Assembly: GCA_046290465.1 (NCBI GenBank) | Contig: JBKAGP010000001.1 | Coordinates: 3,072,001-3,136,000 of the forward strand | Reading direction: 5' to 3' | Source: Planctomycetota bacterium | Lineage (GTDB): Bacteria; Planctomycetota; UBA1135; UBA2386 | DNA: 64,000 bases | In this document: positions 1 to 64,000 of the stretch, piece by piece | Layout: every line of letters starts with the position of its first letter | Numbering within the stretch: the stretch's first letter is position 1 | Made by a program: the position numbers and the translations under genes | The notes under the pieces: model-generated | Told to the model about the DNA's origin: nothing | The model's database searches: none | The model's input: only the letters and a program-made list of their open reading frames with translations

Positions 1-203
1 TGCAGCATGCGCACGAACGCGCGCGGCCAGCCGAGCGGCGCGTCGACGCCGACGTGATCGACCGCCGCCGCGGCGGCCACCAGCGCCTCGTCGTCGGCGC
101 CGACCTGCAGAGCGCTCACCGCCGCCGCGCCGGCCGACCATTGGACCGAGCACCATGCGGTCTTCTCGGCCGCCGAGGCCAGGTCGATGCCGAGCGTTTT
201 CAC
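1..203 (-). CDS. DUF429 family protein (RNase H-like fold), N-terminal part; runs off the window edge
   Basis: Not in the ORF track. Manual translation from GTG at 203 gives MKTLGIDLASAAEKTAWC...HVGVDAPLGWPRAFV, with the GIDLA and VDAPLGWP motifs of DUF429. Confidence 0.75.
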   Translation of the reverse strand, partial: MKTLGIDLASAAEKTAWCSVQWSAGAAAVSALQVGADDEALVAAAAAVDHVGVDAPLGWPRAFVRML

Positions 204-204
204 G

Positions 205-1992
205 TCATCGCCCCCGCCGCTGCAGGCGCTGCAGCTGACCCGAGACCTGCTCTGCGATGCGGGCATCCCCTTCGCGTCGCGCCCGTTCGAGCACGCGCTC
301 GCCGAGCCGGATCGCGTCGGAGCGATCGCCGCCCAGCAGCATCGCACGGAACAGCACCTGCTCGTCGACCAACGACGGCCGTTCGACGTCGACGAGCTGC
401 CGCGCGAAGCGCAGTGCCCGGCGCGGGCTGCGCACCGACGCATCCGGAACCTGCGACAGCACCACCGCCAGGTTGCGCAGCAGGTCGCGGTTGTCCGGCG
501 CCCGTTCGTGGCCCTGCTCGAACCAGCGCAGTGCCTCGGCGTAGTTGCCCTGCATGCCGGCCATCGCGCCGAGGTTGTTGTAGGTCAGCGGATCGTACGG
601 CCGGACCCGCAGCGCCACGTCGAAGCGCCGCCGCGCCTCGTCGAAGCGCCCCTCGCGCGCCGCGTGGTTGCCGAGTGCGTTGTTGGACTCGAACGCATCC
701 GGGTAGATCTCGACGGCGCGCCGGTGGTGATCGATGCCGGCGCCGGCACCGTGACGCTGGTCGAGCAGGTTGCCGAGGTTGGCGTGCGCCAGCCACGCAT
801 CGGGCTCGCTCGCGATCGTCGCGCGCCACAGGGTCTCGACGTCGCGGTAGATCCCGACGCGCACGAACGTCATCGCAGCGAGGCCGAGCACGACGACCGC
901 TGCCAGCGCGGCCGCCGCCCGGCCAGAGCGCAGCAGCCACGCACCGCCGCAGCACCCGAGCGCGATCGGGCCGAGGCTCGGCAGGTACTGGAAGTGGTCC
1001 GCCGTGAACGCGTAGCGCAGGTAGTAGTAGTCGACCAGGCCACTGATCGGCAGCAGGTTGGCGACGTAGATCCACAGCGCGCAGGCCGCGGCGACCGCCC
1101 ACGGCCGCCGGCCGAACGGGCTCGCGACGAGCGCCGCCAGCAGCACCACCGTCGGCAGCCAGCCGACCATCGTCCCGGCCTGGATCTCCCACCTCGCATA
1201 GCTGAACGACAGCCCCGCCGGCACCAGCAGCTTGCCGGCATAGGCCCCGACGACCTGGCCGAGCAGCGCCAACCGCTGGCCTGCTTCGAGGCTCCAGTCG
1301 TGGCCGACCGCGCCCTCGCCCCGTTCGCGCACGATCGTCACCACGGCGAACACCAGCGCCAACACCGCAAACGGCACCAGCGCCCGGCACGTCGCGAACA
1401 CCCGCCGCCGCTGCCACCACGCGATCGCGAACAGCGTCACCGGCAGCATCAACGTCGCGGTCTTGGCGAACAGCGCCAGCACGAAGCAGCCGAGCGCCAG
1501 CGTCAGGGTGCGCCGCGACGGTCGCTGCAGCTGCGACCACCACAGGTGGCACGCGCCGAGGTAGAACGCGGCCGACAGCACGTTCTTGCGTTCGACCATC
1601 CACGCGACCGACTCGCTGTGCACCGGATGCACCAGGAACACCAGCGCGGCGGCGATCGCACCGGGCAGCGCCATGCGCCGCAGCAGCAGGCCGAACAGCA
1701 GCGCGTTGCCGGCGTGCAGCAGCACGTTCTCGACGTGCAGCGCCCGGGGATCCAACCCCCAGACCAGGTGGTCGAGCCACCACGTCGTGTAGGTCAGCGG
1801 GTAGTACTGGATCACCGCGCCCGGCTCGAACCAGATCCGCCACAACCCCGACCAGCTGCGCAGCGCCTCGTTGTCGCGGATCCAGTCGGTGTCGTCCCAC
1901 AGCCAGTCCCCGCCGAGCGCCGGCGCGTAGACCAGCAGCGCGGCCGCCGCCAGTGCGGCGTAGGCGATCAGGATGCGGCGGAGGGACGGCAC
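205..1992 (-). CDS. GT-C type multi-pass membrane protein with C-terminal TPRs (TMTC-like putative protein O-mannosyltransferase)
   Basis: WLWDD motif after the first TM, YYPLT, FLVHPVHSESVAW, many TM helices, then TPR repeats (AHANLGNLL, TYNNLGAM). Confidence 0.8.
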   Translation of the reverse strand: MPSLRRILIAYAALAAAALLVYAPALGGDWLWDDTDWIRDNEALRSWSGLWRIWFEPGAVIQYYPLTYTTWWLDHLVWGLDPRALHVENVLLHAGNALLFGLLLRRMALPGAIAAALVFLVHPVHSESVAWMVERKNVLSAAFYLGACHLWWSQLQRPSRRTLTLALGCFVLALFAKTATLMLPVTLFAIAWWQRRRVFATCRALVPFAVLALVFAVVTIVRERGEGAVGHDWSLEAGQRLALLGQVVGAYAGKLLVPAGLSFSYARWEIQAGTMVGWLPTVVLLAALVASPFGRRPWAVAAACALWIYVANLLPISGLVDYYYLRYAFTADHFQYLPSLGPIALGCCGGAWLLRSGRAAAALAAVVVLGLAAMTFVRVGIYRDVETLWRATIASEPDAWLAHANLGNLLDQRHGAGAGIDHHRRAVEIYPDAFESNNALGNHAAREGRFDEARRRFDVALRVRPYDPLTYNNLGAMAGMQGNYAEALRWFEQGHERAPDNRDLLRNLAVVLSQVPDASVRSPRRALRFARQLVDVERPSLVDEQVLFRAMLLGGDRSDAIRLGERVLERARREGDARIAEQVSGQLQRLQRRGR

Positions 1993-1999
1993 GGCGAAC

Positions 2000-3202
2000 T
2001 CACAGCACGCGGTCGAACGCCTCGATCAGGCGCTGGACCTCGTCGGGCGTGTTGTAGTGCACCATGCTCGCGCGAACGACCCCGTCCCCCTCGTGCAGCC
2101 CGAAGCGCGAGCAGAACCGGTGGGCGTAGAAGTGCCCCCAGCGCACCGCGATCCGCTGCGCGTCCATCTTCGGCGGGATGTCGCTGGCCCGCTGCTCGAG
2201 CGGCACGAACGAGATCGTCGGTGCCCGCCGCGCATCGGCGACCGGCCGGCCGAGCAGCCGCACGCGCGGGTGCTCGTCGAGGAACTGCAGCAGCGGCGCC
2301 GCCAGCGCGCACTCGTGCTCGGTGATGCGATCGAACGCGCCGTCGACGGTGCCCGCGCCGCCGTGGTGGCGGTCGAGCTCCTGCAGGTACTCGACGATGC
2401 CGGGCAGCGCCGACGTCAGCTCGTGGTTGACGTTGCCGGGCTCGAGCTTGTAGGGCCCTTCATCGTTGCCGATGAAGAAGTGGTTCTGCGGCGCGGCCAT
2501 CGCAATCAGCTCCTGCCCCATGTGCAGCGCGGCGAGGTGCGGGCCGTAGACCTTGTAGAGGCTCGCCACGTACATGTCGGCGCCGAGTTCGTCGACGTCG
2601 ACGCGTCGATGCGGCGCGTAGGCGACCCCGTCGACGTAGACCAACGCGCCGGCCTCGTGCACCTTCTGGCTGATCGCCGGCACGTCCTGGATCTCGCCGA
2701 CCAGGTTGGAGCAGTGCGAGAACGCGACCAGCCGCGTGCGTTCGCCGAGCAGCGGCTCGAGGTCCTCGACACGCAGCTCGAAGGTGTCGGGGTCGCACTG
2801 CCACTCGCGCACGACCAGGCCGGTCGCCTCGAGGTTGCGCCACGCGCCGATGTTGGCCTCGTGGTCGAGGTCGGTGACGACCACCTCGTCGCCTTCGTTC
2901 CACAGCGGCCGCAGCGCCGCCGCGGCGATCCGGGTCAACAGCGTCGACGACGACCCGACGACGACGTCACCTTCGCCGGAGCCGAACAGCTCCTCGGCCG
3001 CCCGGTGGCCGAGCCCGACCCGGCGGGTCGCCTCGGCCGAGACCCCGTAGCTGGCACCGAGCTGCACCATGCAGGTGCGCATGTAGTCCTGCACCCGGTC
3101 ACAGACACGGCCGAGCGGCACGCTGCCGCCGGCGTTGTCGAACAGCGTCCAGTCGGTCGCGAGCGCGGGGAACTGGCCGCGCACGAAGTCGAGGTCGAGC
3201 AT
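2000..3202 (-). CDS. Cysteine desulfurase-like class V PLP aminotransferase
   Basis: FDNAGGS, LDHEAN, VDGVAYAPH, SLYKVYGPH (PLP Lys), GHFYA, RASMVHYNT. Confidence 0.9.
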   Translation of the reverse strand: MLDLDFVRGQFPALATDWTLFDNAGGSVPLGRVCDRVQDYMRTCMVQLGASYGVSAEATRRVGLGHRAAEELFGSGEGDVVVGSSSTLLTRIAAAALRPLWNEGDEVVVTDLDHEANIGAWRNLEATGLVVREWQCDPDTFELRVEDLEPLLGERTRLVAFSHCSNLVGEIQDVPAISQKVHEAGALVYVDGVAYAPHRRVDVDELGADMYVASLYKVYGPHLAALHMGQELIAMAAPQNHFFIGNDEGPYKLEPGNVNHELTSALPGIVEYLQELDRHHGGAGTVDGAFDRITEHECALAAPLLQFLDEHPRVRLLGRPVADARRAPTISFVPLEQRASDIPPKMDAQRIAVRWGHFYAHRFCSRFGLHEGDGVVRASMVHYNTPDEVQRLIEAFDRVL

Positions 3203-3213
3203 GGAGGGTGACC

Positions 3214-3531
3214 TTAGCCGCTGATCGCCACGTTGTAGTGCCCGACGCCATCGTCGTACCGACGCAACAGCCGCTGCGCCGCCGGCGGCACCACGGCGAC
3301 ATCGACGGCCTCGCCCGCAAACGCACGGATCGCGTCCATGCTGGCCCAGCGCGTCTGCACGACGAACCGCACTTCGTCGTTGCCCAGTTCACGACGGAGC
3401 ACCTCGATGCCGACGAAGCCCTCGATACTGCGCAGGTGCGGCATCGTCTCGCTGCGCAGATGCTCGAGGTAGGCGCCAGCATTGCCGGTGGTCGTCACCC
3501 CGCCCCACGTCCGCACGATCAGCTCCCCCAT
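3214..3531 (-). CDS. Antibiotic biosynthesis monooxygenase (ABM)-like dimeric alpha/beta barrel protein
   Basis: MGELIVRTWGG...WASMDAIRAFAG...AVVPP. The start overlaps the upstream cupin stop. Confidence 0.75.
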   Translation of the reverse strand: MGELIVRTWGGVTTTGNAGAYLEHLRSETMPHLRSIEGFVGIEVLRRELGNDEVRFVVQTRWASMDAIRAFAGEAVDVAVVPPAAQRLLRRYDDGVGHYNVAISG

Positions 3532-3896
3532 CAGATCCGCTCCACGTCTTCGGGTTCGATCGTGCGTGCGTCGTCGACGTCGCCGGTGTTGCGCACCGTC
3601 GCCGGCTCGAACAGCACCAGGCTGACCAGCTGGTTTGCGACCGGACGGTGCTCGACGCCGCGCGGCACGATGAAGAACTCGCCGGGCCGGAGCGTCACCG
3701 TCCGTTCGCGCAGCTCGAGCTGCAGCTCGCCGTCGATGACCAGGAACATCTCGTCCTCGTCGGCGTGCGCGTGCCATACGTATTCGCCTTCGAGCTTGGC
3801 GACCTTGACGTGTTGGCCGTTGAGTTCTCCGACGACCTTGGGCACCCAGGTCTCGGAGAAGCTGTCGAGCTTCTGCTGCAGGTTGACGACATCCAT
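3531..3896 (-). CDS. Cupin domain protein
   Basis: WHAHADEDEMFLVIDG and GEFFIVPRGVEHRP cupin motifs. Start moved to MDVVNL. Confidence 0.9.
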   Translation of the reverse strand: MDVVNLQQKLDSFSETWVPKVVGELNGQHVKVAKLEGEYVWHAHADEDEMFLVIDGELQLELRERTVTLRPGEFFIVPRGVEHRPVANQLVSLVLFEPATVRNTGDVDDARTIEPEDVERI

Positions 3897-3932
3897 GAGC
3901 CGAGTGTACGCATGGGAGCGAGGTCTCCCCAG

Positions 3933-4352
3933 ATGCGCCCCCACTTCCTCAAGCACTGTGACCGCCGGATCCGAGACGGGCTCGCGTGGATCTGGGACTT
4001 CTGGTTCGGCCCGGACCGCGAGCTGCTCGCCTACTTTGAACGCCCTTGCGCAGGACGCGCATGGCGCCGCGCGTTCCCCGAGACGAACAAGGACGACCTC
4101 CGCGACTTCCTCGAGATCCTGACCGACAGCATGTACTTCCCGCTCGGGAACCGGCTGAAGTTCCGCCCGGACGACGACCTGTTCGACATCTATCGGTCGC
4201 GCTACGGCGACGAGACGCCGTCGCGCGACGACCTCGAGTGCGAGACGTTCGTCTGGGGGATCTGCGAGCGCTTCGGTCTGGATGAAGCCGTGGTCGACAA
4301 GGCGTGCCAAGAGGATTCGACCTTGGGAGCGCTGTTCGCGGTCTGCAGCTGA
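3933..4352 (+). CDS. Hypothetical protein
   Basis: Protein-like composition from MRPHFLKH to ...LGALFAVCS; fills the gap between neighbours. Confidence 0.6.
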   Translation: MRPHFLKHCDRRIRDGLAWIWDFWFGPDRELLAYFERPCAGRAWRRAFPETNKDDLRDFLEILTDSMYFPLGNRLKFRPDDDLFDIYRSRYGDETPSRDDLECETFVWGICERFGLDEAVVDKACQEDSTLGALFAVCS

Positions 4353-4364
4353 GGCGCTGGCGAC

Positions 4365-4766
4365 ATGGACGGACTCTTCCGCTTTCCCGAGGCCGTGTCT
4401 CGCTCACCCGACGTCGACTCGTGGTTCGCCGAACGTGACGACGAGCTCGGCACGCTCGCGCGGCGCTGGTTCGACGAGCTGCGTAGCCTTGGCGAAGACG
4501 TGCGTGAATGCATGCATGACGGACAGCCGACGGCGTGCGTGCAGGACACGGCGTTCGCCTACGTCGCGGCCTACAAGGCGCATGTCAACGTCGGCTTCTC
4601 CCGCGGCGCAGAGCTGCCGGACCCTGCCGAGCTGCTGGCAAGAACCGGCAAGCGCATGCTGCACGTCAAGCTGCGGCCCGGTGAGTCGATCGACGAAGGC
4701 GGCCTCACGGCGCTGCTGCAGTTCGCCTACCAGGACATGCAGCGCCGCGTCGCCGCGGGATCGTGA
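4365..4766 (+). CDS. DUF1801 (YdhG-like) domain protein
   Basis: AFAYVAAYKAHVNVGF..GAELPDPAELL..TGKRMLHVKL. Confidence 0.85.
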   Translation: MDGLFRFPEAVSRSPDVDSWFAERDDELGTLARRWFDELRSLGEDVRECMHDGQPTACVQDTAFAYVAAYKAHVNVGFSRGAELPDPAELLARTGKRMLHVKLRPGESIDEGGLTALLQFAYQDMQRRVAAGS

Positions 4767-4808
4767 CCGCGGGTTGACGGGCGGCGGCGCGTCGGCGGCA
4801 ATGCGTCG

Positions 4809-6467
4809 ATGCGCGACGCGATCCTTCGCTGCTTCCCGTTCTTGTTGCTGTCCCTGTTGGTCGCCGCGCAGGAGCGGCCGGGCGACGGCGCCGACGACTC
4901 GTGCACCGACATCGTCGTCGGCCGGCTGGCATCGACCGACGGCTCGGTGATCAACTCGCACACCGGCTGCTGTGACGAGTGCCGGGTGCACGTCGTCGAG
5001 GGGCGGACGTTTGCGAAGGGTGCGATGGCCGACGTGCACTACGGCCTGCAGGACTCGCGCACGGAGCTGCGCGACTACGGCCAGGTGATCGGCCAGATCC
5101 CGCAGGTCGAGCGCACCTACACCTACTTCCACACCGGCTATCCGCAGATGAACGAGCACCAGCTCGTGATCGCGGAGAGCACGCTGAGCCAGCGCGACGA
5201 GCTGAAGTGCTCGTTCGGCAACTGCAAGCAGATCATGACGATCGAGCAGGCGCAGGTGTTCGCGCTGCAGCGGTGTCGGACGGCGCGTGAGGCGCTCACG
5301 GTGATCACCGAGCTGGTCGACACCTACGGCTTCCTGCCGTCGTGCGGGCCGGAGTCCGAGGCGCTGTGCATCAGCGACCCGAACGAGGCGTGGGTGCTCG
5401 AGGTGTTTGCGGTCGGGCCGGACTGGGATCCGGACAGCGGCAAGGCCGGCGCGATCTGGGCGGCGCAGCGCGTGCCGGACGACCACGTCTGCATCGTGCC
5501 CAACTGGTCGATCATCAAGGAGGTCGATCCGAGCAAGCCGGAGACGTGGCGCGCGTCGAAGAACCACCGGCAGTTCGCGATCGACCGTGGCTGGTGGAAC
5601 CCGCGCATGGGGCCGTTCGTGTGGCAGAAGGTCTATGCGCCGCAACCGCGCGAGTGGGCGGTCGGGCGGCTGTGGTTGTTCTACTCGACGTATGCGCCGA
5701 CGCTGCGCGCGTGGCCCGACAAGCGGCAGCTGGCGTCGATGGATTCGTACGACGCCTACCATCAATACGTCGAGGACATCTCGATCTACCCGTTCTCGGT
5801 CGCGCCGGAGCGCAAGCTGTCGGTGCAGGACGTGATCGCGTTCCAGCGGTCGGTGTTCGACGGGACGATCTACGACATGACGACCGACCTCGACTGGCTG
5901 GTGCCGGACGGCGAAGGCGGCATGAAGAAGAGCCCGCTGACGACGCCGTTCCCGACGCGCGACATGCGGCAACTGCTCGACATCGTCTACCGCCGCATGG
6001 TGTCGCGCGGCGGCTACGGCATGGTCGCGCAGTCACGCAGCTGGCTGCCGGACGCGATCGGCGGCGTCTACTGGCTCTACCTGGACAACCAGTACACTTC
6101 GACCTACGTGCCGATCTACGCCGGTGCGCGGCGCATGCATCCGACCTACCAGACGTGGAACCCCGACCGGTTCGCGGAGACGTCGGCGCGTTGGAACATC
6201 GACATGGTCGACAACCTGCTCTACCTCAAGTGGCAGGAAGCGATCGAGGACCTGCGCGCCGTGCGCGACCCGCTGGAGCAGAGCTTCTTCGCGGGCCAGG
6301 CGCGGTTCGAGAAGCAGGCGCTGAAAGCGATGCAGCAGGATCCGGCGCAGGCCGCGCTGATGCTGACAGAGTACACCAACGCGTGCATGGCCAAGACCGT
6401 GCAGATGTACCGCCAGCTGCGCGGCACCCTGATCACCAAGTACACCAACAACAAACAAGGCGTCTGA
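4809..6467 (+). CDS. Peptidase C69 family dipeptidase (secernin-like Ntn hydrolase), exported
   Basis: Signal peptide, then SCTDIVVG (nucleophile Cys), MNEHQLVIAEST, ISDPNEAWVLE, WAAQRVPDDH. Confidence 0.9.
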   Translation: MRDAILRCFPFLLLSLLVAAQERPGDGADDSCTDIVVGRLASTDGSVINSHTGCCDECRVHVVEGRTFAKGAMADVHYGLQDSRTELRDYGQVIGQIPQVERTYTYFHTGYPQMNEHQLVIAESTLSQRDELKCSFGNCKQIMTIEQAQVFALQRCRTAREALTVITELVDTYGFLPSCGPESEALCISDPNEAWVLEVFAVGPDWDPDSGKAGAIWAAQRVPDDHVCIVPNWSIIKEVDPSKPETWRASKNHRQFAIDRGWWNPRMGPFVWQKVYAPQPREWAVGRLWLFYSTYAPTLRAWPDKRQLASMDSYDAYHQYVEDISIYPFSVAPERKLSVQDVIAFQRSVFDGTIYDMTTDLDWLVPDGEGGMKKSPLTTPFPTRDMRQLLDIVYRRMVSRGGYGMVAQSRSWLPDAIGGVYWLYLDNQYTSTYVPIYAGARRMHPTYQTWNPDRFAETSARWNIDMVDNLLYLKWQEAIEDLRAVRDPLEQSFFAGQARFEKQALKAMQQDPAQAALMLTEYTNACMAKTVQMYRQLRGTLITKYTNNKQGV

Positions 6468-6491
6468 GTTCGGCCCGAAGGTAGGGACCGG

Positions 6492-8048
6492 TCAGGCGAG
6501 GGCGTCGGTGGCGACGTGGTATTGGGGATCTTCGATGACGTTGACCTCGACCATGTCTCCGGCCTTGCGCAGCAGCTTGCGGCACTCGGGGCTCAGGTGG
6601 CGAAGGTGCAGGGTCTTGCCCTGCGCGAGGTAGCGCTCGGCGAGGGTGTCGATGGCCTCGATCGCAGAGTGGTCCGAGACGCGCGCGTGCTGGAAGTCGA
6701 TGACCACGTCGGCCGGATCGTCCTTGGGCGTGAACAGCTCGAGGAAGCTCTTGCACGAACCGAAGAACAGCGGCCCGCGCAGCGAGTAGATCTTGCTGCC
6801 GTCGTCGTCGGTGCTCTCGACTGCGTGCACGACCTTGGCGTGCTTCCACGCGAACACCAGCGCAGACACGACCACCCCGACCAGCACCGCGATCGCGAGG
6901 TCGGTCGCGACCGTGACGCCGCTGACCAGCACGATCACCAGCGCATCGGTCTTCGGCACCTTGTTCAGCACGCGCAGGCTCGACCACTCAAACGTGCCGA
7001 GCACGACCATGAACATCACGCCGACCAGCGCCGCGACCGGCACCATCTCGATCAGCGGCGACGCCACCACCACGAACAGCAGCAGCACGACCGCGGCGGT
7101 GATGCCGGACAGGCGGCCACGGCCACCCGAGTTGATGTTGATCATGCTCTGGCCGATCATCGCGCAGCCGCCCATGCCGCCGAACACGCCGCAGACCATG
7201 TTGGCGGCGCCCTGCGCGACGCACTCCTTGTTGCCGCGGCCACGCGTCTCGGTCAGCTCGTCGACCAGCGTCAGCGTCAGCAGCGACTCGATCAGGCCGA
7301 CCGCCGCGAGGATCACCGAGTACGGCAGCACGATGCGCAGCGTCTCGAGCGAGAACGGCACCGCCGGCAACGCGAACGCCGGCAGGCCGCCGGCCAGCGA
7401 CGCGTTTGCATCGCCGCTCATGTTGCGCAGGAAGTCGACCACGGTCGGCGTCTCGATGCCGAACAGCAGCGTCGCGCCGGTCACGCCCGCGATCGCGACC
7501 AGCGACGCCGGCACGGCCTTGGTCAGGCGCGGCACGAAGTGGATCACCGCCATCGTCACTGCGACCAGGCCGAGCATGGTGTAGAGCGGCGCGCCGCTCA
7601 TCCACTGCCGCTCGCCGTCGGCGCCGACCGCCTGGAACTGCCCCAGCTGCGCCAGGAAGATCACGATCGCCAGCCCGTTGACGAACCCGAGCATCACCGG
7701 GTGCGGCACCATGCGGATGAACTTGCCCAACCGGAACAGCCCGGCGAGCACCTGGATCACCCCCATCAGCAGCACCGCGGCGAACATGTATTGCACGCCG
7801 TGGTCCTTGACCAGCGCGACCAGCACCACGGCCAGCGCCCCGGTGGCGCCGGAGATCATCCCGGGGCGGCCGCCGAACACCGCCGTGATCAGGCCGACCA
7901 TGAACGCGGCGTGCAGGCCGACGATCGGGTCGACGTTCGCAACAAAGGCGAAGGCAACGGCTTCGGGCACCAGAGCGAGCGCGACGGTCAACCCGGACAG
8001 GAAGTCCGTGCGCAGGCTCTTGGGGGACTGGGTCAGGAGGTTGAACAC
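6492..8048 (-). CDS. SulP family inorganic anion transporter with STAS domain
   Basis: [38 protein letters not shown]-terminal GPLFFGS STAS domain. Confidence 0.95.
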
Positions 8049-8177
8049 GCTGGCGGAGGGGGTCTGCGGACTTTTTCGGAGTGGTGCGAACCCCGCAGAC
8101 TAACGACGGACCCGCCGCATGCACGCGCCGAATCGTGCGTTCCTCGCCAACCGTCGAGGAAGGCCGTCCGGCCCCGG

Positions 8178-9167
8178 CTACCGGATCAAGAACCCGTCGC
8201 GCAGCGGATCGTCCGGGTCGAGCCAGTACTCGGCACGCCCGGTGACGAACGCGCGGCCGCGCACCTCGGGCAGGATCGCGTTGGCATCGCCGATTCGGGT
8301 CGTGCCTGCACAGCGCACGTCGAAGCTGGTGCCGAGGATGCTCTCGATCGTGATCCAATCGTCGCCCAGCTCACCCCGCGCATGGTGGATCGCGGCGCGG
8401 CCGCTGACGCCGGTGCCGGTCGGCGAACGGTCGACCTCGCCGTCGGCGAAGATGCACACGTTGCGGCTGTGCACGCCCGGCTGCGGCGCAATGAAGATCG
8501 TGCCGTAGAGGAAGTCGAGGTCCTCGTGGCCGTCGGGATGGCGCAGCTGGCACGCGTCGGCCACCGCGCGCTTGATCGCCATGCCCTGCTCAATCAGTTC
8601 GCCGGCATGTTCGGTGTCGAGCTGCAGGCCGAGCGGACCGGCGTCGACGTAGACGTAGAACGCGCCGCCGTAGGCGATCGTGCCGCGCACGCGACCGAGC
8701 CGGGGCACCGCGACGTCGACCTCGCGATCGACGAACGACGGCACGTTGACGAACGACACCCGCGTCACCCGTTCGCCATCCAGTTCCGCCGACGCGACCA
8801 CGCGGCCCGCCGGCGTGTCGATGCGCACGTTGCCGGGATCCGCCTCGAACAGCCCCTGCTCGATGCCGACCTTGGTCATCGCGAGGATGCCGTGCCCGCA
8901 CATGGTGCTGTAGCCCTCGTTGTGCAGGAACAGCACGCCGACGTCGCCGTCGTCGCTCGCCGGCGGCAGCAGCAGCGCGCCGTACATGTCCGCATGCCCG
9001 CGCGGCTCGAGCATCAGCATGCGCCGCAGATGGTCGAGGTGCCGCCTGGCGTAGGCGCGCCGCTGCAGGATCGTCGCGCCCGGCACCTCCGGGTAGCCCG
9101 ACGTGATGATGCGCAGCGGTTCGCCTGCCGTGTGCGCCTCGATGGTCGTGATCTTGTGCATGCTCAT
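8178..9167 (-). CDS. Proline racemase family protein, Cys/Thr type (probable trans-3-hydroxy-L-proline dehydratase)
   Basis: AHTAGEPLRI, EPRGHADMYG, STMCGHG, DRSPTGTG (Thr replaces the second catalytic Cys). Confidence 0.88.
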   Translation of the reverse strand: MSMHKITTIEAHTAGEPLRIITSGYPEVPGATILQRRAYARRHLDHLRRMLMLEPRGHADMYGALLLPPASDDGDVGVLFLHNEGYSTMCGHGILAMTKVGIEQGLFEADPGNVRIDTPAGRVVASAELDGERVTRVSFVNVPSFVDREVDVAVPRLGRVRGTIAYGGAFYVYVDAGPLGLQLDTEHAGELIEQGMAIKRAVADACQLRHPDGHEDLDFLYGTIFIAPQPGVHSRNVCIFADGEVDRSPTGTGVSGRAAIHHARGELGDDWITIESILGTSFDVRCAGTTRIGDANAILPEVRGRAFVTGRAEYWLDPDDPLRDGFLIR

Positions 9168-10141
9168 TGCTGGAGTCCGATCGTCTGGCCGACGCCGAGG
9201 GCCTCGGCACGGTCGATGGCTGCGCGCGCGGCGAACAGGTCCTGCACCGCGTGGCCGACCGACTTGAACACGGTCACGTCGTGCCCATCGGCACGGCCGA
9301 GGGCCGGCTCGGCGAGCAGCGCGCCGAGCTCGACCCAGTCCTCGGCGCGCGTGATGCCGGCATCGCGGGCGGCGACCAGCTCGCCTGCCTCGTGCAGCGC
9401 CGACGCGCGCAGGTCGACGACGATCCGCCCCGCCCGCCGGATCGTGTGCTCGTCGAGCTCGCGCATCGCCAGGCGGAAGCTGCCGACCCCGTTGACGTGC
9501 GCGCCGCGCAGCAGGCGCCGGCCGTCGAGCACCGGCGTCGTCGAGCTGGTCGCGACGCTGACGACGTCGGCGCCGTCGATCACCTCGTCGCTGGACGCGG
9601 CCGCCACGACGTCCGCATCGACCCGTTGCCGCGCCGCCGCGACGAACGTCTCGAGCCGCTCGCGGTCGCGCGCGAACACCCGGACCTGCTGCAGCGGCCG
9701 CGCGCACACCATCGCCAGCAACTGCGTCCAGGCCTGGCCACCGGCGCCCAGCACGGCGCCGACGCTGGCATCCGCGTCGGCGAGCAGCTCGGTCGCGAGG
9801 CCGGCGACCGCACCGGTGCGAATCGCGGTCAGGGCGCCGCCGTCACAGATCCCGACCGTGTGGCCGGTGTCGGGATCGATGACGGTCACCACCCCCGTCG
9901 TCGTCGTCAGCCCGCGAGCGGCGTTGGCGGGGAAGATGTTGACGACCTTGGCGATGCGGCCCCCGGCCCCGCTGGCCGCCATCAGCAGCGTGGTGCGATC
10001 GGCCTCGACGAGGTGCACGCGCGGCGGCGCGATCACCGTGCCGGCGGCCAGCGCCGCGAACGCGTCGCGCATCGCGTCGATGGCGGCGCGCATCGGCAGC
10101 GCCGTGTCCAGGTCGTCGGCCGTCAGGACTCGCGTTCGCAC
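9164..10141 (-). CDS. Ornithine cyclodeaminase/mu-crystallin family (probable delta1-pyrroline-2-carboxylate reductase)
   Basis: LTAIRTGA, GAGGQA, HVNGVGS, VFKSVGHAVQD. Stop overlaps the start of the racemase-family gene. Confidence 0.88.
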   Translation of the reverse strand: MRTRVLTADDLDTALPMRAAIDAMRDAFAALAAGTVIAPPRVHLVEADRTTLLMAASGAGGRIAKVVNIFPANAARGLTTTTGVVTVIDPDTGHTVGICDGGALTAIRTGAVAGLATELLADADASVGAVLGAGGQAWTQLLAMVCARPLQQVRVFARDRERLETFVAAARQRVDADVVAAASSDEVIDGADVVSVATSSTTPVLDGRRLLRGAHVNGVGSFRLAMRELDEHTIRRAGRIVVDLRASALHEAGELVAARDAGITRAEDWVELGALLAEPALGRADGHDVTVFKSVGHAVQDLFAARAAIDRAEALGVGQTIGLQQ

Positions 10142-10262
10142 GCTGCCAGCCTACGTTGCACGGAGGCGCGCACCAGCCCGCCGGCCATTCATTCGCAGTG
10201 CTTAACGATCCAGACAGAACGATTCGCACCACATTTCCAGCCGGAACCCGATAGTTGGCGAC

Positions 10263-10904
10263 ATGGAGACCACTGCCACCAGGATCCCGCTCGCCGCCAA
10301 GCTCGGCTTCAGCGCGTTCATGGCCGTGCTCGTGCCGACCTACTGGGTCAACTACGGGCCGACCAACTTCCTCTACTTCTGCGACGTCGCGCTGTTCTTG
10401 ACCCTGGTCGGCATGTGGACCGAGAAGGCGCTGCCGATCGGGATGGCTGCGGTCGGCATCGTGCTGCCGCAGATGCTGTGGGTCCTCGACTTCGTCTGCG
10501 AACTGTTCGGCGTGCCGCTGGTCGGCATGACCGCCTACATGTTCGAAGAGCAGAACCCGCTGTTCAATCGCAGCCTGTCGCTGTTCCACGGCTGGCTGCC
10601 GTTCCTGCTGCTGTGGCTGGTGCGCAGGACCGGCTACGACCGCCGATCGCTGCTGGCGTGGACCGCGACGGCCTGGGTGCTGATCGTGATCTGCTACCTG
10701 TGGATGCCGCCGCCGCCGGAGCCCGGCGCGATCGTCGATCCCAACCTGCCCGTCAACATCAACTACGTCTTCGGGCCGGATGGGCGCCAGACGTGGATGC
10801 CGGAGCTCGCGTGGCTCGCGGTCTGGCTGTTGGCGCAGCCACTGGTGCTGGCCGGGCCGACGCACCTGTTGTTGCGTCGGCTGGTGCGCGCGCCAGCGGA
10901 ATGA
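10263..10904 (+). CDS. Integral membrane protein of unknown function
   Basis: Several TM helices; YGPTNFLYFCD, LSLFHGWLP and NINYVFG segments look conserved. Confidence 0.75.
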   Translation: METTATRIPLAAKLGFSAFMAVLVPTYWVNYGPTNFLYFCDVALFLTLVGMWTEKALPIGMAAVGIVLPQMLWVLDFVCELFGVPLVGMTAYMFEEQNPLFNRSLSLFHGWLPFLLLWLVRRTGYDRRSLLAWTATAWVLIVICYLWMPPPPEPGAIVDPNLPVNINYVFGPDGRQTWMPELAWLAVWLLAQPLVLAGPTHLLLRRLVRAPAE

Positions 10905-10937
10905 GCGGCGCGCTGGCGCGACTGCAAGCGGTCTGGA

Positions 10938-11276
10938 CTACCAGCGGTCGCCGCGACCGCCGCCGCCACCACCGCCGTAGCCACCACGGCCACCGCCGCC
11001 ACCGCCACCGCCACCGCTGCGCGGACGACGCTCTTCGGCTTCGTTGACGCGCAGGCTGCGGCCGTCGATGTCCTGGCCGTCCATGGCCTGGATCGCGTTC
11101 TGCGCTTCCTCGTCCGAGTTCATCTCGACGAAGCCGAAGCCGCGCGAGCGGCCGGTCTCACGATCGTTGAGGATCGAGACGCTCTTCGGCGTGAAGCCGG
11201 CCTGCTCGAAGGCACCCTGCAGGATGTCTTCGGTGGTGTTCCAAGAAAGGTTTCCGACGAACAAACGAGTTCCCAT
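10938..11276 (-). CDS. RRM-domain RNA-binding protein with Gly-rich tail
   Basis: RNP2 LFVGNL, RNP1 RGFGFVEM, C-terminal GGGGRGGYGG. Confidence 0.95.
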   Translation of the reverse strand: MGTRLFVGNLSWNTTEDILQGAFEQAGFTPKSVSILNDRETGRSRGFGFVEMNSDEEAQNAIQAMDGQDIDGRSLRVNEAEERRPRSGGGGGGGGGRGGYGGGGGGGRGDRW

Positions 11277-11586
11277 GTCTAACTCCGACCCTCGCGACTC
11301 GAACGGTCGGGAGCGCGACGATCGTCGCGGTTCTCGCTTCGGCTGCGAACGCCCGGCTCGACGAGAGTCGGACGACCGCGGCACCGACAAGCAGGCGATG
11401 CGGGTCAACCAGTCGATGAAGTCTCCGGAGGCGTCGACTGGGCCGCATTCCAGGCCCACACGTTAGGCGACGAACCCGCCTGACAGCCAAAAAAATCCGG
11501 GACTTGTGATGCGCCCGGCGGCCAGCTGGCGTGCCCCGGCGGGCCGGTCCGGAGGCCCGGGAGTGCCGGGCGGCGAGGCCTCAGCA

Positions 11587-11695
11587 GGTCCCGGGGCCCG
11601 GTCCCGGGGCCTGTCCCAGGAGCCCGTCCCAGGAAGTCCGTCCCAGGAGTCCGTCCCAGCAAGCCCGTCCCACGGGCCGGTTCCCGCGGCCGGTC
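11587..11695. repeat. Degenerate tandem array of about 8-9 units of 12-14 bp with a GTCCC core
   Basis: ggtcccggggccc ggtcccggggcc tgtcccaggagccc gtcccaggaagtcc gtcccaggagtcc gtcccagcaagccc gtcccacgggccg gttcccgcggccg, in the spacer between the desaturase and RRM genes. Confidence 0.8.
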
Positions 11696-12820
11696 CTACG
11701 GATTGGGCGCGGCGACCTGCGCCTGCGCCATCGCCTTGCGGATCCGGCGCAGCTGCCCCCAGCCGACCAGCTTCTTGGAGGCTTCGTCCCAGAGGCGCAG
11801 CCGCAGCGACCGGAAGCTCGACCAGAACGTCATCACCCGCACGCTCGAGAACAGCGTGTTCGACGCGTGGCAGCGCTCGAGGTTGTAGTTGGGGATGCGC
11901 GGGCTGAGGTGGTGGATGTGGTGGAAGCCGATGTTGCCGGAGAACCACTGCAGCACCTTGGGCAGCCGCAGGAACGAGCTGCCCTCGAGCGCCGCGACCG
12001 TGTAGTCCCAGTCCTCGTGGCGCTCCCAGTAGGCCTCCTCGAACTGGTGCTGCATGTAGAACAGCCAGATGCCGATCGCGCCGGCCCCCATCAGGATCGC
12101 CAGCTGCAGGACCAGGTAGGGCCCGAAGCCGAAGATCGTGCCCATCACGCACAGCATCGCGAACAGCGCCAGGTTGGTGTTGCGCACCGAGCGGCGTTCG
12201 GCGTCGCTGGCCGACGAGCGGGCAAAGCGGTGCAGCACGAAGAACATCACGAACGGGGCGACCACGAACAGCGCGAACGGGTGGCGCGCGACGCGGTAGG
12301 CGAACCGGCGCCAGCGCGACGACGCGAGGTATTCGCGCACCGTCATCGTCCAGACGTCGCCGACGCCGCGGCGGTCGAGGTCCCCGGTGGCGCCGTGATG
12401 GATCGCGTGCTCGGCCCGCCAGTGGCGGTACGGCGTGAACGTCAGCACCCCGGTCAGGCCGCCGACCAGGTCGTTGGCCCTGCGCGACGGGAAGAACGAG
12501 CCGTGCGTCGCATCGTGGAAGATGATGAAGGTGCGCACCAGCAGGCCCGAGCCGAGCACGACCAGCGGCAGCGCCAGCCACCAGCTGACGGCGATCGCGA
12601 AGTAGAGCAGCACCCACGTCGCCGCGTAGAGGGCGAGGGTCGTCACCAGCTGCCAGCCCGCCCGCCAGGAGTTCGGCCGCGTGAACTCGGCGACCAGCGG
12701 CCGCCAGTCGGAAGCGTTCCACTTCGGCAAGCCTTCGTCGCGTGTAGCATCCGACGGGGGCGAGAGGCGCGCCTTGGACCGGCTCGGGCAGGCGTCGCGG
12801 TAAGGGTTGGTTGTCGTCAT
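11696..12820 (-). CDS. Membrane fatty acid desaturase (Des-like)
   Basis: Three His boxes: HDATH, HAIHH, HHIHH; also FYMQHQFEE and PRIPNYNL. Confidence 0.92.
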   Translation of the reverse strand: MTTTNPYRDACPSRSKARLSPPSDATRDEGLPKWNASDWRPLVAEFTRPNSWRAGWQLVTTLALYAATWVLLYFAIAVSWWLALPLVVLGSGLLVRTFIIFHDATHGSFFPSRRANDLVGGLTGVLTFTPYRHWRAEHAIHHGATGDLDRRGVGDVWTMTVREYLASSRWRRFAYRVARHPFALFVVAPFVMFFVLHRFARSSASDAERRSVRNTNLALFAMLCVMGTIFGFGPYLVLQLAILMGAGAIGIWLFYMQHQFEEAYWERHEDWDYTVAALEGSSFLRLPKVLQWFSGNIGFHHIHHLSPRIPNYNLERCHASNTLFSSVRVMTFWSSFRSLRLRLWDEASKKLVGWGQLRRIRKAMAQAQVAAPNP

Positions 12821-13050
12821 ACGAAACCGTCCGCCAACCAGCAGCGCGCCGCCGACCGTCGGACGAGAGGGGTTTGGGCTACAGAACCTATCGACCACAG
12901 GGGCGGATCGGCAGAACCTTCCTCGAAAGTCGTCCGCCCCTGCACGCCGGATCTTCACGAGGCTCACACATTGCCCATCACCTCCGCCGCCAGACTGCTT
13001 GCGCGGAACCTGCGCAGAGCCGCGCCCGACCGCATCGTCAACCACCCCGC

Positions 13051-14064
13051 ATGCCGCCTTCCACGCTCGAATCCGACCTCGAGATCGACGCCCCGATCGG
13101 CCCGACCGACGGCCGCACGAGCGATCCGGAGGCGCCGGTGAGCAAGCCGTCGCGGTGGCAGCGCCTGCTCGGCCAGGAGGACCTGAACTTCCTGCTGACC
13201 AACCGCATCCCACGCCGGCTCAGCACCCGGCTGATGGGCTGGTTCAGCAAGATCCCGACCGGGCCGCTGACGCGCCTGTCGATCGCGACCTGGAAGCTGT
13301 TCGCTCCGGACCTCGATCTCAGCGAGGCGAAGAAGGCGCGCTTCCGCAGCCTGCACGACTGCTTCATCCGGGAGCTCAAGCCCGGCATGCGCCCGGTCGA
13401 CCCGCGGCCCGAGATCCTGACCAGCCCGTGCGACGCGCTGGTCGGCGCGCACGGCCGCGTCGAGGGCACCCGGGTGTTCCAGGCCAAGGGCTTTCCGTAC
13501 TCGATCCAGGACCTGCTCGGCGACGACCAATTGGTCGAGCGCTACCGCGACGGCGTGTTCGTCACGCTGCGGTTGAAGTCGAGCTTCTACCACCGCTTCC
13601 ATGCGCCGTGCGCCGGTGCGCTGAAGCGCGTGGTCTACATCAGCGGCGACACCTGGAACGTCAACCCGATCGCGCTGAAGCGGGTCGAGAACCTGTTCTG
13701 CAAGAACGAACGCGCGGTGCTCGACCTCGAACTGCCCGAGCAAGACCAGCACGTCGCGATCGTCGCGGTCGCCGCGATCCTGGTCGCCAGCATCAAGCTG
13801 CACTGCCTCGGGCCGACGCTCGATCTGCAGTACCGCGGCCCCAACCTGCTCCCCTGCGACGCCGTCTTCGACAAGGGCGACGAGCTCGGCTACTTCCAGC
13901 ACGGCTCGACGCTGATCGTGTTCGGCAGCCAGGGGTTCGAGTTCTGTGACCACATCGCCGAGGGCGCGATGGTGCGCGTCGGCCAACCGCTGATGCGCCG
14001 CCCGCGGGGCGACCGACGAGACCAACCCGAGCGACCGCTCGAAGACCCGAAGACGAAGCCATGA
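13051..14064 (+). CDS. Phosphatidylserine decarboxylase-like pyruvoyl proenzyme
   Basis: SLHDCFIRELK, SPCD, YHRFHAP, LFCKNER, self-cleavage motif GYFQHGST. Confidence 0.88.
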   Translation: MPPSTLESDLEIDAPIGPTDGRTSDPEAPVSKPSRWQRLLGQEDLNFLLTNRIPRRLSTRLMGWFSKIPTGPLTRLSIATWKLFAPDLDLSEAKKARFRSLHDCFIRELKPGMRPVDPRPEILTSPCDALVGAHGRVEGTRVFQAKGFPYSIQDLLGDDQLVERYRDGVFVTLRLKSSFYHRFHAPCAGALKRVVYISGDTWNVNPIALKRVENLFCKNERAVLDLELPEQDQHVAIVAVAAILVASIKLHCLGPTLDLQYRGPNLLPCDAVFDKGDELGYFQHGSTLIVFGSQGFEFCDHIAEGAMVRVGQPLMRRPRGDRRDQPERPLEDPKTKP

Positions 14065-14732
14065 CCCAAGCCGCCGTTCAGGCCGACCGCCCGGCCACGT
14101 TCTACGAAGCGCTGCAGACCCAGCGTTGGGACGACCACCGCTTCTACCACCACAGCCGCATCAACCAGTCGCTGCACTTCGTCAGCGCGCTGAGCTTCCT
14201 GTGCGCCTACGTGTTCCTCGCGTGCGGCTGGGTCGTCACGGCCGCCGCGCTCGGCTGGGGCGTCTCGATGGTGACCCGCCAGTCGGGCCACTTCTTCTTC
14301 GAGCCGAAGACCTACGACGACGTCAACGACGTGTCGTTCCAGCACAAGGAGGACATCAAGGTCGGCTACAACCTGGTGCGCAAGTACGTGCTGATGGCCG
14401 CGTGGGCCGCGACGACCTTCGTCCCCTACTTCACGCCGACGATGTTCGGCATCTACTCGCAGCCCTACTACGCCGACGAGAGCGTGATGGTCTACGAGTA
14501 CTGCCACCGCGTCGCGTGGCTGTGGATGGCGACCGGCGCCGCCGCGATCCTGATCCGCACGACCTGGCTGTGCGTCAACGTCGAGGTGCGCCACGGCCTC
14601 GTCTGGATGACCAAGATCCTGACCGACCCGTTCCACGACGCGAAGATCTACTGGAAGGCGCCGCTCAAGCTGCTGCAGGGAGAACGGCTGGACCCGATGA
14701 CCGACTGGCCCGAGCCGACCCGCCGCGTCTGA
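14061..14732 (+). CDS. Mpo1/DUF962-like His-rich membrane protein
   Basis: YHHSRINQSLH and RQSGHFFFE resemble the H-x3-N-x3-H and Q-x-GH-x3-E motifs of DUF962. ATGA overlap with the psd-like gene. Confidence 0.65.
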   Translation: MTQAAVQADRPATFYEALQTQRWDDHRFYHHSRINQSLHFVSALSFLCAYVFLACGWVVTAAALGWGVSMVTRQSGHFFFEPKTYDDVNDVSFQHKEDIKVGYNLVRKYVLMAAWAATTFVPYFTPTMFGIYSQPYYADESVMVYEYCHRVAWLWMATGAAAILIRTTWLCVNVEVRHGLVWMTKILTDPFHDAKIYWKAPLKLLQGERLDPMTDWPEPTRRV

Positions 14733-14806
14733 TCGCGGCCGCGCCCGACCTTGCTGTCGCCATGCGACGTGTCGTCGACGAGCCTGGCGGGCTACGCTCT
14801 GCGGCG

Positions 14807-15268
14807 ATGAACATGGACAGAGAGAAGGTCATCGCCGTGCTCAACGAGATCCTCGAGATCGAGCTGGCCGGCGTCGTCCGTTACACGCACTACTCGCTGA
14901 TGATCTTCGGGCACGCGCGCATCCCGATCACCAAGTGGTTCCGGGACGTCGCGACCGAGTCCCACCAGCACGCGATCCAGGCCGGCGAATACGTCACCAG
15001 CCTCGGCGGCCACCCGTCGCTGCAGATCGGCCCGCTGCTCGAGACGCACAAGCACGACATCGACGCGATCATGGAGGAATCGATCGCGCACGAACGGGTC
15101 GGCGTGCGCAAGTACCGCGACCTGCTCGAACTGGTCGAGGGCAAGGACGTGCGGCTCGAGGAGTATGCGCGCACGATGATCATGGACGAGGAGAACCACC
15201 TCTGCGAGATCGAGAAGATGCTGCGTCGGCCGGGTGAGACGACCCCGGTCGTGATGCCGGAGAGCTAG
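14807..15268 (+). CDS. Ferritin-like (bacterioferritin-related) diiron protein
   Basis: LNEILEIELAGVVRYTHY, ESHQHA, LGGHPSL, DEENH. Confidence 0.85.
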   Translation: MNMDREKVIAVLNEILEIELAGVVRYTHYSLMIFGHARIPITKWFRDVATESHQHAIQAGEYVTSLGGHPSLQIGPLLETHKHDIDAIMEESIAHERVGVRKYRDLLELVEGKDVRLEEYARTMIMDEENHLCEIEKMLRRPGETTPVVMPES

Positions 15269-15269
15269 G

Positions 15270-16115
15270 CTGTCCGCGGCCCGGACCCTGCTGCTGACGA
15301 GCCTCGCGCTGGTCGCGTTCGCCGGCAACTCCGTGCTGTGCCGGCTCGCGCTGCGTGACGGCGCGATCGATGCCTGCAGCTTCACCGCGCTGCGGCTGGT
15401 CAGCGGCGCGCTGCTGCTGGCCCCGCTGCTGCTGCCTTGCCGCAGCGAGCAACGACCACCGTGGCGGCCGGCCGCCGGCCTGGCCCTGTTCGCGTACGCG
15501 ATCGCATTCTCGCTCGCCTACGTGACGCTGCCGGCCGGCAGCGGCGCGCTGCTGCTGTTCGGCTGCGTGCAGCTGACGATGCTGGTCGCCGGCTTCGCGC
15601 GCGGCGAACGTCCGTCCGCGCTCGGCGCGACGGGCATCGTCGCCGCGATGGCCGGCGTCGTCGTGCTGGTGCTCCCCGGGGTGCAAGCACCCGATCCGCT
15701 CGGCGCCGCGCTGATGGCCGTCGCGGGAATCGCCTGGGGCGCCTACTCGCTGCTCGGCCGCGGCGCGCGCGCACCGGTGACCGCGACCGCCCGCAACTTC
15801 GCCATCGCGGCCCCGCTCGCGGCCGCCGCGATGCTGGTCGCGTCGGCGAACGCCAGCTGGAGCACGACCGGGGTGCTGCTGGCGGTGGCTTCGGGCACGA
15901 TCACCTCCGCCGTCGGCTACGTGCTGTGGTACGCCGCGCTGCCGTCGCTGACCGCGACCAACGCCGCGGTCGTGCAGCTGGCGGTGCCGGCGATCGCGGC
16001 GATCGGCGGGGCGCTGGCGCTCGACGAAGCGCTGGACCTGCGCCTGCTGTCGGCTGGCGGGCTGACGCTGGGCGGCATCGCGGTGGCGATCCTGGGCCGA
16101 CCGAAGCGCCGCTGA
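15270..16115 (+). CDS. DMT/EamA family transporter
   Basis: LALVAFAGNSVLCRLAL, DACSFTALRLVSGA, YAIAFSLAY, WGAYSLLG. The family-like N-terminus extends upstream of the GTG at 15333 to about the CTG at 15270, so the start is uncertain. Confidence 0.85.
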   Translation: MSAARTLLLTSLALVAFAGNSVLCRLALRDGAIDACSFTALRLVSGALLLAPLLLPCRSEQRPPWRPAAGLALFAYAIAFSLAYVTLPAGSGALLLFGCVQLTMLVAGFARGERPSALGATGIVAAMAGVVVLVLPGVQAPDPLGAALMAVAGIAWGAYSLLGRGARAPVTATARNFAIAAPLAAAAMLVASANASWSTTGVLLAVASGTITSAVGYVLWYAALPSLTATNAAVVQLAVPAIAAIGGALALDEALDLRLLSAGGLTLGGIAVAILGRPKRR

Positions 16116-16192
16116 GCGCCCGTTCCTCGCGGAGACGGAGACGGACGTCCACGAAGCGTGCGACGCCGCCGAGCAGCGCCGCTTTCGGCCGG

Positions 16193-16295
16193 ATGATGTG
16201 TACGCAAATCATTCGATGCCCGTGGCTTGCCCCAGACCTTCCAGAACGGCATGCGTCGAATTCCTTTGCATGCGAACCATTCGCCTACAAAGTAG
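16193..16295. promoter_or_regulatory. Three related 20-bp pseudo-palindromes upstream of the MarR gene (putative autoregulatory operators)
   Basis: ATGATGTG-TACG-CAAATCAT (16193-16212), TTCCTTTG-CATG-CGAACCAT (16261-16280), ACCATTCG-CCTA-CAAAGTAG (16276-16295), in an AT-richer spacer. Confidence 0.55.
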
Positions 16296-16323
16296 GGGCG
16301 TGCACGAGAACGAGCCGGAAAGC

Positions 16324-16854
16324 ATGGACCTCGAAGACCTGATCGTCGCCGCCGTTCGCCGGCTGATGCGCGCGGTCGACCTGCACAGCAGGCGCCTGGT
16401 CGACGAATACGGCCTCACCGGTCCCCAGCTCGCCACGCTGCAGACGCTGCAGCGGCGGGGCCCCACCGTCGCCAGCAACCTGGCGCGCGCGGTCCATCTG
16501 TCGGGAGCGACGATGACCGGCATCCTCAACCGACTCGAGAAGCGCGGCTTCGTCGAGCGGACCCGGGGACAGTCGGATCGGCGCACCGTGCAGGTCAGCA
16601 TCACCGCCGTCGGCGACGAGGTGCTCGCGCGCGCGCCGTCGCTGCTGCAGGACCGGTTCCGCAAGGAGCTGTCGCACCTCGAGACCTGGGAGCAGCTGAT
16701 GATGCTCGCCAACCTGCAGCGCATCGCGTCGATGATGGACGCCGAGCAGCTCGACGCCGCGCCGCACCTGGTCAGCGAGGCCGGGGCCCTCGACCAACCC
16801 ACCACCGACCTGCCGCAGCCGCCTTCGAGCCCCGAAGACCCGCGCCGCAACTGA
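16324..16854 (+). CDS. MarR family regulator, EctR/CosR-like
   Basis: RRLMRAVDLHSRRL..YGLTGPQL, DRR wing, C-terminal LQRIASMMDAEQLDAAP typical of the EctR/CosR subfamily. Confidence 0.85.
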   Translation: MDLEDLIVAAVRRLMRAVDLHSRRLVDEYGLTGPQLATLQTLQRRGPTVASNLARAVHLSGATMTGILNRLEKRGFVERTRGQSDRRTVQVSITAVGDEVLARAPSLLQDRFRKELSHLETWEQLMMLANLQRIASMMDAEQLDAAPHLVSEAGALDQPTTDLPQPPSSPEDPRRN

Positions 16855-16867
16855 AACCGCACCGCTG

Positions 16868-17824
16868 ATGAAGACCAACCGGGCCAACGACGCGAAGGCC
16901 GACTTCGACTCGATCTACACGCAGCCGACGCCGCATGCGTACTTCCGCCAACTGAGCCAGCTGGACTACAGCATCTGCGACGAGATCCGCCCGTTCTGCC
17001 TCGCTGCGCTGCGATCGGTGAGCCAGGACCGGCCGATCCCCCGCATGCTCGACATCGGTTGCAGCTATGGCATCAACGCCGCGATCGTGCGTCACGGACT
17101 GTCGTTCGCGGAACTCAATCGCCTGCTCGAGATCAACCTGCCCGAACGCGAACCCGAGGCCGCCGCCGAGGCGCTGCGGCTGGCGCTGACCTTTGCCGGC
17201 CCGGGCACCAAGCTGCAGTGCGATGGCCTCGACGTGTCCAGCCCCGCGGTGCGGTTCGCGCAGAGCGCCGGCATCCTGGACCACGGCATCACCGCGGACC
17301 TGGAAGCCGAAGGCAGCTCGCTGCCGCCGCAGCACCGCGCGCGGGTGCGCGACACCGACCTGCTGCTGTCGACCGGCGCCTTCGGCTACGTCACCGAGCG
17401 CACCCTGCGCAAGCTGCTGGAGTGCCTGCCCGAGGACTCGGCGACGCGCATGATGTTCACCGTGCTGCGCGTCTTCGACGCCAACCCGATCCTGCGCACG
17501 CTGCGCGAGTTCGGCTTCGAGTCGGTGTTCGTCGACGACACCCTGCTGCCGCAGCGCCGCTTCCGCTCCGAACGCGAACAGCGCGAGATCGTCGACCTGC
17601 TGGAGCAGCAGGGACTCGACGCCACCCGCGAGCGCCGCGGCCGCCACTTCGCGCGCCTGCTGATCGCGGCGCGTCCCGCCGACCTCAACGACTACCTCGC
17701 AATCATGCAGTCGATCGCCGCGCGGCGTCCGACCCTCGCCGTCCCGATGACCGGGGGCGAGACCGAGACCCCGACCGAGACCGACGCGACCGAGGCCGAG
17801 CAGAGCGGCGACGCCGAGCGCTGA
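16868..17824 (+). CDS. Class I SAM-dependent methyltransferase-like protein
   Basis: MLDIGCSYGIN motif I, GLDVSSPAV, LSTGAFGYV. Confidence 0.8.
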   Translation: MKTNRANDAKADFDSIYTQPTPHAYFRQLSQLDYSICDEIRPFCLAALRSVSQDRPIPRMLDIGCSYGINAAIVRHGLSFAELNRLLEINLPEREPEAAAEALRLALTFAGPGTKLQCDGLDVSSPAVRFAQSAGILDHGITADLEAEGSSLPPQHRARVRDTDLLLSTGAFGYVTERTLRKLLECLPEDSATRMMFTVLRVFDANPILRTLREFGFESVFVDDTLLPQRRFRSEREQREIVDLLEQQGLDATRERRGRHFARLLIAARPADLNDYLAIMQSIAARRPTLAVPMTGGETETPTETDATEAEQSGDAER

Positions 17825-19573
17825 TCAGCTCGCCGCCCGTTCGCCGACCTGCATCGCCGGGGCCGGCTCGGGCTCCGGGCCACCCGGCGAGGGCCGCAGC
17901 GGCGCCGGTTGCGCCTTGCGCTTGCCCTGGAACGCCGCGGCGAGCATCTCGCGCATCACCTGCTTCTTGATCGACTTCGCGGTCAGCTCCGCCGAGGTCC
18001 ACCACCAGCCGTCGGCCATCATCGCCTCGCCGGCGCGCACGAAGCGATCGCAGAAGTCGGCGAACTCGTCGTCGCTCAGGTCGTGCGTGAAGATGAACCG
18101 GCCGGTGCCGATCCAGCTGGGCGCGACGCCCTCGAGCCGCAGGTAGTACTGAAACATCCAGCTGTAGCGCGACGGCTGCGTGAACAGCGTCGTGAAGATC
18201 GACACCATGTTGGCGACCTGCAGCGGCAGGCCGGCCTCGGCGCAGCGCCGGTCGAGCAGCCGCGCCCGACCGTCCCAGCGCGCGTCGATGCCTTCGTAGG
18301 TGGCGAGGATCTCCGGACGTTCGAGCTGCAGCAGGAACTCGTTCATCGCCGTCATCACGTACGGGTGCGAGTTGAACGTGCCCCGCGCGAAGCAGATGTC
18401 GGTCGGCGAGTCGTCGCGGAAGCGCCGCATCAGCTCGCGCTTGCCGCAGACGACGCCGACCGGCAGGCCGCCGCCGAGCGTCTTGCCGTAGGTCACCAGG
18501 TCGGCCTTGACGCCGAAGTACTCCTGCGCGCCGCCGACCGCGAGACGGAAGCCGAGGAACACCTCGTCGAAGATCAGCACGATGCCGCGCAGCGAGCAGA
18601 CCTCGCGCAGCTCCGACAGCCACGCCGTGTAGGCAGCCTTGTCGTAGCTCGCCGTGCGTTCGCCGGTGACCAGCATCGAGTCGCTCGGCGCGTTGCCGTT
18701 GGGATGCAGCGCCTGCAGCGGGTTGATCAGCACGCAGGCGATGTCCTTGCGCGTCCGCAGAACCGCGAGGGTCTGCTGCGACATGTCGTTGAGCGTGTAG
18801 ATCTCGTGCGCCGGGCGCGGGTTGCCGACGCCGGCCTGCACGCCGTCCCACCAGCCGTGGTAGGCGCCACAGAATCGCACGACGTGCGACCTGCGGGTGT
18901 GGTAGCGGGCCAGGCGCACCGCCTGCATGACGGCTTCGGTGCCCGACATGTGGAACGAGACCTCGTCGAGGCCGGAGATCCGGGCCAGGCGCCGCACGTT
19001 GTCGGCGATCACCGGGTGATACGGCCCCAGCACCGGACCGAGTTCGCGCGCGCGCTCGACGCCGCGATCGATGCAGCCCTTGTAGAAGTCGTAGCCGAAC
19101 AGGTTGGCGCCGTAGGCGCCGGTCACGTCGACGCTCCAGTTGCCGTCGAGGTCGCGCACCCGCCGGTTGTCGGTCTCGGCCACGACGCAGCCGAGCGGCA
19201 GTTCGCGGCGGACGCGGTTGCGGAACTGGAACGGCACCCGGTAGTGGTTGACGAAGCGCACGTCGGAGATGCCGTGCTCGAGCTCGTCGCTGGCGGCCAG
19301 CGTCTTCGGGGCCTTCTCGCGCAGCCGGCGCGAGATCCCGTCGAACGCCTCGCGGCGTCGCTGCACGACCTCTGCGGGGGCACCGTCGCAGGCGAAGAAC
19401 TCGTCGTCGGCGTACTCGTAGAACGGCACGAACTTCGCCACGCGCCGCGCCATCTTGGCGTGGCCGCGGAGCGACGGGTGCTTGGCTCGCGACAGCTGCA
19501 GGCGGACGACGATCTTGCGGATCAGCCAGAATGCGGCCAGCGCCGCCAACGCGTAGAGCAGGTATTCCATCAT
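17825..19573 (-). CDS. Class III PLP aminotransferase (GSA-aminomutase-like) with N-terminal membrane anchor
   Basis: Hydrophobic N-terminus MMEYLLYALAALAAFWL; SGTEAVMQA, YHGWWD, LIFDEVFLGFR, TYGKTLGGGLPVG, GTFNSHP. ATGA overlap with the upstream GT gene. Confidence 0.88.
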   Translation of the reverse strand: MMEYLLYALAALAAFWLIRKIVVRLQLSRAKHPSLRGHAKMARRVAKFVPFYEYADDEFFACDGAPAEVVQRRREAFDGISRRLREKAPKTLAASDELEHGISDVRFVNHYRVPFQFRNRVRRELPLGCVVAETDNRRVRDLDGNWSVDVTGAYGANLFGYDFYKGCIDRGVERARELGPVLGPYHPVIADNVRRLARISGLDEVSFHMSGTEAVMQAVRLARYHTRRSHVVRFCGAYHGWWDGVQAGVGNPRPAHEIYTLNDMSQQTLAVLRTRKDIACVLINPLQALHPNGNAPSDSMLVTGERTASYDKAAYTAWLSELREVCSLRGIVLIFDEVFLGFRLAVGGAQEYFGVKADLVTYGKTLGGGLPVGVVCGKRELMRRFRDDSPTDICFARGTFNSHPYVMTAMNEFLLQLERPEILATYEGIDARWDGRARLLDRRCAEAGLPLQVANMVSIFTTLFTQPSRYSWMFQYYLRLEGVAPSWIGTGRFIFTHDLSDDEFADFCDRFVRAGEAMMADGWWWTSAELTAKSIKKQVMREMLAAAFQGKRKAQPAPLRPSPGGPEPEPAPAMQVGERAAS

Positions 19574-22242
19574 GCGCCCGCAGCCCAGCCCTGGGCGTTC
19601 GTCTCGCGGTGATCGACCAGGTAGCTGTCGACGAACTCGTCCGAGCCCTGCCGCGCTGCCGCCTCCATCTCCGCCTGCACCTTCTTGGCCTTCTTGACGC
19701 GGCGCCGGTAGGCGTCCGAATCGAGGATCGCGGAGAACGGCTCGTCGATGCGGCCGGCGACCGCGTAGGCGCGCGCGCTCGAGCTCATCCGCCGGCGCAC
19801 GTCCGGGTCCATCAGCCGCTGCATCGCGGCCAGCAGGTCGTCCTCGTCGCGGCCGCGAACCTTGATGCCGGTCACGCCGTCGACCATCAGTTCGTGCGGC
19901 CCGCCCTTGTCCGAGACCACGACCGGCAGGCCGGACGCCTGCGCCTCGAGCGGCGCGTTGCCCCACGTGTCGGTCGTGCTCGGGAACAGCTTGACGTCCG
20001 CCGACGCGAACGCGGTCAGCAGGTCGTCGCCCTCGAGGAAGCCGGTGAACGTCGCCGGCATGCCGGCCAGCCGCTGCTGCAGCGCCTTGCGATACGGACC
20101 GTCGCCGACCACGCACAGGTGCGCGTCCGGGTGGGTCTGCAGCAGGCGCTCGAACGCCGACGCCATGATGTCGAGGTTCTTCTCGAGGCCGACGCGGCCG
20201 ACGTAGAGGAACCGGGTGCTGTGGTCGGTATCGGCGATGCCGTGCTGCTGCCAGAACGTCGCCGAGCGGCGCTCCGGCGTGAACCGTTCGGTGTCGACCC
20301 AGCGGTCGAGGATCAGCAGCTTGCGGTTGCGCAGGCCGCGCTCGTGCAGCAGCTTGGCGATGAACTTCGACGGCACCACGACCTCGTCCACCGAGTGGTA
20401 GAAGAGGATCATGTAGCGCCACGTCAGCGCCTCGAGGCTGATGTCGCGGGTGTAGTCCTCGACGTATTCGGGGAAGCTCGTGTGGTAGGTCGACGAGGTC
20501 TCGATCTGCAGCAGCTTGGCCGCCATCAGGCCGGCGACGCCGACGCTGCCCGGCGTGCTGATCTGCATCTTGGTGAAGCCGTTCTCCTGCAGCCACTTCA
20601 GCATCTCGAGGAACGGCGGCACGCGGACCTGCAGCCCCTGGTACTCGGGGAAGTCGAAGTTGATGATCGACCGGAAGATCTTCAGCTGCCCGTTGTCGAG
20701 GTAACCGCGCACGGCCGGATCGGCGACCGCCTCGTCGTATTCGCTCTCGCCGAGGCAGGTCACGACGGTGAAGTCGATGCCGCGGCGCTCGGCCTCGCCG
20801 ATCATGCGCTTGATGGTGCGCGCGACGCCGTTGATCTCGAAGAACGTGTCGGTCAGCAGCACCAGCTTGACCTTCTCCTCGATGCCGAAGCTCTTGTGCA
20901 CGTCGCGCACGATCGCGCGATCCGACGACTGGTGCAGGTAGGAGAACAGGTACGGCAGCGACACGAACAGGTTGGAGGACACCATCGCGACGGCCTCCTT
21001 GATCACCCGCACGATGTTGCCACCCGAGGCTGAGCGCAGGCGCGTGACGTAGCGCGTGAAGATGCAGTTCACCAGCGAGCTGACGACCTTGAAGATGCGA
21101 TCGTCGGTCTTGTCGAGCGCGGCCAGCTCCTGCTTGAACTTCTTGTCGCCGAGCAGATTGCGGGCCTCGCTCGCGAGGATGCGTTCGAACGGCTGGTCGG
21201 ACGCGTTGCGGCGGCGGCCGGCGCGCGCGTCGATCAGCTTGTGGAACCAGAGCTTGCCCTGGAAGGCGAGCTTCTGGCGCAGCTTCAGCGAGCCCGACTC
21301 GAACACGAACTTGAGCAGCGAGTTGATCGGCCCGCCCATGTTGACCAGCTGCTTGCCCTGCAGCTCCTTGCTCTTCACGCGGTGCCCGTCGTAGACGAGC
21401 TTGACCAGCGCATGGGCCAGCGTCACCGGGCCACCGTGCGCGCCGGCGGGCTGCGTCTCCCGGCGCCACAGCGCGTCGATCAGGTCGTTGGGCTGCGGCT
21501 CGCGGCCTTCGACCAGCGGGAACTCCGTCCAGGTCTGGCCCGGATTGATGCCGCAGTGGTCGTCCGAACCCGACACGACCGACTTGAGCCACGGCGTCTT
21601 GCCCTTGGGCAGGATGCCGTGCTTGTTGGCGAGGCGCTCGATCGTCTCGCGATCGAGCGACGTCACCAGGCGATGCGTGAACTCGTTGAGCGATCGGGTG
21701 CGGGTGCCGTTGCGGACCTCGATGCAGTTGAACAGCAGCAGCGCCTTCTCGATGTGCTCCGCGTTGAGCGCGCCCTCGCGACCGTAGGGACGGTTCTGCG
21801 TGCTCATCAGCGGGTGCGTCATGAAGTAGGCGATCCGGTTGCCGTCCGGCCGCTCGTCCTGCGCCGCGATCTGGGCATCGACGTAGTCGACCATCTCGTA
21901 GACGTTGCAGCGCAGCCGGTCGACCTCGCGGAACTGCTGCTCCGTCATGTTGGCCACCGTCACGTGCACGTTGCAGCCGTCCTCCGGGAAGGACGCGGTC
22001 ATCTCCGCGCTCATGAAGACGCCCGGCAGGCCGCGGTCCAACAGCTCCTTGACGCCGTCGACCGAGTTGTGGTCGGTCAGCGTGACGAGCGACATGCCCT
22101 GTCGCTTGAGCTGGTGGTACAGCGCCACCGGGTCCGAGTAGGACTCGGGAATCGCGAACGAGTTGGCCGCGTAGTAGTCGGTGACGTTGGAGGCGTAGGA
22201 GTGCAGGTGGAAGTCCACCTTGCCAGGGCGTCGGCCGGTCAT
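19570..22242 (-). CDS. PHP phosphoesterase domain fused to a GT4 glycosyltransferase
   Basis: N-terminal DFHLHS, TLTDHNS, GSDDH (PHP). C-terminal DTFFEINGVA, YVGRVGLEKN, DTWGNAPLEAQASG (GT4). Confidence 0.88.
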   Translation of the reverse strand: MTGRRPGKVDFHLHSYASNVTDYYAANSFAIPESYSDPVALYHQLKRQGMSLVTLTDHNSVDGVKELLDRGLPGVFMSAEMTASFPEDGCNVHVTVANMTEQQFREVDRLRCNVYEMVDYVDAQIAAQDERPDGNRIAYFMTHPLMSTQNRPYGREGALNAEHIEKALLLFNCIEVRNGTRTRSLNEFTHRLVTSLDRETIERLANKHGILPKGKTPWLKSVVSGSDDHCGINPGQTWTEFPLVEGREPQPNDLIDALWRRETQPAGAHGGPVTLAHALVKLVYDGHRVKSKELQGKQLVNMGGPINSLLKFVFESGSLKLRQKLAFQGKLWFHKLIDARAGRRRNASDQPFERILASEARNLLGDKKFKQELAALDKTDDRIFKVVSSLVNCIFTRYVTRLRSASGGNIVRVIKEAVAMVSSNLFVSLPYLFSYLHQSSDRAIVRDVHKSFGIEEKVKLVLLTDTFFEINGVARTIKRMIGEAERRGIDFTVVTCLGESEYDEAVADPAVRGYLDNGQLKIFRSIINFDFPEYQGLQVRVPPFLEMLKWLQENGFTKMQISTPGSVGVAGLMAAKLLQIETSSTYHTSFPEYVEDYTRDISLEALTWRYMILFYHSVDEVVVPSKFIAKLLHERGLRNRKLLILDRWVDTERFTPERRSATFWQQHGIADTDHSTRFLYVGRVGLEKNLDIMASAFERLLQTHPDAHLCVVGDGPYRKALQQRLAGMPATFTGFLEGDDLLTAFASADVKLFPSTTDTWGNAPLEAQASGLPVVVSDKGGPHELMVDGVTGIKVRGRDEDDLLAAMQRLMDPDVRRRMSSSARAYAVAGRIDEPFSAILDSDAYRRRVKKAKKVQAEMEAAARQGSDEFVDSYLVDHRETNAQGWAAGA

Positions 22243-22465
22243 GTGTGGGTCCGAATGCACAGACCCCCCGTGTCCGGGCCCTGCACGAGATACCCCGGGA
22301 TACCGCCTGGGCCGGGGGTGCAGGACGTTCGTCGTCCGGGTCACAGGAATCTGCAGGATGAAGGATCCACTCGTTTGTTCAGAATCCGTGATGACGTCAT
22401 CAAGACTGTCGATCGGGGGACTCGATGCTTCCGCCGGTCCGCGGCCCGCCGTTACCTGATGCTCC

Positions 22466-23074
22466 ATGACGACGACGGCCACGACGGCGACCTCGCGCGG
22501 ACTGTTCTTCTTCAAGAGGTTCCTCAGCAACCCTCGCGAGGTCGGCGCCCTGTGTCCGAGCACGCGCCACCTGGCCGCCGCGATGGTGCGGGACCTCGAC
22601 CTCGCGGCCGAGGACGTGGTCGTCGAATACGGCGTCGGCACCGGCTCGTTCACCCCCACCATCGGCCGACTGGTCGAAGCGACGCCGTTCGCCCGCTACC
22701 TCGGCATCGAACGCGAACCCGGCTTCGTCGACATCCTGCGCGAGCGGTTCCCGCGGCTGGAATTCGCCAATGCCCAGGTCGAGCAGGTCGAGCAGTTGCT
22801 CCGAGACCACCACATGAAGGCGCCGCGCGCGGTCCTGTCGGGGCTGCCGCTGATCCTGCTGCCGACGATGGAGGAGATCGTGCGCACCACCGAGCGGGTG
22901 CTCGCGCCCGGCGGCGAGTTCCGCACGTTCAGCTACCTGCAGTCCTACCCGACGCGCGCCGCCGGCCGCCTGCGCCGCCTGATGAAGCAGACGTTCGCCG
23001 AGTTCACGATGAGCCGGCTGGTGCTGCGCAACTTCCCGCCCGCGTTCGTGCTGCGCGGCCGCAAGGCGGACTGA
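22466..23074 (+). CDS. Phospholipid/ornithine-lipid N-methyltransferase-like (PmtA/OlsG family)
   Basis: FLSNPREVGALCPST, VVEYGVGTG, SGLP, FSYL, RNFPPAFV. Confidence 0.85.
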   Translation: MTTTATTATSRGLFFFKRFLSNPREVGALCPSTRHLAAAMVRDLDLAAEDVVVEYGVGTGSFTPTIGRLVEATPFARYLGIEREPGFVDILRERFPRLEFANAQVEQVEQLLRDHHMKAPRAVLSGLPLILLPTMEEIVRTTERVLAPGGEFRTFSYLQSYPTRAAGRLRRLMKQTFAEFTMSRLVLRNFPPAFVLRGRKAD

Positions 23075-23080
23075 CCGCGG

Positions 23081-23641
23081 CTACTTCTTGGCGGCCTTCT
23101 TGCTGGCTACGCTCTGCTTCGAAGCCTTGCGGGCGACGACCTTGTTGGCCGCCTGCTTCGACGACTGCGGCCGGCGCGATCCGCTGGTGCCGACCAGGTT
23201 GGCCTCGTAGGTGTGGATGTAGCGCGGCGACGGCATGCGTCGGATCGCCTCGGCGACGACCTCGAGCGGCACGTCCTCGATCTTCTTGAAGCGCACGCAG
23301 GCCTTGCCCATGTCGAGCTTCCGGCCGGTCGCCTTCCACGCCTTCTCGAACCACTGGACGTCGTCCTTGTCCATGTAGAGCCCCATCATGTAGAGCGACA
23401 TGTGGTTCTTCTGCGACGCCAGGCCCGCGTAGGGCAGCGGGATCTTCGGGTCGCAGTGGTAGCCGTCGGGGTAGGCCTCGTGCGACACGTGGTAGCCGAT
23501 CATGCCGTAGCTCATGATCTCGACGATGTCCTCGTCGACGTTGTCGCGGAACACCTTGCGCAGCTCCTCGAGCGCCGCGCGGCGGTCGGCCGGCAGCTCC
23601 TTCAGGTACTGGGCGACGGTCTTGGCCTTCGATTGCACCAT
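23081..23641 (-). CDS. DUF1801 domain protein
   Basis: MSYGMIGYHV..YPDGYHCDP.PLPYAGLASQKNHMSLY, LDMGKACVRFKK. Confidence 0.85.
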   Translation of the reverse strand: MVQSKAKTVAQYLKELPADRRAALEELRKVFRDNVDEDIVEIMSYGMIGYHVSHEAYPDGYHCDPKIPLPYAGLASQKNHMSLYMMGLYMDKDDVQWFEKAWKATGRKLDMGKACVRFKKIEDVPLEVVAEAIRRMPSPRYIHTYEANLVGTSGSRRPQSSKQAANKVVARKASKQSVASKKAAKK

Positions 23642-23660
23642 GCGCGGATCGTAGCTGCGC

Positions 23661-25304
23661 TCAGTGCACGCGCACGCTCTTCGGCGCGGATCGGCCAAGG
23701 TTGCCCGCCGCATCGGTCGCCTCGACCACCAGCGTCAGGTCCGCGAGGCGCGCCGCCGGCACCTCGGCACGCCACAGGTACTCGCCGTACCACTGCAGCG
23801 GCAGGCGCCGCTCCTGCTGGCCGTCGCGCACCAGCAGGTCGACCCTGGTCCAGTCGTGCGGCATGCACGGGCTCTTGCGGTCGTGCACGCGCACGCGCAC
23901 GAGCACCCCGCCCTCGCGCGGCAGAGCATCGACGACGCCGACGAACGGCGCCGCGGTGTCCTTCGCGATCGCCTTGCCGAAGAAGACCTTGTCGGCCTCG
24001 GCGTTCTTGACCTCACCCTCGGCGTGCACGCAGTCCATGCGGCCGTCGCCGTCGAGGTCGGCGATCGCGAGGCCGAGCGTGGCGCGGGTGCGTTCGCCGT
24101 CGAACACCGGCGCGGCGGCGGCGAACGAGCCGGTGCCGTCGTTGACCAGCAGCCGGTCGACGCCGTTCAGCGAAGCGATCAGGAAGTCGGCATCGCCGTC
24201 CGAGTCGTAGTCGAGGAACGCGATCATGTTGTCGTCGAACCGCGGGTTGTCCGCCTCGGGCCAGGCCTGGTCGGTGGCGTCGACGAACCCGCCGGTGCCG
24301 TCGGCGCGGAACAGGTGCTCGGAGAACCGCCGCTTGCCGGCGCCGTCGTTGATCGTCACCAGGTCGAGGTAGCCGTCGCCGTCGACGTCCATCGGCTCGA
24401 ACTCGTAGTTGTTGGTGAACTGCGGCAGCCGGCTCGCGCTGACGTCGGTGAACACTCCGCTGCCGTCGTTGTGCAGCAGGAACGAGCCGCTCGAGCGCTT
24501 GCTGCTGACCAGCAGGTCGAGGTCGAAGTCGTTGTCGACGTCGACGAACTCGAGCTCCCAGCAGAAGCGCACGCGGATGTCGGGCACGTAGGTGTCGCTG
24601 ACGTCGACGAACCGGCCGCCGTCGTTGCGCCAGATCCGCGGGCGCGCGCCGTCGTTGCGCATCGGCGAGCCCGGCCCCCAGTCGGCCAGCACCAGGTCGA
24701 GGTCACCGTCGCCGTCGATGTCGCCCCACTCGACGTCCCCAACCGACAGCGGGATCTTGGGCAGCAGCAGGTCGGTCATGTCCTCGAAGCGACCGCCGCC
24801 GCGGCCGAGGTAGAGGCGGCTCTGCGTCTGGTAGGTCGTGCCGACGAACAGATCGCAGTGGCCGTCGCCGTCGATGTCGCGCGCCTTGACGACACGCGCG
24901 TAGAACGTGCGGTCGCCGAACACCGCCCGGGTGATCTCCGGCCAGCGCCGGTCGCCGAGGTTGCGGAACACGCGCGTCGGCACCGCGACCCCCGGCTTGT
25001 CGTAGTCCCCGCCGTTGGCGAACAGCACGTCGACGCGGCCGTCGCCGTCGAGATCCGCCAGTTCGACCTTGTTGGTCCATTCGGCGGTCTCGCCGATCGT
25101 CGCCGCAGTCACGTCGTGCCACAGGTCGTTGGGCAGCTGCAGCGAAGCCTGCCACTGCGGCCGGCGCCGCCGCTGCTGCGCACCCTGCTTCTGCGGGTCC
25201 TGCTGCTGCGGATCCTGCTGCTGGGGTTGCTGCGCCTCCTGCCCCAGCGCGACGCCGGCGAGCAGGAACAGCAGCGAGAACGACACCGGGCGGGAGCGGC
25301 TCAT
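23661..25304 (-). CDS. Exported FG-GAP/VCBS repeat beta-propeller protein
   Basis: Signal peptide, Gln-rich linker, about seven DxDGDGxxD repeats. Confidence 0.85.
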   Translation of the reverse strand: MSRSRPVSFSLLFLLAGVALGQEAQQPQQQDPQQQDPQKQGAQQRRRRPQWQASLQLPNDLWHDVTAATIGETAEWTNKVELADLDGDGRVDVLFANGGDYDKPGVAVPTRVFRNLGDRRWPEITRAVFGDRTFYARVVKARDIDGDGHCDLFVGTTYQTQSRLYLGRGGGRFEDMTDLLLPKIPLSVGDVEWGDIDGDGDLDLVLADWGPGSPMRNDGARPRIWRNDGGRFVDVSDTYVPDIRVRFCWELEFVDVDNDFDLDLLVSSKRSSGSFLLHNDGSGVFTDVSASRLPQFTNNYEFEPMDVDGDGYLDLVTINDGAGKRRFSEHLFRADGTGGFVDATDQAWPEADNPRFDDNMIAFLDYDSDGDADFLIASLNGVDRLLVNDGTGSFAAAAPVFDGERTRATLGLAIADLDGDGRMDCVHAEGEVKNAEADKVFFGKAIAKDTAAPFVGVVDALPREGGVLVRVRVHDRKSPCMPHDWTRVDLLVRDGQQERRLPLQWYGEYLWRAEVPAARLADLTLVVEATDAAGNLGRSAPKSVRVH

Positions 25305-25355
25305 ACGCGCCGGACTGTAGCAGACCGGCCGTGCCCATCGGCGCCCGCGCCGCGC

Positions 25356-26486
25356 TCAGACCACCAGCTCGAACTGCGCGTCGGCTATGACCTCGCCGTT
25401 GACGACCAGTTCGACCCGATGCACACCCGGGTAGTCGCGACGGGTCGTGACCTTGCGCAGCGAATGCCGCTTGTCGAGCGCGCGTCGCTCGCCGGCATCG
25501 AGCCGCAGCTTCCAGCCCTTCCACGTCTTGGCGCTGGTGGTGCCGTTCTTCTTGACGTGGTGCACGACGTAGTCGACGACCAGGTCCTGCGCCTGCCTGG
25601 CGCGCGACCGCAGGCCGACCTCGAGCGCCACCTCGCCGCCGACCGCGACGCGCGCCGGCCGGATCGCGAACGTCACCTCGCCGCGCAGCGGCCGCCCCAG
25701 CCCGAATGCGCGCAGCACCCGCTTGTCGCGCTGCTTGATCAGCGTGCGCGCCGCGTGCCGCAGCAGCCGCTGGCGCGTCGGCGGCGCGTCGGGAAGGTGT
25801 CGCTCGAGCCAGTCGGCGACGATCGCCGGGTGGTCCTTGGCGATGTCGTTGAGGTGGTTGGCGACGCTGCGACGCACGTATTCGCTGTCGTCGTCCTGCA
25901 GGTGTTCGAGCATCGGCAGGCACGGGCTCGGATCCTCGACCAGATGCTGCAGGCGGATGCCCCACGGCAGGCGCGGCCGCGTGCCCTCGCTGACCAGCCG
26001 CCGAACGTGCGCACTGCGATCCTCGAGCCAGCCCCGCAGCGTCGCCATCGTCACGTCGCGGTGCTCCACCAAGAACGGCCGGATCGCATACTCGGCCGTG
26101 TTGCGCTGCGTCATCGCGTGCAGGGCGCGCAGCGCCCGCTTCGGGTGCGCGAGGCCGCGACGCGCCACGAACTCGGTCATCGGCCAGACGATCCAGCCGG
26201 CCAGCCCGGCGTCGGACGGCACCAGCGCGCCGAGGTCGGTGTCGGTGCGCGCCGGCGCGAGCGACCGTTCGAGCACCGTCGCGGCGTCGCCGAACGACTC
26301 CGGCAGGCACTGGGCGAGCACGTCGGCGACGTGCACGACCCGCGCCTTCAGCTCCAGCTCGTCGAGCCCCGCGGTCGCCCGCCGCACGAACCGCTGCCGC
26401 GGAAACTCCGGCCAGGCGCGTTCGAGGTGCCGGCCCGCGGTGCGCAGCAGGTCGGGGTGGATCAGGTTTTTGAACGGCTCGGCCAT
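25356..26486 (-). CDS. DNA alkylation repair glycosylase, AlkC-like (HEAT-like repeats plus C-terminal Ig-like domain)
   Basis: TAEYAIRPFL, HVRRLVSEGTRPRLPW, YVRRSVANHLNDIAKDHP, TTRRDYPG. Confidence 0.85.
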   Translation of the reverse strand: MAEPFKNLIHPDLLRTAGRHLERAWPEFPRQRFVRRATAGLDELELKARVVHVADVLAQCLPESFGDAATVLERSLAPARTDTDLGALVPSDAGLAGWIVWPMTEFVARRGLAHPKRALRALHAMTQRNTAEYAIRPFLVEHRDVTMATLRGWLEDRSAHVRRLVSEGTRPRLPWGIRLQHLVEDPSPCLPMLEHLQDDDSEYVRRSVANHLNDIAKDHPAIVADWLERHLPDAPPTRQRLLRHAARTLIKQRDKRVLRAFGLGRPLRGEVTFAIRPARVAVGGEVALEVGLRSRARQAQDLVVDYVVHHVKKNGTTSAKTWKGWKLRLDAGERRALDKRHSLRKVTTRRDYPGVHRVELVVNGEVIADAQFELVV

Positions 26487-26552
26487 CGTCGCCGCATGAT
26501 GGCGCAGCATTCGGCGACAGGACAGAGCCGAGCGGCGGCTACAGTCGGCACC

Positions 26553-28217
26553 ATGATGTCACGCTGCGCCACGGTGATCCTCTCGGCCGCCTGCCTCCTG
26601 CCCGCCCAGCAAGCGGGATCGCACGATCGCACGCAGGCTCCGACCAAGGGCCTGCCCGAGGTCCAGCCCCACATCGTGATCGAGACGGTCGGCCCCGACG
26701 GCTGGCGCGCGCGACTCGGACCGACCAACCTCGGGGTGATGCTGGCGTCCGAGCAGGGGCGCGAGCTGTGGCAGCCGTCGCTGCGACCGCTGTTCGGCAT
26801 GTGGCAGTCGATCGCCGGCAGCGAGGAGGCCTACCAGCTGGCCAGCGAACGCCTGCTCGGCTACGGCGGCACGATCCGCGTCGCTGCGCACGTCAACGAA
26901 CGCAGCGCCGCCAACGTCGCGATCGTCTTCGACGGCGACCGCGACACCGACCTCGATGCAGTCGCCAAGGACGTGCGCCGCCTGATCGAAGGCCTGCTGC
27001 CCGGCGAGTGGCAGCAGCGCGAGGTCCGAGGCGGCGAACTGACCATCCGCAGCGACGGCCCCGACTTCGTCTCGGCCCCGCGCGTCGAGGGCGGCCGCCT
27101 GATGCTGCTGCTCGGCGACCGCGACAAGATCGACAACGCCGTCGGCCTCGGCGCCTGGCTCGCTGCGCGCCCCGCGACGCTGTCGACGCCCAAGCCCGGC
27201 AGCCCGGCCGCACGCCTGACGTTCGACCTGCCGCGGCTGATCTCGCTCGGCGACGGCGGTCGCGAACGGGCGATCCTGAAGGCGCTCGGCCTCGACGGCC
27301 TCCGGGAGTTGACGCTGACGCTGTCGGCGGCCGGACCGCGGGTGCAGTTCGGCGCCGACGTGCGCATCGAGGGCGCGCCGCGCGGCGTCGTGAAGGCGTT
27401 CCTGCCGACCAGCCAGGGCATCTCCGGGCTGGTCGCGCTGCTTCCGCAGAAGGTCAGCGCCGGCAAGGTCGGCCGCTTCGACCTGCATGCGCTCTATCAG
27501 GGCATCGTCGACGCACTCGAGGCGGACATCGCCGACGAGGACGTGCGCGAAGAGATCGAGCAGGAGCTCGGCCTCGACCCCGGCCCCGACATGCTCGCGC
27601 ACCTGACCGACGAGATGCTGGTCGTCGGCTCGCCGTTCCAGGACTTCGACCGGGCCAGCGAAGCCACCTGGATGCTCGCGTGGCGCGTGCGCGACGAGCC
27701 CAGGTTCGTCGCCGGTTTCGAGAAGCTGATGCGCGGCGCCAAGCCGGTCGTGCAGACCAGCGAGACCGTCGACGTCGACGGCGTCAAGCTGCGCCGCTAC
27801 GGCAACCCGTTCGGCTACGACCTGTGGATGGCCGCCGCCAACGGCGTCTGGGCGATCTCGGGGGGCCGCGACGCCGAGGAGGCGATCACCGCGCTGCTGA
27901 AGCAGGCCAAGGGCCAGCCGTTCGCGCCGCTCGCGGCGCCCGCCACCGGCTTCGACGGCCTCGCGCGCAACCTGCCGGCCGGCGTCAACGGCGTCGCCAC
28001 CGCCGACCTCGGCTCGATCGTCGGCATGCCGGTCGACTTCTGGCTCGAACTGCTGACCGAGGTGGTGCCGTTCCCGCTCGGCCCGGGCGGTGACGGCGAC
28101 CAGAGCGAGGAGCAGATGGAGGCGATGCGGGCGCTGCTGAAGCAGCACAACCTGACGCAGCTGCGCTCGGCGACCGGCTTCGCCGCCGACACCTGGCGCT
28201 GGCGCCTCTACTGGTAG
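26553..28217 (+). CDS. Exported hypothetical protein
   Basis: The C-terminal 554 aa of the long + ORF are protein-like, starting at the signal peptide MMSRCATVILSAACLLPAQQ. Confidence 0.7.
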   Translation: MMSRCATVILSAACLLPAQQAGSHDRTQAPTKGLPEVQPHIVIETVGPDGWRARLGPTNLGVMLASEQGRELWQPSLRPLFGMWQSIAGSEEAYQLASERLLGYGGTIRVAAHVNERSAANVAIVFDGDRDTDLDAVAKDVRRLIEGLLPGEWQQREVRGGELTIRSDGPDFVSAPRVEGGRLMLLLGDRDKIDNAVGLGAWLAARPATLSTPKPGSPAARLTFDLPRLISLGDGGRERAILKALGLDGLRELTLTLSAAGPRVQFGADVRIEGAPRGVVKAFLPTSQGISGLVALLPQKVSAGKVGRFDLHALYQGIVDALEADIADEDVREEIEQELGLDPGPDMLAHLTDEMLVVGSPFQDFDRASEATWMLAWRVRDEPRFVAGFEKLMRGAKPVVQTSETVDVDGVKLRRYGNPFGYDLWMAAANGVWAISGGRDAEEAITALLKQAKGQPFAPLAAPATGFDGLARNLPAGVNGVATADLGSIVGMPVDFWLELLTEVVPFPLGPGGDGDQSEEQMEAMRALLKQHNLTQLRSATGFAADTWRWRLYW

Positions 28218-28258
28218 CCCGCGCCGACCAGCCGCGCCTCCCAGCCGCGAACCCCGGC

Positions 28259-30175
28259 TCAGCGCGGCACCGATGGCGTCAGGTGGTCCTGCAGGTCTCC
28301 CGAGCCGAGGCTCGCGAAGAACTCGACGATCGCCCGCGAGGCCGGCCACTCGAACGGCCGATCCTGCAGCAGGCGCGGCCGCTGTTGCGCACCCGGCCAC
28401 GCGTGGCCGCCGCCCTCGAGCGTGACGACCCAGACCGGCGTCGGCTGCTGGTCGCCCTTCTTGCGCACGTACTTCGCGACGCGAACGCCGCCGCGCGCGG
28501 CTTCGTCCGGGTAGGCGAGCAGGCCGTTGCGCTCGACGTAGTAGTCGACCGCGTCCTGCAGCGACGCGTCGACCCGACGGCTGCGACCGGCGCCGGTCTC
28601 GCCGCCGCCGATGCGCACGTGCTCGTCCTTGCTGCCGTGGATCATCAGCACCGCGATCGGCGTCGACGCGTCGACCCCGGTCAGGTTCATCGCGCCGGCG
28701 ACCGGCGCGATGCCCTGGAACACGTCGGCCGCCTCGCGCGCCAGACGATGGCACATCATGCCGCCGTTGCTGTGGCCGGTGACGTAGACGCGGCTCGCGT
28801 CGATCGCCACGCGCTTCTGGATGTCGGCGACGACCGTCTTGCAGAAGTCCACGTCGTCGATGTCGTTGCGCGCCGCGTAGACGTCGATGCCGCCCGCGTT
28901 CCAGGTCAGCAGCTTCTTCGGCAGGCGCCCGGTGCCGTCCGGGAACGCGACCACGAAGCCCTTCTCGATGCCGACCTTGTCGAGGTCGGTGACCGCGCGC
29001 GCGTGCTCGCCGTTGCCGCCGCCTCCGTGCAGCACCAGCAGCAACGGCAGACCCGCCTGGTTCTGATCGTGCGGCGGAACGTGCAGGTGGTAGCGACGAT
29101 CGCGGCCGCCGTGACGGAGCTGCACGGTCTCGGCCGTGCCGACGACCTGCGGCGAGACCACCGCCGCATCGATCGCCTCGAACACCGGCCGCAGCTGCCG
29201 GCGCACGACCGCACCGCGGTCGCGCACCGCGAACACGCCGCCGTGGCTGCGATCCGGCGCGATCCACGGCGTGAAGCCGAACGCGCCGGGATCGCTCAGG
29301 CGAACGACCTCGTCGCCGTCCATCTCGATCCACGTGCCGAGCCCGTAGCGCGCGTCGTCGGCACCGGCGGGCGCCCGCACGACCACGCGCGGCGGCACCT
29401 GGTCGCGCAGCATCTCGTCGATCGCCTTGCGCCCCAGCACCTGCTCGCCGTGCCAGCGGCCGTCGGCGAGCAGCATGCGCACGAAGCGCGTGTAGTCGTT
29501 GAGCGTCGAGACCGCACCGCCTGCGACCCACGGCAGCGCCGCCTTGCCGGGTTCGGCCGCGATCGGATGCAGCGCGCCGAAGTGCGTGTCGCGCATGCCG
29601 AGCCGATCGCCGATCCGCTTGCGGAACAGCTCGTGCCAGCTCTCGCCGGTGGCCCGCACTGCACACAGCGCGACGACCTGGAAGCCGACGCCGCCGTAAC
29701 GGAACGCGTCGTTGGGGCCCGTGCGCAGCGCCTCGTCCGCAGCCTCCTCGGCGAAGCGATCCATGTCCCAGCCGCGCATGCGGTCGTTCATCCGCGCCGG
29801 CAGGCCGCTGACGCACGACAGGCACTGGCGCAGCGTCACGCGCCGCTTGTCGTCACGGTCGAACTCGGCCACGTAGCGCGCCACCGGATGCTCGAGCTGC
29901 AGCGTGCCGTCCTCGACCAGCGTCATGATCGTCGCGACCGCCAGCCACTTGCTCGCCGATGCGATCGGGATCACCTGGTCGGCGGCGAACTGGCCGTGCA
30001 GGCTGCGGTGCAGTTCGCGGCCGCCCCGGAACACGGTCAGGCCGGCGCCGTCGGCGCGCAGGACCTTGACGGCGCGATCGGCCGCGGCGCGCACGCCTTC
30101 GAGTTCGGTGGACTGCGCGGCGAGCGACAGCATGGTCGCGAGCAGCGAACAACAGACGGTCAGGATGTGGCGCAT
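28259..30175 (-). CDS. Exported fusion of a beta-lactamase-fold serine hydrolase and an LpqC/PHB-depolymerase-like alpha/beta esterase
   Basis: Signal peptide; IASASKW (SxxK) and FRYG; then LHGGGG, VAFPDG, GHSNGG (GxSxG), GGHAWPG. Confidence 0.85.
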   Translation of the reverse strand: MRHILTVCCSLLATMLSLAAQSTELEGVRAAADRAVKVLRADGAGLTVFRGGRELHRSLHGQFAADQVIPIASASKWLAVATIMTLVEDGTLQLEHPVARYVAEFDRDDKRRVTLRQCLSCVSGLPARMNDRMRGWDMDRFAEEAADEALRTGPNDAFRYGGVGFQVVALCAVRATGESWHELFRKRIGDRLGMRDTHFGALHPIAAEPGKAALPWVAGGAVSTLNDYTRFVRMLLADGRWHGEQVLGRKAIDEMLRDQVPPRVVVRAPAGADDARYGLGTWIEMDGDEVVRLSDPGAFGFTPWIAPDRSHGGVFAVRDRGAVVRRQLRPVFEAIDAAVVSPQVVGTAETVQLRHGGRDRRYHLHVPPHDQNQAGLPLLLVLHGGGGNGEHARAVTDLDKVGIEKGFVVAFPDGTGRLPKKLLTWNAGGIDVYAARNDIDDVDFCKTVVADIQKRVAIDASRVYVTGHSNGGMMCHRLAREAADVFQGIAPVAGAMNLTGVDASTPIAVLMIHGSKDEHVRIGGGETGAGRSRRVDASLQDAVDYYVERNGLLAYPDEAARGGVRVAKYVRKKGDQQPTPVWVVTLEGGGHAWPGAQQRPRLLQDRPFEWPASRAIVEFFASLGSGDLQDHLTPSVPR

Positions 30176-30343
30176 ACCCCCTCCTTATCGGCAGGTCGCC
30201 CCGCGGGGACGGAGCAGTTCGAACAGCTTCGCAGCCATGGGCGGAACGCGACCCCGGCACCTGCGCTGGGCCGCCCCGGCCGTCGGCCACGCCCGGTCTC
30301 TTTGGCCCGTCAGCAGCGCCGACACAACCCCACGAACCGAACG

Positions 30344-30478
30344 ATGTCGTCTTCCCGGCGGATCTTCCGCATCGCCGTCCTGGCCATCCTCGGCCTGTCC
30401 CTGACCGCCTGCCACTTCCACCGCCACGGCTGCGGCCGCGGCTTCCGCTACCACGCTCCGGCCCGCATCTGTCGTTGA
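30344..30478 (+). CDS. Putative 44-aa lipoprotein
   Basis: MSSSRRIFRIAVLAILGLSLTAC-HFHRHGCGRGFRYHAPARICR: basic n-region, hydrophobic h-region, lipobox LTAC. Confidence 0.55.
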   Translation: MSSSRRIFRIAVLAILGLSLTACHFHRHGCGRGFRYHAPARICR

Positions 30479-30504
30479 CCGGCCCCTCCCCGTAGCCTGC
30501 GCGC

Positions 30505-30900
30505 ATGCAGGCAACCCCACCTCGCAGCGCCGGCTTCGCGCTGCCCACCGGCGCGCTGCTCGGCGGCCTCGCCGTCGCGCTCGGCGCCTTCGGCGCCCAC
30601 GCCATGAAGAGCAGCTACGACGAGGTCGCGCTGCGCACGTTCGAGGTCGGCGTGCGATACCAGATGTACCACGCGCTCGCCCTGGTCGGCTGCGGCGCCC
30701 TGCATGCGCTCGGCTTGCGCACCCGGGCCGCATCGCTGCTGTTCGTCGTCGGCGTGCTGCTGTTCAGCGGCTCCCTCTACGGCCTGGCGCTCGCCGACCT
30801 GCGCTGGCTCGGGCCGGTCACGCCGATCGGCGGCGTCGCGTTTCTGGCCGGCTGGATCGCGCTCGCGATTGGGGTTCGGAAACGTGCGGACGCGTCCTAG
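30505..30900 (+). CDS. DUF423 (YgdD/TMEM256) family membrane protein
   Basis: LGAFGAH, YQMYHALAL, LFSGSLY, GPVTPIGG. Confidence 0.92.
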   Translation: MQATPPRSAGFALPTGALLGGLAVALGAFGAHAMKSSYDEVALRTFEVGVRYQMYHALALVGCGALHALGLRTRAASLLFVVGVLLFSGSLYGLALADLRWLGPVTPIGGVAFLAGWIALAIGVRKRADAS

Positions 30901-30910
30901 ACTCGCGGTC

Positions 30911-31144
30911 ATGCACGTGACCATCGAATACTGCGTGGTTTGAAACTACCTGCCGACGGCGTCCGGTCTGGCCGCCGCGATCGAGTCCGCGCACCCGGAT
31001 GCCACCGTCGAGAAGATCCCGGGCGGCAAGGGCGACTTCGTGGTCAAGGTCGACGGCCGCGAACTGTGGGACAAGCGCGCCCACGCAGAGACGCGGTTCC
31101 CCGAGCACGACGAGATCCTGTCGCAGCTGGCGCCGGGTTCGTAG
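30911..31144 (+). CDS. Rdx (SelT/SelW/SelH) family selenoprotein with CxxU; Sec at TGA 30941-30943
   Basis: Read-through gives MHVTIEYCVV-U-NYLPTASGLAAAIESAHPDATVEKIPGGKGDFVVKVDGRELWDKRAHAETRFPEHDEILSQLAPGS, a complete 77-aa Rdx domain. Confidence 0.9.
30957..30977 (+). promoter_or_regulatory. Putative bacterial SECIS hairpin of the Rdx gene
   Basis: CGGCG-U-CC-[GGUCU]-GG-C-CGCCG. The loop starts 22 nt after the UGA and begins with G. Confidence 0.65.
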
Positions 31145-31160
31145 CGGCGCGCGGCCGCCA

Positions 31161-31247
31161 CTAGGAGCGCGTCCATGTAGTGGACGCGCTGCCAACCGTG
31201 ATCGCGGAAGCGGCGTGTAGGCGTGTGGACGGGGCTTTGCCCGCTAG
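31161..31247 (+). repeat. 83-bp CTAG-bounded palindromic element, copy 1
   Basis: CTAG-GAGCGCGTCCATGTAGTGGACGCGCT...GGGGCTTTGCCCG-CTAG. Near-identical copies at 33259-33428 (x2, inverted) and 53382-53467. Confidence 0.9.
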
Positions 31248-31921
31248 GGCCGACGGAACCGCAGAAAGTAGTTCTCCTCGAGGCCGAGCGGCACCTCCTC
31301 CTCGAGCACGAAGCCGGCGTCGGTGACCTCGCGCACGACCTGCTGCTTGCCGCAGCGCACGTGGTCGAGCAGCCATTCGCGCGTCTTGCCGGGGATGCGT
31401 TCGAAGTCGACGATCACCAGCGAGCCGCCGGGCCGCAGCGCGCGGTGGATCGACGCCAGCGTCGCCGACGGATACTCGAAGTGGTGGTAGGTATCGCACG
31501 TGAACACGGTGTCGACCGACCCCTCCGGCAGCGACACGTCGCGGTCGGTGCAGAGCACGGCCTCGACCATCGGCTGGTTGCGTGCCCTGGTGCGCTCACG
31601 CAGGTTCGCGACGAACTTCGGCGAGATCTCGACGGCGTAGACCTTGCCGGCGTCGGTCACGTCGCGCGCGAAGAAGTCGAGGAACAGGCCGGTACCGGCG
31701 CCGACGTCGGCGACCGCCATGCCGGGCCGCAGCCCGACGGCACGTGCGATTGCGGTCCGCCTGACGAACACCTCGCGGTTGTCGGCCTCGAATCGGGCGA
31801 CGAACTTGTCGACCTCGAGGTTCGGATCGAGGAAGTTCGTGTTGATGCCGGGCTTGGCGCTCTGCTCCTCGGGAGCCGAGCTGCAGGCACAGAGCGCGAT
31901 GGCGACGAGCGAGGACAGCAT
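31244..31921 (-). CDS. Class I SAM-dependent methyltransferase with lipoprotein-like signal
   Basis: MLSSLVAIALCAC; VADVGAGTG, VYAVEIS, DTYHHFE, LRPGG. Alternative start at 31930. Confidence 0.85.
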   Translation of the reverse strand: MLSSLVAIALCACSSAPEEQSAKPGINTNFLDPNLEVDKFVARFEADNREVFVRRTAIARAVGLRPGMAVADVGAGTGLFLDFFARDVTDAGKVYAVEISPKFVANLRERTRARNQPMVEAVLCTDRDVSLPEGSVDTVFTCDTYHHFEYPSATLASIHRALRPGGSLVIVDFERIPGKTREWLLDHVRCGKQQVVREVTDAGFVLEEEVPLGLEENYFLRFRRP

Positions 31922-32900
31922 GGGGCGCATCCGCAAGATCGTATCGAGGCCGCTACGGATCTCGATCGTAACGCCCGCCGAACGCGGCAGCCGCGCCGGC
32001 AACCGCGTCACGGCGCTGCGCTGGGCCGGCCTGCTGCGAGAGCTCGGCCACCGACCGCGGCTCGCGACGACCTGGCGCGGGCAGCCGTGCGACGTGCTGG
32101 TCACGGTGCACGCGGTCAAGTCCGCGCAGGCCGCGATCGACGCGCGGCGCGCTCGACCCGACCTCGCGATCGTCACGCTGCTGAGCGGCACCGACATCTA
32201 CCCGAAGTTCGCGCCGGACGCTCGCACCGCCGAGGCGCTGCGCTGCGCCGACGCGCTGTTGGCGCTGCAGCCGCTGGCGCTCGACGTGCTGCCCACCGAC
32301 CTGCGCGAGCGGGCGCGGCCGATGATCCAGTCGGCGACCGCCGTCGACGCCCCGCGCGATCCCGGCTTTTCGGCGTGCCTCTTGGCACACCTGCGGCCGG
32401 TCAAGAACCCGCTGCTCGCGGTGCGCGCCGTCGCCGCCCTGCCGCAGCGACTGGCCTGCACGCTGGCGATCGCCGGCGAACGGCTCGATCCGGACTACGG
32501 GGACGAGGTCGAGCGCGCCGCCGCCACCGACGAGCGGGTCCGCCTGGTCGGTGCGCTCGACCGCCGCGACAGCAAGCGGTTGCTGGCACGGAGCACCGTG
32601 TGCCTGGTGCCGTCCCGAGCCGAGGGCGGCGCCAACGTGGTCAGCGAAGCGATCGCCGCCGGCACGCCGGTGCTGTGCAGCGCGATCCCCGGCAACCTCG
32701 GCCTGCTCGGCGACGACTGGCCCGGCACGTTCACCGACGACGACGTCGACGCGTGCGCGGCCCTGCTCGAGCGGACCGCGACCGACCGCGCCTTCCTTGA
32801 CGACTTGTGTGCGCGCACGCGCGCGCTGCAACCGATGGTGTGCCCCGCCGCCGAACGCGAGGCCTGGCGCGTCCTGCTGGCAGATCTCGGCGTCGGCTGA
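31920..32900 (+). CDS. senB: SenB-like selenosugar synthase (TIGR04348-type GT-B glycosyltransferase)
   Basis: IVTPA...GNRVTALRWA, VHAVKS, LSGTDIY, HLRPVKNP, EGGANVVSEA, IPGNLGLLG are SenB-family hallmarks. Start uncertain. Confidence 0.82.
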   Translation: MGRIRKIVSRPLRISIVTPAERGSRAGNRVTALRWAGLLRELGHRPRLATTWRGQPCDVLVTVHAVKSAQAAIDARRARPDLAIVTLLSGTDIYPKFAPDARTAEALRCADALLALQPLALDVLPTDLRERARPMIQSATAVDAPRDPGFSACLLAHLRPVKNPLLAVRAVAALPQRLACTLAIAGERLDPDYGDEVERAAATDERVRLVGALDRRDSKRLLARSTVCLVPSRAEGGANVVSEAIAAGTPVLCSAIPGNLGLLGDDWPGTFTDDDVDACAALLERTATDRAFLDDLCARTRALQPMVCPAAEREAWRVLLADLGVG

Positions 32901-32961
32901 GCCCCCGTCGGGTCACTACTCCTTCCCGGCACCGTTGCCGTTCCCAAAGGAGTTCCTGCCC

Positions 32962-33225
32962 ATGACCACCTCGGCGTCCAGTCCCCACGCCCGCGCCTCG
33001 CTGCGCCGCCTCTCCGCTCCCCACGCGCTCGACTTCGGCGCCCGCCTGCTGCAGCAGAGCGCCGGCGGCGTGCTGACCTTCCGCGAGTTCGTCACCATCG
33101 CGCGCGAGATGGTGCGCGAACAGCCCGAGCGCACCGCGACCTACCTGGCCGCGCTGGTCGCGCTCGACATGGGCTCGAACGACGACGACCCGCCGCTGCG
33201 TTCGCCCGAACCGTCACCGAACTGA
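32962..33225 (+). CDS. Small hypothetical protein
   Basis: AAGGAG RBS-like sequence before ATG 32962; 87-aa helical-looking product. Confidence 0.55.
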   Translation: MTTSASSPHARASLRRLSAPHALDFGARLLQQSAGGVLTFREFVTIAREMVREQPERTATYLAALVALDMGSNDDDPPLRSPEPSPN

Positions 33226-33258
33226 CGAACGTAGCGCGCCGCCGATCGGTGCATCGCG

Positions 33259-33428
33259 CTAGTGGGCAAAGCCCCGTCCGCACGCGTACACGCCGCTTCC
33301 GCGATCACGGTCGGCAGCGCGTCCACTACATGGACGCGCTCCTAGCGGGCAAAGCCCCGTCCGCACGCGTACACGCCGCTTCCGCGATCACGGTCGGCAG
33401 CGCGTCCACTACATGGACGCGCTCCTAG
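33259..33428 (-). repeat. 83-bp CTAG-bounded palindromic element, copies 2 and 3 in direct tandem
   Basis: CTAG at 33259, 33342 and 33425, spaced exactly 83 bp apart; units are the reverse complement of copy 1. Confidence 0.92.
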
Positions 33429-34873
33429 ACGATCAGGTCGCGGATCGGGTCGACGTGCTCGACGCCGACCAGCTTCTGGTCGAGGCCCGCGTGGAAGAAC
33501 GCGAGCCGGTTCGGATCGAGCCCCATCTGGTGCAGGATCGTCGCGTGCAGCTGCTTGACGTGGAAGGGCTGGTCGACGGCCTCGTTGCCGAGTTCGTCGG
33601 TCGTGCCGACCGAAACGCCGCGCTTGATGCCGCCGCCGGCCAGCCACATCGTGAAGCCCGCCGCGTTGTGGTCGCGACCGGTGCCCTTGGCGTACTCCGC
33701 CGTCGGCTGGCGGCCGAACTCGCCGCCCCAGACCACGATCGTCTCGTCGAGCAGACCGCGCTGCTTGAGGTCGGCGAGCAAACCGGCGATCGGCTTGTCG
33801 GTCGCGCCGGCGTGCTTGTTGTGGTTGTGCTCGAGGTCGCCGTGCGCGTCCCAGTTGTGGTCGTTGTGGTTGCCGCCGCTGTAGACCTGCACGAACCGCA
33901 CGCCGCGCTCGACCATGCGGCGCGCGAGCAGGCACTTGCGACCGAAGTCCTCGGTCTCCGGGTTGTCCAGGCCGTAGAGCGTCTTGGTCGCCTCGGACTC
34001 GTTGGCGATGTCGATCGCTTCGGGAGCGTGGCTCTGCATCCGGTAGGCCAGCTCGTAGCTCTGGATGCGCGCGGCCAGCGTCGTGTCCTCGCTGCGCGTC
34101 GCCAGATGGGCCTCGTTCTGCTCGCGCAGCGCGTCGAGGATGCGCCGCTGCTCCTTCGCCTGCATGCCTTCCGGAACGTCGAGATCGAGGATCGGCTCGC
34201 CGGTCGGCCGCAGCACGGTGCCCTGGTAGACCGCCGGCATGTAGCCGGAGTGCCAGTTCTTGGCGCCCGAGATCGGACCGCCGGTCTTGTCGAGCATGAC
34301 CACGAACCCCGGCAGGTTCTGGTTCTCGGTGCCGAGGCCGTAGTTGACCCAGCTGCCCAGGCACGGCGCGCCCGACAGGATGCGGCCCGAGTTCATCATC
34401 AGCATCGCCGAGCCGTGCAGCGGCGAGTCCGCGTACATGCTGTGCACGAACGCGAGGTCGTCGACGTAGCGGCCGACGTGCGGGAACAGGTCACTGACCC
34501 ACTTGCCGCTCTCGCCGTACTGCTGGAACTTCCACTTCGGCCCGACCACCCGGCCCTGGCTCTTGCTGCCGCCGCGGCCCTTGGTCTTGACGTCGATCGT
34601 CTTGCCGTCGAGCGGGTAGAGCTCCGGCTTGTAGTCGAACGTGTCGACGTGGCTCGGCCCGCCATACATGAACAGGAAGATGCAGGCCTTGGCCTTCGGC
34701 GCGTGGTGCGGCGGCTTGGGCGCCAGCGGCCCCTTGGCCGCCTCGTCGTCGCCACCGGCGAAGAAGCGATCGCGCGACAGCAGGTCGACCAGCGGCAGGC
34801 TCGCGAAGCCGCCGCCGGCCTGCCAGAGGAACTCGCGGCGCGTGCGGCCGCAGAAGAGGTTGCGAGGGTTCAT
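33425..34873 (-). CDS. DUF1501 domain protein (Tat-exported, planctomycete-typical)
   Basis: TRREFL twin-arginine signal, GGPSHVDTFDYKP, WDAH, GEFGRQP, GRDHN. Confidence 0.92.
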   Translation of the reverse strand: MNPRNLFCGRTRREFLWQAGGGFASLPLVDLLSRDRFFAGGDDEAAKGPLAPKPPHHAPKAKACIFLFMYGGPSHVDTFDYKPELYPLDGKTIDVKTKGRGGSKSQGRVVGPKWKFQQYGESGKWVSDLFPHVGRYVDDLAFVHSMYADSPLHGSAMLMMNSGRILSGAPCLGSWVNYGLGTENQNLPGFVVMLDKTGGPISGAKNWHSGYMPAVYQGTVLRPTGEPILDLDVPEGMQAKEQRRILDALREQNEAHLATRSEDTTLAARIQSYELAYRMQSHAPEAIDIANESEATKTLYGLDNPETEDFGRKCLLARRMVERGVRFVQVYSGGNHNDHNWDAHGDLEHNHNKHAGATDKPIAGLLADLKQRGLLDETIVVWGGEFGRQPTAEYAKGTGRDHNAAGFTMWLAGGGIKRGVSVGTTDELGNEAVDQPFHVKQLHATILHQMGLDPNRLAFFHAGLDQKLVGVEHVDPIRDLIV

Positions 34874-34881
34874 GGCAGGGG

Positions 34882-37572
34882 TCAGTCGAGGAACAGGAAC
34901 TCGTTGCTGTTGAGCAAGACCAGGCAGCAGCGCTGCAGCGCCTGCGCCTCGGTGCGGCCGAAGTCGCGGCAGAGGTCGGACGCCAGCACCAGCAGGCGGC
35001 GCACGTCGGTGTCGCGCGCCGGACGCTGGCTGATCAGTTCGAGGCCGCGGCGCAGGCGACCCTCCAGGTCCTTCGCTTCGCGCGTCAGCCGCTGCGCGAA
35101 CAGCTCGGCCTGCAGGTTGGCAAAGTCGCCGTTGATCATCGACAGCGCCTGCGTCGGCTGCACCGTCGCGAACCGCACCGGGCAGCTGGTGTCGGTGTCG
35201 GCACGGTCGAACGAAGCCAGCAGCGGCTCCGGCAGCGAGCGCTTGACGTGCACGAACAGGCTGCGCCGCGCGGCCTGCTCGGGCGACGAACGCCCCCATG
35301 CCGCGTCCGGCCGCGACGCCGTCGCCAGCACCGCCTTGGGCAGCGGCGGGTAGATGCTCGGGCCGCCGCGCTCGAGGTTGAGCGTGCCGTTGACCGACAG
35401 GATCGAGTCGCGCACCTCCTCGGCCGTCAGGCGGCGCCGGTCGAAGCGCCAGAAGCCGTCGTTGAGCGGGTCGTCGGCGAGCCCCTTGGCGTTGGCCTGC
35501 GACGACATCCGGTAGGTCGACGACAGCACGATCAGCCGGTGCATCGCCTTCAGGCTCTGCCCCTGCTCGAGCACTTCACAGGCGAGCCAGTCGAGCAGCT
35601 GCGGGTGCGTCGGACGGTCGCCGAGCCGGCCGAAGTCGTTCGACGAACGCACGATCCCGCGGCCGAAGTGATGCTGCCAGATCCGGTTCGCGATCACGCG
35701 CCAGGTCAGGCGGTTGTCGGGGCGGGTGATCCAGCTGGCGAGCGCGAGGCGACGGCCGCTGGTCTCCTCGGTCGGTTCCGGAGCCAGCAACTCGGCGGCG
35801 CCGAGCATCGACGGCACGCCGAGCTCGACCTGCGGTCCCTTGACGTGCACGTTGCCGCGCATGCGCACGACCGGCTGCGGCGCTTCACGCCCCTGCTCGC
35901 GCACGGCGAGCACCTCCACCGTCGCGATCGCAGGCCGTTCCAGCTCGTTGAGGCGCTCGAGCAACTCCGGGTCCTGGAAGCCGTTCTTCGACGTGATCGC
36001 GACGTCGTGCTGCAGGCACAGCAGTTCGGCCTGGGACAGCGCGCGGCTGTGGATGCGGATCTCGTCGAGGTCGCCGCGGAAGCCGCGGCCGCCGGGGCGC
36101 ATGCGGCCGACGAAGATCGAGTCCGCCGACGTCAGCGATCGCTGCGAACCGACCGCCTCCCCGACCCGCCGGCCGTCGACGTAGAGGGCGATCCTGCCGG
36201 TCTCCTTGCTGCGCGTGAACGCGACGAAGTGCCACTCGCCGTCGTGGTGGCCCGGCTCGGAGCTGACGAACGTCTCGGGATTGCCGGTACCCGCAGCGAT
36301 CACGCCGTCGCCGATCCACGAGATGCCCCAGTCGTCGACGACGCCGGGCACCTCCATGTCGACCAGGCCCGTGCCGGTGTGCCAGCGGCCGTTGCGGTTG
36401 CTGCCGCGGCCGCGCTCCTTGGAACGCACCCAGAAGCTGACGGTGAACGAATCCTCGACGCAGCGCGGCAGCACCGCGTGGTCGTCGCCATCGAACCGCA
36501 GCGCCTGGCCGGCGCGGCCCGGGATCTGCACGATCTGCCCGACCGCCTCGCCCTTCGTGCCGTGCTCGCTCGCATCGAGCAGTTCGGTCGGGCTCGCGAC
36601 GTCGCCCGAGTAGTAGGCCACCAGCGAGGAATCCGCCGGCGGGGTCTGGGCCGCGTTCGTCGACCGCACCGAGTCGGCGCACTGCCGCAGCTCGCGGCGG
36701 ATGCGTCGGCGCTGCTGTTGCCAGCGATCCATCGCCGCCTCGTAGCGCGTCTTCGCGCCGTCCTGCGGCAGCGCGCGCGCCTTCTTGTCGTACGGCGCGA
36801 TGTTCTCGAAGTAGCCGAGGAACGCGTGGTACTCCTTCTGCGGCAGCGGGTCCTTCTTGTGGTCGTGGCAGCGCGCGCAGCCCATCGAGATCGCCAGCAT
36901 CGAGCGCGCGGTCGTGTCGGCGATGCCGTCGAGGTCGTCGTAGCGGTGCTGCTCGCGATCGGTCGGCTCGTCGTCCCAGATGCCGAGCCGGTAGTAGCCG
37001 GTCGCGACGTGGTCGGCGACCTTGGCGTCCGGCAGCTCGTCGCCCGCCAGCTGGCTGGTGACGAACTTGCCGTACGGCATGTCCTGGTTGAACGCGTCGA
37101 CGACCCAGTCGCGATAGCGCCACACGAACGGCTTCTTGGAGTCGCGTTCGTAGCCGTCGGTCTCGCCGTAGCGCACCACGTCGAGCCAGTGCTGCGCCCA
37201 CTTGACGCCGTACTGCGGCGAGCTGAGCAGCCGGTCGACGACCTGCTCGTAGGCGTCGTCCGACGTGTCCGCGACGAACGCGTCGATCTCGGCCTGCGTC
37301 GGCGGCAGACCCGTCAGGTCGTAGGTGATCCGGCGCAGCAGCGTGTGGCGATCGGCTTCCTTGGCGGGCCGCAGCCCGCGGCGTTCGAGGCCGGCCAGCA
37401 CGAACGCGTCGATCGGCGAGCGCGCCCACTGCGGGTCCTGGACCTCGGGCGTCGCCGGGCGTTCGAGCGGCCGGTAGGCCCACCAGCCATCGGCGGATCC
37501 GCTCGGGTCCTGCGCGCCGGCCGTGGCGACGAACAGCGCGGGAAGCGAGCCAACGAGGATGCGACGCAGCAT
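34882..37572 (-). CDS. DUF1549/DUF1553 (PSCyt2/PSD1) protein with a LamG-like insertion
   Basis: PIDAFV, WAQHWLDVVRYGET, CARCHDHK (CxxCH), LamG-like WHFVAFTR/GDLDEIRI, NRIWQHHFGRG, PTQAL. Confidence 0.92.
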   Translation of the reverse strand: MLRRILVGSLPALFVATAGAQDPSGSADGWWAYRPLERPATPEVQDPQWARSPIDAFVLAGLERRGLRPAKEADRHTLLRRITYDLTGLPPTQAEIDAFVADTSDDAYEQVVDRLLSSPQYGVKWAQHWLDVVRYGETDGYERDSKKPFVWRYRDWVVDAFNQDMPYGKFVTSQLAGDELPDAKVADHVATGYYRLGIWDDEPTDREQHRYDDLDGIADTTARSMLAISMGCARCHDHKKDPLPQKEYHAFLGYFENIAPYDKKARALPQDGAKTRYEAAMDRWQQQRRRIRRELRQCADSVRSTNAAQTPPADSSLVAYYSGDVASPTELLDASEHGTKGEAVGQIVQIPGRAGQALRFDGDDHAVLPRCVEDSFTVSFWVRSKERGRGSNRNGRWHTGTGLVDMEVPGVVDDWGISWIGDGVIAAGTGNPETFVSSEPGHHDGEWHFVAFTRSKETGRIALYVDGRRVGEAVGSQRSLTSADSIFVGRMRPGGRGFRGDLDEIRIHSRALSQAELLCLQHDVAITSKNGFQDPELLERLNELERPAIATVEVLAVREQGREAPQPVVRMRGNVHVKGPQVELGVPSMLGAAELLAPEPTEETSGRRLALASWITRPDNRLTWRVIANRIWQHHFGRGIVRSSNDFGRLGDRPTHPQLLDWLACEVLEQGQSLKAMHRLIVLSSTYRMSSQANAKGLADDPLNDGFWRFDRRRLTAEEVRDSILSVNGTLNLERGGPSIYPPLPKAVLATASRPDAAWGRSSPEQAARRSLFVHVKRSLPEPLLASFDRADTDTSCPVRFATVQPTQALSMINGDFANLQAELFAQRLTREAKDLEGRLRRGLELISQRPARDTDVRRLLVLASDLCRDFGRTEAQALQRCCLVLLNSNEFLFLD

Positions 37573-37666
37573 GGGACGCAGAGGGTAAGGAACGACACCG
37601 GACCGTGACAAGGCGCCTGCTTCGCGCGATCTCGCTGGCCGTATGCTGCTCGCGAGGAGGCCTGCC

Positions 37667-40090
37667 ATGAACCGCGCCCTGCCCGTCGCCGTCGTCCTGC
37701 TGCTCGCCGTGTTCGCCGCCGGCGGCTGGTGGTTGCTGCAACCGCCCGCCGATCTGCCGGCCCCCACTCCCGACTCCGGCCCGGCCCCCGCCGCTGCGAA
37801 CGCGCAACGCGAACACGACCGGGCCGCGAGCGTCGCGCCGGACGAGGCGCCCACCATCGAACGGGTGCGCGCGCAGGCCGAAGATGCGCACGACAACGCC
37901 GGCAACGGCCTGCTGCGCGTCGTTGCGACGTGGGACGGCGAACCGGCGCCCGGCGTGCTGGTGTCGCTGCGCTCGTCCGCGCCCGAGCACGCCTACCGGG
38001 TGCGGGAACAGAAGTTGACCAACGACGAGGGGCAGATGACGTTCGCCGACGTCGCGCCGGGCAAGTGGAGCCTGCGCTCCGACCGCGGCGATCGCCATCG
38101 CCTCGACGTCGTGCCCGGGCCGCAGGACGTCGCATTCGAACTCGATGCGGGCGTCGCGGTGCACGGCGTCGTCGCCGATCCCGAGGACCGGCCGGTGGCC
38201 GGCTCGTCGGTCTGGTTACAAACGCGCGACACCGGTTGGGCGGGCGGACGCGTGCTCACGGCGACCGACGCCGACGGCCGCTTCCGGCTCACCCACGTGC
38301 CGCCGCACCTGTCGCTCGGCGCGTTGGCCAACGGCTTCGCGCCGTCGCCGCTGGTCGACCTCGACACGGTCGACACCTCGGCTCCGCCGGCACAGGTCAC
38401 GCTGCGCCTCGCCGACCGCGGCGGCCGCATCGTCGGTGTCGTCGTCGACCAACGGGACCGCCCCGTCGCTGGCGCGCGCGTCGGCGCCGGCCGCAACGGC
38501 AGGCACCTCGACATGCGCGGCATGCGGGTCATCGAGCGCTGGTCGATCCGTTCGACGCAGACCGACCAACAGGGCCGGTTCACGCTGACCAGCATGCCGC
38601 TCGGGGAGACCCCGATCGCGTGCGCCGCCAAGGGTCACGGCATCTGGCGTTCCCGGTGCGAGGTCGTGGCAGCGAACCCGACCGAGCTGCGCATCGAACT
38701 GCAGCGCGCCGGCACGATCCACGGCACCGTCACCGACGGCGACGGCTCCCCGCTCGCCGGCGCGCTGGTGCGCGCCTACGAGAGCGAGCCCGGGCTCAGC
38801 TTCCTCGCCGGTGGCCAGATCGACTGGGACGAGATGTTCGGCTACTCCGCCGCGGTCACCGACGCCGACGGCCGCTACGAGATCGAGGAGGTCACCGCCG
38901 GCACCGCGCACGTGTTCGCACAACCCGGCGGCCGCAGCTTCTTCGACGGGCCGGTCCCGCACGCCCGCACCGAGCTCGAGGTGCCGCCTGCGGGCCGGGT
39001 CGAGTGGAGCCCCGCGGTCACCGAGGGGCGCGTCGTCGAAGGCGTCGTCTACTACCGCGACGGGCACCCGATGAAGAACGTGTTTGTCACGCTGACCGAC
39101 GAGCGCAGCGGCAAACAGCACACCCAGACCAACAACGACGAAGGCGTGTTCCGGTTCGTCAACCTAGACGACTCGAGCTACACGGCGCGCGTGCAGATGT
39201 GGGACGCGCCGAAGGACGCACCGCCGCTGCAGGCGTCGGGCCTGCGTCCAGATCGCGGCCGCGCCGAGCTGCGCGCGACGCACGACAAGCCGGTCAAGAA
39301 GGCGCCGGGCACGGTGATCGGCCGCATCGACGACCCGGGTCTGCGCATCCGCAATCCCAAGGCCGTCACGGTGACGCTGTCGTCGGCAGAGCGCTGGTTC
39401 CGCGACGGCGGCAAGATCGTCGACGGCGCGTTCCGGTTCGAGCGCGTCACGCCGTGCCGGTTCCGCCTGACGCTGATGGAGAACGAGGCCGTGCTGGCCC
39501 ACAGCGACTGGTTCGAACTCGAAGCCGGCGCGCAGCTCGACACCGGCGTGCTGCGCACGGTGCCCGGCGGCAGCGTGCGGATCTCGGCGCAGCGCGACGC
39601 GGGCGCGAACGACATCGCGCCGACGCTGTACCTGCGCCACGACGAGGCGCCGCGCAGCACCTCGGTCGCGCTCGAAGGAGACGAGGCGCTGGTCGACAAC
39701 CTCACCCCCGGCCACTACCAGGTCACCGGCTACGGCAAGGGCCTGGTCGCGATCAAGGGCGAGGTCACGGTCGAGGCCGGGCGGGTCGCGACGCTGCCGC
39801 TGCGGCTGCAGGGCGGCACGCTGACCCGGTTCTCGATCTGGGTGCCGACCGGCGAAGCGGTCGAGGACTACGTCTACCGGATCGTTACCGCCGACGGCGC
39901 CGTGTTCCGCGAGGTCCGCAGCGGCTTCGGATCGGCGCCGACGCGGCCGTTCCCGGTCGCGGTGACGATCCCGCCAGGTCGCTACACGATGGAGTTCCGG
40001 GCGCAGGAGGTGCTGGTCGGCACCGCCACGTTCACGGTCGGCCCGGAGCCGACCGAAGACCGGATCCGCATCGACCTGAAGCGCGACTGA
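37667..40090 (+). CDS. Membrane-anchored protein with multiple carboxypeptidase-regulatory-like beta-sandwich repeats
   Basis: GAGGAGG RBS, N-terminal TM, repeated G.V.D..G.P.AGA.V ... TD.DGRF motifs. Confidence 0.82.
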   Translation: MNRALPVAVVLLLAVFAAGGWWLLQPPADLPAPTPDSGPAPAAANAQREHDRAASVAPDEAPTIERVRAQAEDAHDNAGNGLLRVVATWDGEPAPGVLVSLRSSAPEHAYRVREQKLTNDEGQMTFADVAPGKWSLRSDRGDRHRLDVVPGPQDVAFELDAGVAVHGVVADPEDRPVAGSSVWLQTRDTGWAGGRVLTATDADGRFRLTHVPPHLSLGALANGFAPSPLVDLDTVDTSAPPAQVTLRLADRGGRIVGVVVDQRDRPVAGARVGAGRNGRHLDMRGMRVIERWSIRSTQTDQQGRFTLTSMPLGETPIACAAKGHGIWRSRCEVVAANPTELRIELQRAGTIHGTVTDGDGSPLAGALVRAYESEPGLSFLAGGQIDWDEMFGYSAAVTDADGRYEIEEVTAGTAHVFAQPGGRSFFDGPVPHARTELEVPPAGRVEWSPAVTEGRVVEGVVYYRDGHPMKNVFVTLTDERSGKQHTQTNNDEGVFRFVNLDDSSYTARVQMWDAPKDAPPLQASGLRPDRGRAELRATHDKPVKKAPGTVIGRIDDPGLRIRNPKAVTVTLSSAERWFRDGGKIVDGAFRFERVTPCRFRLTLMENEAVLAHSDWFELEAGAQLDTGVLRTVPGGSVRISAQRDAGANDIAPTLYLRHDEAPRSTSVALEGDEALVDNLTPGHYQVTGYGKGLVAIKGEVTVEAGRVATLPLRLQGGTLTRFSIWVPTGEAVEDYVYRIVTADGAVFREVRSGFGSAPTRPFPVAVTIPPGRYTMEFRAQEVLVGTATFTVGPEPTEDRIRIDLKRD

Positions 40091-40102
40091 CGCTGCCGCG
40101 GC

Positions 40103-42331
40103 TCACCGCGGCTCGTCCGCCGCGGCTGCGTCGCCCTCGCCGGACTCGGCGTCCTCGACGAGGCGCTTGAGCGCGACCATGCGCGGGTTGCGCGCATCGG
40201 CGCCGGCCGCCCAGGCGCGCTTCAGGCTCTCGCGCGCGTGCTCGAACTTGCCGACCGCGACTTCGGCGTAGGCCAGGTTGGCGTGCAGCTCCGGCGGCGC
40301 CCCGACGCCGGCCGAACCGGCGAGCAGTTCGCGCGCCTTCTCCGGTTCGTCGAGCGCCAGCCACGACGCACCGAGGTTGGCCGCCGTCAGCATCGTGTTG
40401 CCGAGTTCGTGCGCCCGCGTGAAGTAGCGGTGCGCGGCGAACGCGGCGCCGGCGTTCATCTCCAGCGTGCCGCGCGCGGTCAGGGCGACCACGTCCTCGC
40501 CGTTGCGCGCGATCGCCGCGTCGAGCAGCCGCCGCGCCCGCTGGCGGTGGCCGCGACGCTCGTAGAGCACACCGGCCGAGACCATCGCGTCGGTCCTGGT
40601 CGGGTGCAGTTCGAGCGCGCGCTCGAGGTCGCCGAGCGCGATCGCCACGTTGCCCTTGTCGAGCTCGGCCTGGGCCCGACGGATCAGGTGGTCGGCGAGC
40701 CCCTTGCGCGTCACGGTCATGCCCGCCTCGGCCGGCAACTCCTGCGGCGCACGGTCCGGCACGCGCACGTTCGGCGTGTCGGCAGCCTGCGCGTCGCCCT
40801 GCAACGAGCCGCCGCTCCAGTCCTCGGGGCGCGAGTGGTCGAGATGGATCGGGTTCCACTGGAAGCCGCGACGCAGCGTGACGAGGCGGTGCGCGCCCCG
40901 TTCGACCTCTTCGTCGATCCAGGTGTCGTCGAGCACGCGCGGCACCAGCACGATCATCAGCTCGACCTCGGTGCGCTCCTGGACCGTGCTCGAGAACAGC
41001 TGGCCCGCCCACGGAATGTCCATCAGGAACGGCAGGCCGGCGCGCGTCTCGGTCTTGCGCGTGCTGCGCAGGCCGCCGAGCGCGATCGCCTGGCCGTCGG
41101 CGACGCGCACCGTGGTGGTCGCGTCCCGTTCGCTGACGATCGGCACGGTGACCAGGCCGTCCGGCGTCACCGCCGTGCCGATCTGTTCGCGCACCGACGG
41201 CGTCACCGACACCGACAGCAGGCCGTCCTCTCCGATCAGCGGCAGCACCTGCAGCTGCACGCCGGTCTCGACGAACTCGACCGAGAACTGCGTCTGCGCG
41301 ACGCCGGTCGTGGTGAACACCTCGCGCACGATGTACGGCACCTGGTTGGTGACCGAGATCGACGCGGGCTGGTTGTTGAGCGTCGAGACGCGCGGACTCG
41401 ACAGCACGCGCACCTGCCCCTGCTGCTCGAGCGCGTCGACGAACACCGAGAAGTCGTTGTTGTCGAGGATGCCGAACGTGAACGCGGTGCCGCCCGACGC
41501 GGCGGTCTGCGCGACCACGGCGCCGCCCGGCGCCAGGCCGGTCTTGTTGCTGTCGAACACGTTCGGCAGCAGGCCCCAGTTGACGCCGAGGCTGTACTCG
41601 TCGTCGAGGCGCACCTCGAGCACGCGGGCCTCGAGCGACACCTGTCGGTTGGCGCGGTCGAGCGTGGTGTCGACCATCTCGCGCAGGCGGCGCACGCGGC
41701 TCGGCGAGCCCTCGACGTGCAGCGCCGACGCCGCGCGGTTGATCACCGCGGTCGCCTCTTCGCCGAGCACGGTCGGCAGGCTCTCTTCGAGGTCGTCCCA
41801 GAAGCTGCTCTGGTTGCCACCCTGCGCTCCGCCCTGCTGCGCGCCGCCCTGTGCGCCGCCCTGGCCGCCCTGCTGGTTCTGCTGCGCGGTCGCGTCGATC
41901 AGGTCGATCTTGATCGTCTCGCGGACCGTGTCCTTGATGCGCAGGAAGCTGCCGTCCCACTCGTAGGCCAGATCGAGGCTCTCGAGCAGCGCCTCGAACG
42001 CCTCCTCGACCGTCGAGCGCTTGATGTCGAACGTGCAGTCGACCGCCTGCACGTCGGGCTCGATCACCAGGTTGATGTCCGAATCCTTGAACAGCGCCAG
42101 CAGCACGTCGCCGACCGGCGTCTCGCGAGCCTGCAGCGCATCCATCGGCCGACCGACGGAGCCGTTGGTGGTCTCGAGTTCGGGCAGCGGCACGACCAGC
42201 ATCGGCTGGAACACCGGCGCCGAGGCGCCGTCCCGGTGGTCGAGGCGCGCCGGCGAGGCGCCGCCCGAGGTGTGACAGGCGGACGCGGCGACCACCGCGG
42301 CGACCGCCAGACAAGAACGCAACTTCGCCAT
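40103..42331 (-). CDS. Lipoprotein secretin (MshL/GspD-like) with C-terminal TPR domain
   Basis: Lipobox ASAC; RQVSLEARVLEV, GVNW, VLSSPRVSTLNNQPA, IALGGL, LPFLMDIP, ELMIVLVPRV; then TPRs. Confidence 0.88.
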   Translation of the reverse strand: MAKLRSCLAVAAVVAASACHTSGGASPARLDHRDGASAPVFQPMLVVPLPELETTNGSVGRPMDALQARETPVGDVLLALFKDSDINLVIEPDVQAVDCTFDIKRSTVEEAFEALLESLDLAYEWDGSFLRIKDTVRETIKIDLIDATAQQNQQGGQGGAQGGAQQGGAQGGNQSSFWDDLEESLPTVLGEEATAVINRAASALHVEGSPSRVRRLREMVDTTLDRANRQVSLEARVLEVRLDDEYSLGVNWGLLPNVFDSNKTGLAPGGAVVAQTAASGGTAFTFGILDNNDFSVFVDALEQQGQVRVLSSPRVSTLNNQPASISVTNQVPYIVREVFTTTGVAQTQFSVEFVETGVQLQVLPLIGEDGLLSVSVTPSVREQIGTAVTPDGLVTVPIVSERDATTTVRVADGQAIALGGLRSTRKTETRAGLPFLMDIPWAGQLFSSTVQERTEVELMIVLVPRVLDDTWIDEEVERGAHRLVTLRRGFQWNPIHLDHSRPEDWSGGSLQGDAQAADTPNVRVPDRAPQELPAEAGMTVTRKGLADHLIRRAQAELDKGNVAIALGDLERALELHPTRTDAMVSAGVLYERRGHRQRARRLLDAAIARNGEDVVALTARGTLEMNAGAAFAAHRYFTRAHELGNTMLTAANLGASWLALDEPEKARELLAGSAGVGAPPELHANLAYAEVAVGKFEHARESLKRAWAAGADARNPRMVALKRLVEDAESGEGDAAAADEPR

Positions 42332-42993
42332 CACTTCCCTTCCTCCGATCCTGGTGGTTCGTTGGCGCCGACCGAGCCGGTCGCGCTCTCGCCCGACGGC
42401 CCCGCATCGCGGCTGGCCTCGAGGCGGCGCAGCTCCTGCTCCACGCGGAACTCGCGCGGCGCCGAGCCGTCGAGGTCGTAGGTCAGCGCACGGCTCTGCC
42501 AGAGCAGGCGCACCACGCCCGGTTCGATCGACAGCACCGTGCCGCCTCCGACCCGATCGCCGACGCCGACGACGACGCCGCCGAGCACCGCACGGCGCGA
42601 CCGTTCGCTGACCATCACGACCCCGAGCCGCAGCTGCGGCGGATCGTCGCCGACCCAGCGGCTGGCACGCGGCGCGACCTCGCCCGCCGGCGCGGCAGCG
42701 ACCAGCTGCGCGTCGGGCATCGCCGCGAACACGGGCCGCACCGGCTGTGCCGCGTCGTACGAGCCGTGGCGCGCGAGCAGGTCCCGCCAGACGACGTCCT
42801 CCTGCTGCACCTCGCCGTCGTCCTCGAGTTCGAGGTCGCCTTCGTCGATGCCGATCAGGCTGGCGAACTCCTTGGCGGAGTCGCCGGCGAACAGGCCGAG
42901 CGAGTTGGCGACGAAGGCGCTGCTGCCGAGCAGGATCAGCACCGCCAGCAGCGGATGCATGCCCTTCTTCCGGGTCCTGTTGCGGCGGCTCAT
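42331..42993 (-). CDS. Pilus/T2SS accessory protein (MshK/PilP/GspC-like)
   Basis: N-terminal TM; LRLGVVMVSERSRRAVLGG..VGVGDRVGGGTVLSI beta domain; lies directly upstream of the secretin. Confidence 0.6.
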   Translation of the reverse strand: MSRRNRTRKKGMHPLLAVLILLGSSAFVANSLGLFAGDSAKEFASLIGIDEGDLELEDDGEVQQEDVVWRDLLARHGSYDAAQPVRPVFAAMPDAQLVAAAPAGEVAPRASRWVGDDPPQLRLGVVMVSERSRRAVLGGVVVGVGDRVGGGTVLSIEPGVVRLLWQSRALTYDLDGSAPREFRVEQELRRLEASRDAGPSGESATGSVGANEPPGSEEGK

Positions 42994-43499
42994 CGCTGCT
43001 CTCCTTGGTGGTAGGTCGCAAGGCCGAACTCGAACGCGACCTGGTCGCCGCCGGCCGGCGTCACCCGGCCGGTCTCGAGCACCATCAGGCGCTGGCTGCG
43101 CTCGACCGCGGCGACGAAGGCCGCCACCTGGCCGGCGGTCGCATGCCCGCGGAGCAGGAACGGCTGCTTGCCCGCCTGGGCCGAACGCACCGCCTTCTGG
43201 GTGTCGAACGTCAGCCCGACCTCGTCGCCGATCACCTGCAGCTGCTGCAGCGTCTGCACGACCTCAGGCCCCTCGAGCAGCTGCCAGGCCGGCTGCCTGG
43301 ACTCCGGACGCACCGGCTGTTCGGAGCGCTGCGCCTGCTCGTAGCTCTCCTCGAGCTGCTCCAGACGCTCTCGTTCCGCCTCGAGCTGGTCCTGCAGCGA
43401 ACGTCGCGACAGATGCGCGACCCCGGCGAGGCCGCCCTGCAGCACGCCGAACGCGATCGCCGCGATCACGACGACCTTCTTGCCATCGAAGCCACTCAT
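42990..43499 (-). CDS. PilO/GspM-like inner-membrane platform protein
   Basis: TM, coiled coil, ferredoxin-like C-terminus; ATGA-coupled within the operon. Confidence 0.6.
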   Translation of the reverse strand: MSGFDGKKVVVIAAIAFGVLQGGLAGVAHLSRRSLQDQLEAERERLEQLEESYEQAQRSEQPVRPESRQPAWQLLEGPEVVQTLQQLQVIGDEVGLTFDTQKAVRSAQAGKQPFLLRGHATAGQVAAFVAAVERSQRLMVLETGRVTPAGGDQVAFEFGLATYHQGEQR

Positions 43500-44908
43500 T
43501 GGTTCCTCCACGCGAGGCTGATCCGGAAGCGGATGTGGTTGGGCCTGCCGAGCACCTCGCTGACCTCCTCCTGGCCGCGCGCCTCGAGGTAGGGCAGCGC
43601 GTGCACCTTGTCGGTGAACTCGGCCATCGTCGCGAGCGCGAGCTGCCGCGTGCGGGCCTCGACGTGGCCCGAGACGACCACCGGGCTCTTGCTGGCGAAC
43701 TGGATCTCCTCGAGATGGAGCTCGCCGCCGCAGCTGTTGCTGATCTCGGCCAGCAGCCTGCTGATCGGCCGCCGCATCGACAACGCCCGCTGCAGCTCGG
43801 GAGCGGGCGCAGCGTCGCCGCCGTCCCGCGCGAACGACAGCTCGTCGATCTGCATCTGCAGCTCGTCGCACTGCGAGCAGACCGCATCGGCCTGGTCGCG
43901 CGCCGACAGCCACGCGGAGCCGTCGACGACCGCGCTGTAGCTGGCGATCACGCCGAGCGACGCAGCCGCCAACACCGCCGCGACGCGACCGCCGCCCATC
44001 GGCAGGCGCAGCTGCGGTGGGTCGAGCAACGACGGCAGGCGCGCGCCGTCGGCGAGCCGTTCGAGCAGCGTCGCGAGCCCCAGGCTCGGCATCGACAGCC
44101 CTTCGTCGCAGACGATCGCCGGCCCGGCACGGCGGATCTCGCCGGTCTCGTCGTTGGCCAGCATGGCGAGCGACTCGTCGTCGAGCCCGACCCGGGTGCC
44201 GACCAGCAGGTGCCGGGGCAGCGGCTGGCCGGTCTCGCGCAGCCAGTCGAGCGTGCGCGGCAGCTCCATCGCGAGCTGGGTCATCAGCGCCGCGACGTTC
44301 TGTTCGCCGCCGGCGCCGATCAGGAAGCGACGCACCTGGATCGGCGTCTGGTCGACGCACAGCACGTAGCGGGCACGTCCGCCGCTGCACTCGAGCACGG
44401 CGACCGGCTCGGTGAAGTCCGCGTCACAGGCCATCGCCATGCACGACTCCATCGTGTGCAGGCCGAGCACCTTCATGCCGTTCTCCTCGAACGCCGCAGC
44501 GAGCGGCGCCCACACCGAACGCGACAGCGCCGACGTGCCGAGCAGCATCTTGTTGCCGGCCAGCCGGCGGACCAGGCGGGTCGCGACCAGCACGTCGTCG
44601 GCCGACGGCAGATTGGTCAGGCGCAAGGCCTCGCGCGTCACGAACGACACCGCGTCCTTCGACGCCGATCGCGGCAACGTGCTCAGGAAGTGGCGGGCGC
44701 GGCGGTCCCCGATGACGACGTGCACACCTTCGGCGCCCTGCAGCATCTCGCCGGTCACGCCGCGCAGCGCGTTGCGCACGGTCTCGCGGCCGAGATCGGG
44801 CAGCGGCATGCGCAGCTGCCGCAGCAGGCGCGTGCGGTTGCCGTCGCGCGCGCCGACGACGACGTTCAGCGTGCCTTCTTCGAGTTCGAGGATCGCGTGC
44901 GTCTTCAT
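43496..44908 (-). CDS. PilM-PilN (GspL-like) fusion protein
   Basis: Cytoplasmic actin-like N-region, TM, coiled coil, PilN-like C-terminus (LHLEEIQF..VVVSGHV). Confidence 0.65.
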   Translation of the reverse strand: MKTHAILELEEGTLNVVVGARDGNRTRLLRQLRMPLPDLGRETVRNALRGVTGEMLQGAEGVHVVIGDRRARHFLSTLPRSASKDAVSFVTREALRLTNLPSADDVLVATRLVRRLAGNKMLLGTSALSRSVWAPLAAAFEENGMKVLGLHTMESCMAMACDADFTEPVAVLECSGGRARYVLCVDQTPIQVRRFLIGAGGEQNVAALMTQLAMELPRTLDWLRETGQPLPRHLLVGTRVGLDDESLAMLANDETGEIRRAGPAIVCDEGLSMPSLGLATLLERLADGARLPSLLDPPQLRLPMGGGRVAAVLAAASLGVIASYSAVVDGSAWLSARDQADAVCSQCDELQMQIDELSFARDGGDAAPAPELQRALSMRRPISRLLAEISNSCGGELHLEEIQFASKSPVVVSGHVEARTRQLALATMAEFTDKVHALPYLEARGQEEVSEVLGRPNHIRFRISLAWRNQ

Positions 44909-44915
44909 GTCTCCC

Positions 44916-45557
44916 TCAGATCGTGATGTCGTCGGCGGTGCCGAAGACCTGGTCCGGTCCGGCGCTGGCCAGCGTGTGCGTCGCCGCGGTCCACTGCAGC
45001 GTCGTGCCCCAGCCGTCGGCGTCGTAGCTGGCGCCGAGACCGATCGACGCGCGCACCGTCGGCCAGTCGCCCGCGACCGAACCACCGGACTCGATGTGCT
45101 CGGCGAGCAGTTCGACCGCGATGCGCAGCCGCATCCAGGTGCGCCGGGTCCCGGGGACCGCCGCGTGCACGCGCACGACCAGTTCTTCGTTGTTGGCGCC
45201 GTCGTCGACGCCGTTCTCGCCGAGGCTGTAGACCGTCGCGACGCCGCCGGCGACCGAGTAGCGGTACTCCTGGTTGGCGAACGCGTCGAGCACCGCGGTG
45301 TTGCGCGGTCCCGGCTGCAGGTGCACGCCGAAGAAGTCGTTGGCGGTCAGGCTGCCGGGGAACGCGGCCCGGTCGAACCAGTAGGCGTCGAGCGCCTTGC
45401 CGAGTTCGGCCAGTTCGCCGACCGCCTCCTGGCGCCGGTCCGCCTGCACGACCGCACCGGCCAACGGCACCGCGGTGCCCAGCACGATGCCGAGCACGCC
45501 GAGCACGATGATCACTTCGAGCAGCGTGAAGCCGGACTGTCGATCACATGTCGTCAT
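44916..45557 (-). CDS. Type IV prepilin/pseudopilin
   Basis: Class III signal QSG|FTLLEVIIVL; C-terminal DGWG...SAGPDQVFGTADDI. Confidence 0.88.
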   Translation of the reverse strand: MTTCDRQSGFTLLEVIIVLGVLGIVLGTAVPLAGAVVQADRRQEAVGELAELGKALDAYWFDRAAFPGSLTANDFFGVHLQPGPRNTAVLDAFANQEYRYSVAGGVATVYSLGENGVDDGANNEELVVRVHAAVPGTRRTWMRLRIAVELLAEHIESGGSVAGDWPTVRASIGLGASYDADGWGTTLQWTAATHTLASAGPDQVFGTADDITI

Positions 45558-46359
45558 CGGTTCCTCCCGTGCCGTCGGCGCCGGCCGCGACGAAGCCGAC
45601 CACCGGATCCAGCAACAGCGGCGCACCGGCGCCGTCGACGGCCCGCGCGTCCTCCATCGCGAGCCGGTCCATCAGGCCACCCGCGCCGGTCAACGCGACC
45701 GGCAGCGCCGTCAGCGCGTGCACCGACGCCAGCGCCGAGACCGTCGCCGTGGCGTCGGCCATCGTCGTGCTCAGGGTCACGCGCGTCGCCGCGTCGGCAG
45801 TCCGCCAGCGGCGCTTGGCGACCGCGTAGTCGCGCATCGCGTTCCGCATCTGCACCACGTCGCCCGCCGACATCGAACCCGCGAGCCGGAACGAGCTGCG
45901 CAGCAGCACCGCGCGCAGCACGCGCAGGCGCAGGCGCTGCCGCACCCGCAGCTGGGTCTCGGCGGCGACGTCGAGCACGAGGTCGTCGGCGGTGCCGAGT
46001 TGTCGGTCGACGCCCCGGCTGCGCAGCCGCAGGTCGGTGCCGACGCGCGCGTAGTCGAGCGCTTCGCCGTGGCCGAACGGATCGCGCCGCCACGGGCCGT
46101 CGACGGCGAGCCCGGCAGCCGTCGACAGCGCGTCCAGATCGACCGGGAACGCGCCGGTGCGGCGGAATGCCGTGCGCGCCGCCGCCTGCGCGGTCTCCAG
46201 GTTGCCGACCGACAGCGCCTGGCGTTCGCGCAGCGTCGGCAGGTAGGCCTCGACGGCCAGCAGCAGGCCGACGCTGCCGATGCCGACCACGGCCAGCAGC
46301 ACGATCAGCGCGAAGCCCGGCTCATCACCGGCGGCAGCAGGGTCACGGCGGTGGTTCAC
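45544..46359 (-). CDS. Minor pseudopilin-like protein lacking Glu5
   Basis: PG|FALIVLLAVV; DPFG...SRGVDRQLGTADDL. GTG start overlaps the stop of the F-protein gene. Confidence 0.7.
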   Translation of the reverse strand: MNHRRDPAAAGDEPGFALIVLLAVVGIGSVGLLLAVEAYLPTLRERQALSVGNLETAQAAARTAFRRTGAFPVDLDALSTAAGLAVDGPWRRDPFGHGEALDYARVGTDLRLRSRGVDRQLGTADDLVLDVAAETQLRVRQRLRLRVLRAVLLRSSFRLAGSMSAGDVVQMRNAMRDYAVAKRRWRTADAATRVTLSTTMADATATVSALASVHALTALPVALTGAGGLMDRLAMEDARAVDGAGAPLLLDPVVGFVAAGADGTGGTDDDM

Positions 46360-47561
46360 TTGCCGATCCCCTTCATCGCCGAGTAGATGGTCATGACGAC
46401 GAGCACGGCGACGCCCCCGACCACGACGCCGAGCAGCACGGTGACCAGCGGCTCCATCAGGCCGAGCGCCTTCTTGACCGCCGCCTTGACCTCGCGGTCG
46501 TAGAGCCGCCCGAGGCGTTCGAACGTGATCGGCAGGCGGCCCGCCTCCTCGCCGACCTTGACCATGCTCATCGCGACGGGCGGCAGCACCTCCTCTTCTT
46601 CGAGCGCCTCCGCGAGCCGGGCACCGCCGAGGATCCGCTCGCGCGCGGCGTCGATGCGTTCGCGCAGGTCGGGCAGCGCGACCGCGCCGGCGCCGAGCTG
46701 CAGCGCGTTGGTCATCGTCAGGCCCGAGTTGAGCAGCACGCTGAAGGTGCGCGCGAACTGCGCGACGGCGAGCGTGCGCACGACGTTGCTGACGACCGGC
46801 AGGCCGCTCAACAGGTCGAGGAACCGCCCGACCAGCGCCGGCACGCGCATCATCCAGACGAACCCGACCGCGGCGCCGATCGACGCCAGCACGATCCACA
46901 GGATGTTGCCCGCGACGAACGAGGACGCCTCGATCAGCACCACGCTCGCGGCCGGCAGGTCGTTGCCGATCTTGCTCAGCACCTCGCCGAGGCGCGGGAT
47001 CACGAACGACAGCATGAACAGCACCATCCCGTAGCCGGCGGCGGCGACGACGGCCGGGTAGACCATCGCCTGCTTGACCGTTCCGGCGATCTCGATCTTC
47101 CACTCCAGGAAGCCGGCCATCGAGCGCAGTACCGACGGCAGGCTGCCGGACTGTTCGCCGGCGCGCACCAGCGAGCAGTAGATGCCGGGAAACGCGCGTG
47201 GGTGCGCCTCGAGCGCGTCCGACAGCATCTGCCCGGTCGCGACCCGTTCGCCGAGGTCGTCGAGCATCTCGGCGATGCGGTCGTCGTCCTCCTGGTCGGC
47301 GATCGCCTCGAACGTGCTCAGCAGCGGCACCCCGGCATCGAGCGCCTCGTGGAGCGCCTGCGTCAACAGCAGCAGCCGCCGAGGTGCCAGATGCACGTCG
47401 ACGGCCTCACGCTGCTCGCGCACCTTGTCCAGCGGGACCAGCCGCAACAACGTGCGGCCGTCACCGTGCAGCGAACTGTGCAGCGACTGTTCGTCCGGTG
47501 CCTCGAGCACCGCAGTGGACGTGCTGCCGTCCGGTTCCAGGATTGTCGAGCGGTAGCGCAT
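46356..47561 (-). CDS. Type II secretion system F / PilC platform protein
   Basis: AGVPLL, RAGEQSGSL, AMVYPAVV, VGEEAGRL, LMEPLV. Confidence 0.93.
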   Translation of the reverse strand: MRYRSTILEPDGSTSTAVLEAPDEQSLHSSLHGDGRTLLRLVPLDKVREQREAVDVHLAPRRLLLLTQALHEALDAGVPLLSTFEAIADQEDDDRIAEMLDDLGERVATGQMLSDALEAHPRAFPGIYCSLVRAGEQSGSLPSVLRSMAGFLEWKIEIAGTVKQAMVYPAVVAAAGYGMVLFMLSFVIPRLGEVLSKIGNDLPAASVVLIEASSFVAGNILWIVLASIGAAVGFVWMMRVPALVGRFLDLLSGLPVVSNVVRTLAVAQFARTFSVLLNSGLTMTNALQLGAGAVALPDLRERIDAARERILGGARLAEALEEEEVLPPVAMSMVKVGEEAGRLPITFERLGRLYDREVKAAVKKALGLMEPLVTVLLGVVVGGVAVLVVMTIYSAMKGIGK

Positions 47562-47644
47562 CTGGGGGGATGCCTCCGACCACGGGAGGATGGGTTTGCG
47601 TGCGAGGCGACCGACTCTCCAGCTCGGCCACCCGCGCGCCGCGG

Positions 47645-48292
47645 CTACTGCCGCTGCGTCAGGAGCACGCCGATGTCGTCACCGGCGAGTTCGTCGGTGG
47701 CGCGGGCGCGGTAGTTGGTGTTGAAGCGACCGTCAGGACCGGCGGAGACGACCCAGACGCGCTTGTAGTTGGTCGCGTCGGTGCGCCAGCCGCTCAGCAC
47801 GTTGATGACGTAGGGACGACCCCACGGATCGACCGGCGTCGAACCGGCGACGTACGGACCGCGCCAGCGCATGTTGCCGGTCGAGGCGTACGCGCCGCTG
47901 GTCGAGCCCTGCGGCTGGTTGACCAGCAGGTGGTTGTCCAGCTGGTCGCCGCGCTGCGCGTTGCGCGCCCACGCGCTCCACCGGTGGTTGTTGCTCCACG
48001 GGTTCGACGTCAGCGCCGGCCCGGTGTAGAGCGTGTAGAGGTAGTTGTTGGTGCCCGAGCTGTTGCGCGCCGGGTAGACGCCGACGTCCTTGTACATCTT
48101 GCCGACCGCGGCCATCACGACCTTGATCTCGGCTTCGGCGCGCGCACGACGGCCGTCCTCCATGTAGCTGCTCAGCATCGGCACCGCGATGCCGGTCAGC
48201 AGCAGGACGACGGAGAGCACAACGATGACTTCGACGAGCGTGAAACCGCCTTGGAGAGCGCGGCGGTCGACGTTGCTTGCAGTCCTGGTCAT
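47645..48292 (-). CDS. GspG-like major pseudopilin/prepilin
   Basis: GG|FTLVEVIVVL; WRGPY...DPWGRPY; SAGPDG. Confidence 0.88.
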   Translation of the reverse strand: MTRTASNVDRRALQGGFTLVEVIVVLSVVLLLTGIAVPMLSSYMEDGRRARAEAEIKVVMAAVGKMYKDVGVYPARNSSGTNNYLYTLYTGPALTSNPWSNNHRWSAWARNAQRGDQLDNHLLVNQPQGSTSGAYASTGNMRWRGPYVAGSTPVDPWGRPYVINVLSGWRTDATNYKRVWVVSAGPDGRFNTNYRARATDELAGDDIGVLLTQRQ

Positions 48293-48409
48293 GCCCAGCG
48301 CATCGGCGTCTCCCGGCCCGAAAACTTAGGCCACCGGACGGATTCCTCGTGTTCGCCCCTACGCACATTGCGGCTCACGTGCCGATCCAGCCGATGCCGA
48401 TGCACGCAC

Positions 48410-50083
48410 ATGGTCCGATCCGGGGACGATCCGCTCGACGTGCTGTCCGCAACCGAGGACGACGACCGCCAGTTCCTCGAAGCCGCGCTGAAGAAGGGCG
48501 AGGGCAGCGAGGCGGCAACGATCGAAGGCCTCGTCAGCAAGGGCATGATCTCGCTCGAGCGGGCCTACCGGATCTGGGCCGAGATGCTCGGACTGAGCTT
48601 CCACGGGCTCGAGGAGCACACGCTCGACCACCGGCTGCGCCACCGCCTGCCGGTCGACCTGGCGCTGCGCCACCACGCGGTCGTCGTCGCCGAGGACGAC
48701 GGCATCCTCTCGGTCGCGCTGAAGAACCCGTTCGAGCTGCTGGCGATCGACGAGATCCAGGAGGTCACCGGCATGCCCGTCGAGGTCGTGCTGTCGACGC
48801 CAACCGCGATCGCTGCGGCTCTGGACCGCGTGCAGAAGGGGTCGTCGGGGATCGAGGGCCTGATCCAGCGCCTGCTCAAGTCCGAGATCGACAGCGCCAA
48901 CGTCGACGCCGACAAGCTGCGCACGCTGGTCGGTGACGACGCCGTGATCCAGCTGGTCGACCACCTGATCGAGGAGGGCATGCGTGCCCGCGCCAGCGAC
49001 ATCCACATCGAGCCGCAGCGCGACGGCCTGCGCGTGCGGATCCGCGTCGACGGCGACCTCGACACGCTCTACATGCTGCCGGCCGGCCTGCACCGCGCGG
49101 TCGTCGCGCGGGTCAAGGTGTCGTCGGGCATGGACATCGGCGAGAGCCGCAAGCCGCAGGACGGCCGCATCGGGGTCAGCGACAAGGTCGAACTGCGCGT
49201 ATCGGTGCTGCCGAGCGTGCTCGGCGAGAAGGCGGTCATGCGCGTGCTCGACCGTTCGGGCATCACGCTCGATCCGGCCAAGCTCGGCATGACGCAGCAC
49301 AACCTCGACCTGTTCCGTCGCGGCTTCACCGCGCCGAACGGGATCGTGCTGCTGACCGGCCCGACCGGCTCGGGCAAGACCACGACGCTCTACACCGCGA
49401 TGGCCGAGCTCAACCAGCCCGACACCAACCTGGTGACCGTCGAGGACCCGGTCGAGTACGAGCTGTCGGGCACCACCCAGGTCCAGGTCGACGTCAAGGC
49501 CGAGCGCACGTTCGCCAGCGCGCTGCGCGCGATCCTGCGCCAGGACCCCGACATCTGCATGGTCGGCGAAATCCGCGACGCCGAGACCGCGTCGATCGCG
49601 GTGCAGGCGGCGCTGACCGGCCACCTCGTGCTGAGCACGCTGCACACCAACGACGCGCTGTCGACGATCCACCGGCTGTGCGACATGGGGGTCGCCCCCT
49701 ACCTGCTCGGCCCCGCGCTGCGCTGCGTGGTCGGCCAGCGCCTGGTGCCGAGGATCTGCGGCGAGTGCGCCGAACCCGCCTCGCCCGAGCCGACCGTTCG
49801 CCAGGAGTTCGGCCTGGGCCCGGACGAAGGCCACGGCTTCCGCCAGGGCGCCGGCTGCCAGGCCTGCCGCGGTCGCGGCAAGCGCGGCCGCGTCGCGATC
49901 CACGAAGTGCTCTACGTCAGCCCCGCACTCGCCTCCGCCATCAGCCGCGCCGCCTCCGAAGACGACCTGCAACGCCTCGCCGACGAAGCCGGTTACGTCC
50001 GCATGATGCAGGACGGCCTCGACAAGGCCCAACAAGGCCTCGTCACCCTAGAAGACGTCCTAGCCGTAGCCCGCTCCGACTGA
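48410..50083 (+). CDS. GspE/PilB family assembly ATPase
   Basis: ASDIHIEP, PQDGR, GPTGSGKTTT, EDPVEY, LRQDPD, GEIRD, TGHLVLSTLH, CxxC...CxxC Zn site. Confidence 0.95.
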   Translation: MVRSGDDPLDVLSATEDDDRQFLEAALKKGEGSEAATIEGLVSKGMISLERAYRIWAEMLGLSFHGLEEHTLDHRLRHRLPVDLALRHHAVVVAEDDGILSVALKNPFELLAIDEIQEVTGMPVEVVLSTPTAIAAALDRVQKGSSGIEGLIQRLLKSEIDSANVDADKLRTLVGDDAVIQLVDHLIEEGMRARASDIHIEPQRDGLRVRIRVDGDLDTLYMLPAGLHRAVVARVKVSSGMDIGESRKPQDGRIGVSDKVELRVSVLPSVLGEKAVMRVLDRSGITLDPAKLGMTQHNLDLFRRGFTAPNGIVLLTGPTGSGKTTTLYTAMAELNQPDTNLVTVEDPVEYELSGTTQVQVDVKAERTFASALRAILRQDPDICMVGEIRDAETASIAVQAALTGHLVLSTLHTNDALSTIHRLCDMGVAPYLLGPALRCVVGQRLVPRICGECAEPASPEPTVRQEFGLGPDEGHGFRQGAGCQACRGRGKRGRVAIHEVLYVSPALASAISRAASEDDLQRLADEAGYVRMMQDGLDKAQQGLVTLEDVLAVARSD

Positions 50084-50086
50084 CAC

Positions 50087-50171
50087 CGCATACCGAACCG
50101 GGTTCATGTTGCGCCACTTGGGCGCGCATACCGAACCCGGTTCAAGCTGCGCCCCGGTTCACGTTGCGCCA
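50087..50171. repeat. Short intergenic compound repeat
   Basis: CGCATACCGAACC(G/C)GGTTCA twice (50087, 50125); GGTTCAnGyTGCGCC three times (50101, 50139, 50156). Confidence 0.7.
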
Positions 50172-50249
50172 TTGCTGCGAACGCGCCAGCTGGGCCGGGT
50201 CAGCTTCATCGGGCCGCGCAGCGTAGCGGCGACGCGCCCGCCGCGCCGC

Positions 50250-50588
50250 TCAGGAGCTCCGCTTCGCCGCGTTCGCCTCGAACTGCTCGCGCGCCCGCCC
50301 CTTCTCCAGGCGGTAGCGACGCCGCCGCGTCGGCCACAAGAACATTACCAGCGCTACGCCGCCCACCCACAGCAGCGGTTCGAGGAAGTCGCGCGTGATG
50401 CCGTAGCCGGTCGCGTAGAACACCAGCAGGACCAGCAGCACGCCGATGCGTTCTTGCGTCACGAGGTGCCTGCGGTCGTTCGTGCGCATGCTGCCAGCCG
50501 GCGGCAGCGAATCCCCCTGCGACCGGTAGCGCCGATTGAACGGCTGCGCCGGCTTCGGGGTCTGTGGCTCGATCGGCTGATGGGACAT
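50250..50588 (-). CDS. Small two-TM membrane protein
   Basis: Two hydrophobic segments and a basic C-terminus; purine-rich AGAGAGGAG upstream. Confidence 0.6.
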   Translation of the reverse strand: MSHQPIEPQTPKPAQPFNRRYRSQGDSLPPAGSMRTNDRRHLVTQERIGVLLVLLVFYATGYGITRDFLEPLLWVGGVALVMFLWPTRRRRYRLEKGRAREQFEANAAKRSS

Positions 50589-50679
50589 CTGCTCGGCTCC
50601 TCTCTGCTGGATGATACCGCCTGGGGCAGGCGCGGTTACCGCCGCCGCCCCGGGGTATTGGCAGATTGGCGCCGCAGCG

Positions 50680-53298
50680 TCACTTCGCGACGAAGTTCAC
50701 CAGCTTGTTGGGCACGAAGATCTCCTTGACCACGTTCTTGCCCTCGAGCCACTTCGCCGCGGCCTCGCGCGCCGCCGCCAGCGCGTCGTCCTTGGCGCAG
50801 CCGTTCGGCAGCTTGACGCGCGCGCGCACCTTGCCGAGCACCTGCACGACCACCTCGACTTCGTCGTCGACCAGCAGCTTCTCGTCGACGCCCGGCCACC
50901 TGGCATGGCTCAGCGAACCCTCGCCGCCGAGGCGCTGCCACAGCTCCTCGCCCAGGTGCGGCGCGAACGGCTGCAGGATCTGCACGAACCGCAGCAGCTG
51001 GTCGCGCGACAGCTTGTCGACGTTCTTGGTCGCCTCGTTGACGAAGATCATCATCGCCGCGATCGCCGTGTTGAACGCCATGCGCTCGATGTCGCCGGTG
51101 ACCTTGTGCACCGTGCGGTGCAGCTGCTTCTCGAGGTCCGCGTCGCCGTCGCGATTGGTCGCCAGCCACGCGTGCACCTGGCCCTTCTCGGCGAACTCCG
51201 GCACACACAGGCGCCAGACCCGCTGCAGGAAGCGATGCACGCCGGGCACGTCCTTCGGGTTCCACGGCTTGCTGTCCGCGAGCGGCCCCATGTACATCTC
51301 GTAGAGCCGCAGCGTGTCGGCGCCGAACTCCGACACCACGTCGTCCGGGTTGACGACGTTGCCGTAGCGCTTCGACATCTTGGTGACCGTCTGCGTCAGC
51401 TTCTCGCCGGTCTCGGCATGCACGACGTCGTCGCCGTCGACCCTGGTATTGGCCGTCGGCACGATCGCGCCGCGAGCGTCCTGATAGGCGAACGCCTGGA
51501 TCATGCCCTGGTTGTAGAGCTTGTGGAACGGCTCGACGCACGACACGTGGCCCTCGTCATGCAGCACCTTGGTCCAGAAGCGCGAATACAGCAGGTGGCC
51601 GACCGCGTGCTCGGTGCCGCCGACGTAGAGGTCGACCGGCAGCCAGTAGTCGCTCGCCGCCTTGCTGCAGAACTCCTGGTCGTTCTTCGGATCGCAGAAC
51701 CGCAGGAAGTACCAGCTCGAGCCGGCAGCCCCCGGCATCGTGTTGATCTCACGCTTCGCCGGCCGCCCTTGCGCGTCGGTCGTGTCGACCCAGTCGGTCG
51801 CACGGATCAGCGGCGACTCCGGCTGCCCGCCCGGCTTGAAGTCGTCCATGTCCGGCAGCGTCACCGGCAACTGGTCGTCGGCGACCAGCGCGACGCCGTC
51901 GTCGGTGTGCAGCACCGGGAACGGCTCACCCCAGTAGCGCTGACGGCTGAACAGCCAGTCGCGGATCTTGTAGGTGATCTTGGCCTCGCCGCGCCCCTCG
52001 GCCACCAGCCAGTCGATGATCGCGCGCTTGCCGTCGGCCATCGACAGGCCGGCCAGCGCGATCTTGCCGTCGTGCGTCCGGCAGTGCTCGGCATACGGCA
52101 CCTCGTCGGTGCAGACCTCGTCGCCCGCCGCGATGCGCGCGTCGCGTTCGGCGTCGTCGCTGCTCGGCGCGAAGATGCCCGGGATCTCGATCTCGAACTT
52201 CTGCGCAAACTCGAAGTCGCGCTCGTCGCCGGCGGGCACCGCCATGATCGCGCCGGTGCCGTAGCTGACGATCACGTAGTCGGCGATCCAGATCGGGATG
52301 CGGCCCTTGGGGTCGTCCTCGGCGAACAGCGGGTTGTGCGCGTAGGCGCCGGTCCAGACACCGCTCTTGTCCTTGGCCAGATCGGTGCGCTCGAGTTCGC
52401 TCTTGGCCGCCGCGGCCTTGACGTAGTCGTCGACGGCCTGCCGCTGCCCCTCGGTCGTGATCTTCGCGACCAGCGCGTGCTCGGGTGCCAGCACCATGAA
52501 CGACGCGCCGAACAGCGTGTCCGGTCGCGTCGTGAACACGCGCAGGCGCTCGTCATGGCCGTCGACGTCGAACTCGATCTCGGCGCCTTCGCTCTTGCCG
52601 ATCCACTCGCGCTGCATCGTCTTGAGCGACTCGGACCAGTCCAGGCCGTCGAGATCCTGCAGCAGGCGCTCGGCGTACTCGGTGATCTTGAGCACCCACT
52701 GGCGCAGCGGCCGACGCTCGCACGGGTGGTCGCCGCGTTCGCTGCGGCCGTTGATGACCTCGTCGTTGGCGAGCACCGTGCCGAGCGCTTCACACCACCA
52801 GACCGGCGCGCTGGACTCGTAGGCGAGGCCGCGCTCGTGCAGCTTCTTGAAGATCCACTGCGTCCACTTGAAGTAGTCGGGATCGCATGTGCCGACCTCG
52901 CGATCCCAGTCGTAGCTGAAGCCGAGCGTCTGCAGCTGACGCCGGAACGTCTCGATGTTCGCGGCCGTGGTCTTCGACGGGTGCGTGTTGGTCTGGATCG
53001 CGTACTGCTCGGCCGGCAGGCCAAACGCGTCCCACCCCATCGGGTGCAGCACGTTGTGGCCGGTCGCCCGCTTGTAGCGCGACACGATGTCGGTCGCGGT
53101 GTAGCCCTCGGGGTGGCCGACGTGCAGGCCGGCCGCCGACGGATACGGAAACATGTCGAGCGCGTAGAACTTCGGCTGCTGCGGGTCGAAGTCCGGGTCA
53201 CCCGGGTTCTTGGCGCGGAACGTCTTGTTCTCGCTCCAGAACTGCTGCCACTTGGGTTCGATGGCGGCCGGGTCGTACGTCTGCTTCTGCTCGGTCAT
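50680..53298 (-). CDS. leuS: Leucine--tRNA ligase
   Basis: MFPYPSAAGLHVGH (HIGH), GWDAFGLPAE, FTTRPDT, GTGAIMAVP editing domain, SRQRYWGEP, KMSKR. Confidence 0.97.
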   Translation of the reverse strand: MTEQKQTYDPAAIEPKWQQFWSENKTFRAKNPGDPDFDPQQPKFYALDMFPYPSAAGLHVGHPEGYTATDIVSRYKRATGHNVLHPMGWDAFGLPAEQYAIQTNTHPSKTTAANIETFRRQLQTLGFSYDWDREVGTCDPDYFKWTQWIFKKLHERGLAYESSAPVWWCEALGTVLANDEVINGRSERGDHPCERRPLRQWVLKITEYAERLLQDLDGLDWSESLKTMQREWIGKSEGAEIEFDVDGHDERLRVFTTRPDTLFGASFMVLAPEHALVAKITTEGQRQAVDDYVKAAAAKSELERTDLAKDKSGVWTGAYAHNPLFAEDDPKGRIPIWIADYVIVSYGTGAIMAVPAGDERDFEFAQKFEIEIPGIFAPSSDDAERDARIAAGDEVCTDEVPYAEHCRTHDGKIALAGLSMADGKRAIIDWLVAEGRGEAKITYKIRDWLFSRQRYWGEPFPVLHTDDGVALVADDQLPVTLPDMDDFKPGGQPESPLIRATDWVDTTDAQGRPAKREINTMPGAAGSSWYFLRFCDPKNDQEFCSKAASDYWLPVDLYVGGTEHAVGHLLYSRFWTKVLHDEGHVSCVEPFHKLYNQGMIQAFAYQDARGAIVPTANTRVDGDDVVHAETGEKLTQTVTKMSKRYGNVVNPDDVVSEFGADTLRLYEMYMGPLADSKPWNPKDVPGVHRFLQRVWRLCVPEFAEKGQVHAWLATNRDGDADLEKQLHRTVHKVTGDIERMAFNTAIAAMMIFVNEATKNVDKLSRDQLLRFVQILQPFAPHLGEELWQRLGGEGSLSHARWPGVDEKLLVDDEVEVVVQVLGKVRARVKLPNGCAKDDALAAAREAAAKWLEGKNVVKEIFVPNKLVNFVAK

Positions 53299-53381
53299 GG
53301 CTGTCTGAGGGCGAAGCAGTATGCCGGGCGCGGCGGAGCTGCGCATGCGCGAATCGGGCGATGTCGCCCGTCGGCGCGCCG

Positions 53382-53467
53382 CTAGGAGCGCGTCCATGTA
53401 GTGGACGCGCTGCCAACCGTGATCGCGGAAGCGGCGTGTACGCCGGCGGACGGGGCTTTGCCCGCTA
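53382..53467 (+). repeat. 83-bp palindromic element, copy 4
   Basis: CTAG at 53382 and CTA at 53465; sequence nearly identical to copy 1. Confidence 0.9.
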
Positions 53468-54595
53468 CTGCCGCAGCACCTGGACCACGCCGACGAACTG
53501 CGGCCGGGCCACCCGCCGGTGCCGCTCCGACAACCGCTCGTTCAGCTCGCGCGGCGCCCTGGCCCATTCCTGCAGCTCCTCGCGCCACTGCTGGCGGCGC
53601 GCCATCGCGTCCGGATCGTCGAGCGGCGGCCGGGTGCGGTTGAGTTCGGTCAGCAAGTCGTGCACGACGTCGAGCATCCGCCTGGCGGCACGCAGCTGCT
53701 GGCGTTCGGCAGCGAGCACGGCGTCGGACAGCTCGAGCTTGGGGACGCGCCGGTGGTTGCCGAGCAGCACATCGGGACGGCCGTCACCGTCCCAGTCGGC
53801 AGCCGCGATCCGCAGCGGCACGTTGGGCGCGTCGAGTTCGGCGACGCGACGCGGCTGCAGGCGGCCGCCATCACGCTGCAGAACGTGCACGCCGTCGCGG
53901 TCCTGCGTCAGCAGATCGAGGTCGCCATCGCCGTCCCAGTCGACCGCCGCAAAGCCGCGGCTGGTCGCGCCGATCCGCACCGCCTCGGCCTGAAAGCCGC
54001 CGGCGACGCCGCGGTGCAGCACCAGCGCGGGGGTCGAGACGAGCAGGTCGCGCACGCCGTCGCCGTCCCAGTCGAGCAGTTCGACGGCGCCGCGCGAGCC
54101 GTCGCGGGGCAGCGACCGGCCGTCGGGCGCGCGCAGTTCGGTGCGGGTTGCAAAGCTGCCGGCGCCGTCATTGGCAAACCACACCGGCAGCGCGTTGACG
54201 CCGATGCCGCCGAGGCCGGCGCACAGCGTCAGCAGGTCGAGGTCGCCGTCGCGGTCGACGTCGACGAGCCGCGGCTCGCAGGCGTTCTCGCAGGTGGGGC
54301 CGGCCTCGATGCTGAGCGGGCGCGCCGCTGCGAATCGTCGCGGCTGCCGCGACAGGCCGCGACGGAGGTCGAAGCGGCCGTTGCGCCCGACCACCAGGTC
54401 CTCGATCCCGTCGCCGTCGACGTCGCCGAGCGCGACCGAGATGCGGTAGTCGTCGCCGACGTCGATCGCGGTCGGGGTCGATACCGTTGGGGATTGGCCC
54501 GTCGGGGTTTGGCCCTTCGGCGTTTGGGCCGTCGCGGTCGGCGCGATGGCGATGGCGAACAGGCAGACGGGTGCGGTCCAGGCGGGCCGGTTCAT
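53465..54595 (-). CDS. Exported FG-GAP/VCBS repeat protein
   Basis: Signal peptide; five D[VW]D[GR]DGxxD repeats. Confidence 0.8.
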   Translation of the reverse strand: MNRPAWTAPVCLFAIAIAPTATAQTPKGQTPTGQSPTVSTPTAIDVGDDYRISVALGDVDGDGIEDLVVGRNGRFDLRRGLSRQPRRFAAARPLSIEAGPTCENACEPRLVDVDRDGDLDLLTLCAGLGGIGVNALPVWFANDGAGSFATRTELRAPDGRSLPRDGSRGAVELLDWDGDGVRDLLVSTPALVLHRGVAGGFQAEAVRIGATSRGFAAVDWDGDGDLDLLTQDRDGVHVLQRDGGRLQPRRVAELDAPNVPLRIAAADWDGDGRPDVLLGNHRRVPKLELSDAVLAAERQQLRAARRMLDVVHDLLTELNRTRPPLDDPDAMARRQQWREELQEWARAPRELNERLSERHRRVARPQFVGVVQVLRQ

Positions 54596-54695
54596 GAGAC
54601 GTTCCTTCCAAGGATGAGGCCGGCCCCGAACGGATCGGGACCCGCGGATCGGGGACGCGGCCGGAACGCGACGCGCCCCGCGGAACTCCGCGATC

Positions 54696-55247
54696 CTACA
54701 GCCAACCGTTCGCGACGGCTTCGCCGACGATCGAACGCACGGTGTCCTCGACCATTCCGGTCATGCCGACCCCGGCGAACGGCAGGGCGAACACGAACAC
54801 CCAGCCGACCCACGTCGAGATCTCGACGTGGCGGTCGATCGCGCCGAGTCGCGTGCCGTTCGCGTCGAGCACGACCGCATGCACGTCGAACTCGTGGTGG
54901 GCCCGCGCCGGCAGCACGCCGAGCGTCAGCGCGCACATCACCATGAACGTGCGGGTCGTCGGCAGCGACTGGCGCTGGTGCTGGATCTCCAGGCGCAGGG
55001 TCCGCTGGGCCGTCTCGGCCTCCGGCGCGGCGACGAACGCAAACCTGCCCGACTCCGTCAACGTGCGCCGGATGACCTGCTGCCAGCCGCGGTCGAACTT
55101 GTCGGGCAGCCCCTGGACCGAGACCGCGAGGCCGTGCGACGGCTCGACGGTCGCGGGCGGCCACGCGTCGAGATACGGCAGTTCGCCGGATTCGAACGAG
55201 GCACAGGCCGGGAGCAGGCAGAGCAACCACAGGGTTATGCTTCGCAT
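54696..55247 (-). CDS. Hypothetical lipoprotein
   Basis: MRSITLWLLCLLPAC lipobox; internal hydrophobic ALTLGVLPA segment. Confidence 0.65.
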   Translation of the reverse strand: MRSITLWLLCLLPACASFESGELPYLDAWPPATVEPSHGLAVSVQGLPDKFDRGWQQVIRRTLTESGRFAFVAAPEAETAQRTLRLEIQHQRQSLPTTRTFMVMCALTLGVLPARAHHEFDVHAVVLDANGTRLGAIDRHVEISTWVGWVFVFALPFAGVGMTGMVEDTVRSIVGEAVANGWL

Positions 55248-55272
55248 GTCGAATACCTCACAACACAAACCG

Positions 55273-55980
55273 ATGGAACAACGACACATGGAGACCGAGA
55301 TCACGAAGGTCCGGCGAATGCTGAAGCTGTCGCTGATTGGAATCGTCCTAGCTTGGGCAACCTGCCTTCCGCTGACCAACTATCTCGCCACCGAACCGGG
55401 GCAGGTTGGCGACACTTTCGGTTCTGTCAACTCTCTCTTCACGGGTCTGGCATTAGCCGGCGTCGTAGCCGCCATCGGCTTCCAGTCAGTCGAGCTACGC
55501 GCTCTCCGAAGGTCCCAGAAGGATGCCGAGCAAGCTCAAGCAGACGCTCACAGGCTCCTCACCTCCATGGCCGAAGCCATGGTTCACGCGAAAGAAGCAG
55601 ACGTCCTGATGCACTGCAATCATCGCTACGCCGACGTTTGGGCATCTCAATTCCAGCCGAACTCGGCACAGGGCTACTGGGACCGCTTCCTGAACTTGCA
55701 GTTCGATCAGTTCACGCACTATCGAGCCGGGCTGATTCCCGACATCGTCTGGCACTATTGGATCAAGTGCCGCTACCAGGACTACCGCAACGAGAACTTC
55801 AAGGTCAACGACATGACGTATCGCCAAGCCTGGGAACAAGCGGAGCAAAGGTGGACCGACTCCGACTTCCTACGCTACTTCCGCATCGTTCACGAGAACG
55901 AAGACCCTGAAGCGGTCGACCGCCAAGCTAGCCAGCTGATCGGGCCGCGACTTGCCCGGTTGGCGATGCGCACGTTCTAG
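55273..55980 (+). CDS. Two-TM membrane protein with atypical (lower GC) codon usage
   Basis: GQVGDTFGSVNSLFTGLALAGV...Q..EL followed by a coiled coil and an aromatic-rich domain; many A/T-ending codons. Confidence 0.7.
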   Translation: MEQRHMETEITKVRRMLKLSLIGIVLAWATCLPLTNYLATEPGQVGDTFGSVNSLFTGLALAGVVAAIGFQSVELRALRRSQKDAEQAQADAHRLLTSMAEAMVHAKEADVLMHCNHRYADVWASQFQPNSAQGYWDRFLNLQFDQFTHYRAGLIPDIVWHYWIKCRYQDYRNENFKVNDMTYRQAWEQAEQRWTDSDFLRYFRIVHENEDPEAVDRQASQLIGPRLARLAMRTF

Positions 55981-56020
55981 GCAACTCGCAATCGCCGCCA
56001 CCGCCCGCGAAACTGGCCGC

Positions 56021-56311
56021 ATGCGCTTCCCGAACGACACGGCCTTCCACATGAAGATGGCCGCGCTGGTGATCGTCTCGCTGTTCGTCGAACACAACGC
56101 GAAGTCGTGGCTGCCCAACTGGTCGTCGCCGCAGATCGGCGTGATCACGTTCGTGCTCGGGCTCGCCTGGGTGACGCTGTTCGCGGCGCACCACGCGCAG
56201 GCGATGCAGGAGCGCATCCGCGTGCTCGAGGACAAGCTCGAGCGCACCAACCAGCTGGCCGAGATGCTCGCCGACGAGACCCGCGGTCGCCGTTCGCTGC
56301 CGCCGATGTGA
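56021..56311 (+). CDS. Small two-TM protein with C-terminal coiled coil
   Basis: Two hydrophobic helices, then MQERIRVLEDKLER. Confidence 0.55.
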   Translation: MRFPNDTAFHMKMAALVIVSLFVEHNAKSWLPNWSSPQIGVITFVLGLAWVTLFAAHHAQAMQERIRVLEDKLERTNQLAEMLADETRGRRSLPPM

Positions 56312-56396
56312 TCGGTCCGTTCGGTAGGATTTCGTCCCGGAACCAGACTTACGGACCGCAACCAGTCCTTTCGACCGAACCAGATGTTCCGACCGG

Positions 56397-57257
56397 TCAG
56401 GCAGTCGGGAGGAGCGTGGTCAGGAAGTCGGCGAAGCGCTGGGGGGCGCCGTCGCCATGGAGCACGAACAGTTCGGGTTCGATCAGTTCGACCTCCATCA
56501 GGATGGCGCCGCGCTCGGTCGGCACCAGGTCGATGCGCGCGTAGTCGGCGGGCTCGGGCAGCAGCCGCAGCACGTCGCGCGCCACCTGCAGGTGATCGGC
56601 GGTCGGTTCGAACGGGGCGGTCGTACCGCCGTGCTCGGCGTGGATCAGGATCGAGCCCTGCCTGGCGCGCTTGATGGCGGCGTGGGAGAACGTGTCGCCG
56701 ACGAACGTCAGCGATGCCTCGCCGACCGTGCGGATCTCCGGCACCAGCGGCTGCACCAGGCCGTCGCAGCCGAGCCTGCCCGCCGCGGCGGCGAGGCCGG
56801 CGGGATCGTCGCGGCGCACGATCGACAGCCCGCTGGCGCCGGCGCCGAACACCGGCTTGACGACCGCCTCGTCGAGGCCGAGCTCGGCCATCGCCGCGTC
56901 GATCTGCTCGGCAGCGGGCGACACCAGCCGCGTCGGTGCGAGCGGCGCGCCGCGCTCGGCGAGATCGAGCAGGTAGGTCTTGCGCGCGTTCCATCGCATC
57001 AGCGACGGCCGGTTGACCACGCGCGCCGCGACGCCCTCGAGTCGATCGAGCCACGCCAGGAACGCGTCGGGCGTCTGCGCGTAGTCCCAGGTCGAACGCA
57101 CCGCGACCAGGTCGCACTGTTCGAACGGCGCGAACGGCCCGTTCCACGGCGCCGCCACCACCTCGACGCCCGACGCCTCGATCGCCGCCGCGATCGGCGC
57201 GTCGTCCGGCTGCAGCGCCGGCATCTCGAGGCAGGTCGCGAACGCGATTCTGGTCAT
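56397..57257 (-). CDS. ATP-grasp ligase (RimK/glutathione synthetase-like)
   Basis: RSTWDY, WNARKTYL, VVKPVFGAGA, YARIDLV, MEVELIEP. Confidence 0.88.
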   Translation of the reverse strand: MTRIAFATCLEMPALQPDDAPIAAAIEASGVEVVAAPWNGPFAPFEQCDLVAVRSTWDYAQTPDAFLAWLDRLEGVAARVVNRPSLMRWNARKTYLLDLAERGAPLAPTRLVSPAAEQIDAAMAELGLDEAVVKPVFGAGASGLSIVRRDDPAGLAAAAGRLGCDGLVQPLVPEIRTVGEASLTFVGDTFSHAAIKRARQGSILIHAEHGGTTAPFEPTADHLQVARDVLRLLPEPADYARIDLVPTERGAILMEVELIEPELFVLHGDGAPQRFADFLTTLLPTA

Positions 57258-57266
57258 GCTCGCAGG

Positions 57267-57881
57267 CTACCGCACGCCGTGGTAGCGCAGCACGTAGGCA
57301 GGCGGCACGTTGCGCAGCACCGGCCCGATGCGCTCGAAGCCCTCGAAGTGCTCCTCCATGCGCGCGCGGAACCGCCGCGCGGCCTTCATCCGGTAGGCGT
57401 GCACGTACTGGAACGTGCGGAAGTCGCAGTCGCTGTCGCGCAACGCCCAGACCAGTCCGTCGACGACCGAGTCCTGCACCGGCGCCGGCAGGCTCGCGAA
57501 CGGCAGGCCCGAGATGATGCGCGCCGGCCGCGGCAGGTCGCGTTCGGCGAGGATCTGCTGCACGTCGCCGGCCGACCCACAGTGGAACTGCATGCCGGGG
57601 AAGCGCGCCGCCAGCAGGTCACAGAACGACGCCTCGAGCTCGATGCCGAGGTAGCGCGCGCCGAACGGCAGCCGTTCGTGGATGACCGACGTCATCGGGC
57701 CGGTGCCGGGGCCGTATTCGACGACGAGGTCGCCGTCCCCGAGCTGCGACAGGTCGCCGACCAACGCGCGCGACAGGAATCGCGAACTCGGCAGCACCGC
57801 GCCGACCGAGGTCGGGTTCTTCAGGAAGTTGCCGAAGAAGCCGAGCCCGTCGCGCACCGGGCGCTTCTTCGGTGCATCCAT
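57267..57881 (-). CDS. Second PmtA/OlsG-like lipid N-methyltransferase
   Basis: FLKNPTSVGAVLPSS, VVEYGPGTG, ISGLPF, FQY, RNVPPAYV. Confidence 0.85.
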   Translation of the reverse strand: MDAPKKRPVRDGLGFFGNFLKNPTSVGAVLPSSRFLSRALVGDLSQLGDGDLVVEYGPGTGPMTSVIHERLPFGARYLGIELEASFCDLLAARFPGMQFHCGSAGDVQQILAERDLPRPARIISGLPFASLPAPVQDSVVDGLVWALRDSDCDFRTFQYVHAYRMKAARRFRARMEEHFEGFERIGPVLRNVPPAYVLRYHGVR

Positions 57882-57935
57882 CGACGGTTCGATCTCTCGC
57901 GAAGGGTCCAAGCGCACCAGCGTGCCGCCTCCGGC

Positions 57936-58235
57936 TCAGTCCGTCAACGCGTCGCCGACGACCGCGACCTTGCCGGCGCGCACCCGCGCGCAGCAGAGCA
58001 GTCGGCAGTCGTCGCCGACGCCCATGCGATCGAGGGTGCCGCGCTCGTCCTCACCGGCCGGCTCGAGCGCGTCGTCGGCCGCGTCGACGCGGTGCGCGTC
58101 CGTGCCGCACATGCCGCGCGTGCAGCCGGTCATGATCTCGACGCCGGCCATCTCGGCGGCGGCGAGCAACGTGGTGCCGGGCTCCACGAACACGGTCTTG
58201 TCGGCTTCGGCGAAGTGCACCTCGACGAGGTTCAT
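57936..58235 (-). CDS. 2Fe-2S ferredoxin-like protein (C-x4-C-x2-D variant)
   Basis: GTTLLAAA..GVEIMTGCTRGMCGTD...CRLLCCARV. Confidence 0.8.
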   Translation of the reverse strand: MNLVEVHFAEADKTVFVEPGTTLLAAAEMAGVEIMTGCTRGMCGTDAHRVDAADDALEPAGEDERGTLDRMGVGDDCRLLCCARVRAGKVAVVGDALTD

Positions 58236-58317
58236 GCCCCAAGGGCTTACGGTCCGCGCCGCCGGGATCAAGCTCGGACTGGCGCAGCAGCGGCCGAGCC
58301 CCCAACATCGCGCCACC

Positions 58318-60147
58318 ATGCAGCTCGAGTTCCTCGACTGGGCGATCATCGCCGGCTACTTCGCCGTTGCCCTCGGCATCGGCGTGTTCTTCTACCGCCG
58401 CGCCGGCTCGAGCTTCGTCGAGTACTTCGCGTCGGGCCGCAGCCTGCCGTGGTGGATCGCCGGCACGTCGATGGTCGCAACCACGTTCGCGGCCGACACC
58501 CCGCTCGCGGTGACCGGCCTGATCGCCAAGCACGGCCTGGCCGGCAACTGGTTCTGGTGGGCGTGGGCGTTCGGCGGGATGTTGACCGTGTTCGTGTTCG
58601 CGCGGCTGTGGCGGCGCGCCGAGGTGCTGACCGACGTCGAACTGATCGAGCTGCGCTACTCCGGCCCCGCCGCGGCGTTCCTGCGCGGGTTCCGCGGCTT
58701 CTACATCGCGGTCGTGATGAACTCGATCGTGATCGGCTGGGTGACCAAGGCGATGGCGCAGGTGCTGCAGCAGACGGTGCTGTTCGACGAGGCGGCGACC
58801 GCGGACCCCGGCGACGGCACCGGCCTGATGCTGATCGCGATCATGCTCGCGATCACCGGCGTCTACTCGATCCTCTCCGGCCTGTGGGGCGTCGCGATCA
58901 CCGACATGATCCAGTTCGTGCTGGCGATGGGCGGCTGCATCGGCCTCGCCGTCGTCGCGATCTCGCACCTCGGCGGCGTCGACGAACTGCAGGTACAGCT
59001 CGCCAAGGTCTACGAAGGCGACGGCGATCCGCTCGCGTTCCTGCCCGACTTCGGCGAGGGCGGCGCCGCGATTCCGCTCGGCATCTTCCTGGTGCTGGTG
59101 TTGTCGCAGTGGTGGGCGACCTGGTATCCGGGCTCCGAGCCCGGCGGCGGCGGCTACATCGTGCAGCGCATGGCCTCGTGCAAGGACGAGGGCCACGCCG
59201 TCAAGGCGACGCTGTTCTTCCAGCTGGCGCACTACTGCCTGCGGCCGTGGCCGTGGATCCTGGTCGCGTTCGTCGCGATCGCGCTGCACCCGGAGCTGCG
59301 CGCCGAAGGCGCCGACGCCGGCGCCGGCTACCCGATGATGATCCGCGAACTGGCCCCCACCGGCCTGCGCGGCCTGCTGCTGGTGACGTTCGCGGCGGCG
59401 TTCATGTCGACGATCTCGACGCAGATGAACTGGGGCGCCAGCTACCTGGTCAACGACGTCTACAAGCGCTTCGTCGCGCCGGACGCCAGCGACCGACAGC
59501 TGATGGTCGCCTCGCGCATCGCCTCGGGCATCGTGCTGCTGCTCGGCGGCGGCGTCGCGTGGTGGATGCTGACCTACGGCATCTCGGTCGACCAGGCGTG
59601 GGCGTTCCTGGCGGCGCTCGGCGCCGGCGTCGGCGCGGTGTTCATCCTGCGCTGGTTCTGGTGGCGCATCAACGTCTGGAGCGAGATCACCGCGATGGTC
59701 GGCTCGCTGCTGCTGTTCGCGATCTTCACGTGGCTGCAGGCGACGCCCGACGGCGCGAGCGAGGCCCGCTGGCCGGCGCTGGCGGCGCTCGCCGACGAGT
59801 ATCGCGCGCTGATCGTCGCCAGCGGCACGCTGGTGCTGTGGCTGCTCGCCACGCTGCTGACCAGGCCGACCGAACCGGAGCACCTGACGGCCTTCTACCG
59901 CAAGGTCCGCCCCGACGGCCCCGGCTGGGGACCGATCGCGGCACGCGCGCCCGAGGTCCGGCCGGACGGCGCGCTCGGCCGCGGCGTGCTCTGCGCCGTG
60001 ATCGGCACCGCGATCGTCTGGCTGTCGCTGCCCGGCGTCGGCGCGCTGATCTTCGGCGACTACCTGCTGGGCGTCACGCTGCTCGCGGCGGCCTTGGCGT
60101 GTGGCTTCGTGCTGCTCAAGCTCGCGCCGCGCAACCTCGCGGCGTGA
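58318..60147 (+). CDS. Sodium:solute symporter family protein
   Basis: EYFASGRSLPWW, SMVATTFAADTPL, GGGGYIVQRM, AAFMSTIST. Confidence 0.92.
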   Translation: MQLEFLDWAIIAGYFAVALGIGVFFYRRAGSSFVEYFASGRSLPWWIAGTSMVATTFAADTPLAVTGLIAKHGLAGNWFWWAWAFGGMLTVFVFARLWRRAEVLTDVELIELRYSGPAAAFLRGFRGFYIAVVMNSIVIGWVTKAMAQVLQQTVLFDEAATADPGDGTGLMLIAIMLAITGVYSILSGLWGVAITDMIQFVLAMGGCIGLAVVAISHLGGVDELQVQLAKVYEGDGDPLAFLPDFGEGGAAIPLGIFLVLVLSQWWATWYPGSEPGGGGYIVQRMASCKDEGHAVKATLFFQLAHYCLRPWPWILVAFVAIALHPELRAEGADAGAGYPMMIRELAPTGLRGLLLVTFAAAFMSTISTQMNWGASYLVNDVYKRFVAPDASDRQLMVASRIASGIVLLLGGGVAWWMLTYGISVDQAWAFLAALGAGVGAVFILRWFWWRINVWSEITAMVGSLLLFAIFTWLQATPDGASEARWPALAALADEYRALIVASGTLVLWLLATLLTRPTEPEHLTAFYRKVRPDGPGWGPIAARAPEVRPDGALGRGVLCAVIGTAIVWLSLPGVGALIFGDYLLGVTLLAAALACGFVLLKLAPRNLAA

Positions 60148-61362
60148 TCACCTGCCCACAGCGGGCTTGCGGTAGCGCGTGATCGCAAACCCGATCGGCG
60201 CCGGGCCGGGGTCGTTGCCGCGCTGGTTGAAGCGGTGCGCGCCCTTCCGGGAGCCGAGCGCGACCAGCTCGAAGCGGACCAGATCGCGCTTGCGGTCGTC
60301 GTAGAGGCCCTCGCCGTACAGCTGCGCAGTGATCGACCGCTCGCCGTCGTCCATCGCCACCTCGCCCCCGTAGACGACCGTCGTCATGCCCTTCTGGCTG
60401 GGGCCGCGGCGCATCGTCAGCGAAGCCTTGCGCACGTGCTCGGCCTTCCACGTCGAGGCCTGGCCGCGCACGTTGTCGATCAGCATCTCACGCGCGAGCC
60501 TGGTCACGAACTTGGCGTCGACCGGTTGCGGCTTCGACGACTTCGCCGGCACCAGCGCGCGCCAGTCGTCGACGGCCTGCCAGTTCTCGTTCCACGCCCA
60601 CTTGGTGAACGCCATCCACCCGGCCTTCAGGTGCGTGTCCTTGTCGAACCGGCACTGCTCGCCCTCGCCGCGCGGCAGGTCGCGCGAGTGCACGCGCAGC
60701 ACGAACTCCTGGCCGTCGAGCCGCGCCGGCAGCGTCGTGACGACCTTGGGCACCGGCTCGTTGGCGTAGCCCTTGTCCTTGCGCAGCTTCTCCCAACGCT
60801 CGAGCGCGCGCTCGAGGCGCTCGACGATGTCGTCGGGGAAGCCGCTCGCGGCGAACCGTCCCTCGAGATACTCGCCGTCGGGCCCGATCATGTAGAGGCC
60901 CTGCTTGGTGCCCGGATGGTTCCAGTCGCCCTTCGGCATCGCCTCGCCGAAGCGCTTGAAGAACTGGTGCTCCGGCCGGTCCTGCACGCGCTTCAGGTTC
61001 CACTCGTCCTCCGGGTAGAGCATGTAGACCTCGTCGGCGACGGTGACGAAGTTGCGGCTCAGCTCGGCGATCTTCGGGTCGGACCAGACCAACTGTCGGC
61101 CCCGCACACCGTTGTTTCAGGTGCACCCGAGCGGGTGCCCGTTCATCGTCCAGAACAGGATCGGACGGCCGAGCCGACGCGCCTCCTGCACCGCCGGCCA
61201 CAGCGCGTTGCGCCAGCCGATCTCGCGGTAGCTCTCCTCGTGCGCGGCCGGCTGCACGAACGTCAGCCACTCGCGGAAGTTGTCGGCGTCGGGTCGCGGC
61301 GGGTCCTGCGGAGCCAGGAGCGCCAGGAAGGCCAGGCTGGTCGTCAGCATGGCCGCGATCAT
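60148..61362 (-). CDS. Exported thioredoxin-like putative selenoprotein (C-T-U motif, SelN-like active-site region); Sec at TGA 61117-61119
   Basis: ORFs 61117..61569 and 60148..61107 are in the same frame and separated by one TGA. The join reads IGWRNALWPAVQEARRLGRPILFWTMNGHPLGCT-U-NNGVRGRQLVWSDPKIAELSRNFVTVADE. Alternative start at 61350. Confidence 0.8.
61081..61102 (-). promoter_or_regulatory. Putative SECIS hairpin of the C-T-U gene
   Basis: GGGCC-GAC-[AGUUG]-GUC-U-GGUCC. The loop starts 23 nt after the UGA and has G at position 2. Confidence 0.55.
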
Positions 61363-61373
61363 AGCGGCCGCAG

Positions 61374-62249
61374 CTACTGCACGACCTCGAGCAACTCGAC
61401 ATCCAGCTGGTAGATGTCGACGCAGTAGCCGTCGATGTGGGTCTCCTTCACCGAGAGGCGGCCGACCAGCTTGATCGGCTCGAACTGGTAGTCGACGCGG
61501 CGGCCCTCGGCCATCCGGCAGCGCACGATGCCGTGCACGTCGGGCGGCGTGCCGTAGCAGCACGACCACAGCGAGCTGACCAGCAGGAACTCACGCATGT
61601 CCTCGACCTCGTCGAGCGGCAGCATGAAGCCGAGCATCAGCACCTGCAGGCCGTCGAGCGCGCGCACGGCGTCCGGTGCGCCGATGAGACCTTCGGTGTA
61701 CTTCCAGCCGCTCAGTTCGTCGAACGGCAGCACCCGGTCGACCCCGGCGATCTTGCCGTTGGCGATCATCTCCTGCAGCTTCTTCTCGGCCGCCAGCATC
61801 GCCTCCGCAGAACGCATCGCAGCGAGGTCGGCCGGATCGGTACCCTTGGGCAGTTCGCGGCCGTCGGGGTTGTTGCCGCCGGGATTGCTGCCGCCAGGAT
61901 CACCGCCGGCCGGCCGCAGCGGCCCGTCGACGCCGTTCGGCCCACCGACACCATCCGGCGCCTGCGCGACCTCGCGATCACCTGGCGGCGCATCGCCACC
62001 GGAGTCGGCGCGGTTCAGCCGCCACGCCAGCACCGTGACCCCGAGGCCGAGCAGCAGCACCGCGGCGACCAGCATCCGGTAGGCGCTGGCCGACGACCCG
62101 GTGGGCGTCGCCCGCTCCGGCCCGGCCGCGACGCGGGCCAGGATCCGCTCGGCGCGATCCGGAGGCGACGCGCGCTCGGCGAGTTCGTCGAAGGCGTGGT
62201 CGAAGTGTCGCTGCTCGACCGACTCTGGCTCGTGCTGCTGATCCGTCAT
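61374..62249 (-). CDS. Putative anti-sigma factor: cytoplasmic N-region, TM, extracytoplasmic DUF3299 domain
   Basis: ATGA-coupled to the ECF sigma gene; single TM; C-terminal LDG..V.MLGFMLPLD...EFLLV...SCCYGTPP DUF3299 signature. Confidence 0.75.
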   Translation of the reverse strand: MTDQQHEPESVEQRHFDHAFDELAERASPPDRAERILARVAAGPERATPTGSSASAYRMLVAAVLLLGLGVTVLAWRLNRADSGGDAPPGDREVAQAPDGVGGPNGVDGPLRPAGGDPGGSNPGGNNPDGRELPKGTDPADLAAMRSAEAMLAAEKKLQEMIANGKIAGVDRVLPFDELSGWKYTEGLIGAPDAVRALDGLQVLMLGFMLPLDEVEDMREFLLVSSLWSCCYGTPPDVHGIVRCRMAEGRRVDYQFEPIKLVGRLSVKETHIDGYCVDIYQLDVELLEVVQ

Positions 62250-62815
62250 GACGACTCCTGTTGCATCCTCCGCTGCACGCATTCGCGCAGCGCCTTGCGC
62301 GCGCGCGACAGCAGCGACTTGATCCCGTTGGCGCCGATGCCGAGGCGGCCGGCGACCTCGCTGCACGACGCGCCGTCGAGGTGGTGCCACTGCACCGCAT
62401 CGCGCATGCGACCGTCGAGCCGGTCTACGCAGCGCCGCAGCAGCTCGATCCGTTCGTCCTCGAGCGCGCTGGCGTCGTCCCGCAGGTATTCGTCGACCTC
62501 CTCGAGCCACTGCACGGTCGGCGGCTCGCGCCGGCTGCGGCGCCGCGCGCCGAGCAGCAGGTTGCGGGCGGTGCCGCGCAGGTAGGCGGCGACATCGACG
62601 ATGCGCTCGCCCGACAGCAGCCGTTCGGCCGCGATCACGAACGCATCCTGCATCAGGTCGTCGGCCTCGTGCGGGTCGGCGCCGAGCAGCCGCAGGTAGC
62701 GCCAGACCATGCGCTGGTGCGCCCGCACCAGGGCGGCGAAGTCGGCCATCACGCCGCTCGCGGCCGGGCCGGGCGCGGGGCGCTCGCTGCGTTCGATTGG
62801 CTGCACGGCGGGCAT
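62246..62815 (-). CDS. ECF RNA polymerase sigma factor
   Basis: Region 2 (HQRMVWRYL..ADDLMQDAF..YLRGTARN) and region 4 (LRRCVDRL..EVAGRLG..KSLLSRARKALRECV). Confidence 0.9.
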   Translation of the reverse strand: MPAVQPIERSERPAPGPAASGVMADFAALVRAHQRMVWRYLRLLGADPHEADDLMQDAFVIAAERLLSGERIVDVAAYLRGTARNLLLGARRRSRREPPTVQWLEEVDEYLRDDASALEDERIELLRRCVDRLDGRMRDAVQWHHLDGASCSEVAGRLGIGANGIKSLLSRARKALRECVQRRMQQESS

Positions 62816-62876
62816 CGTCTCCGCTGGTGCCCGCACCCGGGTCCGCGGGTGCAGGATTCTGCAGAAAAGCCGGGCG

Positions 62877-63863
62877 CTACAGGAACAGCCGGTGCTGCCG
62901 GAAGCGCTCCTGGATGCCTGCGTCGCCGTCGACGACGCGCGGCCGGATGCCGCCGCAGATCTGGATCAGGCGCTCGGCCAGCGCGCGAACGGCCAAGGAC
63001 GTCGGCGCTTCGGGCTCGGTGACGACCAGCGGCAGCTGGCCGAGGCGATGCTGCATGACCGAATCGTCGTCCGGCACCTCGCCGAGGTAGCGAAGCTCGA
63101 CCCCGACGTTCTGGTTGGCGACCTCGGTCAGCCGCTGGAACGCCATCTCGCCGCGGCCCGGCGTGCTGACGCGGTTGACGACGATCAGGAAGCGGGCGTC
63201 CTGCTTGATCTGGGCGATGCACTTGATGACCGCGTAGGCGTCGACCAGCGCCGCGATCTCGGGCTGCGTGACCAGCACGATCCAGTCCGCGCCGAGCATC
63301 GACAGCACCGTCGCCGGCGCGATGCCGGCGCCGAGGTCGAGCAGCAGCGCATCCTCCTGGCCGGCCAGCGCGCCGAGTTCGCGCGCGAACGCGGTCAGGT
63401 CCTTGTCGCTCGGGTTGGCCATGCGGCGCACGCCGGACGCACCGGGCAGCAGCCGCGGCCCGCACGGCGTCTGGATCAGCACCTGGTCGAGCGTGCACTG
63501 GCCGGCGAGCAGCTGCTGCAGGGTCAGCGTCGGCTTGACGCCGAGCAGCAGGTGGTCGCAGGCGAGGCCGAAGTCGCAGTCGACCAGCACGGTCTTGCGT
63601 TCGGCTCGGTGCAGCAGCACCGCCAGCGACGTCGCCAGGAACGACTTGCCGGTGCCGCCCTTGCCGCTGGCGATCGCGATCGAGGTGGCTTCCTCGCGGG
63701 GTGCGGGCGGGGCGCGCAGGCCTTCGAGCAGACGGCCGAACAGGCCCTTGCCGCGCGGGCCGAGCGCGGAGCCGAGCCCGCCCTTCTTGCGAGGCGCGCC
63801 GCGTCCCTTCTGGCCGTCGACCGCCGCACCGTCGGCGATCTGTCCGTTGCCCGCTCCGTCCAT
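62877..63863 (-). CDS. MinD/FlhG(FleN)-like P-loop ATPase
   Basis: Deviant Walker A SGKGGTGKS, VDCDFGLA, LLPGASG, LDLGAGI, VTQPEIAALVDAYAVIK. Confidence 0.88.
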   Translation of the reverse strand: MDGAGNGQIADGAAVDGQKGRGAPRKKGGLGSALGPRGKGLFGRLLEGLRAPPAPREEATSIAIASGKGGTGKSFLATSLAVLLHRAERKTVLVDCDFGLACDHLLLGVKPTLTLQQLLAGQCTLDQVLIQTPCGPRLLPGASGVRRMANPSDKDLTAFARELGALAGQEDALLLDLGAGIAPATVLSMLGADWIVLVTQPEIAALVDAYAVIKCIAQIKQDARFLIVVNRVSTPGRGEMAFQRLTEVANQNVGVELRYLGEVPDDDSVMQHRLGQLPLVVTEPEAPTSLAVRALAERLIQICGGIRPRVVDGDAGIQERFRQHRLFL

Positions 63864-64000
63864 GATGTATGAGAACGACCCCCCACGGGTCGGCGCGTCC
63901 GACCACGCGCTCGGCCAGTTTCGCAGATCCGCCGAAAAAGGGCAGGCCCTTTCTCGGGACCGGCGGCTATTCCGGCAGCAGTTCGCGCGCGTAGCGGATC

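Follow-up and report, generated by a model that had tools for sequence, protein, structure and literature searches.

RESULTS

Organization of the locus

The window analysed here is a 64,000-nucleotide stretch of the genome of a Planctomycetota bacterium (GCA_046290465.1). It contains a gene that very probably encodes a selenoprotein, lying on one strand with a DUF3299 gene and a gene for an ECF-type sigma factor (Table 1). When the region was translated from 61362 to 60148 with TGA read as selenocysteine (Sec, U), 404 residues were obtained before the terminal TGA. The lone internal TGA is found in the context RPILFWTMNGHPLGCT-U-NNGVRGRQLVWSDPKIAELSRNFV. With translation table 11, the same region appears as an upstream ORF that stops at this TGA and a 319-aa downstream ORF (60148 to 61107). 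An earlier note on this DNA had described two ORFs of one frame that are split by a single TGA two residues after a cysteine, and this arrangement is present as quoted.

Table 1 Features of the selenoprotein locus, in positions of the window
Feature	Position	Strand	Remarks
Predicted selenoprotein gene, whole	60148..61362	minus	404 codons plus terminal TGA at 60148-60150; frame kept in 53/53 loci
Putative signal peptide, residues 1 to ~18, MIAAMLTTSLAFLALLAP	61309..61362	minus	Hydrophobic stretch; predicted cleavage site
Predicted thioredoxin-fold domain, residues ~29-197	60772..61278	minus	
Cys80 codon, candidate resolving cysteine of C-x-U	61123..61125	minus	Cys at -2 in 53/53 close and 51/60 divergent relatives
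TGA, predicted selenocysteine codon 82	61117..61119	minus	Conserved TGA; aligns with first Cys of CxxC in 3f9u and 3ira
Best candidate SECIS hairpin	61081..61102	minus	nt 18-25 / nt 31-39 from the U of UGA; bulged U34; loop AGUUG
Predicted C-terminal beta-barrel-like domain, residues 205-404	60151..60750	minus	Motifs RDLPR, WAWNENW, DNVRGQ and FNQR..D.GPAP
Upstream neighbour with DUF3299 C-terminal domain	61374..62249	minus	PF11736, E 5.8e-10; stop 11 nt before the selenoprotein ATG
ECF-type sigma-70 factor gene	62246..62836	minus	Sigma70_r2, Sigma70_r4_2; stop overlaps start of DUF3299 gene

The hydrophobic N-terminus has a best 12-residue Kyte-Doolittle mean of 2.09, and an equivalent stretch of at least 1.8 precedes the conserved domain in 48 of 53 relatives. 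These values are consistent with the signal peptide that had been proposed for the upstream half. Residues 1 to 20 also have low pLDDT in the AlphaFold2 model described below.

The in-frame TGA is conserved in close and divergent relatives

The read-through protein was searched against 5.8 billion proteins, which gave 342 matches. The best 120 of these matches cover 69 to 79% of the query, corresponding to the part after the TGA; 119 are 281 to 329 aa long and one is 690 aa. Those among the best 120 that have names are "hypothetical proteins" of Planctomycetota, Fimbriimonadaceae or Chthonomonas. Gene calls thus split the protein, as had been predicted.

Relatives were also collected as DNA, with one genome per species. 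Of 79 stretches that matched the search pattern, 54 were confirmed, representing 53 distinct loci. At all 53, the TGA occupies the identical alignment column and a single frame runs through it; one locus (L058) has a frameshift farther downstream. Another of these loci, L063 (NZ_CP036434.1), belongs to the cultured strain Saltatorellus ferox Poly30. The residues on either side are nearly invariant, with WTMNGHPLGCT upstream and NNGVRGRQLVWSD downstream. The internal stop in these close relatives is always TGA and never TAA or TAG, whereas their terminal stops comprise 24 TGA, 25 TAG and 4 TAA codons.

Similar results were obtained outside this subfamily. In each of 60 divergent TGA-bearing matches, a single in-frame TGA follows GHPLG at this site, and 11 of 11 further loci read C-T-TGA-N-N-G. 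A paralogue in the same genome, ~5.6 kb past the end of the window, has C-T-TGA-N-N-G as well. Judged by its recurrence in all of the 53 close and 60 divergent relatives, the in-frame TGA is not a chance event. The homologue comparison called for by the earlier note therefore gave a conserved TGA, with conservation on both sides of it, and the cysteine forms described below.

The genome encodes a complete selenocysteine system

The genome is assembled as a single 6.59-Mb contig. Matches to selA (453 bits), selB (354 bits) and selD (352 bits) all exceed the curated cut-offs, and a tRNA-Sec was detected at 72.8 bits. ARAGORN also reports a tRNA-SeC, with anticodon tca. Thus, the four genes selA, selB, selC and selD, which the earlier note had listed for checking, are all in the genome. 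The selD gene itself has one in-frame TGA, and its read-through product contains SSAGUAAK, which fits the UxxK entry for SelD in a 2026 inventory (PMC13188914).

A profile search of 401 genomes across the phylum returned family matches at E<=1e-10 in 127 genomes, with at most four per genome. In the same 401 genomes, selA was found in 289. Comparison of the two tables showed selA in 122 of the 127 family-positive genomes. Of the five genomes without selA, two hold only forms with neither Cys nor TGA, one has a partial family match that stops short of the site, and another has a weak unlisted match. The fifth contains a TGA form, but this genome is only 67% complete.

The Sec position varies in the wider family

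The family occurs in about one-third of the sampled Planctomycetota genomes and in Armatimonadota as well. In an all-against-all library of representative proteins, 1192 proteins matched at E<=0.001, 307 at E<=1e-10 and 39 at E<=1e-30. Among the matches listed for the 401 genomes, eight rows are stop-free and all other rows have an in-frame TGA. The site is covered by six of the eight stop-free rows: L087 and L089 have Cys at it (motifs QAC and CNC), and the other four have lost both residues.

The motif around the Sec codon was compared in the 60 divergent relatives. C-x-U is present in 51 (CTU in 43, CVU in 6, CGU in 1 and CSU in 1), adjacent C-U in 2 and U-C in 1. The remaining 6 have Sec with no Cys within two residues, and a Cys at -4 is present in one of them. 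In 17 distant full-length homologues, the Sec column contains Cys in 6 (CTC twice, CNC once and xxC three times) and other residues in 11. Proteins P0158 and P0173 likewise have Cys in place of Sec. The 53 close relatives include no Cys form. Selenoprotein families usually comprise Sec-containing members, Cys-containing members and members with neither residue, and these alignments are consistent with that pattern.

In other organisms, the whole two-domain module also occurs fused behind Ser/Thr kinase domains (five proteins), FecR (three proteins) and a SecDF head domain (one protein). Among the kinase fusions, CTC is kept in one, only the first Cys is kept in two, and neither is kept in one. 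All three FecR fusions have neither the Cys nor the Sec residue. Since many family members, including these FecR fusions, lack both Cys and Sec, the scaffold would also work without redox chemistry.

Using tblastn with the four neighbouring genes of the window, we examined flanks of up to 3 kb on each side of the gene in the 53 loci. Relatives of both the sigma factor and the DUF3299 protein lie within 3 kb at 1 of the 53, ParA-like relatives at 5 of 53 and an SSF transporter at 0 of 53. All-against-all clustering of the flanking ORFs gave no cluster present at more than five of the 53 loci, the gene itself and the ORFs overlapping it aside. With no conserved neighbour in these loci, gene context gives no pointer to a substrate or a reductant.

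A hairpin follows the UGA in the wider family

Synonymous variation was analysed at conserved codons in a 53-sequence codon alignment. The normalised synonymous-codon entropy was 0.447 for codons 83 to 96 and 0.720 elsewhere (one-sided Mann-Whitney p 5.7e-5). When ten conserved degenerate codons at a time were scanned, the lowest of the 121 sliding windows was codons 83 to 92, and the eight lowest all fall within codons 81 to 106. Some of the nucleotide conservation downstream of the TGA must be due to the conserved peptide NNGVRGRQLVWSD.

For the wider family, the RNA of 61 sequences was aligned (the 60 divergent members and the paralogue from the same genome), gapless from the codon before the UGA. 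A common hairpin is seen in these sequences: numbered from the U of UGA, its stem joins nt 15-21 to nt 27-33, and its loop has 5 nt. Standard pairs occupy 82.9% of the cells, compared with 34-41% (maximum 40.7%) when the 3' partners are slid by 1 to 3 columns. Compensatory changes were found in seven of seven pairs, and 55 cells are changed on both sides, versus 19.2 ± 6.8 in shuffled alignments; 0 of 500 shuffles reached the observed value. The clearest covarying pair, seen as G-C, U-A and C-G, links the wobble bases of a Leu codon and a Ser/Thr codon. Across the 61 sequences, no column is invariant except those of the TGA and of a G, the second loop nucleotide (nt 23). Because an invariant Arg codon has this G as its second base, constraint on the RNA and constraint on the protein are inseparable here. 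Finally, folding energies were compared along each gene; for 30 of the 60 divergent members, the segment after the UGA ranks in the lowest quartile (binomial p 2.7e-5).

In the window gene, an 8-bp hairpin is possible, and its loop begins 23 nt after the UGA. The earlier note had pointed to a hairpin with its loop at +23; this hairpin exists, but shuffled sequences fold just as stably as the 76-nt region (z = -0.09). In the 53 close sequences, 70% of the cells of this hairpin are paired and one pair has compensatory changes. Its two weakest pairs are standard in 8/53 and 10/53, and all eight pairs form only in a minority. In most close relatives, the same nucleotides fold into two other, adjacent hairpins. 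Given the weak pairing in the 53 sequences, the alternative folds and the lack of excess stability, we regard this hairpin only as the best SECIS candidate. For the close subfamily, RNAalifold predicted a 4-bp GGUC/GACC hairpin with 98% pairing; it hardly varies and was not relied on. An Rfam scan of 59500-62500 at E<=10 gave three chance-level matches and no SECIS family. Together, these alignments show a hairpin after the UGA that covaries in the wider family, and a candidate hairpin in the subfamily of the window gene that is without covariation support.

Sec82 is predicted to occupy the nucleophile position of a thioredoxin fold

An AlphaFold2 model built from a 108-row alignment has a pLDDT of 94.5 and a pTM of 0.91 for the whole protein. 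A strand at residues 68-73 precedes the TGA position and a helix at residues 83-91 follows directly after it, with pLDDT above 90 across the junction. A Foldseek search of the model against the PDB gave no match at E<=0.001; the top rows are thioredoxin-type domains. The fold was therefore assigned using VIA-align. In the model, the first domain is shown as a thioredoxin fold of the DsbD-gamma/Thioredoxin_7 type, rigidly packed against the second domain. The view that the two halves are one protein, which the earlier note had put forward, is thus supported both by the conserved frame and TGA and by a single predicted thioredoxin fold that spans the TGA, with a strand before it and a helix after it.

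Sequence-based searches gave weaker signals. A PDB sequence search with the protein returned only a spurious repeat match (E 0.95), and the family profile gave weak PDB alignments, to 3f9u (E 0.16) and 3ira (E 1). These alignments place Sec82 on the first Cys of CVNC or CHWC and Gly85 on the second, with the GHPLG stretch as an insertion ahead of the motif. At E<=1, the Pfam scan of the window protein returned 0 matches, including to PF13899 and to EF-hand models, and the NCBIfam scan returned only a spurious S25e match (E 0.2). Weak Thioredoxin_7 matches occur in 16 of the 108 family members, the best with E 0.01.

According to the model, Sec82 is at the first, nucleophilic Cys position of the CxxC motif, at the N-terminus of helix alpha-1. 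From the alignments, Gly85 likely replaces the usual second Cys and Cys80 likely serves as the partner, giving C-T-U. The proposal of a thioredoxin-type redox site is borne out to this extent, since both VIA-align and the profile alignment put Sec at the thioredoxin active-site position.

The second domain was expected to be ~250 aa and is shorter, at ~200 aa. It is beta-barrel-like in the model and is outside any described family. It carries the most conserved motifs of the family, those given in Table 1, and these persist in members that have neither Cys nor Sec.

DISCUSSION

We consider it very probable that 60148-61362 encodes one exported protein of ~404 residues, in which UGA 82 specifies Sec, and that this protein has two domains, the first with a thioredoxin fold. 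Confidence in the Sec assignment itself is high. As the earlier note had concluded, the residue would be Sec on the combined evidence of the decoding machinery, the Cys homologues, the SECIS covariation in the wider family and the synonymous constraint. Findings that would have spoken against this reading were not seen: the halves do not occur as independent genes in different frames or loci, close relatives do not have a non-Cys sense codon at the site, and the Sec machinery is not missing.

Three explanations in which UGA 82 does not encode Sec were considered. A nonsense mutation, pseudogene lesion or sequencing error in a Cys codon, leaving the gene dead or mis-assembled, would account for the two ORFs seen with table 11, and L058 provides an example of a frameshifted relative. 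Such a lesion is scarcely credible for a TGA shared by 53/53, 60/60 and 11/11 independent genomes, with strong amino acid conservation on either side and never a TAA or TAG at the site, though terminal stops use all three codons. It is extremely improbable that the locus holds two separate genes, a secreted 81-aa peptide with a real TGA stop and an independent ~319-aa protein. The best 120 of the 342 public matches are the downstream piece alone, and short N-terminal pieces ending at residue 81 exist as gene calls of their own, as this explanation would have it. However, all relatives maintain one frame through the TGA, the stop-free homologues are continuous, a thioredoxin fold needs strand beta-1 before the TGA as well as helix alpha-1 after it, and the downstream piece would be without a signal peptide. 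Reading of the UGA without Sec, by a near-cognate tRNA inserting Trp, Cys or Arg or through a reassigned code, would likewise keep the frame open. We rate it as very improbable in a genome with the full Sec machinery and a selD that itself has a canonical Sec codon. It also does not fit the Cys found at this column in homologues, the covarying hairpin at SECIS distance after the UGA, or the co-occurrence of the family with selA. Moreover, the gene ends in TGA, as do 24 of the 53 relatives, so TGA is a stop codon in these genomes.

The main functional rival accepts the selenoprotein and assigns it a role other than thiol-disulfide or peroxide oxidoreduction. The C-x-U motif might bind a soft metal or metalloid (Cu, Hg, As or Se species), or the protein might sense redox state or a ligand and signal to the adjacent ECF sigma factor. 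Such roles are in keeping with the C-terminal position of the module on Ser/Thr kinases (five) and FecR anti-sigma proteins (three), and with the sigma/DUF3299 pair that precedes the gene by 11 nt and shares its strand. The Arg, Asp and Asn motifs of the C-terminal domain, kept without Cys or Sec, would also fit ligand binding. We find this alternative unlikely, because sigma and DUF3299 relatives are nearby, within 3 kb, at only 1 of 53 loci, the Cys/Sec motif is lost in the FecR fusions, and no metal-binding family was matched in Pfam or NCBIfam. In addition, a thioredoxin fold with Sec as its catalytic nucleophile usually marks an oxidoreductase. We retain, with moderate confidence, the view that the protein is a redox enzyme. 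Its substrate could be an oxidised or electrophilic molecule, an assignment that we make with low confidence.

The proposed redox cycle is as follows. The SelA/SelB/SelD/tRNA-Sec system of the genome would read UGA 82 as selenocysteine, and the protein would be exported to the periplasm or the extracytoplasmic space. There, the beta-barrel domain might hold or select the substrate, and the selenolate of Sec82 would attack it; possible targets are a disulfide, a sulfenic acid, a peroxide-type oxidant or another electrophile. Cys80 could then resolve the intermediate to give an intramolecular selenenylsulfide, whose reduction by an external reductant would restore the enzyme. Since 6 of the 60 divergent relatives are Sec-only variants, Cys80 may be dispensable. 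A dispensable Cys80 may fit a peroxidase-like or an externally resolved cycle equally well. That redox-dead members occur on kinases and anti-sigma factors suggests ligand binding by the scaffold itself.

Because gene callers treat UGA as a stop, selenoproteins are under-annotated. The family described here is real and widespread, and it is cut into "hypothetical" fragments in the public annotations compared; a profile made from the family alignments would let annotation pipelines join these fragments. The family also adds an unusual layout, C-x-U, in which Sec is predicted at the nucleophile position and the partner Cys is upstream. Its variants, with C-U, U-C, Sec alone, C-x-C or no redox residue on one scaffold, form a series for asking why Sec is used. 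Kinases and anti-sigma factors also carry the scaffold as their outer domain, so that knowledge of the ligand would explain a set of signalling proteins.

Comparison with known systems

The RNA element of the wider family resembles the E. coli fdhF-type SECIS, an in-coding hairpin just 3' of the UGA that directs SelB-dependent recoding. The apical loop of the wider-family hairpin comprises nt 22-26, with its invariant G at nt 23, and we take this to be the same position as that of the fdhF SECIS loop. The sequence differs from that of the fdhF-type element, and the hairpin in the subfamily of the window gene is shifted or different.

The closest exported thioredoxin domains are those of DsbD-gamma, Thioredoxin_7 (PF13899) and Thioredox_DsbH (3f9u, 1vrs, 2ju5, 3ira and 7tkv). 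Unlike these, the window protein has no CxxC; it has C-T-U-N-N-G, in which Gly stands for the second Cys, the predicted nucleophile is Sec, and the partner Cys is two residues upstream in the inserted GHPLG loop. The family also adds a conserved beta-barrel-like domain of 200 residues, and its matches to the Pfam models are not significant.

A secreted bacterial selenoprotein with a Thioredoxin_7-like domain is already known, the Trx7/PDZ selenoprotein (NF041199, CxxU) of the 2026 inventory (PMC13188914). The GOS survey first reported it as a "putative secreted serine protease MucD". It differs from the window protein in that Sec is second in its motif and its additional domain is PDZ instead of a beta-barrel, and an NCBIfam scan that included NF041199 gave no match for the window protein at E<=1. 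In the accessible part of the GOS material, we infer that the sequence just before the GOS_A header belongs to the Trx7/PDZ family. "Hypothetical protein GOS_A" was considered as a prior description of the present family and rejected, since its sequences are unrelated small proteins; three motifs of the family are absent from four GOS supplements. The inventory also contains C-x-U families with the same Cys-Sec spacing (PMC13188914), but these rest on other domains, each covered by a Pfam or NCBIfam model, and none of these models matches the window protein.

Other catalogues gave the same picture. The family has no model in Pfam or NCBIfam, and it fits no entry among the 119 families and subfamilies that the 2026 review (PMC13188914) lists in its Table 1. 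Every row of that table is tied to a domain id, and the comparison covers the rows defined by Pfam or NCBIfam; a few rows have cd or PTHR ids, which lie outside the scans. No description of the family was found in the published literature searched, and there is no sign of it in the accessible portions of the deep-Sep report on nine new families or of the main text on Porphyra planctomycete selenoproteins. The suggestion that this family was undescribed thus holds for every catalogue compared.

The earlier note had also pointed to a likeness to animal SELENON. In an Atlas search with the Cys homologue P0193, the first match was a "Selenoprotein N" cluster (eukaryotic, 460 aa) with a score of 0.89 (183 of 256 shared features), which is below the 0.9 line of the tool. 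The family's own planctomycete clusters scored 0.88, level with the SELENON cluster. An Atlas search of "named" clusters returned only Thioredoxin_7 and Thioredoxin_2, at 0.78 or less; the SELENON cluster has no Pfam family and is outside the scope of that search. The window protein differs from SELENON in having C-T-U, not C-U/SCUG, and adjacent C-U occurs in only 2 of the 60 relatives. It also has no transmembrane anchor or EF-hand, and ~28 residues precede its thioredoxin domain. Judged by the residue numbers given for SELENON and by its overall length, its Sec presumably lies near the C-terminus, whereas that of the window protein is near the N-terminus and is followed by the beta-barrel domain.

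As far as the accessible text of the SELENON literature goes, that protein has an SCUG motif and a thioredoxin domain, and no 3D structure of it exists (PMC7474598). The same text, in which the word "bacteria" does not occur, speaks against a crystallised bacterial SELENON homologue, and sequence and profile searches of the PDB found no matching chain by sequence. It is possible, if doubtful, that the family is a bacterial counterpart of the SELENON redox domain, with the same thioredoxin-type domain and a Sec that occupies the same structural position beside a Cys, and with the beta-barrel as a ligand or substrate module reused as a sensor on kinases and anti-sigma factors. If so, its C-U, C-x-U and Sec-alone relatives would show the origin of the SCUG site, a cultivable planctomycete would offer a tractable system in which to study the chemistry of a protein involved in a human myopathy, and the family would be of interest beyond microbiology.

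A thioredoxin-fold bacterial selenoprotein with an in-ORF SECIS is of a known kind. On the sequence comparisons made here, the family itself is uncatalogued in the sources compared and has an unusual active-site layout.

Genes surrounding the selenoprotein gene and Sec machinery

In the window, the selenoprotein gene follows genes for an ECF sigma factor and a protein with a DUF3299 C-terminal domain. The stop of the sigma factor gene overlaps the start of the DUF3299-domain gene, which is separated from the selenoprotein gene by 11 nt. The DUF3299-domain product is possibly an anti-sigma-like membrane protein. Among the relatives, sigma factor and DUF3299 gene relatives were found within 3 kb of the selenoprotein gene at only one locus of 53 (L026).

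At its other end, the selenoprotein gene (minus strand, end 60148) meets a converging sodium:solute symporter gene (plus strand, end 60147) with zero spacer, the two genes ending back to back within the palindrome TGATCA (60145-60150). A 1,241-aa ORF on the plus strand (56457-60182) is no gene but a high-GC shadow frame across the symporter gene; many long ORFs of the window are such shadow frames.

Elsewhere in the genome, selD lies beside selA, and its product is itself a selenoprotein (SSAGUAAK).

Coordinates of the genes, paralogues and fusion proteins discussed (G000, genome of the window; G108 and G320, two other genomes)
Feature	Location	Strand	Details
ECF sigma factor gene and DUF3299 C-terminal domain gene	window 61374-62836	-	directly upstream of selenoprotein gene, same strand
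selD and selA	G000:C1:1309619-1311945 (loci L001, L010)	same as each other	adjacent
Divergent selenoprotein paralogue	G000:C1:3141578-3142630 (locus L092 301-1353)	+	profile E 3.1e-74
Tandem paralogues	G320:C321:5249-6409 and 10118-11275		one contig
Tandem paralogues	G108:C42:50037-52212		one contig
Fused two-domain module	P0158, P0167, P0168, P0198, P0207, P0259, P0263, P0264, P0173		
Beta-lactamase-family extension	L024 3199-5365; protein P0020 (690 aa)		PF00144, E 1.1e-28

Paralogues, domain fusions and active-site variants

In Ser/Thr kinases, FecR-type anti-sigma proteins and one SecDF-head protein, the entire two-domain module also makes up the C-terminal region, which presumably lies outside the cytoplasm. 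The Cys/Sec motif has been lost in most of these nine proteins. In the relative L024, 721 codons remain open past the Sec codon and run into a beta-lactamase-family domain, an extension that is either a natural fusion or the result of a lost stop.

The window genome encodes a second family member about 5.6 kb beyond the window end. This paralogue shares the GHPLGCT-TGA-NNG site of the window gene, has a separate putative signal peptide and carries a 5-bp hairpin with the loop CGUGU at nt 17 to 31 after the U of UGA. Tandem copies occur in two other genomes: in G108 two Sec forms adjoin, and in G320 a Sec form lies about 4 kb from a T-G-D form, which has neither Cys nor Sec.

Rare variants of the active site were seen among three divergent TGA-bearing loci (L142, L148 and L149), with Cys either immediately following Sec (U-C) or immediately preceding it (N-C-U, V-C-U). 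The latter are similar to the active sites of thioredoxin reductase and SELENON, which are likewise arranged as C-U.

Follow-up and report, generated by a model that had tools for sequence, protein, structure and literature searches.

Genes and features of the locus

The window, the whole 64,000-nucleotide stretch of DNA analysed, carries on its minus strand four co-directional genes, encoding a MinD/ParA-type ATPase, an ECF sigma factor, a protein with a transmembrane (TM) helix and a DUF3299 domain, and a selenoprotein. All features placed below lie on this strand. The layout and junctions described in an earlier note on this DNA are seen again: the ATG of the DUF3299 gene overlaps the sigma stop in an ATGA at 62249-62246, and 11 bases separate its TAG (61376-61374) from the first ATG of the selenoprotein gene (61362). 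A second ATG at 61350 leaves a gap of 23 bases and, from comparison with three congeners, is the more likely start in use. An RNA library gave a single contig, covering 63592-63846 only.

The first gene (62877..63863) encodes a P-loop ATPase with the Walker A sequence SGKGGTGKS and Pfam matches to CbiA (E 8.4e-16) and ParA (E 3.7e-14). A KGGxGK[ST] P-loop combined with a CbiA/ParA match is diagnostic of the MinD/ParA deviant Walker A family, to which we assign the protein by sequence; its scores with the NCBIfam MinD equivalog models fall below their cut-offs. The more specific assignment as FlhG (YlxH), favored in the earlier note, was rejected: the gene directly upstream in this genome encodes an FHA + trypsin protein, there is no flagellar operon or flhF context, and the best FlhF-like match (G000:C1:4602070) is 1.47 Mb away and below cut-off.

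The sigma ORF spans 62246-62836, and the start conserved among orthologues is the ATG at 62815, giving a protein of 189 amino acids (62246..62815). Pfam finds regions 2 and 4 only (Sigma70_r2, E 2.4e-11; r4_2, E 1.1e-9), and the protein passes the sigma70-ECF superfamily model TIGR02937 (74.8 bits, cut-off 42.9); on these matches the protein is classed as an ECF (group 4) sigma-70 factor. Its best NCBIfam match is TIGR02989, the Rhodopirellula/Verrucomicrobium ECF subfamily, at 106.7 bits with a cut-off of 124.55, and it is accordingly placed as a relative of that subfamily that falls outside by the curated threshold. DUF3299 is named neither in the main text of the 2021 ECF reclassification nor in the one supplement to it that was searched.

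The third gene (61374..62249) encodes a protein of three recognizable parts. Residues 1-45 (62115..62249) form a predicted cytoplasmic sigma-binding module, with AF2 helices at 8-23 and 33-41. A single TM helix follows at residues 53-82 (62004..62093), where an AF2 helix coincides with the hydrophobic stretch LVAAVLLLGLGVTVLAW. The periplasmic domain, at about residues 170-291 (61377..61742), is DUF3299, as had been proposed: PF11736 matches at E 5.8e-10 and 39.8 bits (cut-off 22), Foldseek ranks 4hsp first (E 1.4e-9), the structure of the DUF3299 protein PA4066, and a profile match to 4hsp_A has E 1.2e-8. Residues 228-236 are the motif WSCCYGTPP, the codons of Cys230-Cys231 lying at 61557-61562.

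The fourth gene (60148..61362) contains a single in-frame TGA (61117..61119), which read as Sec gives U82 in the sequence ...GHPLGCTUNNG. The product begins with a hydrophobic segment, continues with a thioredoxin-fold domain that holds C80-T81-U82 and ends in a beta-rich domain; no Pfam or NCBIfam model matches it. A family with the conserved TGA-containing frame is found in 119 of 401 genomes of the phylum, with exactly one TGA in all but nine of the matches listed (none in eight, two in one). The pattern MNGHP..TUNNGV is invariant across 25 sequences of the family, and in six homologues lacking the TGA the Sec position is occupied by Cys (two), Asp (one) or Ser (three). The genome encodes tRNA-Sec (72.8 bits), SelA (453), SelB (353.7) and SelD (352.1), all above curated cut-offs. 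Conserved TGA, Sec machinery and Cys homologues together identify the gene, at the level of sequence, as encoding a bacterial selenoprotein. The candidate SECIS region (61077..61101, 16-42 nt after the TGA) can form two alternative hairpins, with 67% and 74% of cells paired, above slid controls, and one covarying pair; an RNAalifold consensus kept three pairs, and Rfam gave no match for the region.

In the AF2 model of the selenoprotein (pLDDT 89.0, pTM 0.87) Sec lies after strand 1, at the N-terminus of helix 83-92. Residues 43-196 superpose on 3f9u_B (Z 12.5, rmsd 1.9 over 106 residues), 3ph9_B (Z 11.3), 2ju5 (Z 9.7) and 1vrs_D (Z 9.3). Together with the conserved TGA, the fold and these structural matches bear out the earlier reading of the gene as a Sec thioredoxin. 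The fold is like that of Thioredoxin_7/DsbD-gamma/DsbH/AGR-type proteins, but the motif is C-T-U rather than CxxC, with the Cys replaced in some members, and the protein has a further beta-rich domain of 200 residues without a clear match. We infer an independent, widespread and unannotated thioredoxin-fold family with a putative role as a redox enzyme. Gene callers cut it at the TGA, leaving roughly 280-330 of about 400 residues, and no curated model covers it, which matters for selenoproteome counts.

The probable anti-sigma and its DUF3299 domain

Genetic linkage, a common N-terminal module and a complex prediction support the view, also taken in the earlier note, that the TM protein behaves as the anti-sigma of the adjacent sigma factor. 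Among the best 80 of 182 matches, all ten ECF-type DUF3299 loci have a sigma gene directly upstream, at a distance of 3-65 nt. Six sigma orthologues (47-62% identity) are set apart from paralogues (at most 45%), and each is followed by a full-length homologue of the anti-sigma. A predicted complex of the sigma factor with the N-terminal region, a check that the earlier note had called for, scores 0.85 against 0.01 for the best of three controls. Of 157 solved complexes 116 attain this mark, as do two of 215 mismatched pairs; since structures of sigma/anti-sigma complexes from other families exist, the value may stem from likeness and not from binding by this particular copy. The predicted interface comprises anti-sigma residues 10-43, whose helices clamp both sigma domains; at least 88% of contacts agree between runs, and the partner pLDDT is 71.

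The protein might instead be a periplasmic or membrane member of the sigma regulon that is merely co-transcribed. Its cytoplasmic part is only about 45 residues long, Pfam finds no anti-sigma domain in the protein, and an NCBIfam anti-sigma model matches it weakly (E 2.2e-4, 21.3 bits, cut-off 100). Against this stand the predicted complex and the conservation of the sigma/anti-sigma stop/start overlaps across orthologues. The N-terminal module also recurs in the proteins encoded after all eight paralogous ECF sigma genes, where it is joined to unrelated outer domains (LRR, HEAT, beta-propeller or others). We regard simple co-transcription as very unlikely and treat the protein as an anti-sigma in what follows.

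One known class of cytoplasmic module was tried and rejected. Zinc-binding (ZAS) class I anti-sigma domains have HxxxCxxC within a four-helix N-terminal bundle some 90 residues long. Here two helices precede the TM helix, and since residues 1-82 are devoid of Cys the module has no zinc-binding HxxxCxxC.

DUF3299 is otherwise known beside transporter genes. Table 1 of PMC9817125 gives Vibrio zrgE as part of the Zur-induced zrgABCDE operon, in agreement with the earlier note's remark on ABC-transporter linkage. According to PMC9820375, ZrgE itself has no known function and its single knockout no reported phenotype. In the bacterial family of the present genome, free DUF3299 paralogues likewise adjoin ABC_tran and FtsX/MacB_PCD genes. 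The DUF3299 protein of the window is 43-47% identical to the three ABC-linked paralogues of the family, CC motif included, and they have a signal peptide where the anti-sigma has its N-terminal module. A ZrgE-type protein is recognized by a signal peptide and a gene following those of an ABC ATPase and an FtsX/MacB permease, as in the paralogues. The window copy was rejected as a member of this type: like ZrgE and PA4066 (4hsp) it has the DUF3299 family domain, the fold and the first Cys of the motif, but where they have a signal peptide it carries an anti-sigma N-terminus and a TM helix, and its gene follows a sigma gene, not a permease gene. In 4hsp only the first Cys of the CC motif is conserved. 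Because the transporter-linked paralogues share the CC motif, it is not a thiol switch specific to the sensor, and the redox role given to it in the earlier note is not supported.

Promoter motif and gene order in relatives

A promoter-like motif of ECF type, CTGCACCC-N15-GGCAC (62827..62854), ends 11 nt before the sigma ATG. It matches once in the window and not at all in 100 shuffles, and in its strict form this is the single match in the 6.59-Mb genome. A motif of this kind precedes the sigma gene in 11 of 11 orthologous cases. The variant ATGCACCC-N15-GGCAC lies 9 nt ahead of the start codon in the gene for this genome's free DUF3299 paralogue, a gene followed by one for an HD_5 protein, and is one of 20 genome-wide sites with a PWM score of at least 16. 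The motif is upstream of five of eight paralogue loci in assemblies bearing the pair and of four of 56 in others, compared with 0/8 and 2/56 on the control strand; as related genomes are kin, these and the other counts from relatives are not independent. Two paralogue loci with a strong motif (L228 and L188) are in assemblies with no detected sigma orthologue or ECF-type DUF3299, and in three pair-bearing assemblies (L178, L210 and L237) the motif is absent from the paralogue locus examined. None of 30 further motif sites sampled from five pair-bearing genomes is near a DUF3299 or HD_5 gene.

Comparison of gene order identifies the sigma and anti-sigma genes as the conserved unit; the four genes are not a conserved module. 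The earlier note had grouped them in a trans-envelope redox or metal circuit, whose exported selenoprotein would control the thiol state of the anti-sigma CC motif or be the regulated output. Such a circuit accords with the tight, co-directional spacing here and in one same-genus genome (G418), with the hydrophobic segment, thioredoxin fold and Sec position of the selenoprotein, and with the vicinal Cys of the DUF3299 domain. That Cys pair is, however, equally present in the ABC-linked paralogues, and the gene order is not kept: the selenoprotein gene adjoins the anti-sigma gene in one of ten other ECF-type loci (among the best 80 of 182 matches), none of 29 selenoprotein loci, nor of six with 7-kb flanks, carries a sigma or DUF3299 gene, and the selenoprotein neighbours differ in all six annotated loci. 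The orthologue of the ATPase gene, found in 60 of 61 genomes of the family, comes after an FHA-trypsin gene in 15 of 19 other loci but adjoins the sigma gene in one of the 19, and in five genomes holding both it lies at a separate locus from the sigma gene; from these comparisons it is a family-wide gene and a mere neighbour of the sigma module. In two congeners (L150 and L152) the order is MinD gene, selenoprotein gene, SSF gene, with no sigma pair between the first two, and in another genome (L169) an 81%-identical anti-sigma has SSF directly after it. A four-gene circuit therefore seems to us extremely improbable. Because the two congeners have the MinD-selenoprotein order without the pair, the rearrangement was probably an insertion of the pair in this lineage. 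Tight spacing alone hinted at a four-gene module; comparison with relatives points to a recent insertion.

A weaker form of the association would be that the selenoprotein gene was captured by the ECF operon here, and perhaps in G418, and stands at its distal end, induced by read-through and not part of the ancestral regulon. No terminator or terminator-like site was found between the anti-sigma and selenoprotein genes, and with a gap of 11-23 bases co-transcription is possible in this genome, whose one strict promoter match precedes this operon. Against it, the G418 gap is about 150 bases and holds no ECF motif, and all four genus members keep a -10-like hexamer at 6-7 nt from the ATG, on its upstream side: here TATGAT (61358..61363), 7 nt before the second ATG, and in the three congeners TATACT or TATGCT, in upstream sequence that is otherwise dissimilar. 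The TATGAT element was missed by a scan with the generic sigma-70 consensus; its retention in the four genus members suggests that the selenoprotein gene has its own, probably leaderless, transcript. We think capture by read-through rather unlikely, and take the sigma/anti-sigma pair alone as the unit to be interpreted.

Proposed circuit and comparison with known systems

The locus probably holds a two-gene, self-regulated ECF sigma/anti-sigma pair with a periplasmic DUF3299 domain, its neighbours being separate. The anti-sigma would hold the sigma factor by its short two-helix cytoplasmic N-terminus and cross the membrane once, presenting a ZrgE-like, OB-type DUF3299 domain to the periplasm. 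This sensor probably arose by recent duplication of the free periplasmic DUF3299 protein, whose gene in these bacteria accompanies those for a MacB-type ABC transporter and for an HD_5 protein. A signal at the domain would release the sigma factor: either the ligand that the free paralogue binds, which may be a metal, or contact with the transporter partnering that paralogue. Freed sigma would then direct transcription from CTGCACCC-N14/15-GGCAC promoters, the predicted targets in this genome being its own operon and the free DUF3299 paralogue gene, followed by the HD_5 gene. The MinD-like ATPase and selenoprotein genes would have become neighbours of the pair when it was inserted between them, and the selenoprotein gene would at most receive read-through transcription here.

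More tentatively, the anti-sigma may sense with a duplicated copy of a protein that its own sigma factor induces, in a product-feedback or transporter-status circuit. The pair would switch on the free DUF3299 protein and the adjacent HD_5 (HD-GYP-like) protein, and the tethered DUF3299 could compete with the free protein, its ligand or the MacB-type transporter that partners it, or report on one of these. Such a circuit was not found described for ECF systems in the literature searched. The defined motif and the predicted target, the free paralogue with its HD_5 protein, offer testable regulatory predictions. DUF3299/ZrgE has a solved structure and no known role, and a version wired to a sigma factor could supply a transcriptional read-out for the ligand of the domain.

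Membrane-anchored ECF sigma/anti-sigma pairs with modular sensors include RseA-RpoE, FecR-FecI and CnrY-CnrH, the last of the short 'class II' type. The present pair resembles them in that the sigma factor is limited to regions 2 and 4, the anti-sigma spans the membrane once and is translationally coupled to it, a conserved promoter motif precedes the sigma gene, and a clamp on both sigma domains is predicted. It differs from them in its sensor, which is a DUF3299 domain, and in a cytoplasmic module of only some 45 residues, in which two helices are predicted and Cys is absent.

Four-gene layout and flanks

The region 60148-63863 holds four genes, all on the minus strand. Gene 1 (62877-63863) encodes a MinD/ParA-type P-loop ATPase (Pfam CbiA, E 8.4e-16); the NCBIfam MinD models score it below their cut-offs. 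The product of gene 2 is a sigma factor of the ECF type, carrying Sigma70_r2 and r4_2 domains; it exceeds the TIGR02937 cut-off (74.8 bits; cut-off 42.9) and falls short of the one for TIGR02989 (106.7 bits; cut-off 124.55). Gene 3 (61374-62249) starts within the sigma stop codon (ATGA) and encodes a 291-residue protein whose C-terminus matches DUF3299 (E 5.8e-10; score 39.8 bits, cut-off 22). Gene 4 stays open from 61362 to 60148 provided that the TGA at 61119-61117 encodes selenocysteine (...MNGHPLGCTUNNG...), and matched no model in Pfam or NCBIfam. These gene calls, junctions and domain matches confirm the arrangement described in the earlier note: four co-directional genes, with sigma and anti-sigma overlapping at ATGA and a selenoprotein gene last.

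An FHA plus trypsin-like peptidase (FHA-trypsin) is encoded upstream of gene 1, beyond the window, and a convergent sodium:solute symporter gene, probably starting near 58282, lies downstream of gene 4. A 2Fe-2S ferredoxin-like ORF (57936-58349, minus strand; Fer2, E 1.1e-6) overlaps, in antisense orientation, the 5′ extension of that symporter's long ORF. A generic promoter and terminator scan did not call any sigma-70-type site; its one terminator-like site (63945-63961) falls beyond the genes discussed here. Among seven RNA runs one library had a small share of the region, as a single 255-base contig covering 63592-63846 only and uninformative for co-transcription.

The sigma factor and its putative anti-sigma

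Among 151 genomes of the order the sigma factor has six matches at 47-62% identity (E 1e-50 to 1e-65), paralogues lying at 45% or less, and a full-length gene 3 homologue follows the sigma gene in all six. Only one of the six, G418 from the same genus, also has the FHA-trypsin, MinD, selenoprotein and symporter genes; at the other five loci unrelated genes follow, most of them convergent. Species-representative genomes yielded 182 DUF3299 loci on scanning, and the analysis covered the best 80. Ten of these best 80 match gene 3 from residue 11 or earlier and are termed ECF-type, having the anti-sigma N-terminal module. In every one of the ten a sigma gene lies 3-65 nt ahead; the selenoprotein is present at a single one of them, the G418 locus. 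By Pfam, most of the remaining loci of the 80 are preceded by genes for an ABC ATPase and an FtsX/MacB permease and followed by an HD_5 gene. A word-based search with anti-sigma residues 1-85 returned four proteins only. With an HMM profile, 1.84 billion representatives gave 3392 DUF3299-like proteins (E up to 0.001), among which the N-terminal module occurs in at least 15 clusters at 50% identity, all named ‘hypothetical protein’ or lacking a name. The evidence supports genes 2 and 3 as a conserved ECF pair that regulates itself and has DUF3299 as its sensor.

The structural model of gene 3 has short helices at residues 8-23 and 33-41 and a transmembrane helix at 53-82, after which come a Pro/Gly-rich, disordered linker, one long helix (139-163) and the beta domain of DUF3299. 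Structurally this domain is matched best by PA4066 (4hsp, E 1.4e-9), and this match together with the Pfam score bears out its earlier assignment to DUF3299. In public DNA runs, close relatives carry 15-base insertions in the linker (window 61873-61880), which fits a length-tolerant spacer.

The N-terminal module and transmembrane helix recur in the proteins encoded directly after all eight paralogous ECF sigma genes of this genome (23-41% identity; contig G000:C1, 3955154, 4592690, 2923486, 4962645, 3216160, 4521950, 4791804 and 4795794), each a single-pass protein with stop and start overlapping. The outer domains of the eight differ: LRR, HEAT, beta-propeller (PQQ/arylsulfotransferase-like), GspD-N0-like, or none. 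Sequence comparison and modelling support gene 3 as a putative anti-sigma factor of this local modular type. Complex prediction with sigma residues 20-189 and anti-sigma residues 1-58 scored 0.85, against 0.01 for the best of three controls; 116 of 157 solved complexes attain that mark, as do 2 of 215 mismatched pairs. Contact agreement between runs was at least 88%, partner pLDDT was 71, and the predicted contacts join both sigma domains to anti-sigma residues 10-43. Since sigma/anti-sigma complexes of other families have already been solved, we read the score as likeness rather than proof of binding.

The ABC-linked DUF3299 paralogues have a signal peptide where gene 3 has its N-terminal module, and three of them from the family align to gene 3 at 43-47% identity from ‘PKGTDPADLAAMRSAEAML’ onward. 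The SLWSCCYG motif is also found in these paralogues, so the vicinal cysteines are a family trait; 4hsp retains only the first Cys of the pair.

The selenoprotein and the origin of the gene neighbourhood

The Sec machinery is encoded in the genome (tRNA-Sec, 72.8 bits against a cut-off of 47; SelA, 453.1; SelB, 353.7; SelD, 352.1). The SelD gene (G000:C1:1309619-1311945, minus strand) is read through one TGA of its own and adjoins SelA. Of 401 genomes sampled across the phylum, 119 have homologues of gene 4; among the matches listed, these contain exactly one TGA, except for eight without a stop and one with two TGA. The protein collection has the family as roughly 280-330-residue proteins, about 70-79% of the query, which corresponds to a cut at the TGA. 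Across 25 aligned sequences there is no variation at M73 N74 G75 H76 P77 or at T81 U82 N83 N84 G85 V86, and at least 90% retain C80. Six TGA-less homologues have Cys (two), Asp (one) or Ser (three) at the Sec position. The AlphaFold model (pLDDT 89.0, pTM 0.87) has a thioredoxin-fold domain at residues 43-196, best matched by 3f9u_B (Z 12.5, rmsd 1.9 over 106 residues), with further matches to AGR3 (Z 11.3), DsbH (Z 9.7) and DsbD-gamma (Z 9.3); its beta-rich C-terminal domain had no clear structural match. The machinery, conserved TGA, invariant flanks and Cys homologues uphold the proposal that the fourth gene encodes a selenoprotein.

For SECIS candidates after the TGA, RNAalifold kept three pairs, and two alternative hairpins had 67% and 74% of cells paired. 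An Rfam search of 60000-64000 (E up to 10) gave a chance sRNA match only and no SECIS family, and folding the single sequence after the TGA gave z = -0.09 against shuffles, a value that says nothing at such a G+C content. Another paralogue of the selenoprotein, the second (G000:C1:3141527-3142573, plus strand; 32% identity), also with one in-frame TGA, lies ~5.5 kb past the window end (window coordinates about 69527-70573).

A -10-like hexamer, TATGAT (61358-61363), that was not called by the generic promoter scan lies 6-7 nt before the conserved ATG, which is the second (61350); three congeners have TATACT or TATGCT at the same place, 6-7 nt before the selenoprotein ATG. The retention of this hexamer suggests that the selenoprotein gene may have its own leaderless transcript. 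No sigma, DUF3299 or MinD homologue was found beside the selenoprotein at 29 other loci (1.5-kb flanks) or at six loci (7-kb flanks), and its annotated neighbours were different in all six. These loci, with the single occurrence among ten ECF-type loci, do not support the four-gene redox or metal signalling module proposed in the earlier note; the selenoprotein is a separate, widespread, unannotated family.

Orthologues of the MinD-like gene were found in 60 of the 61 family genomes. It follows FHA-trypsin here and in 15 of 19 other loci, and by this context gene 1 encodes a MinD/ParA protein and not the FlhG-like ATPase first suggested. Within 1.5 kb of it a symporter gene was found in 10 of the 19 loci and a sigma gene in one (G418). 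The selenoprotein gene is directly downstream of MinD in two of the 19, L150 (genome G449) and L152 (G440), and in G449 the sigma pair is at another locus, flanked by unrelated genes. In five genomes with both the MinD orthologue and the sigma gene, the two are on different contigs or 100 kb apart. The closest anti-sigma relative among the best 80 of 182 loci (L169, 81% identity) has a symporter gene 29 nt after it and no selenoprotein. Most simply, the pair would have entered between the MinD and selenoprotein genes in the lineage shared by this genome and G418, though the direction is inferred.

Promoter motif, predicted target and known systems

The motif CTGC(A/C)CC(C/T)-N15-(G/C)(G/A)CAC precedes 11 of 11 sigma genes, ending 8-11 nt ahead of the ATG in otherwise unalignable sequence. 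In the window it has one match (0 of 100 shuffles), at 62827-62854, after the MinD stop and ahead of the sigma start; in its strict form it is found a single time in the whole 6.59-Mb genome. A position matrix from the 11 sites scores 16 or more at 20 sites genome-wide. One of these, ATGCACCC-N15-GGCAC, ends 9 nt before the ATG of a free DUF3299 paralogue (G000:C1:2688013, minus strand) that is followed by an HD_5 gene. The other strong sites before start codons here (SpoVG-like, MscS-like and a no-family gene) were not distinguishable from chance.

Within the best 80 of 182 loci, 64 paralogue loci could be assessed, and an upstream site scoring 11 or more was found at 5 of 8 in pair-bearing assemblies versus 4 of 56 in others (two of these four scoring 16 or more), with 0 of 8 and 2 of 56 in the opposite-strand control; the genomes being related, these counts overstate independence. 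Neither a sigma orthologue nor an ECF-type DUF3299 was found in the genomes of L228 and L188, loci with strong sites in the other assemblies, and in three pair-bearing assemblies the paralogue locus examined had no upstream motif. In five pair-bearing genomes an exact-pattern regulon search gave the same counts as its backwards-pattern control; a looser pattern gave 11-20 sites versus 5-10 in the control. The 30 of 79 looser-pattern sites that came with loci had no DUF3299 or HD_5 gene nearby. Regulation of the free DUF3299 paralogue by the sigma factor is a tentative proposal, somewhat less likely than not.

This paralogue (locus L071) has no ABC transporter genes alongside, and two tandem di-haem oxidoreductase (DHOR) genes (L071 8133-10666, plus strand) diverge from it and the HD_5 gene. 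A 10-bp palindrome, TCGTATACGA, inside CGTCGTATACGATGG, is kept 35-45 nt before free DUF3299 paralogue genes (L071 about 7990-8000; also L200, L220, L228, L188 and L178). In L071, L213 and L205 it lies immediately next to the ECF-type motif; it may be an operator or a -10 element.

The Vibrio DUF3299 member is described as ZrgE of the Zur-induced zrgABCDE operon (PMC9817125), and another paper gives its function as unknown even with a structure solved (PMC9820375). Literature naming ‘DUF3299’ yielded nothing on sigma factors, and the term is absent from one supplement of the ECF reclassification paper, whose other supplements could still list it. An ECF pair with a DUF3299 sensor gives a testable predicted target. 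Genes 2 and 3 would work like other membrane-anchored ECF sigma/anti-sigma pairs, and the short two-helix module of gene 3 presumably resembles the short anti-sigma class exemplified by CnrY.
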